The notes under the pieces: generated by a model
Seen by the model: only the letters and a program-made list of their open reading frames with translations
What the model was told of the DNA's origin: nothing
Database searches by the model: none
NCBI GenBank assembly: GCA_010093705.1
Contig: MU006093.1
Location: forward strand, 1,013,301 to 1,077,300
Length of the DNA: 64,000 nt
DNA from: Patellaria atrata CBS 101060
Lineage: Eukaryota
Direction of reading: 5' to 3'
Made by a program: the position numbers and the translations under genes
Shown here: positions 1 to 64,000 of the stretch, piece by piece
Numbering within the stretch: position 1 is the first letter of the stretch
How the letters are laid out: the number at the start of each line of letters is the position of its first letter

Positions 1-331
1 CACCCCGGAGATGAGGGAGAAATTGAGATCTATTGGAATGTCGGTGTTAGATTGGGACGCCTGCTCGACCCTCTGGGTGAAGAGTTGGGAAGATGCTGAA
101 AGATTCTTTGGAAGTCCAGAGTATTCCAAATTGGCAGATGATTGTAAACATTTCATGGACACATCTAACGGTATTCCATGTATGGCAGGGTGAGGTTCCA
201 CGGCTGCAAAGCACGTGTCTCTTTCTGGGTAGAAAGATTGCTAACAAAAATGCAGCCATGAGTTGATCGCATTCGGCAGAGGTGTGCCTGGAGTGGACGC
301 AAAGGATGGCATAAGGAGCTACCGCAAATGA
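1..331 (+). CDS. EthD-domain (dimeric alpha/beta barrel) protein, 3' part only (5' end lies outside the window); intron 190-255
   Basis: The translation LDWDACSTLWVKSWEDAERFFGSPEYSKLADDCKHFMD fits the fungal EthD pattern (D..s.lw..swed...f..peY...l..De..F.D). Removing the GTGAGG..CTAAC..TGCAG intron gives AGHELIAFG...YRK*. Confidence 0.75.
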
Positions 332-986
332 TCTTCATCGGATTATGGAACATTGAGATATCCAGAGCGCCGACAAGACGATCACAGTGATCTTTGCGAG
401 TCTGGAATTCGATTTCTATTAGACTATTGCAATACTAGAATAATCAGACAATATTGGAATCTCAACTCGGTTCCAATTACCTGGTTTGCTACCTCTTCTC
501 AGCCAGTCGTAGGTAGAGCTTGAGGTAGGAAAGCGTAAAATACTCGTAGCCTTGCTAGCATATTCGATTTTGACTGTTAAGCGACTTCAGACTGGATAAT
601 ATCCTCATGTGCTAAACTCTGGAGTCGAGGAAGTTGAATCAAACAGGCGGGAGTTGTGGCAAGCTGGACGTCGGCAAAGCGCATCCCCAATGGAAAAGGT
701 GATCCGGCCAACCTTCAACGTCGATTTTCACGATTTTCCAACGACACTATTCAATCCAGATCAGCTTGGGCCCTGCTCTGGCCCGTACGTCTAGGTCGGT
801 CTTTCCGGTAGTATGGGGCTCCAGGCTCTTAGTATGGTTAACTCGTGGGTCATGTTTCTGCGCTGAATCCGGGGTATGGGGAAGGATTCATATACTTTAT
901 ATCGACCGTGAAGCACTTTATTCGATCTCTAGGAAGCTCTTCCCATTATTCTGTCAACTCCAAAGTTGCATTGATCTCTCGCAACC

Positions 987-3101
987 ATGGCAGTGGAACT
1001 CATTGAGCCTCGAACCCCGTCTGCTGAACATGAGAAGAGAGATCTAGAAAAGATTGAGGTATACGATGCTTCTCCTCCATCAGAGGTAGCACCGCCTGCG
1101 GATACTGTTCCATTAACTTGGAAAACCTGGGTTGTAATTTTCGTAAGCCGCGTCCAAATTCGCATGTACGAGAGCTTGCTGACATTTTCGGAGATTCTCT
1201 CGTCAACTTTCGGATTGTCGTTCTGGCCAGTCCCGACTACCGCAGCTCTTCAGTCACAACTTGGACTCAGATGGGGTGACCCTGTCTCTGTTGGATGGTA
1301 TGGTATGTATTCGATGGTTATCTTTGCTGTACAAGTACGCTGGTGACTAAACATTCCTTAGTCCCCGCATATACCACGGCAAACTCAATTGGATTCTTGC
1401 TGGCAGGGGCGAACAGCGATCTCTTCGGACGTAGACTTTTCTTACTTGCTGGAAACATCTTCTGCTGCATTGGATTCTTAATCTCCGCAACGGCTAATGG
1501 TCCTGCACAATTCACTGCTGGTATCGCAATAGCCGGTTTCGGTGGAGGTTTCTGCCAAATGGCCATGTGCTCCATTCCTGAATTAATGCCCAACAAGTAT
1601 AGGCACATCGGTATATGCCTGTCGGACGGTTTTGTTTTCGTCATTGTAGTTATTGGACCAGTTGTCGGGAGGGTAAGTTTTGATCAATAGGTAAACCCTT
1701 TCCAATCGCACTAATAATAACTAGTACGCCATCGACAACGGAGACGCCTGGAGATACATCTATTACGGCGGATTCATCGCGCAATTTTTCTCACTCCTTG
1801 GAATATTCTTCTGGTATTATCCCCCAAAGCATCCTAAGGGTGTAGAATGGAAAGACGGCCTCAAAGGTTTGGATTATGTGGGAGCCCTACTCGTTACTCC
1901 AGGAGTCTGTCTGACTCTTGTTGGTATCATCAACACCACTGTGAGTACTCTTACTGTCAACGAATTAGCGAAATATTCCTAACGACTTGTAGTACAAGAA
2001 GTCCACTGATGTCACCGTAATTGCTCCCATGTGTGTTGGATTTGGCCTGCTCATCTTGTTCGGACTATGGGAAACTTTCTCCAGGTGAGAATCGTGCTGA
2101 AAATGTAAAACTTTCTAGACTAACAATAACAAGCGTCAAATATCCTCTTTGCCCACCTCGTATCTTCCGCGCGCACAATGGCCGCGAGTTCACCGTACCG
2201 TTCATTCTTGCTTTTATCGTAACCATGTTCTACTATGGTATCAACGTCATATATCCCACTATGATAAACGTCTTCTATAGTATGTCACGATCCCACGCTT
2301 TAGAAGGAATTATCAGCTTACAATATTAGTCACACCTACCACTTCGAGGTCCGAAACCCTTTTACTCACACTACCCGGCAACTTGGGTCTTGTATTTGGT
2401 GCTTGTCTCCTTATCGGCTTCGGCAACCTGTTCGGCCACTGGAAGTGGACTCTCGTAGCCTCGTGGTGCGGCATGACACTATTTGGTGGCCTCATGGCTA
2501 TGGTAACACCATACAATAAAGGGACTATGATCGCATTTACGTTTTTGATGCAGACATTCTTCGGCTGGGCTCAATACGAGTCCGTGGCGTTTACACAGTT
2601 GGGTGTACACCAGCACGACTTGGGCATCAGCGGCGGTCTCGCTGGTGTTGCCAGATATGCAGGAGGCTCTCTGGCTCAAGCAATCTACGTCTCCATTCTC
2701 GCGAACACGCAAAGCGCGCGGGCAAGAACGACAGTTCCCGCTGCCGCGATCGCTGCCGGACTCGATGCAGCCAATGGAGAACAGTTGCTGGGTGCGTTCG
2801 CATTGGGTTCGGAAGCGTTGATGGCTGTCCCGGGCATCGTAAGTTTGAACAAGCTCAAATTCGATTTTTCTTTTTGCTGATAAAGACTTTTCAGACCCCG
2901 GAGATCCTCGGGGCCGCCAGTGAAGCGTTCAAATGGTCATATGCCCACGGGCTGAAGATGACAGCGCTCTCGTCCCTTGCTTTTGCTGGTGTGGGACTCA
3001 TTTGCTGCCTGCTTTGCGAGAATATTGATGCCAAGATGAATAACAAGACGGAAATTTATCTCGAGAATGATGTGTATGCCGAGAAGAACGAGTTTCATTA
3101 G
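987..3101 (+). CDS. MFS transporter, fungal trichothecene efflux pump (TRI12)-like; 8 exons (introns 1143-1193, 1303-1361, 1673-1724, 1941-1992, 2085-2133, 2280-2328, 2839-2894)
   Basis: MFS motif A (GANSDLFGRR), IPELMPNKYRHIG, WRYIYYGG, FWYYPPKHPKG, LDYVG and many hydrophobic helices. The exons join in frame. Confidence 0.9.
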
Positions 3102-4160
3102 GGAAGAGCTTGTTTTTATTTGGTTTTTGGGAATTTTACCGCTGCGGTTAGTGTAACGTTGGTACATGCTGCAATAATCAAGACGTTTCTGCAACAGAAT
3201 CGAGGGGAAAATGAATTCATACCCTGCTATCTGACCCCGCGATGCCCTTATCAGGCTCTTTGAAATCTTATGAGATGATATAGGAGGCGGTGAATTATCG
3301 TCCGATGATTTGACGGTGAACAAAGTGTTTTTCGTTGTAACGAGCGACTTCGGTCTTGTATTAGCCCTAGTCACTGTCAATTGTTATCAAGTCACTATAC
3401 ATACCTTGCGAATATCACAATCTTACATTATTAAGGGCATCATCAGCCAAGCCATGTGAAAACAGCATACCAGCTGTTCTACCCAGCGATGTAGATTGAG
3501 AATACACCATGTGCGCTGACCCTAATTTTTCACCTCCAACTTACATATAGGCAGACTTTTAACTCTCATATTGCTTCTCCACAAATACTATGAGGAATAA
3601 TTCTTTATGCATACTCACTATATTCGCTATTGTCTCTATACCTAACTCTCCACCAAGGATTACCACACACCATTCCCCAGTGCACGTCCCAGTGCCACTT
3701 TAACCATGACAGGCGCTGGAGATCTCCCATCTGCAAACAACATGTGAACCGAGATCTTAATTCCACTGTCGCCACGGTGCCAAGGTTGTCTGATATTGTC
3801 AAAATCGGATCGGTACTGTATGCCGGAGGCTCACTCCGCAAACCTTAAGGTATAAGGTAGCGGTGCTCAATGTGTCCCCGCACAATTGTAGGATGTAGTC
3901 AGGTTAAGTGTGCAGCATATGGGAAAATGACTCAGTAGCGAGATTAGATGAGATAAGATTTGAAGTTCTTTCTCGGGGTATTCCCACCGTCCATGCGATG
4001 AAATTGAGCGTTGAGGACTACGAGATGTACATTTGGAAATTCGAAAGACGTGGGAAGAACGACGGGAGCGACTGAGAGCTGTAAAGTGGCAGGTCTATAG
4101 GCCCAAAATTACGCAATAAACAGTCCAAGAGGAAGCTGAACATGAGCTACTGCTTCACGT

Positions 4161-5118
4161 CTATGCTGGGTCTACCTTCCCCTTCATCTCTCTTTTCCCC
4201 TTCTCGATTCGTTCTAATTGATTCTCCATACGCGTCGCCTCCATCACCGCTCTCATAGCATCATCACAATAGGGGATCTGGTCCCTGAAGTAAAAGTTCT
4301 TTCCATTGATCTCCACCGCTAAACCGTAGTCTGCACCACTCTCTACCCCTTTTCCAACAGCATCTTGAATGGCGCCTCCGTCTATTAGTTTCTCTACGGT
4401 TGAGACAATGGTTTCAATCGGGGTGAAATATGAGTCTGGGAACGACTTCCATTCCTCACCGCTCAGGAGGTTAGTCCGTACTGTGCCGGGACAGATTGCG
4501 TAGCAACGGACGCCATCGTTATGATGATAAGGGAACGCAATAGAGCGCATGAACTGAACAACCCCAGCTTTCGCAGCCGAGTACATGGGGCAAAATTGGG
4601 ACGGATACTGTTGATCAATCAGTAATGGACTATATTGATTTCGTAACAAGATATGAAACACATACCAATCCACCACAACTTGCAGTCATAACTAGCGACG
4701 CCCCCTTTCCTTTATGTGGACTCAGCCTGAAATAGTGCAACGCAAGGAAGCTAGTATTGACCACCGCCTTCAAATTGATATCAATTGATAGTTGGTTCGG
4801 AGGATTTGGCGGAGAAGTGCCCTGTGACTGCTGTATTTCGTAAAAATTATCTCTTTCCACGATTCCCGCATTTGCAAAGACAAAGTCTAGTCGTCCAGCG
4901 GTCTTGAATGCAGTCTCAAATGTAGCACCAAGGGATGAGTAAGACGTTACATCCGTCCTGTGGAAATGGGAATTAGGTAGCGACGAGACGGCCTCCTTTC
5001 CAGCGGTTTCATTCAAATCGACGAGATGGACTGTCCAGTTTCCGCGTTTTGAGAGCGCAGTAGCAACGGCGAGGCCCATGCCTGAGGCACCACCTGTAAT
5101 GAGAGCGACCTTCGACAT
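4161..5118 (-). CDS. Short-chain dehydrogenase/reductase (15-hydroxyprostaglandin dehydrogenase-like); intron 4608-4665
   Basis: ALITGGASGMG, LDFVFANAG, catalytic YSAAK and ICPGTVRT motifs. The splice gives GGL|YPSQFCPMYSAAK. Confidence 0.92.
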
Positions 5119-5902
5119 GACGATATCTAGTGGAAGACAATTTGAACTGGATCTTTTGTATTGCAGTACTCGACTCCATAGAGGCCATGCTGTGCCATTA
5201 AGAGCAGCATCGAGCTACTTCCCTCTCCCTCGGTCGTGAACGGATTGACGTCCCCCCTAGGTAGAATCATGCTCCGCCGTCAGAAGTTCATGGATACCAA
5301 TGATGCGTAGTTCGTGTGATGTACCATGGTCACTTATTCCGAAGCGTGAAGACGGAAAAGTGTACCCGCTGTCTCAAGTAGGTAGTCGTGGGTCCATTCC
5401 CTCACCTCCTCTCTCGTAACTTCTGCTATGTACCGTTGCATCCATAGTGGATACTGAACTTGCTGTACTATTTTAAGAATTTATAATATATATTCGCAAT
5501 TCTCACCCTTCCGCATTCAGTCTCATCCGATTTTGGTCAGTTACCAGTCTCATGGCGGAAGGAGAGAGCTGCAACATCATGATATGACCATGGTTGAAGG
5601 AATGTACCAAAGTAGTATGGCAGAAGATGTATTGGAACCTAGTCTATAATATCCAAGGACGCAAGATAGCCGCAAGATCCATGAACATGATAAAGAAACT
5701 TTACTGTATCCGTGTCCATGCTCCTTGCAACTAACACCAAGAACTCTTCCCAATGCTAACCTAAGAAAACGCCAAGATCTAAATCATGGTGAAAATAGAC
5801 AGATGAAGAGCTAGAGAGCTAAAGAAAGGTACCGCATTAGTCTCTTGACGTTCAATATTCGCTCATCAAAGCCTGCTACACCAATCAAGCGATAACTACC
5901 GT

Positions 5903-7259
<1,357 letters not shown>

Positions 7260-7369
7260 GGTGAATAACGGATTGACTTGGACTGGTAGAGCAAGCTTGA
7301 AAACCTGAGGAGCGAATGGAACTGAGTCTGCAACTGCTGGCCTGAAGAGATATTCTGTGGTGGATAGTT

Positions 7370-7745
7370 GAGTCCTTAAATAGTTTTGATTCCCACTGCT
7401 AGAGTAAAATCAGGAGACTCGCAGGAGAATATGATGAACTGACCACCTTCCCTTTGAGATTAGGATATCTTTGTTGTGGGGGTCCCGATGGTTGTAGGTT
7501 CGTAGTCGTCGATCAGAAGTCGATATGTATTGGAGGCCGATTGCACACGCCTGCTTTGCATGTAAGGGTACAGAACGCCAGGAAGCTGGTCATTCGGCCT
7601 CATTGCTTTACTAACAAACGGATCAACATTACTCTCTAGGTAGGTGAGATGTAGCATCACAAGATATTAGGATAGCCTTCCAAGCAGTAAGGTAGGGCCA
7701 GAGCTGACCGAGACAGCCTTCAAGGACAGGACTGCCTTGGCATAA
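7370..7745 (-). promoter_or_regulatory. Protease promoter with a TATA-like element (TATTTAA, ~7376-7382) and two PacC-consensus GCCARG sites (7577-7582, 7736-7741)
   Basis: The motifs are read directly from the sequence, and fungal alkaline proteases are known PacC targets. Hexamers this short also occur by chance. Confidence 0.3.
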
Positions 7746-10700
7746 ACAGGAAATTAGAGCAGGATAGGACTCCAAAGGTACGGAATAATTATTGAAAGCG
7801 CCCTACCTTGCCGGTTCAGGTATGCAAGCCTAAAATTCTGGAATTCAAAAGATGATTCTATGCAGGAGAGAGCGGTATACTGCAAAGCTTACAGGCTGGG
7901 GACATATGGTAGTGGCCTATAGTATGGATATTTTGGAGGGTATTACCCAGTATGGAAGTAGTGAGAATTACAAACTCCTGCCCGATGTGTGTAGTCGGCT
8001 GAACTAGTCGACTTCTTTTGCCCTCTAACAGCCATACATCTAATCAGCATTTTGATCTGATGTAGGGTCAGACGGAACGAACCTTAGATAACGGTGACGG
8101 CTTGGTTGCTCCTCTACTGCAGCCACGACAACGCCGTGAGCGCCTCTGCCGTGTGGGGATAGGGTCGGTCCGCTTGCTGTTCCACTTGCACTGCGCAGGA
8201 GGCGCCCGCTACTTCAAGAATGGTAGGTGAAGGGGTTTGCCTGTGTACCTAAGCTCTGAACATTAGTAGCTGTACCAGATACAGAGCAACAACACACGCG
8301 ACATCAGACCTCTAAAGAAGAAATGACTAGCGAATAGTGAGGGGCAGTGGTTATCTAGTTAGAAACATATCTCCATGCCTCGCTTCTAAGCACGCGCGCT
8401 GATGCCCTGAAGATCAACGTGGGTCATCTCTCGCTCGATATGATCGCAAGAACGGGGAACTGTCACGATTGTCGCAACAGTGAAAACCAACAAGCGACCC
8501 CTTGACCTTGTCCGGTGGGTTGAGTCTTGACAGCGTAGATGTGCATTATTCGGGTATTGGTAGGAAGTTGGGAAGCTGTTTGCATTGAAAGTTGTTGACA
8601 AGTTGACAAGTTGAGGCAAATAGGGACCTGCCTGTTTGAGAAGGGAACCCCGCCAGCAACACCACAAATTTCACCTAGGACCGCCAAGCTTTTATATTAT
8701 ATACCACCCCTGGGAAAGCCGTCTGGTCGCTCTGTTGCGCCAGAAACCTTGATGGTCCTGATGATCTCGCCTATACGATAAGGTAGTAATGGTGTAAAGT
8801 AAGCGAAGAATAGACCAAAGTCTGTTGAGACTGCGGGCGCTGGATGGCGTTGATGGGTGATATGCAACATCTCGCAAGTGGCGGGTGGGGTTCCTATATA
8901 CCAGGCTGAGCATGTGCTGCGGTAGACGATCAGATGAAATATATGAGATCTCTGTATATGATAATAATATGTGTAAGGCGCATTCATCTAAACAATTCCA
9001 CTCCCGTAGCTCCGGATACGAGCGGAGAATAATTACGTCTTTATTTAATACAGGTGGAAACGTCTATATGAAAGAGACTAAATGAACCAAGTAGACGATA
9101 GAACAGTGAGAGGACATCGTGACTTCTATGGAAAAAAACAAAAACTTACGTGTTGAGATGAAAGATGCTCATTATTTCCGGACGAGCAGATTATGCACAG
9201 AGACGAATTTGACAGAAAAGCCGGGTGAAGTGCCAGAGCGCTTAGAACTAGACCCCAACGTGGGCGACAGTACAAGCAGAATGAGACATCATCAAAGACC
9301 ATACTCCCTCTTGCCCGCTTGCCGTTGTTATGCCCACATGATGTTTGACTCGAATGTAACCAACGCAGGAAGGAGGTACAACACAGTAGGATGAGAGTCC
9401 GAACTGCTTCGAGACGATCACCTCCTGTTGTAGCCGGAACATGGGCAGACGTCGGTTCCGACACCTTTCCAATGGGTTTCAAGGTATAATAGCAAGCAGT
9501 TCGATCGACAAAGCGCCAATACTCCTATAATGGTTATCTCCCGATATGTGCGATGTAGGCAAATACTATTGGGAAGGGTTTCACCTATCGATAGCAGGGT
9601 TGCTATTTGCTGTCAGGCGTTAATAGTCTTAATTCTATAACGACCGTTTCTAATAGCAACGCTCCAAACAAGACGGTATTTTCTTGGATTCTCTTTCTGG
9701 CGATATGCGGGCCCCATCTCTATCTGCAGAATATCGCTAGTGTCGGCCTTTAAAAATTCCTAATCATTTGTTCAAATGGCTCCTTTAATTGTAATGTTCC
9801 TCTTAGTTTAGGAAGGTCGTGGTCGAGGGCGCTAAGGTCTTCCCTAGTATCAACCTGGTTTGCTGAATATGGAAGCTAAAGAAGCGTATACTAGATACCA
9901 GGAGCCCACTTCCAGTCCGAATAGCTGGATCTCTAAGCAGAATAAAGGAGGTGACATGTCTGTACTGCGCTCTTTAATATTTGAGTTTGAATAAACGTGG
10001 GTCGGTAGAGAGACTATCGAAACGCGCCATGCAGTGCTTATGTACTAAATGCTCTATCAGTTAGTTTTAACCAAGTACGCATGCAGCAGATAAAATAAAT
10101 AGATGATATGATTACCTTGAGGTCCTTTTTCATAATAATAGAAGAATGATTCAGGTTCTAGATAGAGAAGTGTATTTAAAATACTCCTCGGCCAGAGCTT
10201 GCAGCATCTGATGCTGTAGTTCATTGACGGAAAGGGAGTAGACTCAATCCCAGAACAGACGCACGCATCGTACACGAGAATATATGGATGTCTATCAGGA
10301 CCTATCCATCACTATAGTAAGTAATATCGCCCTATGTGAAAGTAATAGGGGATGTATTGATGGATAAGTTTACAGTGATATTTTAAGGTTGCTCTTGAGT
10401 GATAGATACGTGGCGAACGCAGCTTATTTAAAAAGAAGTGAAATGCGCTTATCAATGTTATCTCGTCGTGCGCCTTCTCGGGGACGACCTGGTGTGAGTC
10501 CGTTAATGGTGTGCGAATGACCGTGTCGGTCGAATCCTGATAAGCCACGCAGGGAGATTGCATGCACCATAAACCAATCTCTCACGATCTTGTGAGCGTG
10601 ATCAACATTCCGCAACAAGTCGAGTATGCTGATAGAAACTATGCGATACCAAAGCATGTCGATTTTCGCTGACCCTGGGATTCACATCACCTACGGGAGG

Positions 10701-10844
10701 ATAGTCGGGATCCTGATTCCGCATAAGGGGCCGGAACGAAACAAAGAAACGCAATATGGTAGCTAGGTATTTGCTACGTCGATTGCGACTAGATATAGCT
10801 TAATCGAGTATCCATTAAAGTATCAGTTCTAATAGTGAGGCCGC

Positions 10845-11490
10845 ATGAAGAGAAGTGTTTATCCATAGGATGAAGTTTCTCGAGTGGTGGAGCAGTTAAA
10901 GGTCCTGAACTCTTTACTGTAATCTCGGCGCCAGAACCTCAAATATTAGAGAGAGGAGATCGTAAAGATATTACTCCTGTTTGAAAAGATGTTGGAGGGA
11001 CATCGCTCAGGTGTTTGGCGGAGCTTACGGTGTTGACCGAGGACAGTGAGTAGTGTTCATCGTAACTCAAGGTGATCTGGGCGGTTGAAGTGATGTTTGG
11101 GTTGGCCCTATTGTTGTACATGGGCCGGGACGTATCCATATAGATGCATACTTCATTGGCGATTGAAAACCTAAGAGAAAACCGCCAGAAACCCAGTTTG
11201 TTGCCGCCTATTAAAAGCTTTTCTTTGCATGGTATGTGGTACCGTAATAGGCGATTAACATGAACTAGTTCGTATTGGAAAAGCGTGCTGGAAAACGATA
11301 TTTCGGAGAACTTGAATTATAACGCGCAAACAACAATCCTGAATGGATTTTACTGAAATTTTGAAATTTGTTAAAGCATGAACATGGAGAAGAAGACAGG
11401 GATTGGCCTCAGTTTCCCATACAATAGATTCCATCCTAGATATCTTACACAATGAATTTCTTAAGATATCTCGGGAAACTAGAATTAGGT
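10845..11490 (+). pseudogene. Possible degraded gene relic of unknown family
   Basis: The frame from 10845 reads MKRSVYP*DEVSRVVEQLKVLNSLL*SRRQNLKY*REEIVKILLLFEKMLEG. A later segment reads DFTEILKFVKA*TWRRRQGLASVSHTIDSILDILHNEFLKISRETRI and ends at a GTATGC donor-like site. The stops could each arise from a single C>T change. Confidence 0.25.
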
Positions 11491-12356
11491 ATGCAACAAG
11501 TACACATCGATAACAGGGCCTAAAGTCTTAGGTTAGAATTCTGATGACAATGCCAGGGGTGATAACCTACCCCCGAGGTGTCATTGATAAAGTTCACCGG
11601 TTCTATCATATGGGTTTTCGTAACAGATGTACGCGAATCATCTTGCTCTTAGGCTTTAAGGATTAGGCCTATACGTTACACCTTTTGTGAAATGTGTGAT
11701 CGGTATTTTGAAGCTGAGGTGAGATCTCATATTTGGGTTAGAACTTAGAACTAGAGTTGAATTTGTCTACATACGCTATTCGTCATTGCAATCCTTTGCA
11801 AGGGCTGGAGTTTGGGGCTAAGCCGTTTTTGATCATGAAGAAGCATTCCGTCTCGCGTCGCAATTCGCACTCTTGAACTTAGAGCAACAACCCCCAAGAC
11901 TCCAAGATCCTCTCCCTTATTGTACGGTTTCTTACTTCGTTAAATAAGTCGACTAAAATTCTCTTCAGATTACAGAAAAGAATCGCTGAGTATATTATAT
12001 TGATAGTGCTATCGCGCAGATATCCCCATACGAAGCGCGTATATTTCACTCTCAGCAACTACTTACATTGATCCCGTCTTAACTCTCTCTGCGTCGCTAT
12101 AGGGGGTGTATTGCTAGCCTTTATCAATCAGTATAAATATGAGCCTCTAAGACGCGCTATGTATCTATACATGATCTCTACGGTATTTACCGAGTAGATT
12201 TTCAATACTTGGATTCAAGACACGTAGAACAAGCCAACCGTCTAACACCCAAGGTTGTACTTAATAGAACGTAATGAGATGTGAACGAATCACTACCTCA
12301 GAGTAATTGACCATATTCACTGGATCTCCTCAGTGGGCCCGATTCCAGTATCGTCA

Positions 12357-13192
12357 CTAACACATCATACCTCCATCTATGACTTGAACAGTCCCAGTCA
12401 TATATGATGAGGCATCACATAACAAAAACGCAATCAAATTGGCGACCTCCTCCGCTTTACCCTTTCTCGCAATCGGGATCTTGTAGTCCGGCTCCTTTCC
12501 CCGAATCCTCGTCGATTCACGATGCATAGGTGTGTCGATAGTACCCCTAAAGTCTATTAGTGCCGACTGTCCAGAAACACCTTCGATTGAGTAGGAAAGA
12601 CTATCAGTAGAAGTTTTACTCACGGCGCAATGCAATTAACCCTAATATCCCTATCACCAACCTCCTTCGCTGCTGTCTTAGTAAGTCCAATAACCCCCCA
12701 TTTCGCCGCCGTATACGCCGCATTCTTCGGAAATCCACCTAAGCCCGCCACACTCGCCGCGTTCACGATGCTAGCACCCCTGCTTGCGTTTGGGATCTGA
12801 GCACGCAAGCAGTGCATGACGCCCGTGAGGTTAACGTCGACTGTGAACTTCCAGTCCTCCTCGTTGAGCTCTTCCACCCTTTCGATATTGATGCATTTAG
12901 GAATCACGCCAGCTAGGTTAGCCGCGCCGTCCAATTTTCCAAATCGAGAAACCGTCTCTGATATCCAGGATTCAACCTGTGAGGGTTCGCGCACATCAAC
13001 AATGGTTGAGTGGACGGTTCCTCCGGCAGATTGGATCTGGGAGGCTACATCTTGGAGCCCTTTTGCTTGGACATCGGCAATAGAAACTTTGGCGCCTTGT
13101 GATGCTAGAAGTTGAGCCGTTGCGAGTCCGATTCCTGATGCTCCACCTGTGATAGCTATCACCTTATCCTTTACATCGTATGTAGGGCTCAT
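12357..13192 (-). CDS. Short-chain dehydrogenase/reductase (FabG-like classical SDR); intron 12547-12623
   Basis: IAITGGASGIG, GKLDGAANLAG, IVNAAS and catalytic YTAAK. The splice gives VNCIAP|GTIDTPM, and the C-terminus reads ASSYMTGTVQVIDGG. Confidence 0.93.
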
Positions 13193-13822
13193 GTTGCTCA
13201 AACCCAATCTAGATCACTTAATTCTGTCCTTATCTGTCAGATTTATGTTCTATGGTTCAGAAGGTTGTAATGGGGATAAGCCTAAGTGCGTTCGTTGGGG
13301 AGGGTGTGGCATAAATTATTGACGTTCGTACATAAAATCATGATTGGGTATATTATAGGGTTAAGGAATCATGGCAGGAGATAGCAAGGCCATTTTCCGA
13401 ACAGATGGGTCTGAGAATGCTTGCACCAGTCATTGACCCTCGGTTACCATAAGGTTGGTTTACATACGTTTCGTTGCTCTAATATTTCGGTTGTGAGCCC
13501 TAACTTAACTACGAAGATCAACGATTCGTACTAGCGGGTAAGGTTCGATACTGGGGAAACAGTAGGGGCCCGTAAGGGGGAAATAGTTCTTTAGTGTACA
13601 TCGATTGGCCCGAAGGAGGAAGATGCTACCGGTACCAAACATCGATCCCAACCCCATCTAATTTACCCCACATGGTCTAAGGAAAAGCTTAGCCGTAACG
13701 TCAGAGAACGCCTCTTAGGTATCTTGGATGCTTCTACCGTTGGAATGACACCAGAAAGAAAATAGCCCAAACAAACCCTTTGACTCGATCCCTAATAGCA
13801 ACTGAGACCGCCCAGAGGAACA

Positions 13823-16800
13823 TTATTTGATACCATGTGCCTCCAAGAACCCACTTAAGCTGAAGAAATGCAAGTGTTGATACTGTTTGCGCCAATTTGG
13901 TTTATCGACTGTGTGTACCACGATGAAGCGACGGAAGTTTGTGACTTCACAACACGCCCAGCCGGCAAACCATTCAACCAGGCATTCTGTGGCCTTAGTT
14001 CTGTCTTTTTTCCACATTTCAGGATATGCTGGCCAGAATTCTACACGCTCGGAAACTAGAGACGCGAGTGGACCAGGATTGAGTGGACTCGACTTGACCT
14101 GTAACTGCGGAGGGGCTAACTTCTCAAGTTCTTGATATGTCTCTGCAATGCTTTATCACGGCTGTTAGTGGAAACGGCAACAAGCGCCCTTTTTAGAGAG
14201 TAACGTACATCGGATCTTGTGGCTCTTCAAATATCCTATCAAACATCCAAGGCAAGAGGCCCGGACGACCAGCGAATTTACGATTCTTGAATCCTTGAGC
14301 TTTGAGAGCATCCTCCTTTACGAAATATTTAACGATCCGAAGTGCTTCGGACCGATAGTCTACAAATACATCATCGGTGATGCATATAACTCTGCCATTA
14401 GGAAACAATGATATTAGCTTGTAATTTGGTTGCACCTGTAGGTTCTCCGCGTGAGGATCATATCCTAGCCGGAAGAATTCATACTGTCTGCCAAGGAACC
14501 GGAAGTCCAGTTGTGGTATTGCGGAATACTCCGTAATGTCGGGATGGATCTGGTCAAGGTCAGGAAGCGACAATATCAAGACACATTCTATGACTCACTA
14601 TGATCACACCGGACCTCGTCTTCTTACCAAATTGAGTCCAGGATCCAGGTGCTTGAAGGCGATAGACCACCGCATCCATAGAGAGGAATACACGTGTAAG
14701 GAGATCAAGCTCCACTTCTTGAAATGAAGGGATCATCAGAAAGACATTCTTCTCTAGGGGCTGTGGAGTTGTCCCTTTGAATATCTTCTCGGGGTTAATG
14801 TCAAATATTCTCTGAATGATTGTCTCGCCGTTTGTGGAAGTATCGAGCTCAATTGTCTGACGATTAATTCGATGTGATTGGATAGGTGACCTAACGTAAT
14901 AACGTAGTAATGCCTGCTCTGGGAAGTCGCACACAGAATCAAGATATTTCCGCTTCTCAACGTGTGCTGGATAGATGATCATCGTAAAAGACTTATGAAA
15001 TACTACTGCAGCAGTATTGTGAGTCATTAGAGATTCCGCATACGTTTGGAATATTCGCCGCGACTCCTTAGTCGGCAGGATGTAACCAAATGTCGAGGTC
15101 TCGTCGTCGTCGTATCCATAGGACTCAAAGTCATCGGTTAAACATATGGAGTCGATTATCAACTTTCCAGAAGCACCAATCTCTATCACCAATCGTTCCC
15201 TCGCATCGGGGCTATTGTTCATGAGCATAATGGGTAAATCTGTTGTCCCATTGCCAGTATTGATTGTTAATATCACACCGATGCCAACCTCTTCGAAATC
15301 GATCATTATGTCGTGCTCTCTGGACTGAGCAGGTGGACTCAGAATTCGGCTCCTGCTGTGGACCGCTGAATTGTTTACACTAAGGTGGGGTGCAGGCCAG
15401 TCAAGAGCCTCATCGCTTAGGCATGACCCTCTGACCCCAAAATCAGGATTGAGAAATGGTTTACCGGTTGCCACTTTTTGTCTCTCTAACAGGAGTTTGT
15501 CTTAAAATTGGTTAGTACAGACTGTGTGATTAAATAAGCACAGGGTAAACAGACCTGGATCAGTCCGTGGTTGGAAAATACCCGGGGGATTGGCAACTAA
15601 GTAGCAGTCCTGATGGGCGTATGCGCAAGGACGATTGGCTCTAAAATTAGAGCAATATCCGAATTTCCAGAAGAAACAAGTCACGCTATTTTTGGGTGAA
15701 AAGTTATGCATGAGGTTATAATTGCCAATCTGAGGAGCTCCCGACCCCTTTGTAACTTCTTCAAGCGTATTCGGAGCACGGGATAGCTCAGTAGAAACTT
15801 CAATTGGACCTTTTGCTTTGTCAAGGTTGCCTACGAAGCCAGTGTTCCAATGAGCGTAGGTGCAAGCCGCTGCACTACGGTTACATACCCCGGTGAAGTA
15901 CCAGAAGTAACAAGTGAGTGGCCGGGGTAAGTATTTAGGGATGCTTAATTCCGCCTTACTCTGAGAACCCATTGAACTTGAGTTTTCATTGTGTAAGTAT
16001 CGACATTTTGGGTCTTTACATTTCCCGTAGTACCAGAAGTAGCATGTGAAAGGGATTTTGGAGCTACGTGATATCGGATCGCTGTTCATTGACTCAATGG
16101 GCGAAGGTTCCTCGTTTGGAGGGGTAGGAGTACTATTGTGCGTCGAAAACTGTCTAGATAAAGCTTCGGAGGGATTGAATTGTCCTAAGCTCGTAGTCCC
16201 TTTGAGCTCATCGGTATTCTGCCCTTCGGGGGTCGTTGGCCTGGTACTTGGGCTATCGGTTATAGCTATACCCTTCTTTAAAATGCTACCAGACGTCTTG
16301 GGTTTATCCGGGTATATCAGATCATCAAGATTTGGCGCAGGTTCAGTGCGGCCATATGTCTCGTAGCGCCAGCGCTCTGATAAAGTTGTAAATTTGCGAG
16401 CTTTCTCGTCGTGTCTAACGTTTGGGTTCACCCGCGGTCGCCTGATCTGTTTAGGTTTGAACATATTCGCAAACAATGCTGCGCCTGTCTTCCTCACTAG
16501 AAAATGCATTAGCTCAATTTCAATCGAAATCCAACGGATCCTTTAAACAAATGCATATAGCTTATGTCTGGCCTATGAAACCGCTTGACCGAAAAACGAG
16601 GCATGAACGATGGGAAGGGGAAGTTCTGTGTCCAATCTTACATTTGCCAGGGACTGTTCTTTTGGCCATGTTGACATTCTTTGCTTGATTGGTGCTATCA
16701 GTTCGCTTGATGCTAGATAGATCGGGACGTACTTTTGAAAAACGAAGCTGGTCCGTGTTCAAGCGAGGAAGAGTAGGTTTGGTCATCAAGGTGCTATTGG

Positions 16801-17647
16801 TTGGTTGTTTCTTTAAAGTTGTTGATTTAGATGTCAAAGGGCGAGCTGATGATTCTTCTGACCTGGATTTCTTACGAAGACGTAAGCTTTCCACCCCTTT
16901 TTCTAACGGCGATTTAGTGGGAAAATCATCATCTTCGCCTGATGAAGCTTTTCGGTCACGATACGAACGCTTCCTGTTAGTTGGTACAAGGCCATCCTCA
17001 TCGTCGTCCACAATGAATCCACCTAACGTTGTGTCAAATGTTGTCTTCCGCCTCCTGATGCTTCGTATTGGTACGTCAGGAGAGGATCCTCTAGATGGCC
17101 ACTCATCCTCAAAGTTAGCATCCGGCATTTGTTCGTCTTGGGACTCCCGGATCCACATCCCCTTTTTGAGTCTCTTTCTCATTCTACGAAGGTCGCGACG
17201 CTCTTTCTTTGCTGCTTGCTCATCTTTTTCTCTTTCCCATGCTTCGACGTCGAATTTCTGCTGACCGAAGCGGTCGATTCGCTTCTTCTGTATGAGCCAA
17301 TCTTCCAAAGCAGGTTTACAGCTGTCAAGATGTTCTGTTGGCTCCCATGTACAACTAGAGCGCTGTGAGTAAAACAATATGAGCACAATTGATAGGAGTT
17401 GAAATACTCTTTCAATTCATAACCTTCCCACTGGGCAAATTTTCAGTTAGGAGAAATATAGTTATTTCATGATACTCACCTTGACCAGGAAAAATTGGCT
17501 CCCATCTTGCCCTTCCTTTTCAGCCAGTATACGTTCTACCGGCCATTCATCATCACTTCTATACTCCTCTTCTTCGGTGTAATCCGTAGGCACAGAGTCA
17601 TCGTCGCTGTCGTTGTCAACCGCGCTTCTACGTGGCCAATTCATCAT
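13823..17647 (-). CDS. Chp1-like chromodomain protein with three CCCH zinc fingers; ~7 exons including a 23-nt microexon at 17408-17430 (introns 17431-17479, 17355-17407, ~16498-16641, ~15487-15554, 14550-14598, ~14151-14208)
   Basis: The spliced chromodomain reads EWPVERILAEK...FFLVK|WEGYELKD|CTWEPTEHL. The CCCH motifs are TCYFWYYGKCKDPKCRYLH, TCYFWYFTGVCNRSAAACTYAH and TCFFWKFGYCSNFRANRPCAYAH. C-terminal blocks (IIYPA, VFLMIP, PGSW, LFPNG.VI.ITDD, LVEWFAGW..FRRFIVV) resemble fungal proteins annotated Chp1p. Confidence 0.8.
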
Positions 17648-17870
17648 TCTAATTGATCCAAGATTTAGTTAATGAACACAAGCATTAATATGAAAGCTCA
17701 TTCTAGGAATTGAGTTAAGATTCAAAAGTAACTGCAAGGAGTGCAGGCGAGTTTCTGCGGTTAAATTCTGGTAGTGTTGCTGCAAGCTACTTTTACGCGT
17801 GCATGCAATTGAGTTATGTGTGACTCCTATAGTAATCTATGGGAAGCTCCATTGCAAAGCTTGAACCGTT

Positions 17871-17898
17871 ATACGTGATACGTGATACGTGATACGTG
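17871..17898. repeat. Tandem repeat (ATACGTG)x4 in the divergent chromodomain-gene/Rab11 intergenic region
   Basis: The sequence atacgtg atacgtg atacgtg atacgtg is read directly. Confidence 0.9.
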
Positions 17899-18257
17899 AC
17901 ATGTGTTTTTGTTGATGTTGATTTTTTTGAGGTAGAGTCGATACTTGCAGCTGTAGCTACGGCAATAAAGTTATTCTGCAAGGTACGGAGCTTTCCGGTG
18001 GTCACCGCTTGAGCAGGGGCTCGACCGCCCAGCACGAGGGATCCCACGTCTCATCAACGCCGCTCTTAACTTTCAACTCCCATAAGAACTCAGGCAGCTA
18101 AAAACTTACCGTAACACTCTCTTCTCTTTGCGCATCGCGCTTACTTGCTTTATCTTGCCGCTTCACAAACCTCTTAACTTCTACCCTTTCAAATTCAACT
18201 GCTGGGCTTGGCGGACATTTCTTCTTATAGGCCCCAGGCTCAAACTACTCCTCAAAA

Positions 18258-19141
<884 letters not shown>

Positions 19142-19924
19142 AACGCGAACGGACATAATTGAAATCTCATGTTAGTATGGTATGCTTTCTGGGCTCAGCG
19201 GCGTCCTTGCAACGGTTCTACTTTCTCTTTGTGAACTTTCATCTGTTTCTGGCCTGGGGCGTCTGACCTTCGAGATGTTGGTACCATTCCCTTTTCTGCA
19301 GGATCCGATGGTTCTGCAGGATTATATAACGTTTGAATGCTCTTGGTATTGATTGGTCTTCTATCACACCACTAACAAGACCGCTTAATGGAGATTTACA
19401 ATGCACAGAAGCGTTGGACAATTATCTCTGGTGACGGGCTTGAAAATTTCATAAAACCCTTTCCAATTCCCTTCCCTTTCCTTCTCCCTTCTTCCTCGCA
19501 AGAGCTCTATGAAATCTTTTCACGAGAAGGTACGAGCTAAACCTAGGGATAGTATTGAAATCTTTGAAACCTAGGTACACAATCTTCTAGGAGTGGTCCA
19601 ACAATCATTGGATAAGATATTGGCTTGCGTGTACAGTACAATCGCCCCATTATGTTACACTTAGGGATCCCGTCACAACAGGCGGTTCACAGATTGTAAA
19701 ATTAATCCAAAGGGGGATTTCAGGATCAGTTGATTTTGACAAGAACAGCCCAGCGGACCCAGACATTCTCTATTGTAGAACTTAATAGGACATGTATTGA
19801 CAGGAATTGAACAGTTAATCTATGGTACGGATGAATGAGTATCCTATATGCTTCCTAACAGCAGCCCGCCGTACCCTTCATCCAATTACGCCACTAACCA
19901 TACAGAGTATGTTCCTACCTTACA

Positions 19925-22754
19925 TCATATATCATCAAGGTCGTCTTCCACGGCGAACTTCTTTTTGCCATTGCTGTTTAAAGTGTCTAAGCTGATTGCA
20001 TCATCGTCCCTTTGCCGATTCGACATCGCTATCGCTTGTCGTCCAGTATCAGACGACTCTAGGAATTCGCGGAGACGTTCCTTTCCGACTTCAACAGCCT
20101 GCTGACTAGCGGCATTTGCCATGCGGGCCATCGGACCCCAAAGGTTCAACGTGTAGGTGACATACGCTCCCACGGCCAGGAGTATTAAGAATATGAAATA
20201 GACGGGATTTCGAAGAACTGCAGGAAAATGGTTAGTTTGAATGAAAGTATATGATGTTTAAGTGACTTACCAGCCATAATCTCATTCCAGCCCAGTGCAA
20301 GTAACAAACCATAGAAATACAGCGGGACTTGGACAATACCTCCAATTGCGCCTCGTTTTGCCTCGACATAGACTCCATCTGCTGTCTTTTTGAATCTTAC
20401 AATAAGATCTTGCTGTTTGGTATCACCGAGTATTGTCATCTCTTCTTCTAGGCTCTTCCCCTCATCCTCATCAACTCCACCAATAGGGGCAAGATCTTCC
20501 TCGTCTGCAGGTGATACCGATGGTGGTGGACTGCCTACCCATGCGTCCAATGGCGGTGGAGCGGATGTTCGGGACAGTTTAAATCTTGAGAGGAGTGGAA
20601 TAAGTCGGAGAGTGTGTTCGCGTGCTTTGGTGTATACACTTTCAATATCATCAGTCGGCCTCCATATCCGCGGTACTCCTTGTTCATCGTAGCGGAATCT
20701 ATCCTCAAAATTTTCACGAAGCTTCAGGAGTATGTTTCCCTCCATGACCTCTTCGTCAACCTTTGATCGAAGTACGCCCCAAGATTTCCGTCTTAAGCGC
20801 CAGAGACCAACTTCTACCTCTTCGGGGCTGGCATCAAAGCTGGCGGCTCGCTCCGTGAATCTACTTTCCGCTTCTTGGACTGTCTCAGTGAATACGGTCC
20901 ATATCCTATCCCAAAGTTCTTTCTCTGAGGGTGGTTTGTCTCCATGTTCAGGTGCGCCAGAGCCTGCTCGACCAGATCCAAGTTTATTGAATTCCAACCC
21001 GATTGATTCGTCAAGCCGAGATTTGACCCATCGTTCAACTCTAGTCGCTAAGCGACGCATTTCATCCTTACGGAGGCGCGAGCTCACTTCATCTAGCTCT
21101 TTTCTATATAGATTAAGAGGTTGCTTGTAGTCGCTCCAATTAGCTCCCGTTACAGCGATAGCTTGTGCCTGGCTCTCGAATTTCTCCAACGCTTTTTTTT
21201 TCTCAGACTCTACGATTTGAGCGAAATCGTAGTGTGAGCCTTTCTTCTGCCCTGCCTTGACTGCCGAGCTGACGGCATCGGTGAACTCAGCAACACCAGT
21301 TTTGTGAGCAGCGCTAAATTGGCCCTGGGATAACGCTTTGAGCCGCACATCAACCTTGCCTTCGAGCTCGGCTTTCTTACGGCTGAAAACTCCTTTATGA
21401 TATCTGCTGGCCTCGGTTTCGAAATCTCTCAACACGGTTGCACGTGCTGAATTCATCTTCTCCCCAAGTCCGAGAATGACTCTGGGTTGTCCTAGACGAA
21501 CGCCCTCGGCTTGGGTTTCTTCAAGTGGGGTGATAGTCTCATCGAACGCTACTAACGCTTCTCTCGAGATTTCATCACATCGGAACTGCGCTAATAACTC
21601 CTGTTGCGTGGGCAAGTCAAGATCTTTATTATGAACGATTTGGTCCCATACTCCAGCAGCATAAACCGCAAATCCATCTGCAGGTATCCGTCGGTGATAT
21701 TCGGGGAGGAATACCGGCAGAGTGTCTTCGTCAAGAAGACCCGCAGATTTAGGATCCTTATAACCCTCTCTAAATTTTGTACTTAATTTCTCGATCTCGT
21801 CAACGAACTTTTCCGGCATTAGGATTTTGTGAGGGAGGGCGACGAATGCAAAATCGAAGTAATCTTCAATCCTTGAATTCTCCAAGCCTTTCGGTTTGGA
21901 TAACGTGGACCAAATCCGGGACAGATCTTGCAACAAGGTATTACGAAGGTTCGAAAGGGGAGTGGTACCAATGTGGTCTCGAATGACGAAGAACAACAGA
22001 GATCTAGGGATTGTCCTAGCCAGGAGATTAGTTTCATTTCACACACAAGTCTAGTGCTTGGAAGACATACTTGCTATCCTTTATAAAAAGTTGCAGGTTT
22101 ACTTCAAAAACGGTTTTCAACAAACCCATATTTGCTCCCTGATACAAACCAACCTGGTGTTCCCAAATATTGACAATCAGAACCTCACTTGTGGCCAGGG
22201 CAAATAGAGCGCTCTTTCTCTCAAAGTCCTGGTCTTCGCCTCGTTCTCTACCATCTGTACCCTCTACATCCATGACAAGAATGTTCTCTGCCATACCTTT
22301 GCCGTCCGGACTTGACGTATCTCGTTTATTCTTAGACATCCAGATACCCTTCGTAGTCTGCCTCCGCTCTTGCTCTGACATGACGCCGAACTCAGTCTTG
22401 AAGAGATGATTTAGTAAAGTAGATTTTCCTGTCGACTGGGACCCGAAAACGGAGATCAGGTGGTAATTAAATCCAGCGGGTATGACTTTCTCGAGGCTAA
22501 GGTATGTAGAAAGATCTGAGCTATGATGCCATGTCCATTAGCAATAGGACTAAGATCCCCGATCGCATTGGTATGAGTACTGACTTAAACTCTTTATTCT
22601 CATCGATTACCTGTATACCTCGAGTGTATTGTTCTCTAGTAGGCTTTTCGCCTACGGAGGCGAAATGGTCGTTCATCATTAGGGAGGGAGCTGTTGGATT
22701 TTTGTTCAAACTAGGTCGTTGCGCGCCACCGTTGGCCTGCAAAGTGGACGCCAT
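19925..22754 (-). CDS. SEY1: Sey1/RHD3 atlastin-like GTPase (ER membrane fusion); introns 22521-22584, 22016-22070, 20218-20270
   Basis: [49 protein letters not shown] and [15 protein letters not shown]. The C-terminal membrane hairpin reads [15 protein letters not shown]. Confidence 0.97.
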
Positions 22755-23321
22755 TATAGGTGGTGAGGCAAGTAGGTACTAATGTAGGAAATATCAACAC
22801 GGGAAATAGGGGACATTGAGGTACTGTAGTCTTGTCGGGTAGGTTGGTGACGAAACAACAGTGCAACTTTTGTATCACTCCCGTCGGGTCGGGAGGCGTC
22901 CCTCGAACGCTGGCCCGTGTACCTTGATTGGCTAAGCTAACTACGGTAGACTAGTTCTACTACTATTCAAAGATATTGCGATAATGGAGGGAGTGGTCCG
23001 CCGTACCTTAGAACTACCTTAACACCGGGCTGTCTTTTCAAAATTCTGATCACCCGACATCCGATGTCTCTCTATGTTTTACATCTTCATGTGTCTAACG
23101 CGGCAAATCTTCTAGAAATATAATATGAAGAGCTTCAAAGGGGAGTAGATTTGGTGCGTTCAAAATTGTCTCGAACTATCAACTGTCAAGTGACTCCGAA
23201 TCCATCAACATCATTCTCTTGTGACCTTGTCATAGGCCTCCTACTTTACAGTTCGTCCGTAAAGATAGAAGGGAAATGGTATCATCTTGACTCTTAGTAC
23301 TACGAAGGGCTGCCTCTACGC

Positions 23322-25083
23322 TTAAACAAAGGGGCTCACAGGGTGAGCCGTAACCTCCACCTCTCCGCTCACTTCTCCCCTCTTATCTTTCAAAAAGACC
23401 TGATAGTTCCCCTTATTCCACAGATCTTTGATCGTGATCTCTCTAGTCCGTGCCAGGCTTTCCAGCTCGTCAAGACGCTTGAGGGTTGCTTGTAGGTGCG
23501 CTTCAAACCCTTCCGCACCACATATTTCTCGGAACGCTATTTGCATCGGCACAGAATCTGCCCTAACCTTCGCATACGAATCAATAGCAAAGATATTGAT
23601 GTGATCGAGCTTCTGCATAAAATCCGCTCGCGTCATGATTTGCCGCGCTTCATGGAGTGGAATTTCAGGGAGGATATGCTCTTGGTCAGTGCCGTTTAGG
23701 TCCTTTTCTCTCTCCACTAGCGCTTTGGCAAGAACCATTGCGGCAGCCTGTAGGGAAGGAGTTAGCTTTGAGGTAGGGGGGTAGATTAAATTATGATTGC
23801 AAAGGGTACTTACGCAGTATTTTTGGTGATCTTCCACGTCGTCATCCATCTCTTTTCCGAAAATCCAGCATTGGTTCAGCAACCAAGTTTTCTCTCTTTC
23901 ACATATACTTTTACAAGCCTCGAGCATATCGTCTGATCTAGCAACCTGACTTAGAAATATGAGCCGGCCTCCAACCCGGTTATATACCGCGTCAAGAACG
24001 CTAGTTGGGACGTTCTCGTTATGATATTGTCTTCGATATGCGGCCAACGATTCAACCGCTAGATCCTTAGGAATATCTGGTATGTGATGGACGTACATGT
24101 TGGTCGCACGGGGGCGAAGTCTCTCAAATGTCCAATACTCGTCGCTCGTGAGAACCATTGTTACCAGTTCCTTCGCAGCCCATATTTCAGCACGTTGCTG
24201 CAGAAGCTCTAATAGATCTGTACCTTCAACATCATCTCGAAAGAGATGGATATTGTTGATTATAAGTACTAAGGGTCGTCCACGACTTTTACGTAACTTA
24301 AGCGCAACCTTCTCCAACTTGTTAAGTGCTCGTTCAATGTCCAGCAACGCCGTCGTGTCTCTTGGGCCTTTGATGCTAAAGAGACTTCCAACATAATCCT
24401 CATGGAACTCGTAGTCGATGGCCTTTCCTAGTCGTGTGCGAAAGACTTCGACATCGTCATGGGCCTCAAGCATAGCTATGCCATCTCCGTGAACCTTCCT
24501 CATCCCCTCAAGCAACAGAGAGGTCTTCCCGGTACCCTTTTCGCCCACAATGAGATGGTATCTCCCACGACTGCTCCCATCAAGAATAGCATCTATGAGT
24601 GGTTGCTGAACGCGTGGTATCCAATATTCCCTAGCCAAGATCTCCTCGACGGCACTGGGATGTGTACCGTATGCAACTCTACCCAGAGCGACCAGCTCGT
24701 TCGAGCTGTAACCCGGCGAGAATGCATTTTCGATTTTGTCCAATACCAATTGCTTGTAGTAGCTATTGTAAAGGAACCCTCCTAAACCGAGACCCAGCAA
24801 CGATGTGATTGTGACACCACTTCCCTCGCCTACTTTCCAGAAGAAGCTGCCCCATGTATTCTCCTTGCTTTTATCATCATCTTTACTACTTTCGGCGGTA
24901 CTGCCCGTTTGAATTGCTAGTATGGGATACGGCCTTTTTCTGCTACGAGTGCGGCCAGGAGTCCTTTCGAGAAGAACGAGAAGCTGTCCTTGACTAGGTT
25001 AGTTAACGACGTATACGGAGAGCATACATTCCAGGTCATACGGAGTACTAACCAGGTCTAGCTCTCTGATACATGCGCGGCAT
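23322..25083 (-). CDS. Conserved fungal membrane-anchored P-loop (AAA-like) ATPase; start codon tentative, introns ~24989-25052 and 23748-23813
   Basis: A TM segment (SLLGLGLGGFLY), Walker A (GEKGTGKT), a Walker B-like LVLIINN and conserved YEFHEDYVGSLFS and DIERALNKLEKVA. The frame stays open upstream of 24800 as far as a splice acceptor. Confidence 0.8.
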
Positions 25084-26036
25084 TCCCAGCCACAGAGACC
25101 TTTTCGAGGAATTGCTTGTAAATGAGACGCTGTATCAAGCAATTCATCGCATCAAGGACAGTAGTTAAGGCTGAGCATGCGACGCTTCGCGTAAATTAAC
25201 TTACTCGCGGATCATACTACTGAGAAGAAAACTAATTTTAGAGTCGGGATAGCTACTGGACCACTTTAGAGTTCAATAATATGATCTCAAATTCCACACG
25301 GATTGTTAAAGATATCCTGAGGCCGAATTCATAGCAGCACAGTGTAGTACTATACTATACTTTGTACAGAAGTACAGTACCACATTAAAATTCGTCACAC
25401 ACCATCAGTTGGATTTCGAAAAGCCGAGTTAGGAATATTCAGCCCCCAAATACTGTACTCTTTATATTCGGGGATCGTCAAGGATTGAAATGAGTCCCCC
25501 GTATTTCAACCTACAGGACGGAGTACGGAGGTACAGTACTGAGTATCTTACGCTCAAATGTGTTGTTACTGGGCCTCTATTCCAACCCCCCCAGTAGAGC
25601 TATCCGTCCAACGCCGATTTATGCGGCTTGTCAACGTTTTGGCCTCTAGATGCCAATGCACTAAAATCCTCCATCAGCGAGGCTGAACAACATGGCTCAA
25701 GTGTGAAATGCAGCGTGTTCCTTCTTTCTACCTCTATAATGTCTCTTGAATCTCCTCTTGGTCAACTTTAACATACCCTTCACCAGCTTGAGCTTTGTTA
25801 TTAGGTCAATTGATACCCGACTCCCCTACATTACCCTTGTCCTTCTTGTCTCTTCCCGAAGCGGTAGTTACTCGGAGGAGCAAGAAGCTATAGATTAGAG
25901 CAATAGATGCTCTATCACCACCTATTACAATCTTATAACCATATCTAATTGATTAATTTCTTTTTTAAAAACCCTTCGACTGCGCGCTTTCTGCGCTGAG
26001 TTCCTATGTCATAACTGAAGACATCAGTTAGATTTG

Positions 26037-26985
26037 ATGTCTACAGTCCGCTCAAGAGGACATAAATCACCTTTCTCTCCAGGAAAAAGATATCAAGCAC
26101 AGGATCCATCCCCAAAAATGACGCTGAGAGGCTCTTATACAGCATTTCCTATCGAACTCCGCATTGCTTTCGTTGCTTTTTCTAAATTCGTCACCGGAGT
26201 CATGTTTGCATGGGGATACTGGAAGGTATCTCCGTCGAGTTGGTATGTCAATCATTTTCATATTGTGCACTTCTCCCACCAAACTTTCATTTTTCGACCT
26301 CTGTACGCTCGACGAACAACTGCTGCCAGGTAGTTGACCCAGCAGTATCAGCCAATCCCTATGGTCCCTACTGTCAAGCCGTATGTAGGCTTGTGGGTGC
26401 CCCGTATGGGTTCTGCATAGCAATACAGCAGATTCGAATACTTTTCCTTTTTTTTTTCCAGAATGAGCGTACGGTAGGCGATTAGCGCTGTAACAGAGGA
26501 AAGGGAATCTACCTTATGTACCTAATACTGATTCATCTAGGCTCCTTCCTGCATCTCTACTTCACACACTTCAATCTCTCTTTTCTCCCGCTCTAATACA
26601 CCTTGACCGACTGACGCCCGAGTTTTACCTGGCGGAGCAGTTGTTCGACGCAATACTGCTTCTGGTTATCTCTATACCAGTAACCGTTGACTTGGCTCGG
26701 TTTGCCCAGCACGAGCAAAGGGAGGGGAATGGGCGAGATGCCCTAACGTTAAGGGGCCAAGCAGCCATCTTGATATTTGGTGTGATTGTCGTTGCTATTC
26801 TCGGTGTGGGTTTGGGAAGTTGGTGGGTTGAGACTGTCAAGAAGAGGAAGGAGGATTGGGTGAGGAATCGTGGAATCGAAGGAAGGGTAGAACAGAAGCA
26901 GAGACTTTCAGTCCAAGACGAAGAGAGCGAACTGCACGATGGAACGAAAGAGCAGATCACACAAGCACTCGAACAATGCACTTAG
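26037..26985 (+). CDS. Hypothetical small multi-pass membrane protein; probable exons 26037-26242 and 26541-26985
   Basis: A GTATGT donor at 26243 and a CTAAT..CTAG acceptor at 26540 join in frame (SPSSW|LLPASLL...). There are hydrophobic segments FVAFSKFVTGVMFAWG, LFDAILLLVISIPV and AAILIFGVIVVAILGVGLG. Confidence 0.6.
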
Positions 26986-27151
26986 CGCAATATTCCATAT
27001 TTATCTGTACTTTACATACGGTCCGAACCAAGAGAGTAAACATAATCCATACCGAGCATCCTTTAGTCAAAGCGGGTTCGGATATACTGAAACTCTGAAT
27101 CCAGCTTATTAATCTCTTCAATCCTCCTCCGATTATTCTCAATTCGCTGGA

Positions 27152-28945
27152 TTAAAGGCCTGCTGCCAGAGTAGCCTTGCAAATCGTAGTCATTTCGCCC
27201 TTATAAGCACTTCTTCCCACATCGTCCAACGCCTTAATCTCTCCACCAGTCCAACCCTTCAAGCCCTGGTTTGCAAACAAGCGCTTCACTTCGTCGGCAA
27301 TCGCGTTCGACACCTGCACCCATGTCCTGGCAACCGGATTCTCAATGCCAGCGCCATATCCCCTTGTACCCATTACCATGGCTTGACACATGTTTTGCTC
27401 CAGTCCCCTACGCGTGGCTTCATTCTTCAGCCATCCATTCGCAGGATCGATGGCATACAAGTCCCATACCCGCAACAGCTCCTCCCTAATCTTGGATTCG
27501 CCCTCAGGGTCGAACTTGGCTGGAAGCAAGACGTTCAGGCTCGACTCCGCCGCAATCCTAGCCTCTATATGTCCGCTTATGAACCGCATCTCCACTGGTA
27601 CGGCGCGCAGGGATTCGAGGTTGTGGCTTCCGAAGGCAGAGGCCAGATGGGCAAACGCGGCGGTTGTTGTCTGAAAACGGAGGGGACACTCCAACAATGC
27701 GGAAAGGGCCTTGAGATGTGATTTTGCGTACGCCAGAGAGCATGTCTTCGCGCTGTAACTCAAAGGGTCTTTGACACCCTTCGCCCACACCGTGGTACCG
27801 ACGTTCTTAAGTAGTGCCTTTGCGATATTGAGGCATTCCTTTGGTGACTTCGCACCACGGATGGCCGCCAAAAGCTGTACTATGGACTTGACGACGTAGT
27901 CCATAGCGTCTCCGATAACAGGTTTGGTGATATCGGTTGCAAGAAGAACGGACCAAAACCGTTTACAGCTCGGAAGTGCCACAGGGTCTCGGAGGTTGAC
28001 GCCCAAGGTTGTTTCATCTGCGACAAGGACTGGTACTTTGGCCTTCTTAGCAATATCGAGGAAAAGTAAAGCCGTTGTACTGAAAGAAAATGCGCCGGTC
28101 GGTTGAATGGCTTTATCGGTGATGCGTAGAGCGCATGTCAGATGCGCTGCCTTTAGGTTCCTCACAAAGAAGGAGCAATGCTCCATAGCCGCAAGGAGAC
28201 TGAGTAAACAGTTGTTCCCGTGATAGACGATCCCGGTCTTCGCGTCGGTCAAAGTGTGAAGGAGAGTATTGAGATCCTTAACACAATTTCTGACGGAGAG
28301 CTCGTACTTCTTAATACCAGAGTCCGTTCCTCTGGAGCTAGAGAGCGACGTCGTTCCCCTTAGGACCGCACAAGTTCCCCCATTTCCCTCCCAAGTCGTC
28401 ATACTATTGCTATTCCCCGATGTCTTGGTTACCACCTTGCTGTTCCTCTTGTGGAACGTCTGTACTCCCGAAAGGACTCTTTCATATGCTCCCTGGCCGT
28501 CGGCAATAAAGATAATGCTCATGTCTTCATACTTGCCAGCACCTCCATCCCGTCGCCATTTCTTTTGTGCGTTGTTCAATTCGAGGAGAACTTGTAGGAC
28601 CAAGCTTTCGTCTAACCCAGGGCCAACTGAGTAGACATGCAGATATCTACCCGCTGCTATGGTCTCTAGATGGGTGGATCCATGCTTTTTGAACGAGTCT
28701 GCGTATTTGTGGGGCATTTTGTCCACCAAGGATTTCAGGTCTTTCAAATTCGAGCAGTAATCACTCTTAGATGTACCCATTGCATCGACGTCCGCACGTT
28801 GGGGTTCGTTTTGATATTGTTCTGAGCTTGGGTGTTGTCCTTCACCGATACTGAAAGCTCGAGTTAATTCAGTAGGTGTAAAACTTCTACCGAGGGGGGG
28901 TCGCGAAGTTGTTTTGTTCGGGGTGTTCGGTGGAAGGCGCGGCAT
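27152..28945 (-). CDS. Hypothetical intronless protein (~597 aa from the ATG at 28945)
   Basis: A long uninterrupted ORF with a disordered N-terminus followed by alpha/beta-like globular composition. No family was recognised with confidence. Confidence 0.75.
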   Translation of the reverse strand: MPRLPPNTPNKTTSRPPLGRSFTPTELTRAFSIGEGQHPSSEQYQNEPQRADVDAMGTSKSDYCSNLKDLKSLVDKMPHKYADSFKKHGSTHLETIAAGRYLHVYSVGPGLDESLVLQVLLELNNAQKKWRRDGGAGKYEDMSIIFIADGQGAYERVLSGVQTFHKRNSKVVTKTSGNSNSMTTWEGNGGTCAVLRGTTSLSSSRGTDSGIKKYELSVRNCVKDLNTLLHTLTDAKTGIVYHGNNCLLSLLAAMEHCSFFVRNLKAAHLTCALRITDKAIQPTGAFSFSTTALLFLDIAKKAKVPVLVADETTLGVNLRDPVALPSCKRFWSVLLATDITKPVIGDAMDYVVKSIVQLLAAIRGAKSPKECLNIAKALLKNVGTTVWAKGVKDPLSYSAKTCSLAYAKSHLKALSALLECPLRFQTTTAAFAHLASAFGSHNLESLRAVPVEMRFISGHIEARIAAESSLNVLLPAKFDPEGESKIREELLRVWDLYAIDPANGWLKNEATRRGLEQNMCQAMVMGTRGYGAGIENPVARTWVQVSNAIADEVKRLFANQGLKGWTGGEIKALDDVGRSAYKGEMTTICKATLAAGL

Positions 28946-29662
28946 ATCGATGGCGTGTGTTGTACTTGGACCCGACTTTAGGTCAGGTGGATAGTTGTGA
29001 ATGGAAATTGAATCTAAGTGACACTCGCCCAGACACAAGTGTACTTGTAGCAGTGACTGGATAAAGAACGTCGAAAATAATCTCTCCGTCTCGATTGAAT
29101 TTTGCCTTTGTCTTTACAAAGTGACTTCGGCGACAATAGCGGACTAAGAAATGACACGCTTTCTGCCTTGCTGGAAGGTTACGCGAATGACGATATCAAA
29201 TCTGGCCTGAAAGATGCGTAAGGTAGATTCAATAAAAGATGCTTGTAGTAGAGTATATGTAAACAAGTCTCCGTAGTCCTTAAGATGAAAGGCAGTTTGA
29301 GTGAAGTGAATTGAGAAGGGCTTAGGTTCTGTGCTATCTAAGACGAACAAGTAATTGAGTGTCGGGTGTGTCATGCTTTCATCACACCGACTACTCCATA
29401 CTGTCGACGCCAAACGGACCATGTGATAGAAATCCATTCCTGTCATGTCTTGTACTTGGTAAATGAACCGAAGTAAAAGAAATGCTGAACATAGTACTAT
29501 TGGCGCTGGACGAAAGTCTAGGTTCATGTAGAATGTAACAATGTCACTCACTTCTGGTATTCAAATTAACCTGAACAAAATCTTAAAGCAATGTCTCCGT
29601 CCAGTATAACCAGTACAACGCCTGTACCGAAGTCTTCAAATTCAGCAAGGACGGATTATAGA

Positions 29663-32362
29663 TCACTGCACCACCCTTCCACCATGTTGCTGGATATCTT
29701 TTTTGTCAAGCTTCTCCACCTCGCGGCTAAGTAGACCTCTAAGTTCTGGGCTTATCACCTTCTCTTTTGCAGCCGCATTGAGACCCGTCTGTTTACCCGC
29801 ATCACTCAAGGATGTAGCAGCACTCGTCTTTCCCGGAGAAGTGGAGCTCTCGTCAGCAGCAACAGACTTTCGTTGTCGTACAGCGGGAGCCGGGAAATTG
29901 TGTTTCTTATCAACGGCTTCGACAGTTCTTTGAAAGCGTCGGAAAAGGGCTTCAGCTCGAACCAAGGTACTTTGAAGATCAATAGTGTTGGATAATTCGT
30001 TGACTACGAGTGTTAGTGAAAAAAATCAATAGTCGCATGCAAGAATCCCTTACCGTATTTGAGAACCTCGTCGAAATGCTGAAGATGACTCATAATAACA
30101 TCCCTATGTCTCTCTAAGATAGCTAATGCAATGAATAGGTGGTAGTTACTGCTTAGATAATCCGTCCACAGACCTTCCCAGAGTCTTAAGACATCATACC
30201 ACTCGAATTCCCGTTTATACCAAACGAGCAACATGCGGAAGAAAAAGAAGAAATTTGTAGAATCCGCCTTTTGGAGATGCAGGTATAAGTTTGGATCCAT
30301 GAATTGCACGAGGTGATCGAGGGTAAGCAATTGCTTCCTCATTCCGGACTGGTCGCGTAGGAAATTCCTCTCCTGAAAGGCGTGAACATGAGCAATTTCT
30401 CCTTAATAGAATATCAGCCTTACCATTCGATCCATGAAACCCACAAAGGTCCAAAAAGCAATAGCATCATCCTGCATTACCGCATAGATTGGAGCTAGCA
30501 GATCACTCATGCCTTGCACATATCCTAGATCCTTGTTGTACTCATTATATGTCAAGAGAATGTCCTTCATCTGTTCCATGTGAACATTAGTTCCAGCTTC
30601 CGCAAACGGCGAATCTGGGTCTGGATGGGGAATATCCTCCCCTGTAAAAAGAGGAATATTCCTGTCAGTGCGGTGCACATCTTTTTCTACATGGCGGGTC
30701 CCATAGAATGGGATTTATCAGTCATTTCTGCCATGTAAGTAGCTATACAGTGTGAACACATACCTATCCGGCTTTTCTGCTCCTTCCACCACTCGTCCTC
30801 CTTCGTTGTGCTCTCTCCAGAAGCCATACGATCCCACCAAGCGCCTTTGAGTCTGATATAGTCATCCCTCCGATTATTTAATCTTGCTTGTCTCTCGTTT
30901 TTGGTGCTAGTCCATTCGTATAAGCCTAGCAAGAAGAGCCAGGCTTCCTTTCGCACGCCGTCGTCCCGGTCCAACCCGCCATGAAAGATTCGCTCCTTCA
31001 CCTCGTCAGGGGTAACCTGCAGTTTGCCTGATGTCGGATGAAAAAATCTTTGCCATTCCTCCAAGGTTACAGGTTTTCTCCGATCACTCGATGAAATATT
31101 ACCAGCTTCAAGATCAAGGATCTCGAACTCGCCAACAGCACTATCCTCCATCTCTAGGATGTCTTTTGCGGTCCATATTCTCTGATTGCGTTCTCTTTCG
31201 CTCTGTTCTGCAATTCCCATCGCCCATCGTGCTAAGTACAATCTGGCGCTGTCGAATTCTTCCTGTAGTGTTTGCACTTCAGGATTCTTCATCAGTCTTC
31301 GCACTTGTGGCGGCATTTTTGGATTGTCAGCAACGGCCTGAGCAGTTCTCCTGGTGAACGTTGTGACCTGGCTGAGTTTTTCGAGAAAATTCCATCTTGC
31401 TTCTTTCAGCGCCTTTGTGACAGGATCCATACCGCCATCTCTCTTTTGATTAGGGCTAGAAAAGCTCTCCCCTTTCTTGTCTTCCTTTTTCCCAACATCC
31501 GATGTTATTGGTTTACCAAATCCTAGCTTATCTGCCTCGGTCGGTTCGATGAGATAAACACTTGGATCTGCTCCAGACCTTTCCACTGTTACATATCTCT
31601 TGAGCCACCTTAGTACCTCGTCTCCACCCCAAAACATTCCACCGCCATCCCCAAATGGATCAAAACTTTCTCTTGCTAACCTCTTTCTCTGTAGGATAGT
31701 CGATTGGCATTCGCTGTCATGGAAGAAGAGCGCTGGGAAGCTGTCACCAGCCCTCGTATTGATGACGACACTCCCATACCACCAGCCTATACTGGGAGGG
31801 CGAACGAGAAGAGAATATACCTCACTGACTGGAACCGCAAAAGCGTAACCGACAGTTGCACCATGGGTTGAGGTTGTAGGGGGAGGAGGGACGAGGAACG
31901 ACTGTTTAGGTGGAGAGGAAGTTTCAGAGAGATCAACTTTAACATAAGTATCATACGCGTCCCCTAATGATGTTTCTGGAAGCCAAGCTAGCAACAACGA
32001 GGATGCCGCAACACTCTTGGTAGAGGAAGAAGACGTCGGACATATGTCCTGGGAAATCGGTGATTTCTGTTGTACTAAGGCAATGAAACCGGGTATATTA
32101 TCTTTCGAAGATGGGGTTGGATGTACGTATACCTATTCACAACGAGTCAGGCCTTTGTCATCTTAACTACTATGGGACTCTGGGACATAGGAATCTCTGC
32201 AGTTGTGGAATTAAGACGATAACCGACCTTGCTCTTAGTGTAAAGAAGTTTGACACCCTTCCCTGTTCTGGTATGTCTAATCGTGTTGTATTCGCCCTCT
32301 TCATCATCACTCAAATCGTAAAAGGACGCCGTAGGCGACGGAGGGCTCTGTGGGGACCCCAT
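29663..32362 (-). CDS. GYP7: Rab GTPase-activating protein Gyp7 (TBC domain); introns 32133-32227, 30687-30763, 30373-30423, 30004-30053
   Basis: N-terminal KLLYTKSK|VYVHPT, FPALFFHD and IFHGGL. The TBC Arg finger (IEKDVHRTDR) and Gln finger (YVQGMSDL) are present, as is FFFRMLLVWYKREF. Confidence 0.96.
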
Positions 32363-32985
32363 AGGAGAGAGATCTGGGAGGCGAACTGTTTCGGTCTTGG
32401 AATGTAGAAGGTTTACGAGAAGAAATATTTTCTACAAGAAAGCCAGATGGAAGTTGTCTAAACTCACGTACTGTATGGGAGTGATAGGTAGAGGATTGAA
32501 TAAAAGGCAACCTTTGAAGTCAAAAGGCACGGGTGAGCTTTGAGGTCAACGTAAGGTTGCAGGCCCAGTGATTACCCACCGATCCGGCGGTTCAGATGAC
32601 GCTGCGGAGTGGAGGGGTCAAGGGAGTTGCTGTGGCTGAGACAATGCGATAGAAAGATCCCCGCGGCTGAGGAAAAGAATGGAAAGTCGGCTAGCTTACG
32701 GAATACTTTACATACGAAACTAAATTCAGGTAGACGCGCAATGCAATCATCAACAACCGCGTCACTGTAAAGGTCGGACAGATATAGTGAATTTTTTCCT
32801 GTTGCTGTCTAAGATACCCCGTCAAAGTATTCGTTAGTAGGTATCAAACTTCCCAACAATGACATCTCAAAGGTCAATGTGCTGCATTGTACTGTACTGT
32901 ACAATACGCTGTACAGTACAATATTCTACCGAATCGTTTCAGGGTCTTCGTGCCTGATATCAACAATTCGGCCACGGCTCAAGCT

Positions 32986-33831
32986 TCACCTGTAAGATCT
33001 AGGTCCACTAGGTAATCCGACTCTCCCTTGACCTTGTGGCCGTGGCGCTGTGTACCCACTCGAATCGTTGTCGTAAGCACCTCCTCGTCCTTCGTCACCG
33101 TACCTACTTTGAGACTGGGATCCTGAGTTGTAACCACCTCTTTCATCCGGATATGGTGCAACTCTACCTTTTGAGCTTGCATTCCCGGGTCGTGAGTAGG
33201 GACTGGCGCCTGGAGCTGGACTGGCAGAAGGACTCGTATTGTTGCTTGAAGCAGGACTATTTGACCTTCCTGATCCCCATAACCGTGCCTTCAGCCTCTC
33301 TTGTGCACTTGCACCTCCACCACTACTAGTCGGAGGTGAAGTGTCAGCTTGAGCTCGTGTAAATGAACTCTGATAACTCCCGGCTCTTTGACTGGGCAAC
33401 GGTCGACTTTGTAACTGTTGCTCTGATGCATTGTACGAATCAACAATCCCCGCACGTGGAGGTTGACCCCTAGCCATTCCTCGCCCTTGCACCCCCCTTC
33501 TTAATGACAGTGGTTGTTGTGCTGGTTGTTCTTGTGACGGTGTATCCCACAAATCGCTCAAGCCGCCTCCTCGACCACCGGGCTGCTGTTGTCCTGGTTG
33601 TCTCAGGCTTGATGTAGCGAACTGTGTAGGCGCTGGTTGCGGTGCTTTAGGATCCGGTGGAAGCCATGATGGGAACTGCCGACCTTTCTCTGTGTAGTAT
33701 GCGCGAAGCACGCGGGATATATGAGAGTCGTCCTCAGTATCCCCATCTACTTCATCCGAGAGAAGCGTTCGTCGCAAGGAATTGTAGCGTGAGGTGGTAG
33801 TAGTGAGTAAGTTTGAGAGGTAGGAGGACAT
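32986..33831 (-). CDS. MSO1: Mso1-like Sec1-binding exocytosis protein
   Basis: The N-terminal Sec1-binding motif DGDTEDDSHISRVLRAYYTEKGRQFPSWL is followed by a low-complexity S/P/G tail. Confidence 0.85.
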   Translation of the reverse strand: MSSYLSNLLTTTTSRYNSLRRTLLSDEVDGDTEDDSHISRVLRAYYTEKGRQFPSWLPPDPKAPQPAPTQFATSSLRQPGQQQPGGRGGGLSDLWDTPSQEQPAQQPLSLRRGVQGRGMARGQPPRAGIVDSYNASEQQLQSRPLPSQRAGSYQSSFTRAQADTSPPTSSGGGASAQERLKARLWGSGRSNSPASSNNTSPSASPAPGASPYSRPGNASSKGRVAPYPDERGGYNSGSQSQSRYGDEGRGGAYDNDSSGYTAPRPQGQGRVGLPSGPRSYR

Positions 33832-36516
33832 TCTGCAATCGCAATTACGGGTGAATTGGCGTCAAGAAATTACTCTGTGTTTGTTACTGTGGATAGTTGA
33901 GAGCACGGAGAGGATAGGTCTGGGGATCCGCACCTTCGAATTGTTCTAAAACAGATCTGGTCCAAGGGCCCATCACATGACAACGTGGAATCTACGTGTA
34001 CATGCGCGACGCGAGGTCTAATTATACACCGTCACCGGGAACCTTTTCCTCAGCGATATCTTCTCCTTTCCTTTTATTATTGAATACGAATAAGAGCACA
34101 ACAACAATATAACTAACAGCTGAGTGCAAATCTGAAGGATCACACATGCTCGGTCCACCAATTAGTTCTATTAGACCTTTGATCAGTTCATCTACGAGAT
34201 TCACGCTCCCATCGTCAATCTTCACCTCCAACTACTGTTAAAAGGAGCGCATAGATGATTACAAGCTCAGGCCTATTTATGAATCTGATACGAGACTACT
34301 CTAGTTCTATATTCAGCCGATCGAATAGACATTATGTCCCCACCTGTTTCCAGCGGTCCACTCGATGAAGATGGTCACGGCTATGGCGGGCCCAATCGTA
34401 AAGCTCAGTATCAAGTGCTGAGGGCTGAAGTAGAGATATATGCTGAACATACCCGAGCCGTTATTTCATGCTAAATCAGCGACAACGGCGAAATAGAACC
34501 TGAGCCAGATTCCTTCAGTAGTCTATCCTGAGATATCAGTGCATAGAGCTTCGATTAGGCAAGGTCTTATCCACATCCGACCCAGTAAAACTATTGTTAC
34601 TGCATCACTTTAGATGCGGAGACATACAATCCAGGACTTGCAATAGAAAGAAAAAGCCGGCTATAACTCCGTATACGACGAGCTTACAGTATTTTGTAAG
34701 CTTACCCGATATTCATCTTGTGTAATACCGTTCAATTTCTTTTCCTATTCTGACGAGGGGTGTGTATACCATTATGAAGACTTGGAAGGTATTATTCTTG
34801 TTTTACTCTCATATCGTTGCGAGAATTCTCTTAAAGATCACTCTAATATCGAAGCTTCTGGGATTGTTTTGCGTTGGCGAAGAGAGCTTGAGTGGTCGTT
34901 GACGTTCACTTCATCGCTTCATGACACTATCTTTGCCCCTTCCTAGAAAGAGTACTCTTCTATTGTTGTATGTTTGGTGTATAACAGGTTCCCTTAATCC
35001 GAGTCAAAAACCGATATAGTTCTACAATTCGAAAGAAGCTTTCTTAGACAATGTTGTAAAATCTCCAGAATCCTTGTTACAGGAGAAATGCATGGCTAGG
35101 GGGATGATGCCGTATGAAAGGATCCTCCCGACCATAGCGAACGGATGATAGAACAACGATATCGGTCATAGTCAGTTCCTTAATGAGAATTCGAAAGGCC
35201 ATCGATATATACATTCCATAATGCAAAAAGCCTATCCGATGATCACAACTGCTCTGCGAGAGCTGCGAATGCACCGGATCAGGACAGGTTGATACAGTTA
35301 TCAAATAACTGCGATAAAAGGTATAAGCCCACCAATCATTCTGCAAGGGGAATTACTCACTGCTGCCGATTGGTTTGATATGATTTCCCTTTGCGGTAAA
35401 AACTGACAACACAGTCATCCAGCGTAACGGGGTAGATATCGATATCAATAGGGTGTGAAGAAGATGATCTCGTCGTCTAGGGTACCTATGTCGACGATGC
35501 CAACATGTTGTTTAGTGTATTTAGCCTTGATATGAAGTGCATATAAATTAAAGTAAAGGGAGACTCTAATGTCAAAGACAACAATAGGTGGAGAGTACTG
35601 GGTTTCTCGTGATGTGCAGGGAGCCGAATCGACTAGTGGATGGAGAGTAGGCATAGGGCTCATAAGGCGGAGCTGATATAGATTTTATATGTTTATTTGA
35701 CCAATCGTCCCGGCCTTCGTCCGGCTGAGCCGGTTGTCCAGGAGATTCATGAGTCGTGAAAAGAAGCCAAAGTGTCGAGATTAGTGGTGTTGATGCGCTG
35801 GCACTCACCAAAGGGGCCCCCTGCTGCATACGAATTGGCGTGTGTTCACCTGTGAGGTGTTCCAGTTGGAGCCTTGGAGGAAATGGCAAGGCTAACCATC
35901 ATCAAACACTTCCAGAAGAGCTTCCCAAGCCCACCATACAGCTATAGTATTCTCGCGAAGCCTCGATTCGCCCTCGGCGATCTGGGAAGTTGATTGTTTT
36001 TAAGATCTTCGTCCCGCGATGCTGGATATTATGATGGCTTACTGTATGTACCTTACAGAGACCTTACGGACTTACACGTTCAGCGAGAGACGAGACTTTG
36101 AAACACAGAGCCTTTCTATCCTGTACAACCGCCGTTCCGCCAGCAACGTCGTTGGGACCGTTCTGCTCCGTCTAAATTGCCCTCGAATAGTTGCAGCTGT
36201 GCTAGTGTACTGAGACGAGCACTTGCGCCCATATCTTGTCTCGTTGCATGTGTTTTCGAACGACTGACTGTTACGCGCTACTTGTGTGAACCTCTCACGC
36301 GCAATTCGAAGTCAGCTTGAGTTTGAGAGTCATTTTGTAATAAAGTAGGTATAGTGAATGAACACCCTCTTTCGTAGCAATATTCCCCGAGTAGGGAGAC
36401 CTGGGGATCTCCCTCATTAGGAGCAAGTAAACGATCCGGTCCACAACGGCTCTATCCTTTCACCTTATACCAGGGCATATTTTAGCATTGTGGAACTTAC
36501 ATCCAAATTCTTTGAA

Positions 36517-39070
36517 ATGCCTGGAAGGCAAGGCGTCCAATTCATTGACCGTACTCTAGAGCCTGACTATGCCCGCGACATGAATAACGAACTTGCAAGA
36601 TGGGAGCGTTCGCGAAGAGATCTTGACTCGCACTGGAAGCAACCTCAAACACCACCAAATCATGTAAGCAGCTACTACTACAACCTACAAGGTCTCTACT
36701 AATTAACCGCTCTCCTCCCAGTCCAGGCACAGTTCTCGGTCGCGCACGAACCCGATTACCACACGGCCCCGCATCGAACGTAGCAAGTCATCATACGAAC
36801 GTCCAGCATCTAGCAGTAGTGGACAGAAAGCTATTCTTCCCTATCGCCATGTGAGAAGCTCGTCCTATACCCAGGCGACGCAATTAGAGGAATTTCGCAG
36901 CACCAGGAGGTGGCCACCAGCTGGATTCAACGCACAATCTGTTCTGAATACTACGGAGGCACAAGATGTCATTGGTGCCGGCGCTTCCACGTTTAAAGGA
37001 TACTGGGATCAAATTCCAAACGCTGGCCCAGAGGATGTCAGATTCTTCGCAGTGATGGACTCAGAGCACAATGCGCGGTCCGATAGGGCCATTTGCCGTC
37101 ACGAAGCGTTTGCGGAAATCTCATTAACAGTGACCGGTCCGGCAGATAATGCATTCCCTTGGGTCTCGCTGGAACAACCTTGCATGGCATATGCTTTTGG
37201 ACGGAGTCCAGGTACTACTACTCTGAATTATCGGGTGAGCAAATTTGGGACCCTGAAGCCACTTGTCCAGGTTGGAAGCAAAGTCAAACCGAGGAAAATC
37301 AAACTTCTGCTCATCATGGAGCGATTAAGTCAATTGGAACAAGGTCTTGAGGAAGATGTTGGTCATCTAGTTCTCGACTGGCAGAATGATCTCTAATTGT
37401 GACATAGGATCCTGACAAGCTTTACGAATACTTGTATACATACTTGATTAGTGATCCTGACGAAGATACAGAACCCCATTATGGCATGGAGTTGCAAATA
37501 ATCGACCTAATCACGGTGTTAAGCCATTCTGAATGGGTAGATTACAGCTCTAGAAGGAACCAAGTCCTCGCGAAATTTTTTAATAGTCCCAAAAGTGATG
37601 TACGGCATCGTTTCTATCATCAGCTTCTGCTCTCGTGCGAGCTCTACCTACGCATCCACTGTAGCGAACATGAAGAAAAGGCTAAGCGACAGATCCTGAA
37701 GTCCCTTCCCCCTAAGATCGCATGGGATCTTGCAGTAGCTCAGAGATGGTTAGAAAACATCTCGATATCCAAAAGACTCACCTCGAGCAATGAGAGCGAA
37801 TATAGTTTCAACTATGTGAGAAAGAGAGTTCAAAAGGAAGCTCTAGCCATATTCGCAGAGACTCTTAAATGGCCGAACATGGCTGAGATAGAGGACGTCT
37901 TAGAGGAGAAAGACAGTAAAAAGAAGCCACTCGAAGGCCGTTCGAATGATGCTATGTCATGGTTTACAGGTGTCATTCTACCCGGACCTACGTTACCATG
38001 GGTTCTTATGAATACGCTCATCGACTGTGACAAAGATACCGGCCCTCTGCTCAAGTATCTGACCCATATCTACCCCTCCTCCGGCTTCCAATACCGCGCG
38101 ACAACCTACTGGTCATATCGATGCATTGTAGGTAAAGTTTTAGGCGCTTCTCGCGGGGTGAATCAGGTCGCTGGCTGGATCGGACCGTGCAATTACACCC
38201 CTGATTTGAAACGTACGGAATGCGTACACATCAGGCAATCATCTCCTCCAGAGTATAATATCACGACCACGGATATTGATACTATGGGTTCAAGGTCGCA
38301 TCCACTGGGTCCAGACGCATTGGAGTATCCTGCAGAGGATTACGAACTGCTTATACCCGACACAGAAGACGTCACTGACGTCATACGCGTGGAGAAGCTC
38401 TCATTCCAGCCATCTCGAGAACAACCCGAAACTAGAATGGGCCCAGATGGACCGATGACCTTCGATGCTGCGGTCATATTTGCCTGCGGGGGAGAGAGCT
38501 GGCCAATGCGGCTCCGTTACGACGTTGATTTTATCGCCGCATACCCGTGCCACCAGGGACCGCATGGTAAGACACCCTTCTATCGTTATTTTCCTTGAAA
38601 GGAAATACAAAAGGTATTGACTAATGGATTCCATAGTTCTTTTCTACGACTACGCCTACAAGGCCATCAAAGTCGACGAGGGCCTTGTCGACATACACGA
38701 TTGGGGACCACACCCTCGCTCTCATCCCTCCACACCGCGCTCCCGCTCATATTCCCACCCGACCAGCCGACACTCCCCTGCCTCATCATCTCTTCATTCC
38801 CGCTCAAACTCACAAGCGCTGACGACCCAAGCCGGCCCACCTTCATCAACAGCATCCTCTCACATCGAGCGTGTTCTCGCAATCGAGGCGCTCGGTGTTA
38901 GCGACAACGAGGTTTTCGCCCGCGCGTGGTGCGCACATTGGGGGCTCAGCGCTGTAGTGGCAAATATCAAGGATACGTGTATGGCTTGTGCGATTAGGGA
39001 GGCATATGCCGCTTGTGTGAGTGTTGTTATTCTAACTGAGGGAGGTAGGAAGGGTGAGGGTGATGTCTAA
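36517..39070 (+). CDS. Conserved fungal hypothetical protein; introns 36664-36721, 37358-37407, 38567-38636
   Basis: Four exons join in frame. Conserved-looking blocks include WDLAVAQRWLEN, SGFQYRATTYWS, IVGKVL, GWIGPC, ARAWCAHWG and TCMACAIREAY. Confidence 0.85.
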
Positions 39071-40251
39071 GTAGGTTGGTAGACGGTGACTATGTTTCCT
39101 CTAATCGAAGAATGGCGCGTTCAGGAGTTCACATCGGCTGCATTTGAGTGGTGTCAATGTATGCGTAGGGGTTAGGTCGACGGAGTAGAAGTTACGTTTT
39201 TGTCACATTAATGATTCAATACCATTTGTCAGATAGCTTCTTAGTCGTTTCCTGTTCAAACAATCATTGCTGGAACAGTCACTTCCTTGAGGCCGTAGCT
39301 AAACCGATTTGGTGCTTAACTTCTTTGGAAATAGCACCCCAAGATGCGTAACACACGTGCAGAGTCCTGGGCGTTCAACAAAAGACAAAGCAAATGACGA
39401 CTCGCGGTCCGTTCAATTAACATCTCCCCTATATGATTCCTAACTGGGCCACTGATACCTGAAATAATAGAAGTTGGACAAAAACTCACAGAGAGAATGT
39501 CGTCAAAATCCAACCCTGAAGCCTAAGTTCAAGGGTTGTAACTTTTTACTGAATCCTCAATCATGGTGATTGAGATATCGAGTTTTGGGCCATTCCTAGC
39601 TAACGGACTGCTTGCCATAGACGTTCGACGAAAATCGCAGATGTATGCTACCTGATCAGGCCTAGTCACCATTAGTTCTACTTGTATCTCGTTAACTATT
39701 GACAAGTGACAACATCACCAGCTCCTGAGAAGATGACTAACTCTTGAGGACACCCGGTGGATGCCATGTTACCTGATTATACCGTATGATTGAGATCTTC
39801 TTCTTTCTTATGTCCTTCGATGCTGCAGTATTTCTCCGCAAAGCATCGAGAGTTTTCGTTCTACGGCCCCCAAATGCTATTTCTTGGCAACCTTCAACAA
39901 TAAGGTATTCAACAACGATCCACTAAAAATGAGAAATGGAAGTAGAAAAATGTTCAAAAGCATTACATCTTTCCATTTAGAGCGTTTCGTCTCTTGTTGG
40001 ACCACGTTAGTTATTATAGAATACAGAGGGTGTTGCACGAGTTTCTGCAACCCCTGAGCGAGTAGGTATGGGAAACTTCCTGAGGTAATGATGAAGCAAC
40101 TAAGAAGGGCAAAATATCTGACTGGTCTTATTCGCTGCCCGCAAATTCCTTTTCCCCGCCATGTCGTAGTTCTACGTACTCTGAGCCGATCGTACGTTTC
40201 TTCCATACCACAGCACTCCTTAGGACGCGCGCGTTTCGACCAGTCGCAGCG

Positions 40252-41353
40252 ATGGCATATCCAGACACCATAACAGAAATTTTTACAATACTAGGAGCGC
40301 CGGCTAGATTATACGGGAGGCTACCTTTCGCTACGCGATATCTCTGGTTCGGCTTCTGGGGGCCGGTGGTGAATGCTGACTACGCACGATCACGGTACGG
40401 GGGGAGCTGGCATTGGCGCCCATGGTTGTTCTTTGACATGCAAGAGCTGGAATCCCTCGAGGACTTGATCAATGCTGGCACTGACGAGCAGATTCTTTGG
40501 TACAGAAAGAACCAACTCGAGGCTTTCCAGATGGTTTCAATCGTGGTAAGTAACCGAAGAGAGTCTCTCAACGAACCTTGACGAAGCTCACCCTTTGCCC
40601 ATATAGGGTGCTTTAGTCGCCGGTGCTGCCTTGACTACTCAGCAATTGCCGGGAATAGACCAAGTCTCCTATGTTGCTAGAGCCTTCTTCATCTCAACCC
40701 TGCTTCTGTCCCTTCTCGCTACTTTCTTTACCGTTCTTCAACAGCGGACATATGGGTTTTTGGAAGAACCAGCCGCTATAAGAGCTTGGCTCACAAACGG
40801 CGTGGTTCTGACCGATTCCGAGGGGCGTCAAAGGTTTCAAAGCTCAATCATCAGTCTACAGCTTCTACAGGTCCCCTTTGAGCTACTATGTACTTCTATC
40901 ACTAGTATCCTCGTGGGAATTGGCATTTACCTTGGAAGCTCGCTATCTCGAAACTTGAACTTGGGCAGCGAGGACGCATCGTTTGGGAATCGTTCCGTGC
41001 TGATAGCTATCCTCGTCGTCAGCTTTTTTATTCTGGCACTTTTGGGACAACTCCTGGGTGGGAGAGACTTTGAGAATCGTCGCTGCAGGAACTTGACCGA
41101 GAGTTTCAGAGTTCTTCCTATGAACCTGGATTCAGGTGAGAAGACGAGGAACTGTAAAGAACATGCGGGACCGTTGTCTTCTTCCGTCAAGGGAAGATTG
41201 CCTCGGGGTTCAACGCTTTCTACCATATCTTCAGGGGAGACTAAGGATCCGGGTCTCATAAAGGCGCTTCATGTAGCGGTAGAGGCTCATCGCGCCTGCG
41301 CAGCTGCGGACGCTGAAGTAGCGCGCTGGTATGAGAAGATGTTCACACATTAG
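40252..41353 (+). CDS. Hypothetical multi-pass membrane protein; intron 40546-40606
   Basis: A GTAAGT..ATATAG intron joins VSIV|GALVAGA in frame. About four hydrophobic segments are present. Confidence 0.75.
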
Positions 41354-41671
41354 ATATCCCCTTCAAGTCTCAAGTCTTATTTGATCCTTATGTGCTCGTA
41401 TAATATCAGTGAAGTCCGAAGCAATAGTAAGACGCACGATGAACTTGTTAGCTTTATACACCCCCAAAGGTTAATAATATGCCTGGCTGTACTAACACAA
41501 ACCCAGAAGCCACAAATGGTCAACTAAACTAACCCTTTCCTTCCATGCGATCCCTACGCCGTAAAAGCACCACCCTAGAGGCCCTCCTACCCCAAATCCC
41601 AGTCCACACCATACGTAAAGGAGAAGTCCATGCACCAAAAACGGTCAATAAGCCTATTTCCCTAGTAAAAG

Positions 41672-44600
41672 CTATCTCTCCCAACCCCCATGTAGCGGAG
41701 GCAACAACCCGTGCCCACCCATAATTCCACCACTCATACTTCGATTATCTCCCGCGAGCAATTTGTTCACCTGTTCGACTGCAGTCTTTGCCCTCTCACG
41801 GACATCGAGTTCCTGGTCGTCCACACAGCTTTTGACCGCGTCAATGACGCCTAGTTGCTTGAGCTCCTGTGCACGGTCCCTTGCGCTAGGCCTGTCATCA
41901 TCGTCATCTATCCAGGTTAAGTTGCACACGAGCCATACGCAGGCGACGCGGATGCGCGGCGATGAATGCGAATAAAGAGGTATCAGAGATGTTAGAAGGG
42001 ATGTTTGGGATAGGAGTAGAGATCGGTGTTTGGGGGTCCCAGCGGCGATATGTACGAGGATGAACAGTGTTGCCTCGATGATCTCAGGGGGACAGATATG
42101 TTGGTGTGTTTGGTTAAGAAGGGACTTGGTTTGATCAGAATATGCGGAAGTAGAGGTTGTCGTAAGCGTTGGACGTTTGCCATGCGGCGTCTGATGGGCG
42201 GCGGGCGATGCTTTAACTTTTAGTTTTGAGGCGAGTACATCGAAGAATCGGGCAGTGCCGAGCGTGTTCAGGATGTGATCAATCATCTCATTTGATCCAG
42301 AGCCGGGGTCAGTGACTAGGTTGCGCACGTAATGGAGTGCTTGTTCCTGGATTCTGACATCGTCCCGTTGACTCCGTAGCAGTAGGTTCTGCTCCTGTTC
42401 TTTAATCGCCTTCAGACGGGCGGAGTTCTGCGCAGATATTGCTTGCCTGGACGGTCTCCGTTGGGCCATGTGCAAAGAGCCGACTGTGTCGCTCATAATG
42501 TCATCGTCGTCCACATCAGTATCGGCAGAGTTATCATCGATATCCATCGCAGGATCGTCTATAGCGTTGAGTAGGTCGACTTGCTCACCAGCGGCGTTAG
42601 CTGTACCCATCCCTATGGGCGTTGAGACTTGAGCACGAGGGTCACCGGTCATCGTATTAATCAACCAACCGGGTCCCAACTCCTCGAGGCATCTGATTTT
42701 GATATCATTCGGAGCAGACTGTACTAGATGTTTTAGCGCCCACATTGATAAAAATCGCAGTTCAGAGTTAGCAGAATGAGCGTGTTCACACAGCGTGATC
42801 AATGCACCGGCTTCTATAATATCCTGTAGCGCCTCATTAGTGTTGAGAATTTCGACGGATTTATTCGACGGATTTATTCGACGTACCTCTCTCATCGGAC
42901 TGAAGTTCAGTAGTAAGTTACATAGAACATCGGTAGCTGCAAGCTTAACACCCATTTCCCTCTTTTTGATAAGCGTAAATATGGGCCTTGCGACACCATA
43001 ATCTATTAGACTAGTCCGTAGGATACTGACAGATCTTGACATCGCTCTCGCTGCAAAACAAGCGGCCACTAGGACTGTGTGCGGATTACCGTCCTTGACA
43101 CCGTTTGAGATAGGAGAACCTTCGTCTACATGACGACCTTCGGGGTACGAGATCAAAGAGTCTGTAATGCACGCCACAGCTCCGTTTTCAATGATTGTTT
43201 TCCTATATGAATCTTCTTTGTACGCCATTGCGGACAAACCTAACAGCGCACTCGCTCGGCACTTCAGAGCGTGTACAACATCCGGTGCTACACTCGGAAG
43301 TCCTAACTTTGCGCTCGGATCGTTCACATAATTCGACGTGAACGAACTCGGATCCGGGGTCCATATTGGCTTGTGTGCATTCGGTACGGGATCAAATGAC
43401 TTCTTTAATAGGGAGCATAGCTTAGGGATAACGTGGGCGTCGTGTGCTGCTTTTTGTAGAGAAGTGTTTACTTCTATCAAATCCGCAAGTACATGAGGAG
43501 CTCGTTCTTTTGTCCTTTGAGCATGAAGACGCTGCTCTGGCTGAATTAGAGAGTTTGGGTTGGTGGAGAGTGAATCTTCAATGATTCGAACAACAAGAGG
43601 GACGATCAAGAAGGCTAAGGATCGATCTCTGGCTTTACTTGACGTACCAAGCCAATCCTCAAACGACGTCCGCTCAAGCCGTATTAGCAACGTCAAGAGC
43701 CTCGTAGCTGTCAATCGTTCTATTCCTTGCGAGGTCCTGGCAATCCACATAAGCCACATGAGTAAGGGATTATCTAATTGATCGACGGAAGATGAACGAG
43801 GAGATGGCAAAACAGTGGTGTCAGAGTAGCTAGACAGACGAGACACATCTCCACCAGCAACAAAGGAACCTAATGCCGGAAATGCTTTGGAAAAGTTTGA
43901 TTCACTCTTATTGTGGTTTGATTGAAGATGTGGTAATAACCTATCCATTGCACTCGAATCCATCTGTGCTGACGGTTGGAGGCGATTCTCCGCATATGCG
44001 GAATAATTGTCTAATCCTCCCCCTGAGCGCGATGTCGGGAAGATAGCAACAATCGCTGGAGAGTAGAAGAACCGAGCAGTTCTATAGTCCGAGTCTTGGA
44101 TGATCGACCCTATAGATTCCATAATGTCTGATAGATATGACTTCGGTAGTACGGGTGGAAGTGATGCTATTGATGAAGTAAATGAATTAGTAGTTCCAAG
44201 ACTCAAAGATACCTTGATAGCTGCGAGTCTAGAGGCTAAGAGCTCGATAATCCCAGCTTTCGCAAGGGCAACGCGGTGATACTCTTCAAGGCAAATTTTA
44301 GGGATGAGTTGGGTCAGAAGCCCTATTTGCTGATCTGTTGTAGAATTCGACGTTCTCTGAGCTAATATTTCGGCCATATAATCCAAAATAGACTTTATGA
44401 AAAGATTATCGGGAAGAACCGTCGACGCAGAAGAGTTGGAATTGATATAGCGGGGGTCCTCCAGGGAAATAGTGTCCGCTATCACATTCAGGACGCTCAA
44501 TGTGACGTTAATCAATCGCGGTGGCGTTTTGATAGGGGACAATGTTGATAGTAGAGGTGGTAGAAGTCCCCCAGCGAGAAGAGGAGCGACAAAAGCCGGT

Positions 44601-44979
44601 CCACCTTATCCTCGTCAGCTCCTGGCCTCGGGCGCAGTGGGTGTATTCTCGAGATATCTCCTCACTCACCAGATGCAAGGCTTCCTACGATGAAAGTAGC
44701 CTGCAGACGCATTTCATCCTCCTCTGTCCAAGCCAAATCATCCTCGGAACCTGGCACAGCACCATCTAAGTCTCTGCTCTTCTTTTTGCCACTTGCTTTT
44801 GAAGAAGCCCCTAGTATGCAGGCAAGCTGTCTCACTATGCCCTGGCGTATTACAAGCTCTTTACGTTGGTCATGCCCAATGATCTCGTTCTTGAGCCGTC
44901 GAAGTGCGGCGACTTGTGCGGAAGTGGAGGAAGCGTTATTCAACTCCTCGAGCGCGGGCAGAGCGGAGGGGCGGGCCAT
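41672..44979 (-). CDS. VID28: Armadillo-repeat protein ARMC8/Vid28 (Gid5) of the GID/CTLH ubiquitin ligase; introns 44605-44669, 42824-42886
   Basis: ALRRLKNEIIGHDQRKE, RAMSRSVSILRTSLID, LCNLLLNFSPMRE, WALKHLV, IQEQAL..VRNL and DVRERAKTA match ARMC8-family motifs. Confidence 0.88.
42851..42883. repeat. 2.5 copies of the 13-mer TTCGACGGATTTA inside the second ARMC8 intron
   Basis: The sequence ttcgacggattta ttcgacggattta ttcgacg is read directly. Confidence 0.85.
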
Positions 44980-45436
44980 ATTTGACCGGTTGAAAGTCCT
45001 ATATTATGCGATTACTACTGTGCAGCATAGGTTAGTTAAATATATGCCCCGGGTGACGCTGGAGAAATTGCTTCCTATCTGGTAATGCGTGAAGGTAGAA
45101 CGGTATACGGCATCACTGGTGCATCACCACATGGCCAGTCGCGATTACCTAAGAATGAAGAAAGAACGGTATGAACCTGCTTGACAGACCGTTCGCCCTG
45201 CTTCCGCTAGGTATCATTAAGGTCAGTGGGTGGTATTAACAAAGGAAGGTTGTTGTAAAATTTCTTTTACTGTAATTCTCATTCAAAAGGCTCGGAGTGA
45301 AGGTTGGATTCCTTTGGTCCTACATTGGCAATCCCAGATCATCTATCACTTATCATTTACTTTCAGTCAGTATACTCTTCACAACTAATACTACGCAATG
45401 ACTATCACTACCAAAAGTCTTATAAAATTAAGATGT

Positions 45437-46390
45437 CTACCTAGGCCTTATTATCGCATCCTTGAGTTTCCACGCGAACGGCGACATTGGCCCCTCTCCA
45501 TACGATACCGTCCCAGTCCAGGGATTCCTTTTGATATACAGGTCGAACTTCTTGAGTCCCCTTATATCCTTCAAAGATTGCAATAACAACTCTTCTTCTT
45601 CCCAGCTCAAGCTCCTGCTTGGGCTTTGCAGATTATTCTCCAAATTGACCTCTAGATTCTTTAGCTTCGGCATCTGGTTTGTCACGATATCCCACATTGG
45701 ATCCCACCATACCGGAAGTACAGCAGACTCCGGGAAGCCGTCTACTATCCCATCCTCTCCTTCGCGCCTTCGTGGCGCCTCCGGTGATAACCAGGTGATT
45801 CGCATAGAAGTAATGCAGGATAACCTCTGCGGAAGAACGGTACTGGAGAATTGCATAAATAGGGACGGTTGGAAGAAGTCGAACGTCTGCAACGAGTACA
45901 ACAGATCGATCCCTTCCATGTATGCCTGTTTGCACGTAAAGAGTAGGTCGAAGTCTATCTTTGACGCATCACCAGGTTCCGGAGGTTCCCATAATCTATA
46001 TGTTGGATCCATGTTGTTCGTACACATACATGACTTTTCGTTCTGATAACTTATTGACGGTGTACACCGTACGTGACATATTCTGCCCGGAATCCATATG
46101 AGGTGAATAATGTTCGAACCAAATACATCAGCATATATCTGATGGCGTAGCTCGGCTGGTAACTTCATAAAGAAAATTGAGGTATTCTGAACGTAGACGG
46201 ATGCATCTGTCGATAATGTCCGTCGGTTTGAGGATAATGGTTGGGTATATTTGATCTCTTGCGACTTTGATTTCCGGATGTCTTCACTCTCAAGTGGTTG
46301 TATGCTCCGAGTCTCACTGTTGGTCCGGAGCCAACGATCAAGCAAGGTTCGAGGTAAGGAAAAGAATCGACTGATCTTATCTTCTCGCAT
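45437..46390 (-). CDS. Fungal F-box-like (DUF7730-type) hypothetical protein
   Basis: FFMKLPAELRHQIYADVFG and LLFTCKQAYMEGIDLLYSLQTFDF are characteristic of this lineage-expanded family. Confidence 0.75.
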   Translation of the reverse strand: MREDKISRFFSLPRTLLDRWLRTNSETRSIQPLESEDIRKSKSQEIKYTQPLSSNRRTLSTDASVYVQNTSIFFMKLPAELRHQIYADVFGSNIIHLIWIPGRICHVRCTPSISYQNEKSCMCTNNMDPTYRLWEPPEPGDASKIDFDLLFTCKQAYMEGIDLLYSLQTFDFFQPSLFMQFSSTVLPQRLSCITSMRITWLSPEAPRRREGEDGIVDGFPESAVLPVWWDPMWDIVTNQMPKLKNLEVNLENNLQSPSRSLSWEEEELLLQSLKDIRGLKKFDLYIKRNPWTGTVSYGEGPMSPFAWKLKDAIIRPR

Positions 46391-47143
46391 TGCTCATTCA
46401 CTAAATGCTGGATGTGTGTCTTGATACGGGGAGAAGATTATAATCTGCTCATTGTATTTGCGGTGTAAGCTTGGGGAAAGCACTGACGCCGTTCTACTGT
46501 AATAAAGAAGTGAAGCCGATGGAAGTGTCACAACTTGTCGGTGCTCTTGTTCTAGCTTTTTATTATCATCGCAATTGCTTATATTTAAAGTATAACTTCG
46601 CTTGACATAACTTGATATGCAGCATTCCTCTAGTCTAGTATATAAGATCACTAGTTCTACAAGACTAGGATTTTTAATTACATGACCGAGTACCATATTT
46701 TGTACCCATTTCCTCAGACATAAAGGGAATAATAACCCTGGTAGGAAAGCGGCCGACACGTGGGAGATCAAACCAACAGCGGCAATGTACAACATAATTC
46801 GTTCCAAACAGTTTTGGCTGGGACAGTGGGTTTGGGGGGTAAGCATAAAGCAAAGCAAGCCTCCCTGGCTGCCTTGCTTATATTTACTCAAATGAAGCAT
46901 TGGTAATACCATAGCTAAAAGCATCCAAAGTGTCATTATCGTTATGGTCCTCTAAATCTTCTCAGTAATGGATAATTAGCCCACACTGACCAGTGCTAAG
47001 AGCAAGATTCGTTTCGGATACCTTCATTGTTCGCCCTGGCATCTGTAGGTGCTCAGATGATACTAAAATGCTCTGTAACTCTAACCGCAGAATAGGTGGG
47101 AGAATCAGCTGGCCTCGACTACTAGAGAGCTTTTCTCACCGCA

Positions 47144-48448
47144 ATGCACCCCTTTAGACCGCCTATTTCGAATATATGGGGAGGTAGAGGAACTAAGCAC
47201 GTTGACTTCGGTCCTGATGAGGTGATACCTCTCCAGAAAGGACGGTTCCTAGGCCATGGCGTTAACGGAGGAGTCTATGAAACTTACCACAACGGAATCG
47301 CTCTTGCTTGGAAGACAAAGTACTGCAGGACAAGTTCAGCTGCGGTAAATGCACAAAAAGAGATCCAAGTACTCAAAAAGCTAAAACACCATCATATTGT
47401 CAGTTTAGTCGGCACATATACCCATCGACAATTCCTTGGTTTACTACTATGGCCGGTAGCTGCTTGTGACCTCGGCGTTTTGCTTGAGGATATAGACAAA
47501 GTATTGGACCCAATGTATTTTCAACGACGACCTGATACCTTAGAAAACGAAAGGCGAGACAGAATCAGAGACCTCGGTTTCTCTGTGTTGGGTCTCTCTC
47601 TGACGTCGAATAAGGAGGATCTAAGGAAACGTATGCTTCGGAGTTTTGGGTGTCTTACGAGCGCAATTGCCTATTTGCATAAAGAACGTATAAGACATAA
47701 AGATCTAAAGCCTTCAAATGTCCTGTTTTCCGAAACCGGGGTATGGATAACGGACTTCGATGTCTCAACTGATTTCTCTATCTTGAGTGTTAGCGCTACG
47801 GAGAATGGAGAGAGAGGGACAGCCAAATACTTTGCTCCTGAGGTTGCAGCATATGAACCTAGCGGGCGTTCCGCCGATGTCTTCTCTTTGGGTTGTATGT
47901 TCTTAGAGATGACGGTAGCACTATCATTTAGTTGTTCCCTGGAGGACCTGATACAGCTTCGTCCGAAGCGCGACCGTTCTTATCAAGCAAATATCGATAG
48001 GCTCGAAGCTTGGCTAGAGCTGGGTGATCAATTGTTTCCTGGAGAGCCGCGTCTATCCAGAGAGATAATGCGAATGCTAGATATTGATCCGACAAAGCGT
48101 CCGACCGCAGACGAAGTACTTGACCACCTCATAGAGATCGGCCTTCTACTAACAATCGATCGTGATCCATCTACCTTATGCGGACCTTGCTGCGTCAAGC
48201 CCGCATTCTCATCTCTGTCAAAAGAGAACAGTCTAAAAGAGATTTTCGCAAATCAACAGAAACAGAGGGTTACTACGGCACCAACGCGAGAAAACCAGCT
48301 ATCTAATTCTAAAGAAATGAAGGAGAAGGTTGTGGTGGAAACATACCCAATTCTAGACGACGTGCAATCGCGCATATCGCGCATGCAAAAGGAAAAGCAA
48401 TTCGCCGTTGCAGTACGACACTCAGCCAGCGTGGGGCCTGTCATATAA
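47144..48448 (+). CDS. Ser/Thr protein kinase of an expanded fungal family; the N-terminus may be degenerate
   Basis: LGHGVNGGV Gly loop, AWK lysine, alphaC Glu (KEIQVL), HKDLKPSN, DFD in place of DFG, GTAKYFAPE, ADVFSLGC and DPTKRPTA. Confidence 0.85.
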   Translation: MHPFRPPISNIWGGRGTKHVDFGPDEVIPLQKGRFLGHGVNGGVYETYHNGIALAWKTKYCRTSSAAVNAQKEIQVLKKLKHHHIVSLVGTYTHRQFLGLLLWPVAACDLGVLLEDIDKVLDPMYFQRRPDTLENERRDRIRDLGFSVLGLSLTSNKEDLRKRMLRSFGCLTSAIAYLHKERIRHKDLKPSNVLFSETGVWITDFDVSTDFSILSVSATENGERGTAKYFAPEVAAYEPSGRSADVFSLGCMFLEMTVALSFSCSLEDLIQLRPKRDRSYQANIDRLEAWLELGDQLFPGEPRLSREIMRMLDIDPTKRPTADEVLDHLIEIGLLLTIDRDPSTLCGPCCVKPAFSSLSKENSLKEIFANQQKQRVTTAPTRENQLSNSKEMKEKVVVETYPILDDVQSRISRMQKEKQFAVAVRHSASVGPVI

Positions 48449-49589
48449 ACACTCAGGGAGAATGGATCAAAACATCGGATTGTGTGCAGATTGCTAGACT
48501 CGAAAGGATTCCAGGCCTGAGTGGGAACCGGGACTGACTTGCGATCTGAAAACGGGTTTGATGTTGTCAATGCAACTGCTCGTCGACTCTTCCCCCTGAA
48601 AGATCTAATTATCAAATTCAGTGGTAATTCATTCAGATGATGAGGAGATGGGAAGATCTGCACGAGTCTTTCACACCCACCGTTCGACCTATACCGCAAG
48701 ATACGACACAAAAGGGCAACTGCATGACACTTCTGCACTTCATCCCGAGGAGCGCAGCTAACGAAGAAGAAACAAAGGCCAGCCTAGACTAAATTCTATC
48801 GTGCATTTCAGCCCGCATTTCTGAATGCACTGCGGGTGTACCCGACCGTGCCGGTAGAAAGCCGAAGGCATCTCTAGCGTCCGGATAGCCCCATATTTAT
48901 GCTCATCGTGCTTGCCGTGAGGGGAGGCATTTATACGGCATTGGAAGATTCTGGGACCGATACCCATGCCCAATTGATTATCTAGACATCCCTTAGCATG
49001 GCTATCATTGCTTACTCTGTACTTGCGTTAAAAGCTGCTTTGACGTGATAGTACATGATATGGAGATTCTCGGAATGCTCGAAGTTGATATGGTACCGCT
49101 AAATGTACGGAGTATCGCGAGTGTACACCCCTTCGGTAATGTCCAGTCTGCGCCTGTTAATGGTGGAGGGAAAATGGAGATTGATTCCTAGTTAACTGAC
49201 GATTACTCTCCGCTTGATAAAGATGGACCTGTGTATTCCCGATTTGGATGTTTGCGGAAGTTCTATAGTTTGCATAGCTCAGGCGTTCGTACGGTTGTAA
49301 GTCATTTGGACGGTTCACCCTATTTGTATGGTGCGGTCGGAGACGCTTTACACCTTTGCTGCACAGTCTGCCCAGGGGGCGCAACGGATAGGAAAAGCCT
49401 ACAAGAAAAGTCTATTTTACAATAGCTGCGTAAAAGTAATATATGAGAAAATGAATTAGGGTATCGAACAAGCACTTCCCTGAAGCAGAACCAAGCCTCC
49501 GTAGACAGTTGCGATTGCACACATTTTTTTTAACGCCAATAATATACCACACCATTCCCCCATGCGTTTTCTTATATGTGTTTGAAACT

Positions 49590-52413
49590 CTACAAGACCG
49601 CATCCAACACCTTCTCCCTCATCTTAAGAACCTCCTCTTCCATCTTCCTCAACTCTTGCTTCGCCCTCTCATACTTCTCCCTCCAATCCCCCTTATCCTC
49701 ATTCTTCATCTTCTCCCCACTCACCTCCACCCCATCCGTAACAACAATCCCCCTGACCACAAACTCCCCCGCGACACTCCCACACAACAACCCCCAGCTG
49801 ACGTCAAAGCTCTCTTTCACCTCCCCTTCCGGGATCTCCTCATCCTCATCGATCGGGCTCTCATACCCATCCCCGGAGACCCTGAACCGGCGGCAGACCA
49901 CTTTTTTCATTCCGCCCACGGGACCTCCGTTGCCGAGTCCGACTTGCTGACCTAGACCGAGCCAGCTCGCGTTGGAGATTCTCTTTGAGTCTTCGCTGAT
50001 TTGGTCACTAGCTTCATTTTGCGCGGAGGGGCGTAGCTGCCGAAGAACTGCGTCGGCGAGCCCCTTGGCTTCGGAACCGCGTAGCCGCTTGCGACCTACG
50101 ATATCGGCGCGTAGGAGGTCGGCTGCGAGAGCGCGCTTGAGCGACTCATGTGAGACATGCGGCAGCGATAGAGTAGTTTGATCCTTTCCCGATGCATTCG
50201 CGGAACCATGTGATTGAGGAACATGCGGCGGATTTGAGGGGAACGTAGAAACCGGTGTCTGCTGCTGTAACCGCCGAGGCTGTGGTTTAGGAAGGATAGG
50301 CGGAAACCCGTCATGCTCTGCATCTGAGTCTTCAAAGAAGTTTGGGCTACTGCGGCGAGAGGCACCGGAATCGAAGGCCGAGGGAGCCAATTGCCCTGAT
50401 TGAGGATTGGTCTCACCATTAACAAGGACTGTGGGCGTGATAAGGTGAACCGGGCCACCAACATGCTGGGGGACCTGGAGCTGCAGCCCTGGACGACCAG
50501 ATGGAGGATTTGTGGGTGTCTGAGAGGTAGCAGACTGCGGGACTGCTGACTGCGATTGTGAGGCCGGAGGTGGGGGTGGTTCAGGTGGGAAACGAAATAT
50601 CTGATTCTCCTGTGGAGCGAGGCTAGATTCGGATTGAGCGCGAATGTGTGATGGCGTTGGAGTCGGAGTAGTCTTTCCGAGATCGATGGTTGGTCCTTCT
50701 TTCGTTTTCGGGTTTGCCGGAAACGTCACATACGGTCCGTCCCGAACCGAGCGATTGCTCGGAGGACGACCACGAAGTTTTCCATTGGTTGTGCTACTGT
50801 TACTAGGCCATGCGGATGATACTGCAGGTCCATGACGACGTCTTGAGCGAACCTTGGAAGCACCGGGTGTTATCGCCGATTGCGGCTCATCAAATGCAGA
50901 ATCCGCATGGTGCCCACTAATTGGTGTCACAGCAGAAAGAGGGTGCGGAGTTGATGGAAGATCATGGCTAGCCAAACGCCATCGGATATGTTGGCCAGCA
51001 TTTACAGCCGAGTGCGGTGCTAATCCTTTGTTCGGAGCCGTATTCGGTCCCATGTTGGCCGCAGCAGCCCAGGGATCGTGGGAGACGAAGTCATCGGGAT
51101 GCGCGCTCATCGGGTACGCACTACCTGGATATGCAGACTGCGGGTGATCAATATGTCCCGAGTTACTAAATGCTAATGCAGTATCGAGGTGCGGTCGCTT
51201 CGGGTCCGGGGTCACTGCTCTGTCGAACTCATCATCTTCTTCGGCCTTTCGACGGCCACGCTTCGGGCGGAACCTTGGGTCTAAGGCACGTATTGCCAGA
51301 TCTTCCTCGAGAGATACACCATCGCGACCATTCTCAGGATACGGCGCATGAAGCGGAGGTATTTGTAGGTAATATTGATGTTGCTTGCCTAGCAGGAACT
51401 CAAAGAAAGCATCAATGTGCATAGCACGCATCCAACGCTGTTGAAATCAGTATTATAATTTCATTCGCTAATCGTCTAGAAGATGTATTCGAATGGATAG
51501 AAGGGGTTGAAATAATCAGAAAACCCGTCACGCTCTTTAGAATACCCTAAGATTCATGCTTAATTTTACTGTGCAAAAGAGAGTAATTATAATCTTGCAA
51601 AACTGCACACTCGAAGCATACAGAAGACTTCATTCCCAAGCAGACTGAGGGGAAAAGGATAAGGTTCATCAACATGTAAGCTTGAGCGAAGCTTAGAAGC
51701 CTTAGAATAAATGAACAGAGATGTACATAAGAACAAGTCTAGCTTACCTTCAGACGAACAGAGTACTGTTGAACTTTCTGCGTACTCTGCCCTTTATCCG
51801 TCGCGGGTGGCTCAACCCCCAGATCTAATGCCAACTGTGTCCATGTCTTAATCTCCTTTTGATCGAGTTTCCGTATCAGCTCAAACAGATGCCATGTACT
51901 AAAGCTCTTGCCATCGCTCTTTGGAGGTGTTCGAAAATTCTTTATCAGCTCTGTCGAATCAGTATCGGCTGCCAGAGTTGGATTGCAATACAGAATGAAT
52001 GTGGAATAAGCATCGTCAAGGGTATTATCGGATACATCTCGAGATGGAAGGTTACGATCAGACGGTACGAAACTAGTCAGAACTTGTTTCTGTTGGTTTG
52101 GAGAGACACCAGAAAACCGAGGTGATGCGTTATGGGAGGGTGTGGAAGGGGTTATAGAACTACGAATATCGCCATAATATGGATGAGGCACATGCTGGGG
52201 ATTGATGGTGCTGTTCTCATGGTGCATATGCGGTGAGCCGGAAGGGTGTACAGATAGCTGGCCGCGTCCATTCTGCGATGGCGCTTCAAGATTCGGATCT
52301 ATCGCGGGCATCGCTGGATGTCGAAAAGGTGAGAATACAGGACTACCGGAGCCTTGATTGTGATTAAAATGATGATGGCCATGCGGCCCTAAGTCGCCAG
52401 GGCCGAAGTCCAT
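49590..52413 (-). CDS. abp2: ARS-binding protein 2 (Abp2) family DNA-binding protein; intron 51438-51747
   Basis: DDAYSTFILYCNP, PPKSDGKSFSTWHLFELI, QKVQQYSVRLK|RWMRAMHIDAFFEFL and AT-hook-like KRGRRK and RGRP motifs. Confidence 0.88.
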
Positions 52414-53655
52414 AGCTGTATTTGATGTAGTCCCGCTACTGTTATTGCCCGAGGATCCTCGACCAGCGATCTTAAGTACGATACATGAACATATCCAACA
52501 TGACGGAGTCTATCGACTTTTCTTCGTCCAATATCTGCTTCCGCAACGTGGTAATTCCCTTAAGTTATTCTTAGGGTCAGTCGCACAAGAGAGTCGGGGG
52601 GCTGTGCGATGATCGATGAAGGGCAGCTTATCGCGCAGAGCGCGTGCTGCGCGAGAGGCCTCTGGTTGAGGCGGAAACCAGCAGTGGAGTGTGTTTGTAT
52701 CAATATAGTGAATGTACTGATCACCCAGCTTGAGCTTGCGGTTGAAGCCCGGACTATTTGGTGCGTTTTATGGTCGTAAAAAGGTAAGGTGTTAATCCGA
52801 CAGTCCTTGGTCGTTGCTTGTTGAGGAATTTTGATGGTTAAGGTGCCCTTTACGGCTTGAGAAATGGTCATTAATTAGGGCCAACTTGGGGCCAAGGGGG
52901 CTATTTGGGTAAATACGGACTGATAAAAGTGACCAGCGCCTTCATTGGTGGGACTGGATCTCAGCATCGCATTCGATAATTTTCTCCTAACCTATATTTT
53001 ACTGTACTACTATACTGTAAAAGGTAAGCAATTCGTTTCAGATTGATTGTTATCAGTTGGTGGGATTTAGCAGAGTTTGCAGAAAGTACAGCATGAGTAA
53101 TTTCGTTATTATACACAACAAACGGAACAAATGAAGTAACTAGTTAAGCAATTAGACTGGATACTCCCGATGTCCGGAAGTCCTTCATGATATCTATGTT
53201 AAACAAGTTTAACCTAACTTACTAGTACGGGTTAGTGTTTCATTTTAGAAGGGTTTGGTATTTTCCTGCTTGACTGTAGGTTCAAGTCAAGTATCAAGAT
53301 ATCATACATTATCGAATTGAATTTACAGAGATGTAAGCCGGAAACAAAGATGGTAAGAAGCTGATGACATCCACTGGTTTTGTAGAATGAGCCAACAGAT
53401 ATCATATCCATTCCACTGCAATAGAAAGAACGGATAAGCCACTCCGGACGTAATAAACTAGAAGAAAACCGAATGTGCAACCAACTCCATCAGTGAAGAT
53501 TCATAACGCGGACGCTCCTATCCGTCATCAAATGTAAATATAAAAGATAAGGCAGTCTTTCCCACATGACCAGTGTGCGGTAAGGGAATCCGACTGGAGA
53601 AGGTCTTTGAAAATGTTGTACAACTGGCCATTTCGAGCTCCTATAATTCGAAGCT

Positions 53656-54180
53656 TTATGAGAATCGTTGTTCCTTTTCTTTCAATCCTCCAATGCGATC
53701 TAAATCAAGCGAGTGGAATCGGTCGGCATCGCTCTGTTGGTACGATGGTAGATCCTCCTTTAATGGTTCCAGACCAACACCGTGCTCGCCCACGCGGACC
53801 ACAACAACTCTACCGGATTGACGTTTCCCTGACTCATCGACTTCTTCTGGGAAGGTGATACGGATTTCCGGAATAGGGCTTGGCGGTGGACTGGATGAAT
53901 CATCGAGCAACTGCTGCTTCTCTTGTCGGACGTAGATAGAAGTTGAGCGTTTCCCATTGGTGTGAATCGTTAGGCGATGATGGTTCCCAGCTTTTCCTTC
54001 GTACAAAGGGAGCGTATCCACCCTCTTTCTTTGTCTCCGTATCCTACGGAGAGCGATGAGCCCCCCGATGAGCAGAATCGCAGCAAATCCGAGAACCAGG
54101 AGGGTGATTAACAAATTTGCGATTGTGCTATCCATGTGCGAATCGGCACTCCGTGCGACAAAAGAATGAATGGCGTCCAT
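53656..54180 (-). CDS. Small single-pass membrane protein of a conserved Pezizomycotina family
   Basis: A TM helix (LLITLLVLGFAAILLIGGLIAL) with a basic stop-transfer, an LPLY/LPSY pair and the block SPIPEIRITFPEEVDESGKRQSGRVVVVRVG. Confidence 0.8.
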   Translation of the reverse strand: MDAIHSFVARSADSHMDSTIANLLITLLVLGFAAILLIGGLIALRRIRRQRKRVDTLPLYEGKAGNHHRLTIHTNGKRSTSIYVRQEKQQLLDDSSSPPPSPIPEIRITFPEEVDESGKRQSGRVVVVRVGEHGVGLEPLKEDLPSYQQSDADRFHSLDLDRIGGLKEKEQRFS

Positions 54181-54212
54181 GACGAATGTAGAGAGATTTG
54201 CAAATGCTTTTT

Positions 54213-54365
54213 CTGGTATTCGAAAGGGTGATTACGCGGTTAGTCTAATAGCATGGTATTAGTTCAAGTATAATGCGATCAATTGCGATGTTGATTTTGA
54301 TTTTTCCGTCATCGACGTTCGTGCATGTACTACCAATGCGGGTGGAAAAAACGGGCATTCCTTAC
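54213..54365 (-). other. Probable 5'-UTR intron of the small membrane-protein gene
   Basis: On the minus strand there is a GTAAGG donor at 54365, a CTAAC branch at ~54240 and a CAG acceptor at 54213, 32 nt upstream of the ATG. Confidence 0.6.
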
Positions 54366-57300
54366 CACTTGTAAGCACAATCACAAATCACGCGGAATGT
54401 AGTGTATAAATGAAGGGTGCAGGTCTCGAGGTTCTAAAAAGAGCGACTTGCAGACAGACAGCTGAATGAGTGAAGCTGAATGTTGCTTTGAACGAGAGTA
54501 ACGAAAGGAAGAGGAATGAGGGGATAGAGATAGGTCGTAAGGTAGGTTGGTAAGGAGAAAAAGCCGTTGAGATGGGCGAGTATGTAGGCGGTTTTGGCGG
54601 CTTGAGCTTCCCGTTCAGTTGCCATTGTCGCCTTAGGTAAGCCATCGAATAATTTTAGCGCTCCAGAAGCGCCAAGAGCAACGAATCTTACTTTGTTCCT
54701 GGTCTACCCAATCAGAAGACTCCAGTGACTCCACCTTTGGCATCCTATCGTGAACCCAATATGTACGCGCTGCACGTAATCTATTTATGAGCAACCATCA
54801 AAGCCGGATCATTAGCTTCTTTGCGCCATCTCAACCTTTTCGTCTTTACAGCTCCCGCTGGCCTCTCAATCTCGCCACCTACTTCAGCAGTAAGAAGTCC
54901 GTTTATCCTCTAGGTTTTAGAGAAGAAAGTCCCAGGGGTATAAAAGTCACGGTTCGAGACTCAAGAACATCTCTGGGTCGAGAAAGACATTTGATCGCAA
55001 GCTTCTGGGAGTTGCGGCATCTCATTTATATATCTCCCAAGGCACATGCCCAGCTGAAGCATTGTCGGGTATCGTTGGGGTTGTGAGGTCGCTTTAAGCT
55101 TATGGCGCCATGATGCTGATGAAGCGTCAATCGTTTCGCCGGATATACACTTTTGCTGGATAATCTTTAGCATCAATGGACTAACGTAAAGCTCACAATA
55201 GATCTCAATCTTGTCATAATGCAGATATTCCGGCCTTCAAACTGCTCCCGTATGATTGATGTTTATAACTGTCCGGATATTAAAAGGAAAGTGGGTTATC
55301 CGAGGTCCCTTTATGCATTGCTAAAGAGCATACACCGGGAAGTATTACAACAGGTTGGGTATGAGATCGACAACAAAGCGGAAGAGAAAGCTTGATCTAA
55401 AGTCAAGTTTTGAGAGACTGAGCTACGAGGATGTTGGAACTCCGGGCTTTCCTATGGTTGTACAACTACCTAGATCCCTTGGATACGTTCTGGTGGGCAT
55501 GTGAGCAGTATTGAGAGAGAAAGAGCCAGGACGAGCTCACTAAGGGGCCCTTCAAGGATGATCGACCAGATTTTACCAAAGGATCAATTGGTATTTGGCT
55601 CCACGTAGGCATGATTACGGAAACTGGAGTCTCAATAACCACCAAGTGAATCGCAAGAACGTTGATCTTTGTTCATGGTATCGTATCGCTAAACCATTCC
55701 GCCTTCTCGTCTGAAGCCAATAGACGAGTTTAACGTGGAGGCGGGACGCAGTGTTGCAGATATGTCAAAACTATGTCAGTAGCTGTGGAGTTATAGTCGG
55801 AGTTGCCTTGAGCAAGGCAAATCGATTGGAAAAAGATTCTACACATCCCCTCCGGCTCTGGCATTGGCACACCCGGTAAGATGCAACTTGAGGAGTGGCT
55901 TACGTTACCGGCTTGAGCAGACATGCTTTGGGTTGAGTTGCGGGCTATTTGAAATGGCATATTTACTGGAGGGTCTCCGTCGTACGAAACACTATAATCA
56001 AGTTTAGCACACCCAACGAACAGGATAACGAGGCTATTTCAGTCTGTCTATGAGGCGAGACGAGAAGGCGCTATCGGCGGTGACTGCTGAGTTTACTTTG
56101 CTAAAGGTGCTTTCATTGGCGTCTACAGTGCGTGCTTTCAAGAAGTTCTGCAGAGAAGTGGACGCAGGTAGGCCACTTGCAGAACTGCTCAGCAAATCAC
56201 CAGAATGTCATAGCGGTCAGGACGACGGGTGGACTTGTGAGTAACATGGAAACACCAGATAGGCTACGAGCAAACAGTAGATGGGGCTCTTGTGAGCCAT
56301 TGCATTGCATTCTCTTTGGCAGACAAACTGAGTATGACAGGATGTGCGTGCAATTGTTGTCTTGGACTTGAGAGCACCTGTGCATCGAGCAGATCAAGCA
56401 ACGGCCGATGTTGAACGTCGGCCAACCTAGTACCGGGCCACAGTCTCACACAATATGGCATAAGTAAAGCGGACTCCAGGACTAGGTTGAGCGAGCATCC
56501 CAGACGCTGTGAAACACGTCCGGTAGCCTGATGGAGAAGACAACATCCCGCTCTTTTTTCTTTGTGCGAAAATGTAACACTGATAACCGTCTCAAATCCA
56601 ACACATTGCCGACTCCGGTTGAAAGTGAAGGGAGGGGTTTACTTGTTAGAACTAGGGCTCAAATTCCCCTTCGTTCCGATTCTTTAGGTAGGTAGCTTTT
56701 CCCTTACCTCGCCCCGATTGTATGGGGGAATAGGCAGATGCGATTGAAAATTGGCGAAGTGACAAGCTCCCCGTCCGACATAATTTTAGCCAGGAATTCT
56801 AGGTAGCCAGACGTGTCAATACGGGTCCACTACTTGTGGTCCTTGCTGCAAGATGCATGCAAAGCTTTTATTAGAGGAGGGAGAAGTTGAAGTTATTGTA
56901 GTTTGCTTCTTATCCTGAGCTAGGTTGAAATAGAATTTTCGCATATTTTTATGATCGGGATCTCTGGCGATCGACGGGGTTTAGTTTGATGGTTTAAGGT
57001 AAGGTGAGGTAGGTAAGCAACGGTAAAAAGGGCAGAGTACGGGGCCTGAGGGGTGGGTTAAGGTAAGGTATGAGGTGGGTGCGGGACTTAGGTTGGTCTT
57101 GTGTCTCTACCTAACTAAACGGTAATTGTTGTACCTAGAACTCTCCATGGGCTCCTTCTTCTCACCCACGCTTTGCTTGTCACGGCTTTGCCCCAGACCA
57201 AACAGAAAGGGAAAAGGACGCTAAAAGTTGGGACATCCCGCTAAGTAAGTGGCTTCAGCGGTTCAGCCTTAGCCAGAACTGCCCACAGTCAAGGGCCTAA

Positions 57301-57826
57301 GAAACTTTCCCTGAGATTCCTACAACGCAAGAAAAGACAAAGGCCAAACTGTCATCGCGCTCAAATTCTGAAGAGAAGAACAGGAAAGATTAAACCACCC
57401 GACGATTCTGGACGAAGAACCAACAGCCGTACTTGGACGCGATCCCCTTGTATTATCCTCATATATCACCCAGCATTCCACCATTACCTCCTCCGCACGA
57501 TCCCTTGCGTCTTAGGCTTCCCCTTCGACCACGTCTTTTCGCTCCTTGGACAGTCTTTTGATATACTGATGATCTCGCCGACCGACGCGCGACGGATCCG
57601 CTTTGAGTTTGGTATGCACCGCGGATACACCTTTTGACCGCGAGGAGTTATCAGACATATAAGGGGTGCGGGAAAGCGACCTGTCATATCAGGAACGCTG
57701 CTCCCCCCGCGAACCTCCCCTTCCCACCTCACCTTCCTTGTACCCCTCCGACTACTTTCTTGTATATGCGCCTCTCTCGTTCATACTCCTCATCTCCAAA
57801 ATAGTTCTTGACTAACTACATACACG

Positions 57827-57909
57827 GTGAGTCTACCTGTTCAGTACAGTACCCTGTACTATGAAGATCTCTGTGTTTGCTTGAATGCTGACGCCTGACC
57901 TTTTCTCAG
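57827..57909 (+). other. Probable 5'-UTR intron of the Pumilio gene
   Basis: A GTGAGT donor, a GCTGAC branch at ~57887 and a TTTTCTCAG acceptor lie downstream of a CT-rich core-promoter tract. Confidence 0.65.
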
Positions 57910-58043
57910 CTCCAACAATTCATAGCATTTTGCAAATTCGCCATATAACACATTTTGTCTACTGTATTACTACTAGCATCAGCGCGCGTGTGTAATCGTA
58001 GTCTACCACCCGTACGAGCTTCCTGCGCCGATCAGCTTCAAAT

Positions 58044-61000
58044 ATGGCTGGTGTAGTGGGCAGACCGACTGTCGCAACGCCAAACAATACTGTATGTCTT
58101 TATTTTCCACGTCGGATTGTAAGACAAATTTTGCGTTTCAATGCTAACGATTCTCTAAAACTAGACTAGGACTTCTCGACTTGGTGAATATGGATCGACC
58201 TCTAGAAGACAAATAACGGACGAGCATTCTGCACCTTCATCCAGTCTCGGCCCGGGCATGGGCGGCACCACAAAGGGTTGGGGAAACATCTGGGGTAATT
58301 CAGCGCTGAGTGCAAACTTTGGTTCAACCACTCGAGACAGTTCCAGGACTCGTGGTAAGACATGTCTATCACCTTGTATTTGACCAACCAGAACCTAATC
58401 GTTCACAGAAAATGGATCGTACCTCAACTCTGGCGCAGACTCGATCGAAGGCAAGGTCGGATCAAGCGCGCTTCTTAATGATTCTCCCGAAAGTGATACA
58501 TGGAATCGCCAAACCTCCCCTTGGGGACCAACCGACACAAACCCTCCCACTGCAACCCAAGCAAGAAATGCCGGTGTCTCGCCTGTTCGTCATCGCGCCA
58601 GCAACCAAATCCAGGCACCTTCAGCATTCATGGATACAACAACAACCGCAAAATCAAATTATTCCACGATCCCCCGAACGTCAGTAGTAAGTACCGGTCT
58701 TCTTGGTAGCCAGTTTGGTGGGAAAGGTCTCCTTGATTCGGGTTCTTCCAACTTCACTATGCCGCGTGCGAACGATCCCGTTACCAATGGAATGAACCAT
58801 TTTGGGAGATTGAATGATGGAGATGGTCAATTGGCCGATAACGGCGTAAGCGCTTGGGCTGATGCGTCGCTTCACTCTCCAACAGACGATCGGCGAAGCG
58901 TTTCAAACTCAGAATATTTTGCACCTTCTAGCAATGGACCTTCACGAAACGGCAGCTTACCACCTTCACGTCACGGAGCTGAACCTGTACAATATCCTAC
59001 AGCCCTTGAGGGGTATTCTCGATTCGCGCAACCTCCTCAACCCTCCTTTGCTCGCGGACACACGGCTTCCATTTCTTCTCAAGCAAATGGTAGATCCTAT
59101 CCTGAACGGAATGGGTCGTTTCAGAGTGACGTTATGCCTCAATTTGGGCGTTTAAGTATTGATAACTCTTCTGACCAGGGCATGGTACTCCATCGTCATT
59201 CGACTGTCGGAAACGCCAACTTGACATTTAGCCAGAACCAGACAGAATCAAACTTCGCTCGCCAAGAGAGATCTCAGCAGCACTTAAACCTTGAAGAAGC
59301 CTTCATCCACAATGGTGGAACCCTCACGCCTGATCATTTCCCTGTAGGTCCATTCAACGAACAAATCAAGACCTTCAGAAATCTACACCTCAACCGCGGC
59401 ACGCTTACGCCTAATGGCAGCGATTTCCGCCCCAGTCCGTTTTACTCAACCGGCAGCACTCCCCCTGTTTATGATCATCTATACCCTTCTCGAAGCGAGC
59501 AAGTATCAAGGGCAAATGCATTACAGGAGAAGTTACGTTCGATACAGCAGCAAGAACAGTCGATATATCATCAACCGTACCATCAAATGCTGACCAATGC
59601 ACAATTCCGCAATCAGTATAACTCTTTTCCCTATGGGACACCGAATGGGCTTCCGATGAACAATCTCCCGCATACTATGACAGTACCACAATTACCATCG
59701 ATCATGCCTGCTATTGAGGCTCCCAGGGGTCCCCGTGACCAGGATCCCAATGTCGTCCGAAGTACTTTGTTGGATGAATTCAAGTCTAATATCAAGAGTA
59801 CCACCAAGCGATATGAGCTCAAAGACATATATGCGCATGTCGTCGAGTTTAGTGGAGACCAGCATGGCTCTCGGTTTATCCAACAGAAACTTGAAACGGC
59901 CAATAGCGACGAGAAGGAGAGGGTCTTCCAAGAGATCCAACCAAACGCTATGCAGCTAATGACCGATGTCTTTGGTAACTACGTTATCCAGAAGTTCTTT
60001 GAGCATGGTGACCAAAATCAAAAGAAGATCTTAGCAAATCGTATGAAGGGGCATGTGCTCGGCTTATCATTGCAGATGTATGGTTGCCGGGTTGTTCAAA
60101 AGGTTTGTTGTTCTTTCCTACCTTAGTGTATGCTAAAAGTACTAATCTGTTCTAGGCATTAGAGCACGTGCTTGTCGATCAGCAGGCTAGTCTTGTTAAA
60201 GAGCTCGAGAATAACGTTCTCAAATGCGTGAAGGATCAGAACGGAAACCATGTCGTCCAAAAAGCTATTGAGAGAGTCCCAGCGGAACACATACAGTTCA
60301 TCATCAACGCCTTTACAGGACAGGTATCGGGCCTTGCAACTCATCCGTATGGATGCCGTGTAATCCAACGTATGCTCGAACACTGTGACGAAGGAGCTAG
60401 GGCATCAATTCTACAAGAGCTACATGCATGTGGGTCGACATTAATCCCCGATCAGTACGGAAACTATGTCACACAACACGTTATCGAGCACGGTCGACCG
60501 GAAGATAGAGCAACGATCATCGACCTTATCAAGGACCAACTGCTACCGTTCTCGAAGCATAAGTTTGCCAGTAATGTTGTGGAAAAGTGTTTGGTCTACG
60601 GTACTGATGAACAACGACGCGAGATCATGATGAAAGTTGTAGAGAAAACAGATAAGGGCGAAAGTAATCTGGTAATGCTCATCAAGGATGGGTATGGGAA
60701 CTACGTTATCCGTAAGTCATAGCTGATGATGGAATGGAGAGTTGTGATGTTGACTACTTAATAGAAAAACTCCTGGATACGCTCACTCATGTCGACTATA
60801 TCACATTCCTGGATTATCTTCACCCGGAGATGCAAAAGGCAAAGAGGACCGTCAATGGCAAACAAGTTATGGCTGTAAGTCGCGTGGGTGAAGGCATTCG
60901 AGACTGAGATCCTAACATACGATTAGGTTGAAAAGAAGATGCATAGATTCGATAACGTGAGGCCTGACTTGTCTACGGCTGGTAATGATCAGACAAGCGT

Positions 61001-61184
61001 GCACTCTAGCACAAGCACTACAACCCCGAGCGTGGCTTCTCCTACAACGACAAATAGTACACAAACCTCACAAGGCAGTCCTGCGGCCATAGCGAACACC
61101 AGCACCGTCGATATTCCTGTCCAGAACTCTGATAATAAGAATCGCTTCACGGAATTTATAGGTGGCGTGTCGCTTGGAAACTAA
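58044..61184 (+). CDS. PUF3: Pumilio/Puf3-type RNA-binding protein with 8 PUF repeats; introns 58092-58164, 58355-58408, 60103-60155, 60712-60764, 60875-60926
   Basis: The repeats carry SRFIQ, NYVIQ, CRVVQ, NHVVQ, CRVIQ, NYVTQ, SNVVE and NYVIQ, the classical Pumilio/Puf3 code. The N-terminus is long and low-complexity, and the exons join in frame. Confidence 0.93.
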
Positions 61185-62151
61185 GACTCGCCATTTCATA
61201 TATTTCTGCCTATCATGCATTTCGTCATTAGGCGTCGGCTGTACATTTGTTGGGAACTTGTTTTATATTCATTCGCTCATATACGAGGAAAGGGGCATGC
61301 TCCCCTGTAACGGCGTCGAAAACGAGGGAACTTTACCCCAATTTTACATTTTCCGTCTTTGCAAGAACGACGCACGACGTACGACCTGGCGTTCGCTCGC
61401 CCTAACGATTCACATGGTAAACTAGGCTTGTTACTCTTTTCTCCGTACCTATCTAGTTCGTAACGTTTACCGGCGCTTATATGTTTTGCATCATCGATAC
61501 CATCTAGCGGGGAGATGTTATTGCCTATCCCCATTTGTCTCCTACCTCCTGCAACTTATTTGTCTTATTTCCTTCTTAAATCTCGGCCTTCGCTGCCATA
61601 CTAAATGTCTGTAATACCTTAAAATTTCTCTGTGCATCATTTGGAGCGCAATGGAGCCAAGGTGTTACCTGCTTGTTTACAGGCTGGGAACTGGGTGGTA
61701 GGAAAGGGCTTTATGATTTTGAAGTGGAGCAGTTTCCTTGAGCTTCTTGCTCTTTTATTACCAATGTGAGAGGCGTTAAAGAAGGAATCTCTCATTGTCT
61801 AGTACAGCGTAATTTGGTGTTCAGAGGGCAATATGAATAGCATATGGTTCGGTCTATGGAGAGCATAAGTTCATAGAGCGGCGAAACATAGATTTGCATC
61901 AGGACGGTAGAACTTGAACTTAGATAATGATACCTTCATGATGCAAATACTTTAGGAGTTCTCTGCTCCTCCTGCTTATTCTAAGGTCCCTTATGGTAGT
62001 GAACTTTCATCTCTCCTGCCTTGGCTAGAACATCGGTTCAACCTGCCCGTTTTTGCGACCTTTGAATTGACAACAATAGCCGACCCCGCGCGAGTGTCAT
62101 CGGATCTTCATTTCATCTCAGTTGACGACAACAACCCATCCCCTAGCAGAG

Positions 62152-63610
62152 ATGTCGACACCGCGCCTTACCTTCCTATATCCAATGCTATTTCGGTCTG
62201 TTCAAGCATTCGGATCACAATGCAGCAGAAATGCGCCCTCAAGGAGAAAACTGCGCGCTGCGCAAGCAGCTACATTCACCACTTCCATCAGAAATCGACA
62301 AGAGGTTAAACGAGAAAGATATGGGACCGCAAACGAACCCCCAGCACATCTGAGCTCAGGGAATGAGCTCAAAGGACAAGATGGGACGGAAGGGCTAAAG
62401 CAGACTGATCGTCCAAGTGGGATCTCCTCGAAAGAGCGCAATGCAACCTCCCCGGAAAAGGAAAATAAGAAGCCACCTACAGAGTACGACGTAAAACCAG
62501 AATCACAAAAGGAAGAGCCACCGCCCAAAGTTCAACGCAAGGCCACAGGAGACCCAGACGACCCCAAAACGAAAGACGCACCTGGTCCGCACCAGCCTCC
62601 GAAAACGGGCCAGTCCAATCCTATGGAAACCGTGCTAGAGATGCCTTCGCCATCTGAAGATCGAGATTCAAAGCACAAACCTCCGCATCTACAACCACCG
62701 CCTTATGTTCATCACTTCGATACTTACAGTCTGGTAAAGGATCTAGAGAAGAGCGGGTTCAAGCTGGAGCAGAGCGTTACGGTTATGAAGGCAGTGAGGG
62801 GGATACTGGCGGATAATATGGAGTTGGCGAGGGAGGGGCTGGTTGGTAAGAGTGATGTTGAGAACGTAGGTTGGATTACATCATATCAGAGTTTTAGATG
62901 GCATTGGTTACCTTAATATGAGCAGCCTACTGAACCTGTAATATAGGAAACATACCTCTTCCGTGCTGCTTGTTCCGAACTCAGAACTGAAATCCAAAAT
63001 AGCCGCAAAGTAACCATTGAGAAAATGCGCCAGGAGCGCGCACAACTACAACACGAGGTCGATATCCTGAACCAACGATTAGGTCAGGAGACAGCACAGA
63101 TGAAGGATGACCTGAAAGGTGCCTTCGATGACCGGAAAATGAACGTGAAGACCGAACAGAGGGCTATGGAGAGTCGGGTATGCCACATTCCCCTGTCTCA
63201 TGCATTGTATACCATCTATTTTGACCGCTAATATGGGTCCACAGATCCAAGAACTCAACCACAAAATAACTGTCCACCTCAACTCCGACGCCCGTACGGA
63301 TGTCGAATCCGTACGATGGGTGCTTACCCGTCGCGCCGCCGGAGCTATCGGTCTCATCGCATTTTCCGTCATCACTGTACTCAAGCTCTTTTCGGACGCT
63401 AACAAACATGAGAAGGAAAGAGAAAAGGAAAGAGAGAGGGAGGGTGAGCATGAGGAGGGTCATGGTGGTAATGGCACAAGGGAGAGAAGAGCTCTAGAAG
63501 AAGGGTTTAGGGAGGGTCGGAGTAACCAAGGGGATATAGGGGTAATTGGGGGAACATTAAGAGGTGGAGATGGTTTGATTGTTGGAGAGGGGGGTGTGAG
63601 CCTGGGTTAG
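62152..63610 (+). CDS. DUF1640 (CCDC90/MCUR1/Fmp32-like) mitochondrial coiled-coil membrane protein; introns 62866-62946, 63178-63244
   Basis: An Arg-rich presequence-like N-terminus, HHFDTYSLVKDLEKSGF, EN|ETYLFRAACSELRTEI, a coiled coil, and VESVRWVLTRR followed by a TM helix. Confidence 0.88.
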
Positions 63611-64000
63611 GTAGCACCTGCGGAAGTGTCGTCGATGAAGATTGGATGGATGAACGATGATTTTGACGTCGGTAATTTGTTCATGAAGAAGATCACGCAT
63701 AGAGAGACGGGCGTACAAATGGAACGGCAAAAGACCCTCAAAAGGGTTCTAGATCCCCAATGGGGAGATGTAGAGTTGAAGAGGGGTATAGCTAACCGTA
63801 TAGCGCTGTACAAATTATAAAGTGCGAGTATACACAAATATACATCCCGCCCTGTTCACTCGAACCCTTTGTATAAGTATGAAAATGAACTAGCAGTTCT
63901 AAGGCTCTAGCGCTTCATGAACACAATTCGGCATCTGTCCTAAGACCTTTGGGTTCGAGATACGCTCTTCGCCGCTGTTAATATGTAGCGCGAGATAGAG

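Follow-up and report, generated by a model that had tools for sequence, protein, structure and literature searches.

A probable Chp1 orthologue with tandem CCCH zinc fingers in Patellaria atrata

Does this locus of Patellaria atrata CBS 101060 encode one protein that couples the reading of methylated histones to RNA, as the fission yeast RITS subunit Chp1 does? The question has a wider setting, as KMT1 of filamentous fungi lacks a chromodomain and the targeting and spread of H3K9 methylation in these fungi is a stated open question in the available portions of PMC9720130 and PMC9963178. The window analysed is a stretch of 64,000 nucleotides of contig MU006093.1 (GCA_010093705.1, positions 1,013,301 to 1,077,300). 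The gene studied here is very probably what Pezizomycotina have as orthologue of S. pombe Chp1, in the version with tandem CCCH fingers seen in Dothideomyceta. From the N-terminus, its product has a chromodomain, basic helices, a disordered linker that bears a conserved motif, three CCCH fingers, SPOC, domain II (DomII) and PIN.

The reading frame begins with an ATG at 17647, and its stop codon ends at 13823. Its six predicted introns are all of the GT-AG type, with lengths of 49, 53, 145, 54, 49 and 58 nt in the direction of this minus-strand gene, and an alternative donor at 15581 in intron 4 would yield a product of 1129 aa. A genome search found the gene in a single copy. The earlier note had warned that gene finders could split it, and this is what appears to have happened in the public record, P0001, an 837-aa protein that begins at exon 4 without the chromodomain exons and shares introns 4-6 with the model adopted here. 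What supports the joint between exons 3 and 4 is splice signals and the homology of relatives rather than transcripts. Micro-exons within intron 3 offered three in-frame options, every one with poor donors, and were not adopted. Two read runs, probably of DNA and from one sample, span the stretch continuously without joints and are uninformative on expression or splicing. The neighbouring genes, an SDR, a Rab11-type GTPase and Sey1, suggest no functional cluster.

Table 1. Positions of the gene and its predicted features within the window
Feature	Position	Strand	Details
Whole gene	13823..17647	-	7 exons; 1138-aa Chp1-like protein (model B); stop-free spliced frame
Exon 1	17480..17647	-	acidic N-tail and chromodomain strands 1-2 (W35); donor GTGAGT, branch CTAAC
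Chromodomain	17276..17551	-	aa 33-90, across introns 1-2; pI 4.2; cage W35/W57/Y60
Exon 2 (23 nt)	17408..17430	-	cage W57 and Y60
Exon 3	16642..17354	-	chromodomain end, then basic helices and disordered linker; Pfam Chromo matched weakly (E 0.046)
Intron 3 (145 nt, GTAAGA...CTAG)	16497..16641	-	least certain joint; public model starts just past it
Exon 4	15555..16496	-	conserved linker motif; CCCH fingers 1-3
Conserved linker motif (~30 aa, helical)	16306..16395	-	aa 336-365; helix at pLDDT about 80
CCCH finger 1	15988..16047	-	C-x7-C-x4-C-x3-H; TCYFW lead
CCCH finger 2	15847..15915	-	C-x8-C-x6-C-x3-H; TCYFW lead
CCCH finger 3	15610..15681	-	C-x7-C-x8-C-x3-H; TCFFW lead
Exon 5	14599..15500	-	SPOC and most of DomII
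SPOC barrel	14881..15291	-	aa about 686-822; superposes on PHF3 SPOC over 130 residues (Z 14.4, rmsd 2.6)
Chp1 domain II-like alpha/beta domain	14403..14844	-	aa about 835-965, across intron 5
Exon 6	14209..14549	-	DomII end and PIN start
PIN-fold domain	13826..14402	-	aa about 966-1138, across intron 6; predicted structure
Exon 7	13823..14150	-	remaining PIN and stop codon

For the C-terminal half, a globular region had been proposed from the sequence, and in the predicted structure this half is indeed folded, with pLDDT mostly above 90. Compared with the PDB by Foldseek, the P0001 model retrieved the Chp1-Tas3 core (3TIX) first, with an E-value of 4.5e-17 over 483 columns and the next entry at 7.2e-5, and model residues 383-837 superposed on Chp1 515-957 with Z 18.1 and 391 residues aligned. 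The three-domain superposition has a high rmsd of 9.9, and identity to Chp1 in the core is only 11-13%. A model of DomII and PIN alone (pLDDT 93.5) again found 3TIX (E 1.1e-9, next 5.2e-3) and superposed on its residues 666-959 with Z 17.5 and rmsd 5.1 over 261 aligned residues, the next Z being 8.6. The SPOC barrel superposes on the SPOC domains of PHF3, FPA, SPOCD1, SHARP and RBM15 (Z 12-14.4, rmsd 2.6-3.4) and the PIN fold on those of Nmd4, SMG5 and SMG6/EST1A (Z 8.0-8.6), but the SPOC-DomII-PIN combination is matched by Chp1 alone among solved chains. In sequence comparisons, an 84-member family profile gave a weak match to the 3TIX SPOC (E 0.021), a 35-member C-terminal profile had no hit in the PDB even with the E-value limit at 10, a direct search of the PDB with P0001 found nothing, and Pfam had no match for the C-terminal half, its Chp1-specific models being unmatched. 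A resemblance to proteins annotated as Chp1p, which the earlier note had also claimed, did not hold up by name: no match is so called, and the named relatives are 'Chromo domain-containing', 'C3H1-type' or hypothetical. Within the PIN fold, an Asp after strand 1 is near-invariant (123/126), position 784 in P0001 numbering is Asp or Glu in 89/125, and the residue closing strand 1 is Thr in 105/126. With these residues placed in what we take to be the register of the canonical PIN motifs, active domains presumably keeping three to four conserved acidic active-site residues, the conservation pattern suggests that the domain is probably not a nuclease.

Relatives were counted among the best 150 of 465, and since the query included the fingers, finger-bearing relatives are favoured in this sample; the sampling lay outside the Eurotiomycetes, Sordariomycetes, Leotiomycetes and Z. 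tritici. Among these best 150, 77 are full-length in the sense that a chromodomain and the SPOC-DomII-PIN C-terminus stand in one chain. The full protein is present in at least the Dothideomycetes, Arthoniomycetes, Lecanoromycetes, Candelariomycetes, Xylonomycetes and Thelocarpales. Word-index homologue searches, which are insensitive, returned the protein itself only, 0/8000 candidates and 6/8000 candidates. ESM Atlas rows for Basidiomycota clusters are leads only.

The chromodomain is spread over exons 1-3, and the aromatic cage that had been read from the spliced N-terminus is intact in the spliced frame, with W35 within EWPVE and W57 and Y60 within KWEGY. It matches the Pfam-positive chromodomain of one relative, P0002. 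A 107-member family chromodomain profile placed Chp1 (2RSN/3G7L) first in the PDB with E 4.2e-15, followed by HP1alpha (4.1e-13), Clr4 (2.9e-12), CBX2 (6.5e-10) and CBX7 (9.2e-10), a ranking that tests the family profile rather than the P. atrata domain itself and in which HP1 trails Chp1 by a factor of only about 100. Each cage position is aromatic in about 72 of the 77 full-length relatives (best 150 of 465), the first being Tyr in 63 and Phe in 9, and Trp at this place is unusual. The chromodomain is likewise acidic in 72/77 of this set (best 150 of 465), acidity being a trait of HP1-type H3K9me readers (bioRxiv 2022.09.21.508279). From the cage, the acidity and the profile ranking, we infer a chromodomain of the heterochromatin-reader type and a putative H3K9me2/3 binder. 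The P. atrata genome contains many chromodomain matches, many of them interrupted by stops; a retrotransposon origin of the present domain was rejected because it is intron-split, single-copy and N-terminal.

The link to Chp1 drawn in the earlier note thus stands at both ends of the protein: 3TIX accommodates all of SPOC, DomII and PIN, and Chp1 heads the hits of the chromodomain profile; the best structural and the best chromodomain match in the PDB are the same protein. Chp1 and the P. atrata protein both carry at the N-terminus a chromodomain whose cage has three aromatic residues. In both, basic helices come next, then a long disordered stretch and, according to the predicted structure, the C-terminal domains in the same order. 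The family motifs LFPxGG, RRF and the post-chromodomain GxxxPFD recur, by eye, in Schizosaccharomyces Chp1 sequences (PMC9963178 supplement).

The middle of the protein differs: Chp1 has an RRM at about 305-373, whereas the P. atrata protein has three CCCH fingers and the conserved linker motif. The fingers, placed by the earlier note at about 15610-16050 with a shared TC[YF]FW lead, were recovered there in the spliced frame; in shuffled versions of the protein, three such fingers arose in 0/2000 and at least one in 2/2000. They score under the Pfam cut-offs. A family profile matches PDB fingers of CPSF4/Yth1, MBNL and TTP with E down to 3e-12. C-x7/8-C-x4/8-C-x3-H fingers with conserved aromatics are common to both sides; peculiar to the P. 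atrata protein are the wide gaps between fingers, their TC[YF]FW lead and their place within a putative chromatin reader. Among 291 family fingers, counted with a pattern relaxed to take in the long-spaced type (P0055), a Trp lies three residues past the first Cys in 268 and an aromatic two past the third Cys (Phe in 164, Tyr in 87). Conserved aromatics in CCCH fingers are expected for base stacking, and the C-x-C-x-C-x3-H spacing with such aromatics makes these predicted RNA-binding fingers. The protein with chromo and CCCH domains in PMC10799480 is Mit1, a remodeller that belongs to another family.

The idea that the fingers sit where Chp1 has its RRM survives in part. They do lie between the chromodomain and SPOC, and neither the exons nor 20 full-length family members gave an RRM match in Pfam, nor was such a fold seen in the predicted model of aa 302-1138. 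Fingers occur in 65 of the 77 full-length relatives (best 150 of 465), however, and the other 12 have neither a finger nor a detected RRM; the fingers therefore look like a lineage-specific addition, neither family core nor a required replacement of the RRM, and folded RNA-binding domains are no family constant. Among 19 named members (best 150 of 465), fingers are present in 11/13 Dothideomyceta and 0/6 other Pezizomycotina. The linker motif is found in 70/77 full-length relatives (best 150 of 465), including all 12 fingerless ones. Linker windows likewise give no sign of an RRM, with a hydrophobic fraction of at most 0.27 versus 0.38-0.39 in the folded domains. A predicted complex of the linker motif (P0001 28-70) with SPOC-DomII-PIN (380-837) scored 0.00, with the alignment unused and the partner poorly folded, and is uninformative either way.

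Several other readings of the locus deserve weighing. Expression as two separate products, one with the chromodomain alone and one equal to the public 837-aa finger-SPOC-DomII-PIN model, is quite unlikely: the GTAAGA donor at 16641, a branch site and the CTAG acceptor preserve the frame, the relatives' sequences align on both sides of intron 3, and 76 of the 86 relatives of at least 900 aa with the C-terminus (best 150 of 465) also carry the chromodomain in a single chain, their length fitting 1138 aa. This reading gains from the 10 of those 86 in which a chromodomain went undetected, from an intron 3 about three times as long as the other five, and from the public record's Met at the exon-4 boundary; splicing from donor 16732, where GTACGT is preceded by an A, to acceptor 16497 would, for example, stop the upstream frame and create the public model's ATG. 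Less probable still, and very unlikely overall, is a chromodomain whose ligand is H3K27me3 or some further methyl-lysine and whose setting is facultative heterochromatin of the Polycomb type. Cage residues by themselves do not fix a preference for K9 or K27, and Polycomb chromodomains are also matched by the family profile, but the K9 readers Chp1, HP1 and Clr4 stand above CBX2/7 by two to five E-value orders of magnitude, the domain is acidic as in HP1-type readers, and the N- and C-terminal parts alike indicate kinship with Chp1. Also in favour of this reading, the available part of PMC9720130 names no identified H3K27me chromodomain reader in Z. tritici.

The SPOC superpositions and the CPSF4/Yth1 rank as top finger match could also fit an adaptor for co-transcriptional RNA processing in general, instead of a role in silencing, with SPOC binding phosphorylated Pol II CTD or other phospho-motifs (cf. 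PHF3, SHARP and RBM15) and CPSF30-like fingers reading 3'-end signals. PHF3, SHARP/SPEN, RBM15, FPA and SPOCD1 share the SPOC barrel, and several pair SPOC with RNA-binding domains; none matched DomII-PIN, however, and they are not known to carry a chromodomain. The adaptor reading is unlikely in view of the Chp1-only domain combination and the heterochromatin-reader chromodomain; the SPOC net charge of -7 and its single conserved basic position argue weakly against a phospho-binding patch. Somewhat less unlikely, though still improbable, is a Chp1 orthologue that reads H3K9me and scaffolds its partners while the fingers are structural or protein-binding add-ons through which no RNA is bound. 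Fingers are missing from an eight-member clade (support 0.996) that holds all six named non-Dothideomyceta (best 150 of 465) and from three or more members that group within finger-bearing branches, their number per protein ranges from 0 to 6 (best 150 of 465), and the linker motif is the more constant feature. Against this, the Trp and the second aromatic are strongly retained, the closest solved fingers are RNA binders, and a single finger of the same type is present in a fungal RdRP.

The slightly favoured account of the whole is that the Chp1 orthologue acts as an H3K9me-tethered RNA-silencing scaffold with putative histone and RNA binding. The acidic three-aromatic chromodomain would dock on H3K9me2/3 nucleosomes at repeats and subtelomeres, and the CCCH fingers would hold single-stranded nascent RNA from these loci, the basic post-chromodomain helices perhaps helping. 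SPOC-DomII-PIN, like its counterparts in Chp1 and TASOR, would dock other proteins without being catalytic itself; these would be partners in RNA degradation or in the reinforcement of H3K9 methylation, reached either via Argonaute (with a diverged Tas3) or around it in a HUSH-like manner. TASOR/TASOR2 and MPP8 of HUSH share, by description, a SPOC plus DomII/PIN scaffold and an H3K9me chromodomain, which HUSH keeps in MPP8, whereas in P. atrata it is in the same chain as the scaffold. RNA binding by HUSH is assigned mainly to periphilin. HUSH engages RNA without known use of Argonaute, according to the available portions of bioRxiv 2020.03.09.974832 and PMC7619638, and neither pseudo-PARP (DUF3715) nor DomI is among the Pfam families listed for the P. 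atrata protein or its relatives. A bolder version, tentative and on balance doubtful, is that Dothideomyceta possess a single-chain, Argonaute-independent 'fungal HUSH' that reads H3K9me, whose fingers would recognise nascent repeat or transposon RNA directly, whose SPOC-DomII-PIN would recruit an H3K9 methyltransferase or the RNA-decay machinery, and in which the linker motif would replace Tas3. Such a system would connect reading to writing where KMT1/DIM-5 of Pezizomycotina, having no chromodomain, does not, and scaffolds of the Chp1/TASOR type would then be widespread across fungi instead of peculiar to fission yeast.

In a survey published in 2023, S. pombe alone was reported to have Chp1; a chromodomain-SPOC-DomII-PIN protein appears to extend beyond fission yeast to at least six fungal groups, hidden by its low identity. 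A literature search found no account of the family, although publications on the Chp1-Tas3 structure and on RITS may discuss fungal homologues, and Chp1 is unmentioned in the main text of a PIN classification (PMC5499597). The family is a concrete single-copy candidate for the targeting or spread of H3K9 methylation in filamentous fungi. It sits between RITS and HUSH, and its Argonaute dependence would therefore reveal the ancestral state. Against the favoured account, Neurospora heterochromatin is RNAi-independent (PMC9963178), and the available part of PMC9720130 establishes no RNAi-heterochromatin link in Z. tritici. Searches of the P. atrata genome with the Pfam models Tas3_C-hel and Tas3-like_N gave no match, with no control reaching the cut-off either. 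Argonaute, RdRP, Stc1 and H3K9 methyltransferase candidates are present in this genome, which is no proof of coupling: Pfam matches number five for Piwi, six for RdRP and one each for Stc1 and Pre-SET.

The minus-strand gene at 17647-13823 is confirmed; it is one of a widespread family of Chp1-like proteins that appears to be unstudied. The sole close match among database records is labelled Patellaria atrata, a Dothideomycete, and the genome has one copy, adjoined by genes for a short-chain dehydrogenase, a Rab11-type GTPase and Sey1. Seven predicted exons, separated by six GT-AG introns (49, 53, 145, 54, 49 and 58 nt), join into a stop-free frame of 1138 aa, or 1129 aa if intron 4 uses another donor, at 15581. 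P0001, the 837-aa public model, has identical introns 4-6; it starts at the exon-4 boundary without the chromodomain, as expected from the earlier note's warning that gene finders could split the gene, and intron 3 is therefore the weak joint. This intron combines a GTAAGA donor with a branch site and a CTAG acceptor, relatives' sequences align on both sides of it, and the signals are poorer for other in-frame donors and for three possible micro-exons. Use of a donor at 16732 would instead close the upstream frame with a stop codon and generate the ATG of the public model. From these sequence signals we infer splicing into the 1138-aa product.

Predicted exons of the Chp1-like gene
Feature	Coordinates	Strand	Remark
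Exon 1	17647-17480	minus	spliced frame
Exon 2	17430-17408	minus	spliced frame
Exon 3	17354-16642	minus	spliced frame
Exon 4	16496-15555	minus	spliced frame
Exon 5	15500-14599	minus	spliced frame
Exon 6	14549-14209	minus	spliced frame
Exon 7	14150-13823	minus	spliced frame

The adjoining Rab11/Ypt31-type GTPase gene (18258-19141, plus strand) is ordinary, with an apparent 13-nt micro-exon near 18342-18354. In the divergent promoter region common to both genes (~610 nt), the 7-nt unit TGATACG occurs three times perfectly and once imperfectly at 17869-17899.

For the C-terminal half, the resemblance to Chp1 first noticed in the sequence is supported by predicted structure. In the AlphaFold2 model of P0001, confidence is high from about residue 385 to residue 837, and the top Foldseek entry was the Chp1-Tas3 core (PDB 3TIX), with E 4.5e-17 over 483 columns at 12% identity; the second entry had E 7.2e-5. 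VIA-align placed residues 383-837 onto Chp1 515-957 (Z 18.1, rmsd 9.9, 391 residues aligned); SPOC domains (PHF3, Z 14.4, rmsd 2.6) and then PIN domains came next in rank. DomII+PIN modelled on its own (pLDDT 93.5, pTM 0.90) also retrieved 3TIX first (E 1.1e-9, TM 0.54-0.57; next entry 5.2e-3) and aligned with it at Z 17.5 (rmsd 5.1, 261 aligned), with lower matches to Nmd4 (Z 8.6), SMG5 (8.1) and the SMG6/EST1A PIN (8.0). At the sequence level the link is weak: neither P0001 nor a 35-member profile matched the PDB in the C-terminus, and an 84-member profile reached the 3TIX SPOC at E 0.021, the sole one of 41 matches with its best stretch in the C-terminal part. Short family motifs also recur, by eye, in the Schizosaccharomyces Chp1 sequences of the PMC9963178 supplement.

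A full HMMER scan with P0001 returned 465 proteins at E <=0.001, and the counts of full-length relatives are taken from the best 150 of these. Iterated profiles detected a chromodomain together with the C-terminal block in 77 of the 150 (full-length relatives), and a chromodomain in 76 of the 86 relatives of at least 900 aa with the block. The aromatic cage recognized earlier in EWPVE (W) and KWEGY (W and Y) corresponds to W35, W57 and Y60; each position is aromatic in about 72 of the 77 full-length relatives among the best 150, and Trp at the first site is atypical within the family. In the relative P0002, the match to the spliced chromodomain spans residues 30-88 (E 7e-13, 150-protein set), and the P0002 domain exceeds the Pfam Chromo cut-off. 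Searched against PDB sequences, a 107-member profile scored the Chp1 chromodomain best (E 4.2e-15 and 3.5e-14), ahead of HP1alpha (4.1e-13), Clr4 (2.9e-12), CBX2 (6.5e-10) and CBX7 (9.2e-10), a ranking that describes the family profile and not the Patellaria domain itself. The helices that follow it are basic (net +9). Some lichen-fungus relatives, P0129, P0148 (aa about 160-198) and probably P0111, have no fingers and carry a weak Myb-like insert behind the chromodomain instead. A Chp1-like W...G...F[DEN] pattern follows the chromodomain in 52/77.

As both ends of the protein match Chp1 in identical order, it is best read, by modelled fold and chromodomain, as a Chp1 orthologue. Some databases presumably auto-label filamentous-fungal proteins 'Chp1p'; if so, the homology has been guessed before, probably from the chromodomain. 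The family PIN keeps a near-invariant Asp (123/126) and an Arg (121/125), and Thr occupies in 105/126 what, by the PIN motif register, would be the first catalytic Asp position; nuclease activity appears unlikely.

Three CCCH fingers with the predicted TC[YF]FW leads (TCYFW, TCYFW, TCFFW) lie at 16047-15610; among 2000 shuffled proteins, none had three and two had at least one. Two aromatic positions are kept over 291 fingers (Trp 268, Phe/Tyr 251), and the closest solved fingers are those of CPSF4/Yth1, MBNL and TTP (profile against PDB). The proposal that fingers occupy the place of the Chp1 RRM holds in part: S. pombe Chp1 has an RRM, whereas Pfam found none in the Patellaria protein or any member scanned, the linkers being hydrophilic, but the orthologue survey found fingers (1-6) in 65 and none in 12 of the 77 full-length relatives among the best 150. 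A ~30-aa motif (aa 336-365) recurs in 70 of these 77, including all 12 fingerless ones.

Nineteen members, Patellaria included, could be named, with a bias in that 7/10 proteins of one batch were chosen as fingerless under a first finger pattern. Fingers occur in 11 of 13 named Dothideomyceta (the Friedmanniomyces and Aureobasidium records lack them) and in none of six others (Candelina, Xylona, Thelocarpon, Xylographa, Teloschistes, Brigantiaea); class membership was looked up for four genera and presumed for the rest. An unrooted DomII+PIN tree of 90 sequences places eight fingerless proteins, among them all six, in one group (FastTree support 0.996), with three others nested among finger-bearing ones. 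That Dothideomyceta gained the fingers would be the simpler account, short of proof on an unrooted tree and with a finger-containing query that favours finger-bearing matches. Two mostly basidiomycete ESM Atlas clusters, one of 95 members that matches the C-terminal block at TM 0.58 across 335 residues and one of 104 chromodomains (score 0.83), are leads to an extension into Basidiomycota.

TC[YF]FW-type fingers also occur elsewhere. A separate family (P0038, P0156, P0128, P0149, P0150) has 3-8 of them, three of these behind a weak RPA-like OB-fold match, without chromodomain or Chp1 core; its named members are Lecanoromycetes (Letrouitia, Wetmoreana), whereas Lecanoromycetes Chp1-like proteins lack fingers. 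The 1821-aa fungal RNA-dependent RNA polymerase P0157 has one in its C-terminal part (residue about 1427), a lone instance that might stem from a fused gene model, and one more lies in a short ORF of the Patellaria genome without Pfam match (L004:1249-1761, minus, contig C14).

In the literature searched, which included few subscription papers, no description of the family was found. Available sections of PMC9720130 name H3K9me targeting and spreading in filamentous fungi as an open question and do not mention Chp1; nor does the main text of the Cbx1/Cbx2 preprint (Z. tritici), and the accessible parts of PMC7763443, PMC8105982, PMC2875855, PMC7026591, PMC5499597 and PMC10799480 contain nothing on the family. 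In 2 of the 346 table parts of PMC9963178, 'Chp1' has a single Pezizomycotina row, an M. oryzae protein of 351 aa whose chromodomain is C-terminal; that study also reports that the ancestor of Pezizomycotina lost the Clr4 chromodomain, and it cites RNAi-independent heterochromatin in Neurospora. For Mucor, neither Chp1 nor Tas3 was found, according to the accessible part of PMC12863538.

Given this architecture and kinship to Chp1, the chromodomain would read H3K9me, as its aromatic cage and its acidity suggest (pI 4.2; <5.5 in 72/77 full-length relatives among the best 150), the latter typical of HP1-type H3K9me binders (bioRxiv 2022.09.21.508279, Z. tritici). The fingers, by their kept aromatics and likeness to solved ones, may bind RNA together with the basic helices, and the C-terminal block might act as a scaffold by analogy with S. 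pombe, where it binds Tas3 and is required for silencing (PMC5391189, available text) and the PIN domain is required at subtelomeres, not centromeres (bioRxiv 2020.03.09.974832, available text). The partner route could be RITS-like or HUSH-like, the TASOR/HUSH comparison being taken from accessible portions of the latter preprint and PMC7619638; filing the protein as a RITS subunit would require a Tas3 or Argonaute link. Tas3 profile searches of the genome gave no match, controls likewise falling below the cut-off, and profile searches detected Piwi, RdRP, Stc1 and Pre-SET matches. On contig C8 (about 443900-454900), an RdRP and a Piwi match lie ~8 kb apart.
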